Source: Bacteriovoracaceae bacterium (lineage in GTDB: Bacteria; Bdellovibrionota; Bacteriovoracia; Bacteriovoracales; Bacteriovoracaceae). Taken from it: DNA of 17,562 nucleotides. The notes beneath the pieces were generated by a model that was given only the letters and a program-made list of their open reading frames with translations, was not told the DNA's origin and made no database searches. The position numbers and the translations under genes are program-made. The stretch is taken from positions 1-17,562 of the forward strand of contig JBFGZE010000073.1 in NCBI GenBank assembly GCA_041586955.1, in the 5' to 3' direction. Shown one piece after another: positions 1 through 17,562 of the stretch (positions within the stretch are counted from its first letter, which is position 1; the number at the start of each line of letters is the position of its first letter).

Positions 1-246
1 GGCGGAGGAAGTGGCGGTGCCATTCATATTATTGCCAATACTATCGATGGAACGACAGGTACCATTGCTAGTAATGGAGGAAATGGTGGTGATACTTCCT
101 ATGATAGCGGTGGTGGCTCCGGCGGAAGGGTCTCTCTTATTTATACGACCGATAGTTTTATCGGAGGTATTCAAAATTCTCCTATTCAATGTCTTGGAGG
201 ATGGGGAGATACGGCCGGTTCAAATGGCACGATTAATTTTAATTAA
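1..246 (+). CDS. C-terminal fragment of a glycine-rich (GGGSGG-motif) protein, probably a large surface/secreted protein; 5'-truncated
   Basis: Frame 1 is open from base 1 to TAA 244-246: GGGSGGAIHIIANTIDGTTGTIASNGGNGGDTSYDSGGGSGGRVSLIY...CLGGWGDTAGSNGTINFN*. Repeated GGGSGG plus beta-strand motifs. Not in the ORF track because it lacks a start codon. Confidence 0.8.
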   Translation, partial: GGGSGGAIHIIANTIDGTTGTIASNGGNGGDTSYDSGGGSGGRVSLIYTTDSFIGGIQNSPIQCLGGWGDTAGSNGTINFN

Positions 247-494
247 TGTGATTATAATTCCTATATTTTCCACTTTCGGGAGTAAGACCAGTCTATGGGC
301 AACAATGCTGAAATGCTGCTTGGTGTTGTCTGGAGTCTCCCATTAAGCCCCTTATCAATAAAGTTAGGGGAGGGATTATCCTGGCCAGTGGGAAATTGCA
401 TGACATGATTCGTGAATGCGTAGCGCCATCGTTTGGGTGTAGTATAAATTTCATTTCCGTCAAGTGGATATTCCTAATGTAAAGCAAAGGGTGT

Positions 495-523
495 TAGTCA
501 ATTGGAGAAAAAACTTTTATAAT
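495..523 (+). promoter_or_regulatory. Putative sigma70 promoter for the 550-9424 cluster
   Basis: TAGTCA (495-500), 17-nt spacer, perfect TATAAT (518-523); AAGGA upstream of ATG 550/553. Confidence 0.55.
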
Positions 524-549
524 AGCATGGACAACCTCAAGGATGGAAT

Positions 550-2007
550 ATGATGGAATCCACACAGGAAAAGGCCTTCTCACCACTCAAAGTATTTTTA
601 CTTTTAAGCGACCTCAAAGAGGCGAAAAAAATTGCCAAGGTCTTTCGTGAAATAGGTGTCCTACCCAGTGTCTTTGAAAATTTGGAAGATTTTTGGAATA
701 TCACTTTAACGGAAGTGCCAGCTTTGGCCCTCGTTGATGGGGAGTGCTTAGAAGACGGTAGTTATAATCTCGCTCGCCACCCCATGGTGAGAAAAGAGCA
801 ACTCCCATTGGCAATTTATCACGCCGATGGCCTTCCTTCAGAAGATCATTTATCAACTAGAATCTTTCACCTCGGTGATTTATTCCGTCATGGAGATTAC
901 CACTCTTCTTTACGCTCGCTTCTAAAGCGAGTTAATCGCTTTCGTCAATTGGACAAACAAGTCGAAGAATTATCCGGTCGTACGACCAAGCGCGACTTCC
1001 AAATGACTAAGATTTTGCAAACCTCTGAAAATATTAAAGAGCGTGAACATTATCATATTCTCCTTAAAAATATTTGTAATCGTTTTGATTTACATCAAGA
1101 AATGGATGACTTTTATCAAGTGATGACAGAAGTTTTTGATTCCATGGAAGAGGTGACGGATTTTTCTGTTCTCGAATTATCTTTCAATGGACAAAAATTA
1201 GTGTCGCCGAAAATGATCTCAGCAAAATTTCGTGAGATTCCTTCTTTGTGGTTGGGACAGACCTGTCAAAATGGAATTGAATTCTTTGCCCAAAATATGG
1301 CCTCCCAGGTGGCCCTTGATATGTTTGGGGGGAATCAAATGACTCTTTTTATTCGCGGTCGCTTTGATGGCCCCGAAAAAATGATATTTTTAAAATTAAA
1401 TGATCAAGAACTCTTGGGCCACCTTGATTGGGAGTTTTTTGAGAAGTATTTAAGTGGTGTTTACACTCAGATGAGCTGGCGCGGCAACCGTATCGGTGAA
1501 ATTACTGGCCAGGTTCTTAATTCTTGGGACCTCTTCTCCCTGATGGATCAAGTTGCGATGGATCGTTTTCACCTCGATCCTGAAAAACCTCATCGTAACC
1601 TCTCTCTTATTAATGTGGATTTTTCACCATTGATGGAATTGATTAAAGAAACCGGTTGTCGTTTTTATTGGAAATCCTTTTATCATGATTTCGTCACTCG
1701 TTTTCAACGCACCAAAGAGGAAAATATCTCGACCTGTGCCTATACTCCGGAGCATTTAGGTTTTATTGTGGATGAGGAAAATGAAGATCACGTTTTTTAC
1801 GCTCTGAAAACATTTTCTCATCGCTTTCCTTTTTGGCGTTATTTTGATGATGCAGACCTGGTTCTTACACGCAATATTCGCCCGGAAATTGAAGTCATTC
1901 CTTTTTCTATTGATTCCATCTGGCGCCATTTGTCAGGGGAGTTACGGCAATTTCGCGTGGGGAAAAGGAGCATTGGTAAATTAAACCCTTCCGTTCCAAC
2001 GGTTTAA
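550..2007 (+). CDS. Hypothetical signalling protein: N-terminal receiver-like domain, coiled coil, possible degenerate GGDEF-like C-terminus
   Basis: 485 aa ORF. The N-terminus has a REC-like beta/alpha pattern (KVFLLLSD...ALALVD). Heptad-like segment around aa 120-165. NLSLINVDF resembles the first strand of GGDEF domains, but there is no GG[DE]EF motif. Domain calls are inference. Confidence 0.6.
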   Translation: MMESTQEKAFSPLKVFLLLSDLKEAKKIAKVFREIGVLPSVFENLEDFWNITLTEVPALALVDGECLEDGSYNLARHPMVRKEQLPLAIYHADGLPSEDHLSTRIFHLGDLFRHGDYHSSLRSLLKRVNRFRQLDKQVEELSGRTTKRDFQMTKILQTSENIKEREHYHILLKNICNRFDLHQEMDDFYQVMTEVFDSMEEVTDFSVLELSFNGQKLVSPKMISAKFREIPSLWLGQTCQNGIEFFAQNMASQVALDMFGGNQMTLFIRGRFDGPEKMIFLKLNDQELLGHLDWEFFEKYLSGVYTQMSWRGNRIGEITGQVLNSWDLFSLMDQVAMDRFHLDPEKPHRNLSLINVDFSPLMELIKETGCRFYWKSFYHDFVTRFQRTKEENISTCAYTPEHLGFIVDEENEDHVFYALKTFSHRFPFWRYFDDADLVLTRNIRPEIEVIPFSIDSIWRHLSGELRQFRVGKRSIGKLNPSVPTV

Positions 2008-2012
2008 GCACG

Positions 2013-3131
2013 ATGCGCTTTGGTACCCAATTTATCGTTTATTTTGATCGCCTGGCCCATAATGTCGACCTTTTACGTTCTCATATCAAGGGGCCAGAAA
2101 TCCTTTTTATGGTGAAGGCCGATGGCTATGGCCATGGGGCGATTCCTTTGGTGGAGTTTGCCAATAGAGAATTAAATATTAAAGAATTTGGTCTCGCGAC
2201 ATTAGGCGAGGCACTGGCCCTGCGCCAGCAATTGCCATCTTTAAATTTTGAAGCCTATGTTTTTTCGGATCTCAATTTTAGTATTCCAGGGATGCTAGAG
2301 TACTATGGTGAGAATCGAATTTTGCCGGTGGTCCACAACGAAAGAGACTTAAAAATCTTTTTAGGGGCACCACAATTGCGCCATTTCCCCTTGATCCTCA
2401 AGTTTAATACGGGAATGAACCGCCTAGGTCTTGCCCCAGAGAGGCAAGAAGAAATTATTAAAATGATTAAGCAAGTAGGGCGCACCAGTATTTATCATTT
2501 GATGACGCATTTTGCCTGTGCCTCATTGAATATGAAAAATGCCCAAAACCAACGGCAAATCGCAAGCTTTGCAGCCATTAAAAGTCAATTTAAGGCCGCC
2601 AATATAAGTATTGAAAGGACCAGTATCTCCAACTCTGGTGCCATTGAACAAAATGTAGGTTTAGATGAAACTCATATTCGTCCAGGGCTTATGCTCTATG
2701 GGCCAAGTTCTCTTATTCCTTCAATCCGCAGTAAATCCTGGTGGCATGGGAAGGTTATTTCCTGTTTTGAGACGTTGGTTCTTAACTCTTTTTTGGTGGC
2801 AAAAGGTCAACCTATTGGCTATGGGGGGACGCCTGTCAAGGAAGCCGGGGTATTAGGGGTTCTTTCGGTTGGTTATGGGGATGGCTTTTCCACTCGTTAT
2901 CAAGGGGTTACCTTAAAAGATGGCAAGCTGTGTGGAGAAGTCGTGGGGCGAGTGAATATGGATATGATTCAAGTCCTTTTTCCAAACGGGACAGAATTAG
3001 ATATTGGTACTAATTTTAAAATTTGGGATGAAGAGGAAGCGCAAATAGAGCAATTTTGTAAAGAAACAGGGGTCATTCCTTACGAAATTTTTTGCCAAAT
3101 GGGCCCGCGCGTTCCAAGATACTATAAATAA
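2013..3131 (+). CDS. alr: Alanine racemase
   Basis: PLP-lysine motif MVKADGYGHGA, plus TGMNRLG, LMTHFA, IRPGLMLYG, IGYGG, GYGDG and GRVNMD. Confidence 0.97.
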   Translation: MRFGTQFIVYFDRLAHNVDLLRSHIKGPEILFMVKADGYGHGAIPLVEFANRELNIKEFGLATLGEALALRQQLPSLNFEAYVFSDLNFSIPGMLEYYGENRILPVVHNERDLKIFLGAPQLRHFPLILKFNTGMNRLGLAPERQEEIIKMIKQVGRTSIYHLMTHFACASLNMKNAQNQRQIASFAAIKSQFKAANISIERTSISNSGAIEQNVGLDETHIRPGLMLYGPSSLIPSIRSKSWWHGKVISCFETLVLNSFLVAKGQPIGYGGTPVKEAGVLGVLSVGYGDGFSTRYQGVTLKDGKLCGEVVGRVNMDMIQVLFPNGTELDIGTNFKIWDEEEAQIEQFCKETGVIPYEIFCQMGPRVPRYYK

Positions 3132-3162
3132 TTGTTTGAATATTTAGAGAAAGAGAAAAGAT

Positions 3163-3963
3163 ATGACCAAGGTCAATCAGTATGTGATTCAATGGACTGA
3201 AAATCTAGGTAACTCTATTTTAGAGGGACTCTCAGGCCTTGGTGATATTACCAATCATGCTTTAAAGTTTTTTTATTGGATGGTACGGCCACCTTACCGG
3301 CTTCATTTGTTATTTGAGCAACTATATTTTATTGGCAATAAAAGTATTTTTATCATCGCTCTCAGTGGCTCCTTCACTGGCATGGTGATGGCCTATCAAA
3401 CATATTTTGGTTTTAAGCTTATCTCAGTTGATTCCTTGGTTGGCCCGGTAACAAGTTTAACCTTGGCCAAAGAATTAGCGCCGGTTTTAACGGGTTTGAT
3501 TGTGGCCGGTCGTGCCGGCGCGGCGATGGCAGCGCAAATAGGCACAATGAAAGTGACAGAACAAGTGGACGCACTTGAAGTAATGGGAATTAGCTCCATT
3601 CAATTTTTGGCGGTACCGCGAATTATCGCCGCAACGATTGCCTTGCCAATGCTATCTATCCTCTTTCTTTTTATTGGCAATGTTGGCTCTTATCTCGTGG
3701 GAACTAAGGCCTTGGGGATTGATGAATCCATGTACTTTGCCAAGCTTGGCGAATTAATGTTTTTAGAAGATATTTGGATGGGCATTATTAAATCGGTCTT
3801 TTTTGGATTCACTATTGGTGTTGTGGGAACCTATTATGGCTTTAATGTTACCAAAGGGGCAGAGGGTGTTGGTAAGGGCACCAATCTAAGTGTGGTATGG
3901 GGAATGATTTTAGTTTTAATTCTCGATTATTTTATTACTTCCTTTTTAGTGCATATTCTTTAG
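3163..3963 (+). CDS. mlaE: MlaE-family ABC transporter permease
   Basis: KELAPVLTGLIVAGRAGAAMAAQIGTMKVTEQVDALEVMG, VPRIIA, GAEGVG; multiple TM segments. Confidence 0.95.
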   Translation: MTKVNQYVIQWTENLGNSILEGLSGLGDITNHALKFFYWMVRPPYRLHLLFEQLYFIGNKSIFIIALSGSFTGMVMAYQTYFGFKLISVDSLVGPVTSLTLAKELAPVLTGLIVAGRAGAAMAAQIGTMKVTEQVDALEVMGISSIQFLAVPRIIAATIALPMLSILFLFIGNVGSYLVGTKALGIDESMYFAKLGELMFLEDIWMGIIKSVFFGFTIGVVGTYYGFNVTKGAEGVGKGTNLSVVWGMILVLILDYFITSFLVHIL

Positions 3964-3969
3964 GTGATG

Positions 3970-4722
3970 ATGATGGAAGCACAGAGTTATGCAGTTGAAA
4001 TTAATAATATCGTCAAGAGATTCGCTGATCATGTCGTTTTGAAAAATTTAGATTTCAATATTCCTGAAGGTAAAATAACGACCATTTTGGGCTTTTCTGG
4101 TGCTGGAAAGTCGACCTTGCTCAAGCATATTTTAGGCCTGATCAAGCCCACCGAGGGTGAAATTGTAGTATTAGGCAAAAATCTTAATCATTTAAGTGAA
4201 ATAGAATTGCGGGAGTTTCGCCAAAATTTTGGCATGCTTTTCCAATATGCCGCTCTTTTTGATTCAAAAACCTCTTTTGAAAATGTCGCTTTTCCATTAA
4301 GAGAATTCACTGATATGGATGAATTTCAAATAAGGGATCGGGTCGAGGGACTTTTGACCTCGGTAGGCATTATTCCTGAGGCCTTCGATAAATTGCCATC
4401 AGAATTATCTGGAGGCATGCGTAAAAGAGTAGGGTTAGCTCGTGCGTTGGCCCTCAAACCAAAAATTATGCTGTATGATGAGCCGACAACTGGTTTGGAT
4501 CCGATTACAACTAAAATGGTCAATGATTTAATTGTTGATACAGCGAAACGACATCAAGATATACAAATGACATCAATTATTATTAGTCATGATGTGAAAG
4601 CGACCCTAGAAATTTCCGACTATGTGGCGTTTTTGGATCATGGTAGAATTATTGAATACTTACCTGCTAAAGAATTTGCGAAGTCTGACCATGAGTTAGT
4701 GAAGCAATTTATTCATTTATAG
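3970..4722 (+). CDS. mlaF: MlaF-family ABC transporter ATPase (start may be 3967, 3970 or 3973)
   Basis: Walker A GFSGAGKS, Q-loop LFQYAALFDS, signature LSGGMRKRVGLARA, Walker B MLYDEP, H-loop ISHD; lies between mlaE and the MCE gene. Confidence 0.95.
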   Translation: MMEAQSYAVEINNIVKRFADHVVLKNLDFNIPEGKITTILGFSGAGKSTLLKHILGLIKPTEGEIVVLGKNLNHLSEIELREFRQNFGMLFQYAALFDSKTSFENVAFPLREFTDMDEFQIRDRVEGLLTSVGIIPEAFDKLPSELSGGMRKRVGLARALALKPKIMLYDEPTTGLDPITTKMVNDLIVDTAKRHQDIQMTSIIISHDVKATLEISDYVAFLDHGRIIEYLPAKEFAKSDHELVKQFIHL

Positions 4723-4743
4723 GTAATGGGAGCAAAATAGTTA

Positions 4744-6114
4744 ATGAATGAATTACGAGTAGGGATATTGGCGTTGGCCACAATTGCGTCCGTTATTTTT
4801 ATGTCCCTAAAAGTAACGACAAACCAATCTGGCTTTGGTGATTATATTACTTATCGCACTATTATTCGTGACGCGTCGGGTATTTTTCCCAAAACCTCGC
4901 TTAAAGTTGCTGGTATTAATGCTGGTCGTATTAAAACCATTGAATTGGTGGAAAATGCAGCTTATTTAACAATCGAGATTTTAAGCCGAGTGACGGTAAC
5001 AAAGGGCTCCGTTCTTTCCATCAAGTCGGTGGGCTTTCTTGGAGATAAGTACCTGGAGATCATTATAGGCCCAGGCAACGAAAGGCTCGAAGAAAATGGT
5101 TTCATTCCCGCCCAGGAAGGGGGAGGTGTTGAAGACCTAATGAAAGACGCATCGCAAGTTCTTAAAGATGTGAGAGTGATTGTTTCCAATATTAAAGAAA
5201 CGATGGCCCCTGAAGGTCGTGAACCACCACTAAGGAAAATTCTTAATGATGTGAAGCTCATGGCCGCTAATGCCAGAGAAGCTTCTGATTCTCTCCACAA
5301 GGTGATTGTCGGCAATGAAAAACGACTCGAGAAAATGGTAAAAAACTTTGAAGAAGTATCTGAGCGCTTGGCCTACCATGTGAATAATAATAATAAAGAA
5401 AGCGCGATGTCCGACATTAAAGAGATCTTGGCCAATGCTAAGGAAATGACCAGTGATATGAAAGAGCTGATGGATCATGTGAAAAAGGGTCGCGGAACTG
5501 TCGGTAAGCTCATAGTTGAAGATGAAATTGCAGATGAAGTCCAGCATACCTTGGCCTCGGTTCAAAAGATTGTTGGCAAGGTCGATGCGATTCGTACAGA
5601 ATTGGGATTATTTACGGGGGCCAATACCGTTTATGGAGCTGAAACGAACCTTGGCCTACGTATCTTTCCTTCTCCTGAGCGTTTTTATGAGGTGGGGATT
5701 ACCACTTCAGAATTTGGTCCGGAAAAAGAAAAGCATACGACGACGACTATTAATGGTGTCTCTAATACAGAGGTTCGCACAGTAAAAGATAAAAATAGTT
5801 TTAACTTTAATGTTCAATTGGGCCGTAAAATTCAAAATTGGGTTTTCCGTGGTGGTCTAATTGAATCAAGTGGTGGTCTAGGCTTTGATTATGAGCGTTC
5901 AGACTGGGGAAGTAAATTTTCTCTCGATGTTTATGATTATCGGGATGACATTGGCATTAATTTACGATTTGGAACTGAAGTCCAATTGTGGAATGTTTTC
6001 TATGGCAAAGTCGCTGTAGAAGATATGATTGAAGATAGTCGTAGTGCAACAATTAGTGCAGGTCTTAAGTTTAGTGACGAGGACCTAAAAGGATTATTGG
6101 GATTCTTTCTGTGA
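4744..6114 (+). CDS. mlaD: Long MlaD/MCE-domain protein with helical stalk and beta-rich C-terminal domain
   Basis: N-terminal TM anchor (ELRVGILAL...), MCE motifs (DASGI..KTSLKVAGINAGRI, GFLGDKYLEI), helical region aa ~130-285 with GTVGKL, then alternating amphipathic beta-strands. Confidence 0.92.
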   Translation: MNELRVGILALATIASVIFMSLKVTTNQSGFGDYITYRTIIRDASGIFPKTSLKVAGINAGRIKTIELVENAAYLTIEILSRVTVTKGSVLSIKSVGFLGDKYLEIIIGPGNERLEENGFIPAQEGGGVEDLMKDASQVLKDVRVIVSNIKETMAPEGREPPLRKILNDVKLMAANAREASDSLHKVIVGNEKRLEKMVKNFEEVSERLAYHVNNNNKESAMSDIKEILANAKEMTSDMKELMDHVKKGRGTVGKLIVEDEIADEVQHTLASVQKIVGKVDAIRTELGLFTGANTVYGAETNLGLRIFPSPERFYEVGITTSEFGPEKEKHTTTTINGVSNTEVRTVKDKNSFNFNVQLGRKIQNWVFRGGLIESSGGLGFDYERSDWGSKFSLDVYDYRDDIGINLRFGTEVQLWNVFYGKVAVEDMIEDSRSATISAGLKFSDEDLKGLLGFFL

Positions 6115-7031
6115 AAAAAGAATGGCTAATTAAAAACTCCAATCATGAAATTATCGGTCCACTTAGTCGGGACCAAGTAATTGCTATGATCGACGGTGAT
6201 AAATTAGTAGCAGAAGATGAATTACTAAAGGCCAATGGCTTTTGGTTTTGGATGCATGAAAAAGATTTATTGCAACGGTTTCTCTATGATAACGAGCCGC
6301 AGGGCTTTAATCCAATTTCAGAGGCAGAGGATGTTCTCACCGCTAATCTCACCAATGAGGAAGCAGGTATCGGCCCGCGACCTGATCTCTTTATTAACGA
6401 ATTAAAAAATGACGATGAGATGACTATCGAGCATTCCACTGTTCCTGGGCCCAACGATTTGGAATATCCTAACCCAGAAGATTTCATTGATATGCAAATT
6501 GAAGATGAAGATATCACCTTATCTGAAGATGCGACAGGCCTATTTGAGCAATTCCACCGAGGTGAAAAGGTGGATCTTAGAGAGGTTGAGGAGGGCCAGG
6601 GCAGTGAGGGGATATTACCTGAAGGCGCTGATCTGGAGTTTCCGGACCCCAGTTTACAACTAGACCTTAATGTTGATGAAATAATCCCTGAGTCTCCTGA
6701 GATTCTGGGCCCAGATGAATCCGACACCGACGATGTTTTTCAGGCAAAAAATAGCAATTATACCGACCCCACTTCCCCTCAAGTCAAAATGACTTCAGCT
6801 GGAGATTTGCAGGAGATAAAGAAGAAGGTAGAGATGAATGCCGAAAACAAGGACTCTTTCTCAAAGGTGATGATCATTGTGTTATTAATGATCGGTTTTC
6901 TTTTCTGGTCTATCTTCTTCTATTATAAAATTGTCCTTAACCGCCCTATTTTGAGTCAGATTTCACTTCCTGGAATTGGCACAGCTTATGCTCAGGTGGT
7001 TTCACCATCGCTTAAAAAAAAAAATTTTTAG
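6111..7031 (+). CDS. GYF_2-like N-terminal domain + acidic linker + single TM protein; 5' part of a probable frameshifted gene
   Basis: GTG start overlaps the mlaD stop (GTGA). N-terminus WLIK...IIGPLSRDQVIAMI...L..EDEL...GFW resembles GYF_2/DUF4339. D/E/P-rich linker, TM aa 253-272. Ends LKKKNF* across the A11 run. Confidence 0.75.
   Translation: MKKEWLIKNSNHEIIGPLSRDQVIAMIDGDKLVAEDELLKANGFWFWMHEKDLLQRFLYDNEPQGFNPISEAEDVLTANLTNEEAGIGPRPDLFINELKNDDEMTIEHSTVPGPNDLEYPNPEDFIDMQIEDEDITLSEDATGLFEQFHRGEKVDLREVEEGQGSEGILPEGADLEFPDPSLQLDLNVDEIIPESPEILGPDESDTDDVFQAKNSNYTDPTSPQVKMTSAGDLQEIKKKVEMNAENKDSFSKVMIIVLLMIGFLFWSIFFYYKIVLNRPILSQISLPGIGTAYAQVVSPSLKKKNF
7014..7029 (+). other. A11-T5 slippery tract; candidate -1 frameshift / transcriptional slippage site
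   Basis: 11 A at 7014-7024 then T5. The -1 frame has TAA at 7013-7015 and is then open to 8284; frame 0 stops at TAG 7029-7031. Confidence 0.6.
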
Positions 7032-8284
7032 GTCTGCCATTACTTGAAATTGATAATATTCTCGTTCGGCCTCAGGTTGAAATGCTGGGTTTTGATTATC
7101 GCAATATCGAATTTCCTGAAAAAGTTGATTGCCAAAAGGCAAAACCTTTTAATCTCTCTTATGCTCTTGTTGTCGCTCATATTAAAGGTTTTCAAAAACC
7201 CCCTGAAACGAGTATCGAATGTGTGAACTTCCTTGGGCAAGAGCATTTTAAGTTATTAGAATACTTTAAGCTTGCCCCTCAAACTGATGAAGAGGCGAAA
7301 AGATTTTTTAAAAAAAATAAATTCTCTAAACTTAAAAGAGACAAATTAATGGCCTGGCGTCAGCTCAAGTCTGATTTCTTTTATCCGCAAGAATTATTAG
7401 ATAAATTACGGCACTACCAAACATTTATCATTAAAGATATGGACAAAGAAATCGTTAAATCCACACAGCGGAGAATTCTTAATATTATAAGGCCCAGCAC
7501 GGAGGACCTCATACAAAATATTGCTTTTCTTAATGTCGCTATGAGCACGAATAATCAAACATGGGCCTTAAATAGTGTTGATAAAATCATTTTAAGTACC
7601 CCTTTAGCACCGCTTGTCGGACACCTCGATATTGTCGGTATGGAGAAAAAGGAAAAGGAGCTATGGGAAAAAATTATCTATCGCTCCGTTTTGGGTTTTA
7701 AAAAGTTCTATGGTGATGATCCCCATACTTCATTTTTAGCGGACTACCTTTTACCTTATTTACCCCGTAATGAGGAAGATAAATGGCGCCATGAATTTGG
7801 CGCTAATTGGTCATTGGGTGAAATTCGTAATCTTTATAAAGGTTGGACCAATGGTATTCGTATTGCTCCTTTATGGTATCGCCAATTATCGACTCGAACT
7901 AGTGCCGTGGAAATTCAGGCCTTTCTTAATACTGCTTACCAAGAAAAGCGAAGGGATGAATATACTTGGCGTGAATTATGGTTATTCGATGCTTTTACCC
8001 CCGATAGTATATTGACCAAACAAAAAGTCGGAAAAAAATTGGCCGAAATGATTAATTCCGATAGACCTTTACAGGTCTTAACTGCTCTTCATGGATTGGA
8101 AAATCCTCAGATGGCCAAAGAAATGGCCTTATGGAATGATAAATTGAAGGCCCCTAAAAATGATGTTTTAAAGGATATTTTTAGAGGCTTTCTGGACAAG
8201 GGGCAAATGGTACATTTCTCTCTTTATAATTTAATCCTTCTCGGTGAAAACGACCCGGAGTTATTATGGTGGCTAGTACTTTAA
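7016..8284 (+). CDS. Helical hypothetical protein; 3' part of a probable frameshifted gene (ORF-track ATG at 7082)
   Basis: Open frame from 7016: KKKFLGLPLLEIDNILVRPQVE-MLGFDY... to TAA 8282-8284. Mostly amphipathic helices, only two Cys, no signal peptide of its own. Confidence 0.7.
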   Translation, partial: KKKFLGLPLLEIDNILVRPQVEMLGFDYRNIEFPEKVDCQKAKPFNLSYALVVAHIKGFQKPPETSIECVNFLGQEHFKLLEYFKLAPQTDEEAKRFFKKNKFSKLKRDKLMAWRQLKSDFFYPQELLDKLRHYQTFIIKDMDKEIVKSTQRRILNIIRPSTEDLIQNIAFLNVAMSTNNQTWALNSVDKIILSTPLAPLVGHLDIVGMEKKEKELWEKIIYRSVLGFKKFYGDDPHTSFLADYLLPYLPRNEEDKWRHEFGANWSLGEIRNLYKGWTNGIRIAPLWYRQLSTRTSAVEIQAFLNTAYQEKRRDEYTWRELWLFDAFTPDSILTKQKVGKKLAEMINSDRPLQVLTALHGLENPQMAKEMALWNDKLKAPKNDVLKDIFRGFLDKGQMVHFSLYNLILLGENDPELLWWLVL

Positions 8285-8856
8285 ATAAAATCCTGATTTA
8301 TCCCACAGATACAGTTTGGGGTATTGGTAATAGGGTAGAAGATATTGGAATGGTAAAAGAAGTTCATCGTCTTAAAGGCAGCGATGCCAAAAAGCCTCTC
8401 TCCATTCTTTTCACTTCTAAGGAGCAATTAAAAAATGCCATTTTATTACCCGATATTTTTTCCCTCGATCAATGGCAGACCTTTTTTTCTTTGCAGACAA
8501 CCTTATTGGTTCGTAAAGATCTTTTGACGATGAATTATGACTCCAATATCTTGGGAGATAGCCCTTTTGTAGGAATTCGTTATTTAGAATCACCAGCACT
8601 CTGCGCATTAACCGATGATTGCCCTATTACCACCACTAGTCTCAATATGACAGGTGATGAGCCTATTATTGATATTGAACAGGCCCGTGCCATGTATAAT
8701 CAGCATAAAGATCAATTTCCCTTGGTGTTTGTCACCGAAAACGGTCTTATTCCTAGTGGCGAATCGTCCACGATTCTTAAATGGGAGAAAGATATCTTCA
8801 CGATCATTCGCCGCGGCCAAAATGCCACCAAGGTAGAAGCCTTTGTGGGATTATAA
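8266..8856 (+). CDS. tsaC: TsaC/Sua5/YrdC-family L-threonylcarbamoyladenylate synthase-like protein
   Basis: YPTDTVWGIG, LK....KPL, VGIR, PITTTSLN, SSTI, IRRG; GGAG ribosome-binding site just upstream; overlaps the upstream gene. Confidence 0.85.
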   Translation: MVASTLNKILIYPTDTVWGIGNRVEDIGMVKEVHRLKGSDAKKPLSILFTSKEQLKNAILLPDIFSLDQWQTFFSLQTTLLVRKDLLTMNYDSNILGDSPFVGIRYLESPALCALTDDCPITTTSLNMTGDEPIIDIEQARAMYNQHKDQFPLVFVTENGLIPSGESSTILKWEKDIFTIIRRGQNATKVEAFVGL

Positions 8857-9424
8857 ACAACCATCATTTTATCGCTTTAATGAAGACTCCATTCATTTGG
8901 CCAAATGGGCCTTATCTCAAGTTGGCGATATGAAACTTGAAATAATTGCTGATCTTTGTGCTGGTTGTGGTGTTGTCGGTTTGGAATTCATTCAAGAGTA
9001 TTGCAAACCACTCCATCTCACGTTTTGTGAATACCAAGATGATTTTATCCCTTTTCTCAAGGAAAATATCGCCTTTATTAAAAAAGGAGTTGAGTTTCAA
9101 TCTGAAGTGAGACATGGGACTTATCAATCTTTAGGCGCTCCCACCCGACCTTTTGATCTTATCCTCTGTAATCCTCCCTATTTTATGAACGGCAGTGGCC
9201 GCCAGGCCCTGGATATTCGCCGTCAAAAATGTCGTGAACAAATTGATTTCTCTTGGGACTCATTTTTTAAAAAATGCGTTTCATCTTTAACTAGCAAGGG
9301 TCATTTAATTTTCAGTCACCGCCAGGAAAATGAGGGAGAGTTTTGGCCGGCGTCTTTCCAATTAGAAGGGCATAGGGTTTTAAATGGTTGTCACCTCGTG
9401 CATTTATCGTTGATTAATAAGTAA
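8843..9424 (+). CDS. SAM-dependent N6-adenine methyltransferase, YfiC/TrmN6 (tRNA1Val A37)-like
   Basis: QP..YRFNEDSIHLA N-terminus, motif I DLCAGCGVVG, motif IV CNPPYF, ending RRQKCR; TTG start overlaps the tsaC stop. Confidence 0.8.
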   Translation: MWDYKQPSFYRFNEDSIHLAKWALSQVGDMKLEIIADLCAGCGVVGLEFIQEYCKPLHLTFCEYQDDFIPFLKENIAFIKKGVEFQSEVRHGTYQSLGAPTRPFDLILCNPPYFMNGSGRQALDIRRQKCREQIDFSWDSFFKKCVSSLTSKGHLIFSHRQENEGEFWPASFQLEGHRVLNGCHLVHLSLINK

Positions 9425-9608
9425 TATCTAGGCCTATGGAAAACTGATAAAATCTGATCTAGGTTCAAACCCCTTCAGTATTTACTTTTCTCCAAATTAT
9501 GTTGGCGTCTCAATTGGGCGAAAAAAATTATGATTTCGATAATTTTCCAACGATATTAACCGAGCACAGGCCCTAGTACATTTGTAAGGATCGTCGTATA
9601 TTTATCCA

Positions 9609-11666
9609 ATGACTTCAAAAACACAAGAATACGACATTCCTTATTATAAAGACTTTATCGCTCCCGCCTTTATTGAGGAGGCCTTGAAAACCATGGAAGA
9701 TGTTCCTGGAATTGAAGGCCTTAAGGTTCAGGCCAATTTGCGCCAACGATTTGGCCATATTGAGACACAGCAGGCATTGCAATTTGTCTGTACTCTATAT
9801 CAAAAGGTTTCGAATGATTTAAACAAAGTTCTTGACCAAAGGGCCATCGACCGCGCTTTTATCGACCAGCAAACGAAAGAATGCGTAAGAGCGAATAGCG
9901 CTTCCGGCATAGACTATTTATCAGCGGAATATAAGACCGCAATCGGCCGTAAAGATGACAATGGCCGGATTGTCATGGGCCCTTTAGAAACTAAGTGTGA
10001 AGCTGATTGGAAGGTGGAGATCCCTGAATTTTTACAAGGGGAACAAGTGACATTATTTGGGCCACCGGATACCAAACGCATGTCTATCAATGCCATGAAT
10101 GCGATCCACCGCAAACTCCCCAATGAACCCGATATTATTGCTCGGCTAATTGAAGAGACTAATGAATTTCCCAAATGGGGAGCGGATAATGAGGATTCAA
10201 AAACACCGCTGATGAGTGATTTTCTCTTGGCCTGCGAGAATTTAATTGAATGTTTTAATGGCGAACTTAAATTTAACGATGAAAGATCTGGCAAGCAATA
10301 CCGTCTGGAAAAAGAGCGCCTCTCTCAACCGATTAAACGTTTTCCTGGCCTGGCCATTCCCGATAATGCCCATATTTTAAATGGCTCACCTCTGCCTTTG
10401 CATATATACGATTTTGCTATGCATATGTTTCATAATTGGGACAAACCTAAGGCCCTGTGTTTTTATGTTCCGAAATTAGAAAATGAAGAAGAGGCAGCTT
10501 ATCTTCAATCTATGATTAATATTTGTGAAAAAATGCTTAAGGAACTTCACCCCAAATATGAAATGGGCCAAGTGAAGCTCTATATTGTTTTTGAAGGACC
10601 TCGCGCCATTTTTCGTATTCGAGAAATTGCCAAGGCCTTGCGTCCGTACTTTGTGGGTGGTTCTTTGGGGTGGCACGATTTTCTTGCCGCAACAGCACGC
10701 TTTCTTAAACATGACCCCAATTATCGAATTCCAGTGAAGGCCGACCCTAATATTGTTATTAAGCATATTCGTGAAAGTCATAAAATTCTCGAGCGTTCCC
10801 TAGCACCGCTTGGTGCCATTAAACTTGGTGGGATGTATGGTGTTCTCTATGAGAATGGCAATAAGGAATCCTTTCAAATTTCGATGATTGGTTATATTAA
10901 AGATGTGGTCACTCAACTGAAACGCAATCTTGATGGCTTTTGGGTGGCGCACCCGGATTTTGTGCGTATCGGTTTGGCCTTGGTTCAGGCCTACCGCCGC
11001 AAGGAGAAGGATTCATCTGACTCAGCGTTAAAAGAAGTCATCTGCGGCCTTATTACTGATCCTGAAGATCAAAAAAGCCTGATGGCCTTTGTGGAAGGAG
11101 ACGATATTGAAGGATTGGATGAATCCGATCCTATGTACCTTCGAGGAGTGATCGCTGCTAGTTTGAAAGAGTCAGATGTCATTAAAAACAATGATCCAGA
11201 GGAAGTTCGTTATAATATTTTTCAAGCGTTGCAATATATCGCTGATTGGTTAGGTGGCAATGGTTGTGTCGCCCTACCGGCAACTTTACGTGATCGTAAC
11301 GGTAAGGAAATTCGCGTGAGGATTATGGACGATTTGGCCACTACTGAGCGCTCCCGTTGGGAAGTGTGGGCGGAAATCCATCATGGCCGTATCTCTATGG
11401 AAGAATTTGAGCGTATTTTGGCCGAAGAAATCCAGTTTATCAAAGAGGATCAAAATAGCCCGACTCGCCAAGTTCAAGTGAAATGGAGTGGGGAAGCAGA
11501 AAAGTGGTACCCCATTGCCATTAAAATTTTGCGGAAATTGATGACGGATACCAGGCCGGTTGAATTTGTTCCAGAGCTTCTTTTACCCTTTTTATTAGAC
11601 TTTATCCGTGAGGCGAAAGACCCGTGGGCACAGGCGCAGAAGTACGCCCCAGAAAAATATTGTTAA
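9609..11666 (+). CDS. Malate synthase (divergent, MSA-like motifs)
   Basis: ADNEDS, KRFPG, FYVPKLE, VFEG, GWHDF, DGFWVAHP, WLGGNGCV and IMDDLATTERSRWEVW correspond to malate synthase A motifs DFEDS, RPRG, YLPK, LIET, GRWDY, DGTWVAHP, GNGCV and MEDAATAEISR. Confidence 0.88.
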   Translation: MTSKTQEYDIPYYKDFIAPAFIEEALKTMEDVPGIEGLKVQANLRQRFGHIETQQALQFVCTLYQKVSNDLNKVLDQRAIDRAFIDQQTKECVRANSASGIDYLSAEYKTAIGRKDDNGRIVMGPLETKCEADWKVEIPEFLQGEQVTLFGPPDTKRMSINAMNAIHRKLPNEPDIIARLIEETNEFPKWGADNEDSKTPLMSDFLLACENLIECFNGELKFNDERSGKQYRLEKERLSQPIKRFPGLAIPDNAHILNGSPLPLHIYDFAMHMFHNWDKPKALCFYVPKLENEEEAAYLQSMINICEKMLKELHPKYEMGQVKLYIVFEGPRAIFRIREIAKALRPYFVGGSLGWHDFLAATARFLKHDPNYRIPVKADPNIVIKHIRESHKILERSLAPLGAIKLGGMYGVLYENGNKESFQISMIGYIKDVVTQLKRNLDGFWVAHPDFVRIGLALVQAYRRKEKDSSDSALKEVICGLITDPEDQKSLMAFVEGDDIEGLDESDPMYLRGVIAASLKESDVIKNNDPEEVRYNIFQALQYIADWLGGNGCVALPATLRDRNGKEIRVRIMDDLATTERSRWEVWAEIHHGRISMEEFERILAEEIQFIKEDQNSPTRQVQVKWSGEAEKWYPIAIKILRKLMTDTRPVEFVPELLLPFLLDFIREAKDPWAQAQKYAPEKYC

Positions 11667-11672
11667 ATTTTT

Positions 11673-12185
11673 TTATTCTTGCAGAGTCGCCATAATTGTA
11701 TAATTCCCAATTATGGGAATATTTTTCTTTTTAAGCCGGACAAAAACCCAGCCTGCTGCTGGCACGTTGGGATGATAATAGGCGGTCGTTTCCGTGCGTC
11801 CACTTTGGGAAATAATTTTTATGACATGACAATCGCGATATCCTTTATAGTCTCTTTGCCCCATATGGAATATGGTCGCTTTACCAACTTTCATTTGTCC
11901 CTTAAGCGCCAAATCTTCGTAACCTCTTTCTGTCAAAAAACTTGCTGGTAATATACGTGTATGTTCCCCTTTGAGATATTTAGCAGGAACTGGGGCCAAT
12001 AATTTTTTCTTGATACTATACTTAATGACGATTTGAGCGAGTTCGACTTGCTCTTGTTCTTGTTCTTGAGCGAAGACTTTAACCCAGCCTCCTTTGTGAA
12101 ACTTTCCCTTGTGGACATTATAATTGGCAGTTTCACCGGCAAAAACCGATAATGAGACAAAAAGCAAAAGAATTGTTTTTAACAT
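11673..12185 (-). CDS. Basic secreted hypothetical protein (paralog 1), 170 aa
   Basis: Start reassigned to ATG 12185 (AGGAG upstream); signal peptide MLKTILLLFVSLSVFA; clear paralog of 13665-14165. Confidence 0.85.
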   Translation of the reverse strand: MLKTILLLFVSLSVFAGETANYNVHKGKFHKGGWVKVFAQEQEQEQVELAQIVIKYSIKKKLLAPVPAKYLKGEHTRILPASFLTERGYEDLALKGQMKVGKATIFHMGQRDYKGYRDCHVIKIISQSGRTETTAYYHPNVPAAGWVFVRLKKKNIPIIGNYTIMATLQE

Positions 12186-12206
12186 AAAAAATCTCCTCGA
12201 GATTCT

Positions 12207-12242
12207 ATAGTAAAATGAGCTGCGTCGGACATTCAAGAAAAA
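12207..12242 (-). promoter_or_regulatory. Putative sigma70 promoter of paralog 1
   Basis: Minus strand TTTTTC-TTGAAT (12236-12231), N18, TACTAT (12212-12207). Confidence 0.55.
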
Positions 12243-12264
12243 AGGTATGGCAATTTATGACATT

Positions 12265-12474
12265 TCAATTGAAAAGGTAAAAAACCTTTGAAGGAGAGTT
12301 CAAAGGTGATTGATTTTTAGATTTGTCAGAGGTTGTTTTAACCCCATAAAAACGATAAGGGCCAGGATCTAGTGCAGCGTGATAGTCATGATCAATTTCA
12401 AGAAAAATCTCTTCTTTTGTATCATTATGACTAGCGACAAAGCGATGATTAATTTTTTTATCTTCTTTCTCCAT
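12265..12474 (-). CDS. Small hypothetical protein, 69 aa
   Basis: ATG-started hydrophilic ORF filling an otherwise empty gap; no recognisable motif. Confidence 0.5.
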   Translation of the reverse strand: MEKEDKKINHRFVASHNDTKEEIFLEIDHDYHAALDPGPYRFYGVKTTSDKSKNQSPLNSPSKVFYLFN

Positions 12475-12612
12475 TTATGGTATTAACTCTGTGGGCATTC
12501 AACATAAATAATGAGTAAGGCACAATCATGATATGGAGATTAACCAATTGACGCCAGAATTGTTGCGAGGCGTAGCCGTTTGCAGCGTGGGGTAGAGTTT
12601 TATTATCAGCGA

Positions 12613-12642
12613 TTGCAAATAAAATGTTCTCTGGGTTACAAT
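12613..12642 (+). promoter_or_regulatory. Putative sigma70 promoter for the DUF1232/membrane-pair operon
   Basis: TTGCAA (12613-12618), N18, TACAAT (12637-12642); GGGGAG RBS before ATG 12665. Confidence 0.5.
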
Positions 12643-12664
12643 CCTGATAAAAAGCGGGGAGCTT

Positions 12665-12892
12665 ATGGAGAGAACAAAATTTAAGACCATTATTACCCTA
12701 TTAGGTGGTCTTCTAGGTCTCCTTTATATTCTTAACCCCTCTGCAGGATTTATTGAGTTCATTCCCGATAATATTCCCTTCATTGGCAACCTCGATGAGG
12801 CCACTGCTATGATGCTTGTTTTAGGTTGTTTGCGTTACTTTGGTGTCGATCTTACGAAATGGTTTGGCAGTCGTAAAAAAACCATCAGGTGA
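12665..12892 (+). CDS. DUF1232/YkvA-family small membrane protein
   Basis: LYILNP....EFIPDNIPFIGNLDE matches the DUF1232 Y..SP.D.IPD.IP..G..DD pattern. Confidence 0.85.
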   Translation: MERTKFKTIITLLGGLLGLLYILNPSAGFIEFIPDNIPFIGNLDEATAMMLVLGCLRYFGVDLTKWFGSRKKTIR

Positions 12893-12898
12893 TTTAAA

Positions 12899-13270
12899 AT
12901 GGGGCCTATTAAAATATTTCTTCTTTATTTTATAATATTTTTTGGTGGCTGTTGGGCGACTTTTTTTTTGCAAGAATATTTTGGAATTGGGGTTGTCCTG
13001 GCCTCTGCCTTGGTGGGATTGGCCGGAACGATTATTCCTTTTCCTCAAAAAAATAAGAATAGCTACCAGGCCATTATCTACACGGCATCTTTTGCAGGTA
13101 TGAGCTCATTTGAGCTTGTAGAAAACATTTTTCATATCGCCCTTGTATCCATTTTTGGCGCCCTTATTTTCATAGGCCTTAAAAATTACTTCATCGGGCT
13201 AGGTGGAAAAATGGGGTTTACAGCTTTTCTTTCTATTATCGCATTTTCTCTTTTGAAGGTGGTATTATGA
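12899..13270 (+). CDS. Small 5-TM hypothetical membrane protein A
   Basis: Highly hydrophobic; motifs ASALVGL, YTASFAGMS, GLGGKMG; overlaps the next gene (ATGA). Confidence 0.8.
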   Translation: MGPIKIFLLYFIIFFGGCWATFFLQEYFGIGVVLASALVGLAGTIIPFPQKNKNSYQAIIYTASFAGMSSFELVENIFHIALVSIFGALIFIGLKNYFIGLGGKMGFTAFLSIIAFSLLKVVL

Positions 13271-13650
13271 GTTTATGGCAAATCATTCTATTATCAATTA
13301 TTGGCGCCAATCTCACCCATTATATCGCTCATAAAAATAATATTGGTGCGATACGGGCCTCCGCTGGTTTAACTATCCTTTTTGTCTTTATCAATAATTT
13401 CTTTCTTTTTAGCCTACAGGCCCAGGCCATCTTTTTTGGGGCGACCTTTGTGGGGATGGCCAGCAAAAAACGCATGGGTCATAGGTCTATTAGCTTGGCC
13501 TCTTTTATTTATTCGCTGGTTATCTTTTATCTAATTGGGTTTGCCAAAGGCATGGGAGGAGCTTTGGGAACGAGTGCCTTTATCGGCTGTAGCACTACTG
13601 CTTTTTTTATCTATTTTTACAAGAAAAAAGAATTCACTTTATTTATTTAA
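13267..13650 (+). CDS. Small 5-TM hypothetical membrane protein B (paralog of A)
   Basis: Motifs RASAGLT, FGATFVGMAS and GMGGALG align with protein A. Confidence 0.8.
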   Translation: MSLWQIILLSIIGANLTHYIAHKNNIGAIRASAGLTILFVFINNFFLFSLQAQAIFFGATFVGMASKKRMGHRSISLASFIYSLVIFYLIGFAKGMGGALGTSAFIGCSTTAFFIYFYKKKEFTLFI

Positions 13651-13664
13651 AAAGCTTATATTGG

Positions 13665-14165
13665 TCACTCTCTATATTTTGCTTCCATTGTATAAGATTT
13701 AAGAAATCGTATGTTTTTAATTTTAATTTTGACATAAACCCAGCCCGCCGCCGGAATATTGGGGTGGTAAAAAGCGGTGAGTTCTGATTTTCCATTTGTA
13801 GGTAATATTTTGATGACATGACAATTGCGATAGGAATGGTAATCCTTTCGACCGAGGTATTTAATACGGGCCTTGGGAAGATTCATCACCCCTTTTTTTG
13901 CTAACTCATCATAACCACGCTCTTGCATCAACTTGAGGGGGATGGCGCGAGAGTAAACTCTACTTAAATATTTCCGAGGTACGGGAACGAAGGCCTTCTT
14001 CTTTACTTTATAATTAATTTTGACGATGGCATGGTGCTTTGTTTCTTGGACCGATATTTTGATTTTACCGCCCTTATGAAATTTTCCCGGACGGATCTTA
14101 TAATGAGCGACTTCGGAGGCGAAGAGAGAGGATGTGAATAATAAAAGGCAGAGCAGCTTTATCAT
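13665..14165 (-). CDS. Basic secreted hypothetical protein (paralog 2), 166 aa
   Basis: Start reassigned to ATG 14165 (AAGGAG upstream); signal peptide MIKLLCLLLFTSSLFA; shares GKFHKGG, PVP.KYL, ERGY, CHVIKI and YHPN.PAAGWV with paralog 1. Confidence 0.85.
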   Translation of the reverse strand: MIKLLCLLLFTSSLFASEVAHYKIRPGKFHKGGKIKISVQETKHHAIVKINYKVKKKAFVPVPRKYLSRVYSRAIPLKLMQERGYDELAKKGVMNLPKARIKYLGRKDYHSYRNCHVIKILPTNGKSELTAFYHPNIPAAGWVYVKIKIKNIRFLKSYTMEAKYRE

Positions 14166-14187
14166 GGACGACTCCTTTAAAGGGGCC

Positions 14188-14222
14188 ATCATAGCGATTT
14201 ATGGGGTTGATCTCAAGAAAAA
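14188..14222 (-). promoter_or_regulatory. Putative sigma70 promoter of paralog 2
   Basis: Minus strand TTTTTC-TTGAGA (14216-14211), N17, TATGAT (14193-14188). Confidence 0.6.
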
Positions 14223-14226
14223 TAAA

Positions 14227-15984
14227 TTAGGAGACTTTTTTGGCATCCTCTGCAGCTTTTTTTTGCTTTTCTAAAAACTCTTTTTGTCGGGCCTTGACTT
14301 CGGCCTCTTCCGCCTCTTTTTTCAACTTCTTGGGAAGGTAAATCATTTCGTTCACAAACCGGCGCAGGCGGGCGCGCTCTTTTTCCTGAACACCATGATT
14401 GACTCCTAGGTATTGGTAACCTCCTTTTATTTTAGTGACTTTTCCTCCTACTTCCGGAATAACACTGACAAATATATTGGCAGGGTCCTTGAGGTGGAAT
14501 ACTGAATGCATGGGAATTTCTTGTTCGGTTGTGAAGATGGTATAAGATTCAGATATCTCTATAATTTTTGCTTTAATAATAAATTCAGCATTCGATTCAT
14601 CAGACTTTTTATCGAGAAAAATTTTGGGGATAATTAACTTTTTTTCCTCTTCATCTTGTTGATCAAATTCAGTTTGGCGCTTTTTATTAAAGGCATCGCA
14701 AAGATGGAGAACTTTTTCAAAATTAAATTGATGGCCATCACTTATAATACGGTCGTAATTGAGTAAGTTTTTGAGCTCATTTGAATTTAATTTTGCATTG
14801 AAGACCAAGATATAGGGGTTATAATCGGGGATGCTATCTATTTTGCTGATGATTAAACGTAAGGCCTGATCCCCATAGATTTGGGAAGCTTGCTCTTTTT
14901 CCAAAGTACTCGTTTCTGATTCATCTTTTCTATTCTCCTCCTCTTTTTTCTGCTCTTCGGTCTCATCCTTATACTGGTAGGCAATGAGGCCAGGCATGAC
15001 TTCGGTGATGACCGAGCCCTTAGGATCGATTTCTTTAGAAAAGCGGATTGAATTGGCATAACCATCAAGAGGTTTATCCGCCACCTTTAAAATGGTCATG
15101 GTGTGGTCCAGAACCAGGATGCGATCGTTAATAAGGGTGGGGGGAGTATAGCGACTTTTAAACCAAGTTAGATATTTGCTTTTTACAATATCGCCATTGA
15201 TTTTTATTTGGGGTTGACCAGATTTTTGAGCATCTACAGCAGACTTTTCTTGAGTACTCGCGTCTTTTCGCTTTCTTTCAAGATCGGGGACAATACCTTC
15301 TTCTTCTAAATATTCATGCTTAAAATTAATGGTCAAATCATGACCATGTTTAAAGGTATAATATAAATTACTTGCAATACAATTTTCGACGGTAAAAAAT
15401 TTTACGTCAAAAGTCGAATGGAACTGGGTTTTAAGAATTATCTCCTGGCCATTAGCGAAGAGGAGATTGTCCTCTATATGAATTGAAGTGGGGGTGATAT
15501 AACCAATTTTGACGAGTGACCCAAAATCAACACTATAGTCGATAGGGATTTTCGCGCTGGCGACTTGAGGTAATTCGAGTGAATTTTTTTGTGATAATAA
15601 TTGGGAGTGATAGAGAATATCATCAAATTCACCGGATTTGATATGATTGATAAATACGCCAGTGGTGTTACTTTCTTTAATCATGGCGGGGTCTGCAAGA
15701 TAACCCCAAAGCCCAATCACTGCATCATTATAAGGAAAGCAGCGACGAATAAGTCGTGCTAGCGTCATGAGTTTATGGGGGTCGGTGGAATAGTCAATAA
15801 AGATGACATCTGGTTCAATCGCAGCGATATCGATGATCAGGTTTTGAAATAACTTATCTTCTTTTTTATAAATCTGAGTAAAGTCGAATTGTTGGTCGGG
15901 GTATTTCTTGGCGAATCGTTCCTGAATGGATGACCAGTATTTTTCATCTTGACCAATAAATAAGATTCGCTTGGAAGCATCCAT
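14227..15984 (-). CDS. Hypothetical protein with receiver-like and PilZ-like segments
   Basis: 585 aa. N-terminal RILFIGQD...PDVIFIDY is REC-like. C-terminal AKIIEISESY...YLGVNHG..EKERARLRRFV resembles a PilZ barrel with its terminal helix. Charged C-terminal tail. Confidence 0.65.
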   Translation of the reverse strand: MDASKRILFIGQDEKYWSSIQERFAKKYPDQQFDFTQIYKKEDKLFQNLIIDIAAIEPDVIFIDYSTDPHKLMTLARLIRRCFPYNDAVIGLWGYLADPAMIKESNTTGVFINHIKSGEFDDILYHSQLLSQKNSLELPQVASAKIPIDYSVDFGSLVKIGYITPTSIHIEDNLLFANGQEIILKTQFHSTFDVKFFTVENCIASNLYYTFKHGHDLTINFKHEYLEEEGIVPDLERKRKDASTQEKSAVDAQKSGQPQIKINGDIVKSKYLTWFKSRYTPPTLINDRILVLDHTMTILKVADKPLDGYANSIRFSKEIDPKGSVITEVMPGLIAYQYKDETEEQKKEEENRKDESETSTLEKEQASQIYGDQALRLIISKIDSIPDYNPYILVFNAKLNSNELKNLLNYDRIISDGHQFNFEKVLHLCDAFNKKRQTEFDQQDEEEKKLIIPKIFLDKKSDESNAEFIIKAKIIEISESYTIFTTEQEIPMHSVFHLKDPANIFVSVIPEVGGKVTKIKGGYQYLGVNHGVQEKERARLRRFVNEMIYLPKKLKKEAEEAEVKARQKEFLEKQKKAAEDAKKVS

Positions 15985-16632
15985 AAGCTAAATTCCTGTT
16001 TCTGCGCTTAATTTTACCACAAATATAAAATCACTTACCGCTGGAGGGAGTTATGGCCAATAAGCAAGCCCATTGAAGGATTTTTATCCCCAATTTTAGA
16101 TACTTATGGTGTGACCTAAGTCAATGCCTTAAGAACTTGCCATATTATGTGAATTTAGCGTGAAATTAAAACCGTAATCATATTCACTATAGGTCGTTTA
16201 TGGGCATCTTGTTTCTATCTTAGGTATTCCTCGTTAATGAAATGAATGTATATGCCACTCACTCGATTATGTTTTCCCTGCCAGTGGTCACATTTCAAAA
16301 AAATTTGGCAAATTGTTTTCGATAAAAATTGCTCTCTATGGGGGTAAAGTATTATTATCGCTAGTTCTTACATCGCGGGATATGGCCAGTTTTCTAACAA
16401 GGGGATAATTAAGTGCCAAAAAAAATCGTCACCTCAAAACAATATAATTAGCTCTACTTGCTTTTTGGCGCCTTAATTTTCCTTTCTAAACAATGGTTTT
16501 TATTTACATTGCTTGATTCTCCATAAAATTAATTTTGAAAAGCTATACTTTAAAGAAATTTCAAGCCGATATGTAGCTATACTAAATAGAGTTTGTTTGA
16601 TTATTGGAAGTAGTTTAATTAGGAGGCTTGCT

Positions 16633-17562
16633 TTGAAAGGTACTAATAAAATAATATTCTTTTTATCCTTGGTGTTTTTATACTCCTGTGTTCCACAGAA
16701 GAGTCCCACTAAGAAAAAGGCAAAGTTCAGCATCCCTAGCGAGAGTGAAAGCGCTATTGTTGATACTTCTGCTCCGACCGTCCCTTTGAGTGTGGCAGCA
16801 TCAAATATTACTGAGAATTCTGTCACTATTTCATGGAGCCCTTCAACAGATAATATCGCAGTCACTGGATACGAAATTTTTAGAAACGGTGTTTACTATC
16901 AAACAAGTTTAAAAAACTCTTTCCAGGATACAGGGCTTAGTTCCTCGACCCCTTATTTCTATACTGTTAAAGCTATTGATGCCAGTTCAAATAAGTCGGC
17001 TGCTTCAGAGGGTTTAAATATTTCAACACTAGGATCTACAGAGGAAAAAGTCACTGCTAGTATTACTCCTAGGACTGTTTCATCTGGTGATACTTCAGCT
17101 CCTTCTATCCCTTTACATATTGGTCCACTAAATATTACTCAAACCTCTGCGACTATTTCATGGAGTCCTTCAACAGATGATGTTGCGGTCACTGGATATG
17201 AGGTTTATAGAAATGGCGTATTTTATAAAAAAAGTTTAAAAAATTCGTTCAGCGACACAGGCCTTACTCCATCGACTCGCTATTTTTATACAGTTAAAGC
17301 ATTTGACGGTAGTTCAAATAAATCCGGATTCTCCAATGGAGTGATGATTCAAACTTCTGATGCTGCTGTTGCTCCTATTACTTCTCCTGCTGTTGATTCA
17401 GCTCCTTCTGTCCCTTTGAATATTGGCTCATCAAATATTACTCAAACCTCTGCGACTATTTCATGGAGTCCTTCAAAAGATGATGTTGCGGTCACTGGAT
17501 ATGAGGTTTATAGAAATGGCGTATTTTATAAAAAAAGTTTAAAAAACTCGTTCAGCGACACA
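16633..17562 (+). CDS. Fibronectin type III repeat lipoprotein, 3'-truncated
   Basis: AGGAGG 16621-16626, TTG start 16633, signal MKGTNKIIFFLSLVFLYSC (lipobox-like Cys19). Three FN3 modules (DTSAPTVP...SVTISWSPSTDNIAVTGYEIFRNG...DTGL...YFYTVKAID...NKS). Frame is open to the window end. Confidence 0.93.
   Translation, partial: MKGTNKIIFFLSLVFLYSCVPQKSPTKKKAKFSIPSESESAIVDTSAPTVPLSVAASNITENSVTISWSPSTDNIAVTGYEIFRNGVYYQTSLKNSFQDTGLSSSTPYFYTVKAIDASSNKSAASEGLNISTLGSTEEKVTASITPRTVSSGDTSAPSIPLHIGPLNITQTSATISWSPSTDDVAVTGYEVYRNGVFYKKSLKNSFSDTGLTPSTRYFYTVKAFDGSSNKSGFSNGVMIQTSDAAVAPITSPAVDSAPSVPLNIGSSNITQTSATISWSPSKDDVAVTGYEVYRNGVFYKKSLKNSFSDT
17131..17562 (+). repeat. Near-identical direct repeat of FN3 module DNA (17131-17259 vs 17434-17562, period 303 bp)
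   Basis: 129-bp segments differ at 2 positions by manual alignment; the first module (about 16762-17030) is more diverged. Confidence 0.9.

What the first reader, a model, noticed from the sequence alone, without database searches (positions are those of the whole stretch)
6111..8284. Candidate programmed frameshift/slippage gene: A11 tract joins a GYF-like membrane anchor to a 420-aa exported domain
Seen: frame 0 (from 6111) ends CTT AAA AAA AAA AAT TTT TAG. The -1 frame is closed by TAA at 7013-7015 and opens at 7016, running without a stop to 8284. The two frames therefore overlap only over the A11-T5 tract. One extra A, or a -1 ribosomal slip, gives ...SLKKKKFLGLPLLEIDNILVRPQVEMLGF..., a 724-aa protein. 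The downstream ORF has no signal peptide, only a weak AGGT before ATG 7082, and a Cys pair (VDCQK, IECVN) that would suit the periplasm, which it reaches only as a fusion behind the TM helix. Known: A runs of 9 or more promote RNA-polymerase slippage, and A_AAA_AAN heptamers promote -1 frameshifting. Inference: the locus makes short (306 aa) and long (724 aa) isoforms sharing the cytoplasmic domain, or is phase-variable. A homopolymer sequencing error is a real alternative.
Basis: partly seen in the sequence, partly recalled or inferred. Interest (0 to 1): 0.85.

Follow-up and report, generated by a model that had tools for sequence, protein, structure and literature searches.

The report
Conserved poly-A frameshift site in membrane-protein gene
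A run of eleven A's splits one gene for a membrane-anchored protein into two reading frames, and because distant relatives carry the same break at the same Lys-Lys-Lys spot, it looks like a deliberate frameshift site and not a sequencing error.

Summary
ORF1 (6111-7031, 306 aa) ends 5 bases after an A11 tract (7014-7024). The -1 frame is closed by TAA 7013-7015 and then open to 8284.

Both halves belong to one protein family. Single-ORF relatives of 628-839 aa carry the ORF1 domains and the ORF2 domain in one frame.

The break is not a one-off:
- 16 of 18 stand-alone relatives of ORF1 end the same way: A-x-A-Q, a few residues, KKK, 1-9 residues, stop. Most are only 30-40% identical to each other.
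- They include Halobacteriovorax marinus SJ, on a 3.44-Mb contig.
- The break recurs in independent assemblies of the same lineages.
- About 65 of 90 relatives of ORF2 are called without any export signal.
- Fused relatives mostly have only KK at this spot.

In the window, codon usage, homology and an AlphaFold model (pLDDT 90.5) all show that the 22 codons before ATG 7082 are coding.

Best reading: a conserved recoding site (RNA-polymerase slippage and/or a -1 ribosomal shift) giving 306-aa and 724-aa products.

This is a new member of a known kind.

The parts
6111..7031 (+). ORF1, 0 frame, 306 aa (short product): GYF-like domain, acidic disordered linker, TM helix, A-Y-A-Q, KKK, NF, stop.
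   Evidence: The GTG start overlaps the stop of the upstream MlaD-like gene (GTGA, 6111-6114). The N-terminus aligns from residue 1 with relatives.
6111..6290 (+). Cytoplasmic GYF-like domain (residues 1-60).
   Evidence: The AlphaFold2 model has pLDDT above 90 over residues 1-60, with strand-strand-helix-strand-strand-helix order. The 10 best Foldseek PDB matches are all GYF domains, with E 0.014-0.13 and TM 0.50-0.66 on the target. Pfam GYF_2 is only sub-threshold, in 6 of 11 relatives, and is not hit by the window protein.
6849..6935 (+). Single transmembrane helix (residues 247-275).
   Evidence: Helix 247-275 with pLDDT about 90. Hydropathy maximum at residue 253.
6984..6995 (+). A-Y-A-Q motif, a signal-peptidase-like A-x-A|Q site after the TM helix (inferred).
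   Evidence: A294 is at least 90% conserved among 19 N-terminal ORFs. Relatives with only a signal peptide end that peptide with the same ..YAQ / ..FAQ motif.
7014..7024 (+). A11 tract, the proposed slippage / frameshift site (0 frame AAA AAA AAA AA-). It contains the heptamer A_AAA_AAA.
   Evidence: It is the only KKK in the window encoded purely by AAA; the 6 other KKK all contain AAG.
7025..7031 (+). T5 run and the 0-frame stop TAG (7029-7031).
7013..7015 (+). TAA, the last stop of the -1 frame. It fixes the 5' limit of the shift window.
7016..7081 (+). 22 codons of the -1 frame upstream of the first ATG. They are coding and are reached only by a frame change.
   Evidence: The codon log-odds score of the 19 codons 7025-7081 is 5.34, against an in-frame mean of 4.89. 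Only 0.08% of off-frame windows and 2.9% of intergenic windows reach that score. BLASTP aligns these residues from the first one with residues 327 onwards of the in-frame relative P0069. AlphaFold2 places strands 10-12 and 15-22 here, in 10-residue blocks with mean pLDDT about 90.
7082..8284 (+). Remainder of the C-terminal domain (400 aa from ATG 7082), an alpha-helical solenoid behind a small beta-sheet. It has an invariant Cys pair (7124-7138 VDCQK, 7214-7228 IECVN) and ends LWWLVL.
   Evidence: There is no Pfam or NCBIfam family and no solved structural relative.
4744..6114 (+). Upstream MlaD-like gene (context: mlaE 3163-3963, ABC ATPase 3964-4722, MlaD-like 4744-6114). Its stop overlaps the ORF1 start by 4 bases.

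Best explanation
One gene for a bitopic inner-membrane protein is written in two frames and needs a frame change at the A11 tract to be read in full.

Protein layout: a cytoplasmic GYF-like domain, an acidic linker, one TM helix, and a periplasmic alpha-solenoid domain of about 420 aa.

Standard decoding gives a 306-aa product, the anchor with a 31-residue periplasmic stub. The 724-aa product needs either a transcript with one extra A, made by RNA-polymerase slippage on the A11/T11 template, or a -1 ribosomal slip on A_AAA_AAA.

The out-of-frame arrangement is the conserved, selected state in a large part of the family (relatives named Halobacteriovorax, Bacteriovoracaceae, Bacteriovoracia, Bdellovibrio sp.). 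The site therefore sets a ratio of short to long product.

What is shown and what is inferred:
- Shown: the two frames, the one-protein homology, the recurrence of the break at KKK, and the coding nature of the pre-ATG codons.
- Inferred: that a frame change occurs at all, its efficiency, and its mechanism.

I favour transcriptional slippage about 60:40 over ribosomal shifting. The tract is 11 long and no stimulatory RNA structure follows it.
For: (1) The two halves are one protein.
- An exhaustive HMMER search with the -1-frame product found 91 proteins at E<=0.001, self included.
- A script sorted the 90 non-self hits; I checked them by eye against the sequences. 10 carry the ORF1-type N-terminus (WLIRT..GP..GNG[YF]WF..FNPISEA), a TM helix and the C-domain in a single frame.
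- P0069 (743 aa) matches ORF1 residues 1-80 at 43% identity. It matches the -1 product from its first residue: KKKFLGLPLLE against KKKFVELPSLD.

(2) The break is conserved.
- Of 18 non-self stand-alone N-terminal ORFs (253-444 aa), 16 end A-x-A-[QK], 2-12 residues, KKK, 1-9 residues, stop, as the window does.
- Most of them are 30-40% identical to their nearest other N-ORF.
- The set includes H. marinus SJ CBW27556.1, on a 3,435,933-bp contig.

(3) The break is reproducible.
- In H. marinus, 3 of 4 cluster members are 362 aa with the same end.
- The P0105 cluster has 9 members, 8 of them 253 aa. All 6 that I fetched end KKKVFLSQS[R/L/H].
- P0097 was seen on 11 contigs.

(4) The downstream half stays intact without its own export signal.
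- About 65 of 90 relatives have no hydrophobic N-terminus.
- Their called starts scatter from position -1 to 247 of the window protein.
- 21 retain the invariant Cys69 but start after the invariant Cys39.
- Some lie on contigs of 1.5-2.6 Mb.
- 12 other relatives carry a plain signal peptide, so the domain is an exported one.
- P0039 reads SKKKNYFELNP, that is, the C-frame runs through the KKK.

(5) In-frame relatives avoid the tract. A K run of 3 or more after the TM helix occurs in 17 of 19 split forms against 3 of 13 fused forms, and only 2 of those 3 are at the junction (Fisher p = 2e-4, not corrected for relatedness).

(6) Evidence within the window.
- Codon usage is typical of coding sequence in the -1 frame right from the tract.
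- The AlphaFold2 model (pLDDT 90.5, pTM 0.90) builds two strands from pre-ATG residues.
- The 6 other KKK in the window are all interrupted by AAG.
- No + strand promoter-like or terminator-like site lies between the ORFs.

(7) Hint at a -1 relation elsewhere. The last tail codon varies R/L/H in the P0105 cluster and P/Q in H. marinus. If these are single-base changes, they are second-position changes in the 0 frame. They would then be third-position changes of an NCN codon, hence silent, in the -1 frame only. This is my inference.

(8) Published efficiencies. Passages of PMC3711429 report poly-A cassettes in E. coli giving 63% (11 A), 40% (9 A) and 10% (7 A) frameshifted product. Passages of PMC5009743 report slippage on runs of 9 A/T and 12-50% corrected transcripts at poly(A) in endosymbionts.
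Against: - No DNA of any relative was obtained. Whether their KKK are uninterrupted A runs, how long these are, and whether the downstream frame is always -1 are not shown.
- No reads, transcripts or peptides exist for this window.
- KK is conserved at this place even in in-frame and signal-peptide relatives. A Lys-rich site in an AT-rich genome could simply be a recurrent mutational or error hotspot.
- One PacBio-based assembly, H. marinus BE01, has a further break at another KKK in this same gene. Such breaks can therefore arise without being programmed.
- 9 of the 16 supporting N-ORFs lie on contigs of 1.2-6.7 kb and could end at a contig end and not at a stop.
- No stimulatory RNA structure follows the tract (z = 0.14), and Rfam finds nothing.
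- A Met lies just before the G[FY] motif in about 10 split relatives, which fits an independent start.
- The A11 tract by itself is not improbable.
Confidence: 0.68

Rival explanations
1. Phase variation at DNA level. The A tract changes length by slipped-strand mispairing during replication, which switches the periplasmic domain on (A12/A9) and off (A11) in a heritable, reversible way. No transcriptional or translational recoding is needed.
For: A homopolymer of 11 sits inside an envelope-protein gene. One close Halobacteriovorax-like relative, P0069, has KKKK in frame, as an 'on' variant would. Passages of PMC3711429 state that poly-A/T is slippery for DNA polymerase as well, and that many phase-variable genes encode exposed proteins.
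Against: Assemblies of one lineage all show the same 'off' state at the junction. This holds for 3 of 3 H. marinus copies that reach it, all 6 fetched members of the P0105 cluster, and P0097/P0118. The 'off' state is shared by lineages only 30-40% identical. Among GYF-bearing forms with KKK or more at the junction, 17 are out of frame and 2 in frame. A free-running switch would give more in-frame copies, although the two searches differ in sensitivity.
Confidence: 0.12
2. Two separate genes with no recoding. ORF1 makes the GYF-TM protein. ORF2 is translated from ATG 7082, by its own weak SD or by re-initiation 50 bases after the ORF1 stop, as a 400-aa protein without a signal peptide.
For: ATG 7082 has a mid-range predicted SD pairing of -3.7 kcal/mol. 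About 10 split relatives have a Met within a few residues of the same position, at window positions 14-23. Gene callers report both ORFs as separate proteins.
Against: The 22 codons upstream of the ATG score as coding, align with in-frame relatives and form two beta-strands of the confident model. In other relatives the first ATG lies 30-250 residues further in, and 21 would lose the invariant Cys39. The domain is exported in the fused and signal-peptide relatives, yet would be cytoplasmic here. The -1 frame opens exactly inside the tract.
Confidence: 0.09
3. A homopolymer miscall in this assembly (true length A12 or A9), or a recent inactivating 1-base deletion in this organism only.
For: No reads are available. 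Long homopolymers are error-prone. H. marinus BE01 shows an extra break at another KKK of the same gene. An in-frame KKKK relative exists (P0069).
Against: The same break is the rule and not the exception among relatives, including on a 3.44-Mb contig of H. marinus SJ and in repeated independent assemblies. ORF2 shows no other damage and has full-length similarity to the family.
Confidence: 0.06

Closest known systems
dnaX of Thermus thermophilus, and the two-ORF dnaX genes with A7-A10 runs reported by Antonov et al. 2013 (passages of PMC3711429 and PMC5009743 read)
   Same: A run of 9 or more A inside a chromosomal gene. Polymerase slippage makes transcripts with extra A, so two products share an N-terminus. 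In the two-ORF dnaX genes the long product needs the frame change, as here.
   Different: The protein is unrelated. Here the frame change lies just past a TM helix and adds a whole periplasmic domain. Nothing has been measured for this gene.
E. coli dnaX -1 programmed ribosomal frameshift at A_AAA_AAG (passages of PMC5009743)
   Same: A lysine-codon heptamer and a -1 shift, giving a short and a long product from one gene.
   Different: In E. coli the shift gives the short product, and it uses an upstream SD-like element and a downstream stem-loop (recalled). Here the shift would give the long product, and no downstream structure is predicted.
Poly(A)-tract rescue of frameshifted genes in the endosymbionts Buchnera and Blochmannia (passage of PMC5009743)
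   Same: AT-rich genome, genes out of frame at long poly(A), and 12-50% of transcripts corrected by slippage.
   Different: Those cases are read as tolerated decay in single lineages. Here the break is shared by lineages only 30-40% identical, and the downstream domain is conserved.
Bd0075 of Bdellovibrio bacteriovorus (PMC12034629, passages read)
   Same: A predatory-bacterium protein with a cytoplasmic GYF-like domain of about 80 residues, a TM helix and an extracytoplasmic helical-repeat region.
   Different: It is 965 aa in one ORF, has annotated TPRs, and no frame break is reported. Homology with the window protein was not tested, because its sequence was not in hand, and it was not among the hits.
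GltJ of Myxococcus xanthus (PDB 7z3c; passages of PMC11135422)
   Same: A GYF domain in the cytosol, a single TM helix and a periplasmic part. It is a structural match to the window's N-domain (E 0.08, TM 0.52 on the target).
   Different: GltJ also has a ZnR domain and a periplasmic TonB-C domain. It has no alpha-solenoid and no frame break. It belongs to a gliding-motility gene set, not to an mla-like one.

Membership tests
Programmed transcriptional realignment at a homopolymer (dnaX-Thermus type) | An uninterrupted A or T run of about 9 or more at the junction of the two frames. | tested here: met
   A11 at 7014-7024. The frames overlap only at 7016-7031.
Programmed transcriptional realignment at a homopolymer (dnaX-Thermus type) | The run and the frame break are conserved among orthologues. 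| tested here: inconclusive
   At protein level, KKK followed by a stop within 1-9 codons occurs in 16 of 18 non-self N-ORFs. At DNA level this was not tested, because both genome scans gave nothing usable.
Programmed transcriptional realignment at a homopolymer (dnaX-Thermus type) | Transcripts with extra bases, and both protein products. | not testable with these tools
   No RNA or protein data.
-1 programmed ribosomal frameshifting | A slippery heptamer X_XXY_YYZ in the 0 frame. | tested here: met
   A_AAA_AAA, for example 7016-7022 with 0-frame codons at 7017 and 7020.
-1 programmed ribosomal frameshifting | A stimulatory element, either a downstream stem-loop or pseudoknot or an upstream SD-like sequence. 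| tested here: not met
   The fold of 7025-7124 has z = 0.14, and 98 of 200 shuffles fold as well. There is no Rfam match. An upstream SD-like element was not examined separately.
Phase-variable contingency gene (slipped-strand mispairing) | Tract length, and so on/off state, differs among close isolates. | tested here: not met
   The same out-of-frame end is seen in 3 of 3 H. marinus copies that reach the junction, in 6 of 6 fetched P0105-cluster members, and in P0097/P0118. This is protein-level evidence only.
GYF domain (Pfam GYF_2, PF14237) | A match above the Pfam gathering score. | tested here: not met
   The window protein has no hit at E<=5. 6 of 11 relatives have sub-threshold hits (14-20 bits against a cut-off of 25.8) at residues about 5-49.
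GYF domain (fold) | A small beta-beta-alpha-beta-beta domain superimposable on solved GYF domains. | tested here: met
   Residues 1-60 have pLDDT above 90. The best 10 of 10 PDB matches are GYF domains, with prob 0.96-1.00 and TM 0.50-0.66 on the target, although E is 0.014-0.13 and so above 0.001.
Mla lipid-transport system component | Homology to MlaB/C/D/E/F, or conserved linkage to mla genes in relatives. | not tested
   Only adjacency in this window is known: a 4-base overlap with the MlaD-like gene. No loci of relatives were obtained.

The most novel reading that the evidence does not exclude
A recoding site conserved across a whole group of predatory bacteria (Bacteriovoracia-like lineages). 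An A run placed just beyond the TM helix and a signal-peptidase-like A-x-A|Q site sets how many copies of a cytoplasmic GYF membrane anchor are extended by a periplasmic alpha-solenoid domain. The extension may then be cleaved off as a soluble periplasmic protein, because relatives with only a signal peptide start their mature form at the same Q. This would be a frameshift that decides the membrane topology and stoichiometry of an envelope protein next to an Mla-like lipid transporter. It would be maintained by selection for as long as these lineages have diverged to 30-40% identity.
Probability: 0.5. Interest if true: 0.75.

Novelty: new member of a known kind. Interest (0 to 1): 0.66.

Why it matters
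Conserved recoding sites in bacterial chromosomal genes outside dnaX, prfB and mobile elements are few, and each is a natural experiment on how a fixed product ratio is encoded.

If real, this one has several uses:
- It gives a new, easily assayed case, because Halobacteriovorax marinus is cultivable.
- It corrects the annotation of about 65 'hypothetical proteins' among the 90 relatives examined. These are in fact C-terminal halves.
- It shows that gene callers systematically split this family.
- It points to a GYF-TM-solenoid envelope protein in predatory bacteria whose dosage seems to matter.

It also shows that 'homopolymer error' should not be assumed when a break recurs across lineages.

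Tried and rejected
DNA of relatives
- With A3 (6 sequences) it scanned genome contigs. 32 stretches matched the pattern and none was confirmed. This also suggests that the window's own genome is not in that collection.
- My own degenerate pattern for the N-domain had 56 spacer bases instead of 57, so it was out of frame. Its 6 loci (L001-L006) are chance hits, and tblastn finds no E below 3.
Tract length and frame relation in relatives therefore stayed unchecked.

Family and fold look-ups
- Pfam and NCBIfam have no family for either ORF.
- The ESM Atlas gave a best score of 0.78, below the level of a usable lead.
- Foldseek of the C-domain gave a best E of 0.037 and TM of 0.24 or less, matching only generic armadillo/TPR-like solenoids.
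- The word-index search with ORF2 found only itself.
- The 'longer' search with ORF1 found only P0093. The tool itself calls this weak evidence.

Signals around the site
- No downstream RNA structure.
- No Rfam family in the window.
- No + strand promoter or terminator between the ORFs.
- SD strength at ATG 7082 is not informative.

Other points
- Back-translating the 0-frame tails of relatives to test -1 against +1 was considered and dropped. Codon degeneracy leaves no obligatory stops, so the test has no power. Only the two tail polymorphisms were used.
- Literature searches found no report of this site. The term pairs were 'transcriptional slippage' + Bdellovibrio, Halobacteriovorax + frameshift (only an unrelated integrase pseudogene), the two accession numbers of the H. 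marinus protein, and GeneTack + Bacteriovorax.
- Supplementary tables of PMC3711429 were not opened and could list a related cluster.

Full report
**Observation**

- ORF1 starts at GTG 6111, overlapping the stop of the upstream MlaD-like gene by 4 bases. It ends CTT AAA AAA AAA AAT TTT TAG at 7031, giving 306 aa.
- The A run is 11 long (7014-7024) and is followed by T5.
- In the -1 frame the last stop is TAA 7013-7015. The frame is then open to 8284 (422 codons), with the first canonical start at ATG 7082.
- The only stretch where a ribosome or a transcript could pass from one frame to the other is 7016-7031, that is, the homopolymer itself.
- One extra A, or a -1 slip, gives a 724-aa product.
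- An A11 is not improbable in this 40% GC window: 63 of 200 shuffles have one. The tract alone therefore proves nothing.

**The two halves are one protein**

Neither ORF matches Pfam or NCBIfam, and the word-index search with the -1 product found only itself. The exhaustive HMMER search found 91 proteins at E<=0.001, 34 of them at E<=1e-10. I sorted the 90 non-self hits by script and by eye.
- 10 are long forms (582-839 aa). Their N-terminus is the ORF1 N-terminus (WLIRT..GP..GNG[YF]WF..QxFNPISEA). It is followed by an acidic linker with DLE[YF]P repeats, a TM helix, an A-x-A-Q motif and then the C-domain, all in one frame.
- 3 more (P0017, P0047, P0056) show the TM helix plus C-domain in one frame but are shorter at the N-terminus.
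- 12 have a plain signal peptide ending ..YAQ/..FAQ directly before the C-domain.
- About 65 have no hydrophobic N-terminus at all.

P0069 (743 aa) aligns with ORF1 residues 1-80 at 43% identity. It aligns with the -1 product from that product's very first residue: KKKFLGLPLLEIDN against KKKFVELPSLDTEF, residues 327-743. The fused reading is therefore the ancestral architecture.

**The break is conserved**

Searching with ORF1 among proteins of similar length gave 18 non-self hits of 253-444 aa.
- 16 of them end as the window does: A-x-A-[QK], 2-12 residues, KKK, a tail of 1-9 residues, then the end of the ORF. The exceptions are P0104 and P0111.
- Most are only 30-40% identical to their nearest other N-ORF. 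There are three small subgroups at about 60-70%.
- One is the 'putative membrane protein' CBW27556.1 of Halobacteriovorax marinus SJ, on a contig of 3,435,933 bp.
- Two further H. marinus copies of the same 362-aa length end identically or with one changed residue.
- The P0105 cluster has 9 members from several sources, 8 of them 253 aa. All 6 that I fetched end KKKVFLSQS[R/L/H]. P0097 occurs on 11 contigs.
- By contrast, in-frame forms mostly have only KK at this place. A K run of 3 or more after the TM helix occurs in 17 of 19 split forms against 3 of 13 fused forms, and only P0069 and P0093 have it at the junction (Fisher p = 2e-4, not corrected for relatedness).

Caveats:
- 9 of the 16 supporting ORFs lie on contigs of 1.2-6.7 kb and could end with the contig.
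- The 7 on contigs above 15 kb are P0097, P0099, P0100, P0105, P0107, P0109 and P0112.
- The H. marinus BE01 copy (a PacBio assembly polished with Illumina reads, per passages of PMC5760749) stops at an earlier KKK. Unprogrammed breaks at K runs therefore also occur.

**The downstream half is kept intact and starts before its ATG**
- The called starts of the signal-less relatives scatter from position -1 to 247 of the window protein, with small peaks at 21-23 and 49-52.
- Cys39 and Cys69 are invariant wherever the position is aligned (42 of 42 and 63 of 63). Yet 21 relatives have Cys69 and start after Cys39. Their true N-termini must lie upstream of the called start.
- Several such ORFs lie on contigs of 1.5-2.6 Mb, so they are not edge fragments.
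- P0039 begins MGTRTRSKKKNYFELNP, so the C-frame reads through the KKK.
- In the window, the 19 codons 7025-7081 score 5.34 in the -1 frame, against an in-frame mean of 4.89. Only 0.08% of off-frame windows and 2.9% of intergenic windows reach that value.
- The AlphaFold2 model built on 51 sequences (mean pLDDT 90.5, pTM 0.90) places strands 10-12 and 15-22 before Met23. They pair with strand 25-32.

**Hint at a -1 relation in relatives**

The last tail codon varies R/L/H in the P0105 cluster and P/Q in H. marinus. If these are single-base changes, they fall on the second codon position in the 0 frame. They would then fall on the third position of an NCN codon, and so be silent, in the -1 frame only. 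In the +1 frame they would be first-position changes. This is an inference from protein sequences, not a DNA result.

**Mechanism**
- The tract contains A_AAA_AAA. It is also long enough for RNA-polymerase slippage.
- No structure follows it (z = 0.14), Rfam finds nothing, and no + strand promoter- or terminator-like site separates the ORFs.
- Passages of PMC3711429 report 63%, 40% and 10% frameshifted product for cassettes with 11, 9 and 7 A in E. coli. They also describe two-ORF dnaX genes with A7-A10.
- Passages of PMC5009743 report efficient slippage at 9 A/T and 12-50% corrected transcripts at poly(A) in endosymbionts.
- In the window the 6 other KKK all contain AAG, although AAA is the commoner Lys codon (267 against 124). 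Only the junction KKK is pure AAA. The numbers are small.
- I therefore favour transcriptional slippage, with ribosomal shifting as a possible contributor. Neither was measured.

**What the protein is**
- Residues 1-60 fold as a small beta-beta-alpha-beta-beta-alpha domain with pLDDT above 90. Its 10 best PDB matches are all GYF domains, including GltJ of Myxococcus xanthus (E 0.014-0.13, TM 0.50-0.66 on the target).
- Pfam GYF_2 is only sub-threshold, in 6 of 11 relatives.
- Residues 247-275 form the TM helix. The linker is predicted to be disordered.
- The C-domain is an alpha-solenoid with no solved relative (best E 0.037, TM 0.24 or less).
- The A-x-A-Q motif after the TM helix equals the end of the signal peptide in the signal-peptide-only relatives. 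The long product may therefore be cleaved there. This is an inference.
- The function is unknown. The gene follows an mlaE / ABC ATPase / MlaD-like set.
- Bd0075 of B. bacteriovorus has the same kind of architecture in one 965-aa ORF (passages of PMC12034629). Homology with it was not tested.

**Rivals**
- Phase variation fits the tract but not the uniform out-of-frame state within and between lineages.
- Two independent genes fits the Met near the same position in about 10 relatives and the mid-range SD at ATG 7082. It does not fit the coding pre-ATG codons, the scattered starts, the lost Cys, or an exported domain without a signal.
- A miscall in this assembly cannot be excluded without reads. 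It is unlikely, given that the same state is the rule in relatives.

**What stayed unchecked**

No DNA of any relative was obtained.
- One search found nothing.
- One search was spoiled by my spacer miscount, and one search confirms its loci are chance hits.

Also unchecked were raw reads, transcripts and proteins, and the supplements of PMC3711429. My literature searches found no report of this site.

**Verdict**

It is a new member of a known kind, namely conserved recoding at a poly-A tract. Interest 0.66.

Noticed in passing
Protein P0115 (H. marinus BE01, ATH08854.1), compared with P0109: In this assembly the same gene stops 91 residues earlier, at another KKK (..EEPVKKKLT against ..EEPVKKKANVASS.. 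in strain SJ). This is a second break at a K run in the same gene. It is either an assembly error or a real strain difference.
   Followed up: partly
window 6456-6470 and 6630-6644: There are two DLE[YF]P motifs in the disordered cytoplasmic linker (DLEYP, DLEFP). In the alignment of 19 N-ORFs, P112, D116, L117 and P120 are at least 90% conserved, and relatives carry 2-4 copies. They may be short linear binding motifs, perhaps for the protein's own GYF-like domain or for a partner.
   Followed up: no
window 6984-6995: The A-Y-A-Q after the TM helix matches the end of the cleavable signal peptide of relatives that lack the GYF-TM part (for example ..VYAQ, ..FAQ). The long product may be processed by signal peptidase.
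   Followed up: no
window 7304-7317: A T6A8 run (TTTTTTAAAAAAAA) lies inside ORF2 and is read in frame as FFKKN. It is a second slippery-looking tract with no frame break.
   Followed up: no
window 12961-12969: A T9 run lies inside ORF 12899-13270 (123 aa, no family). It is the only other homopolymer of 9 or more in the window.
   Followed up: no
window 4744-6114: The MlaD-like protein is 456 aa. The MlaD domain covers only residues about 35-107, and a long extension follows with weak coiled-coil-type matches. Its stop overlaps the start of ORF1 (GTGA).
   Followed up: no
window 9609-11666: A 685-aa ORF matches the malate synthase TIM-barrel and C-terminal domains only modestly (E 1e-16 and 2e-11). 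It is a divergent malate-synthase-like enzyme.
   Followed up: no
window 550-2007, 11673-12236, 12899-13270, 13267-13650, 13665-14192, 14227-15984: Six further ORFs of 123-585 aa have no Pfam family at E<=0.01, and their NCBIfam hits are only far below the cut-offs.
   Followed up: no
all annotated ORFs of the window: All 6 KKK outside the junction contain at least one AAG, although AAA is the preferred Lys codon (267 against 124). This suggests avoidance of pure A9 in coding sequence, but the numbers are small.
   Followed up: partly
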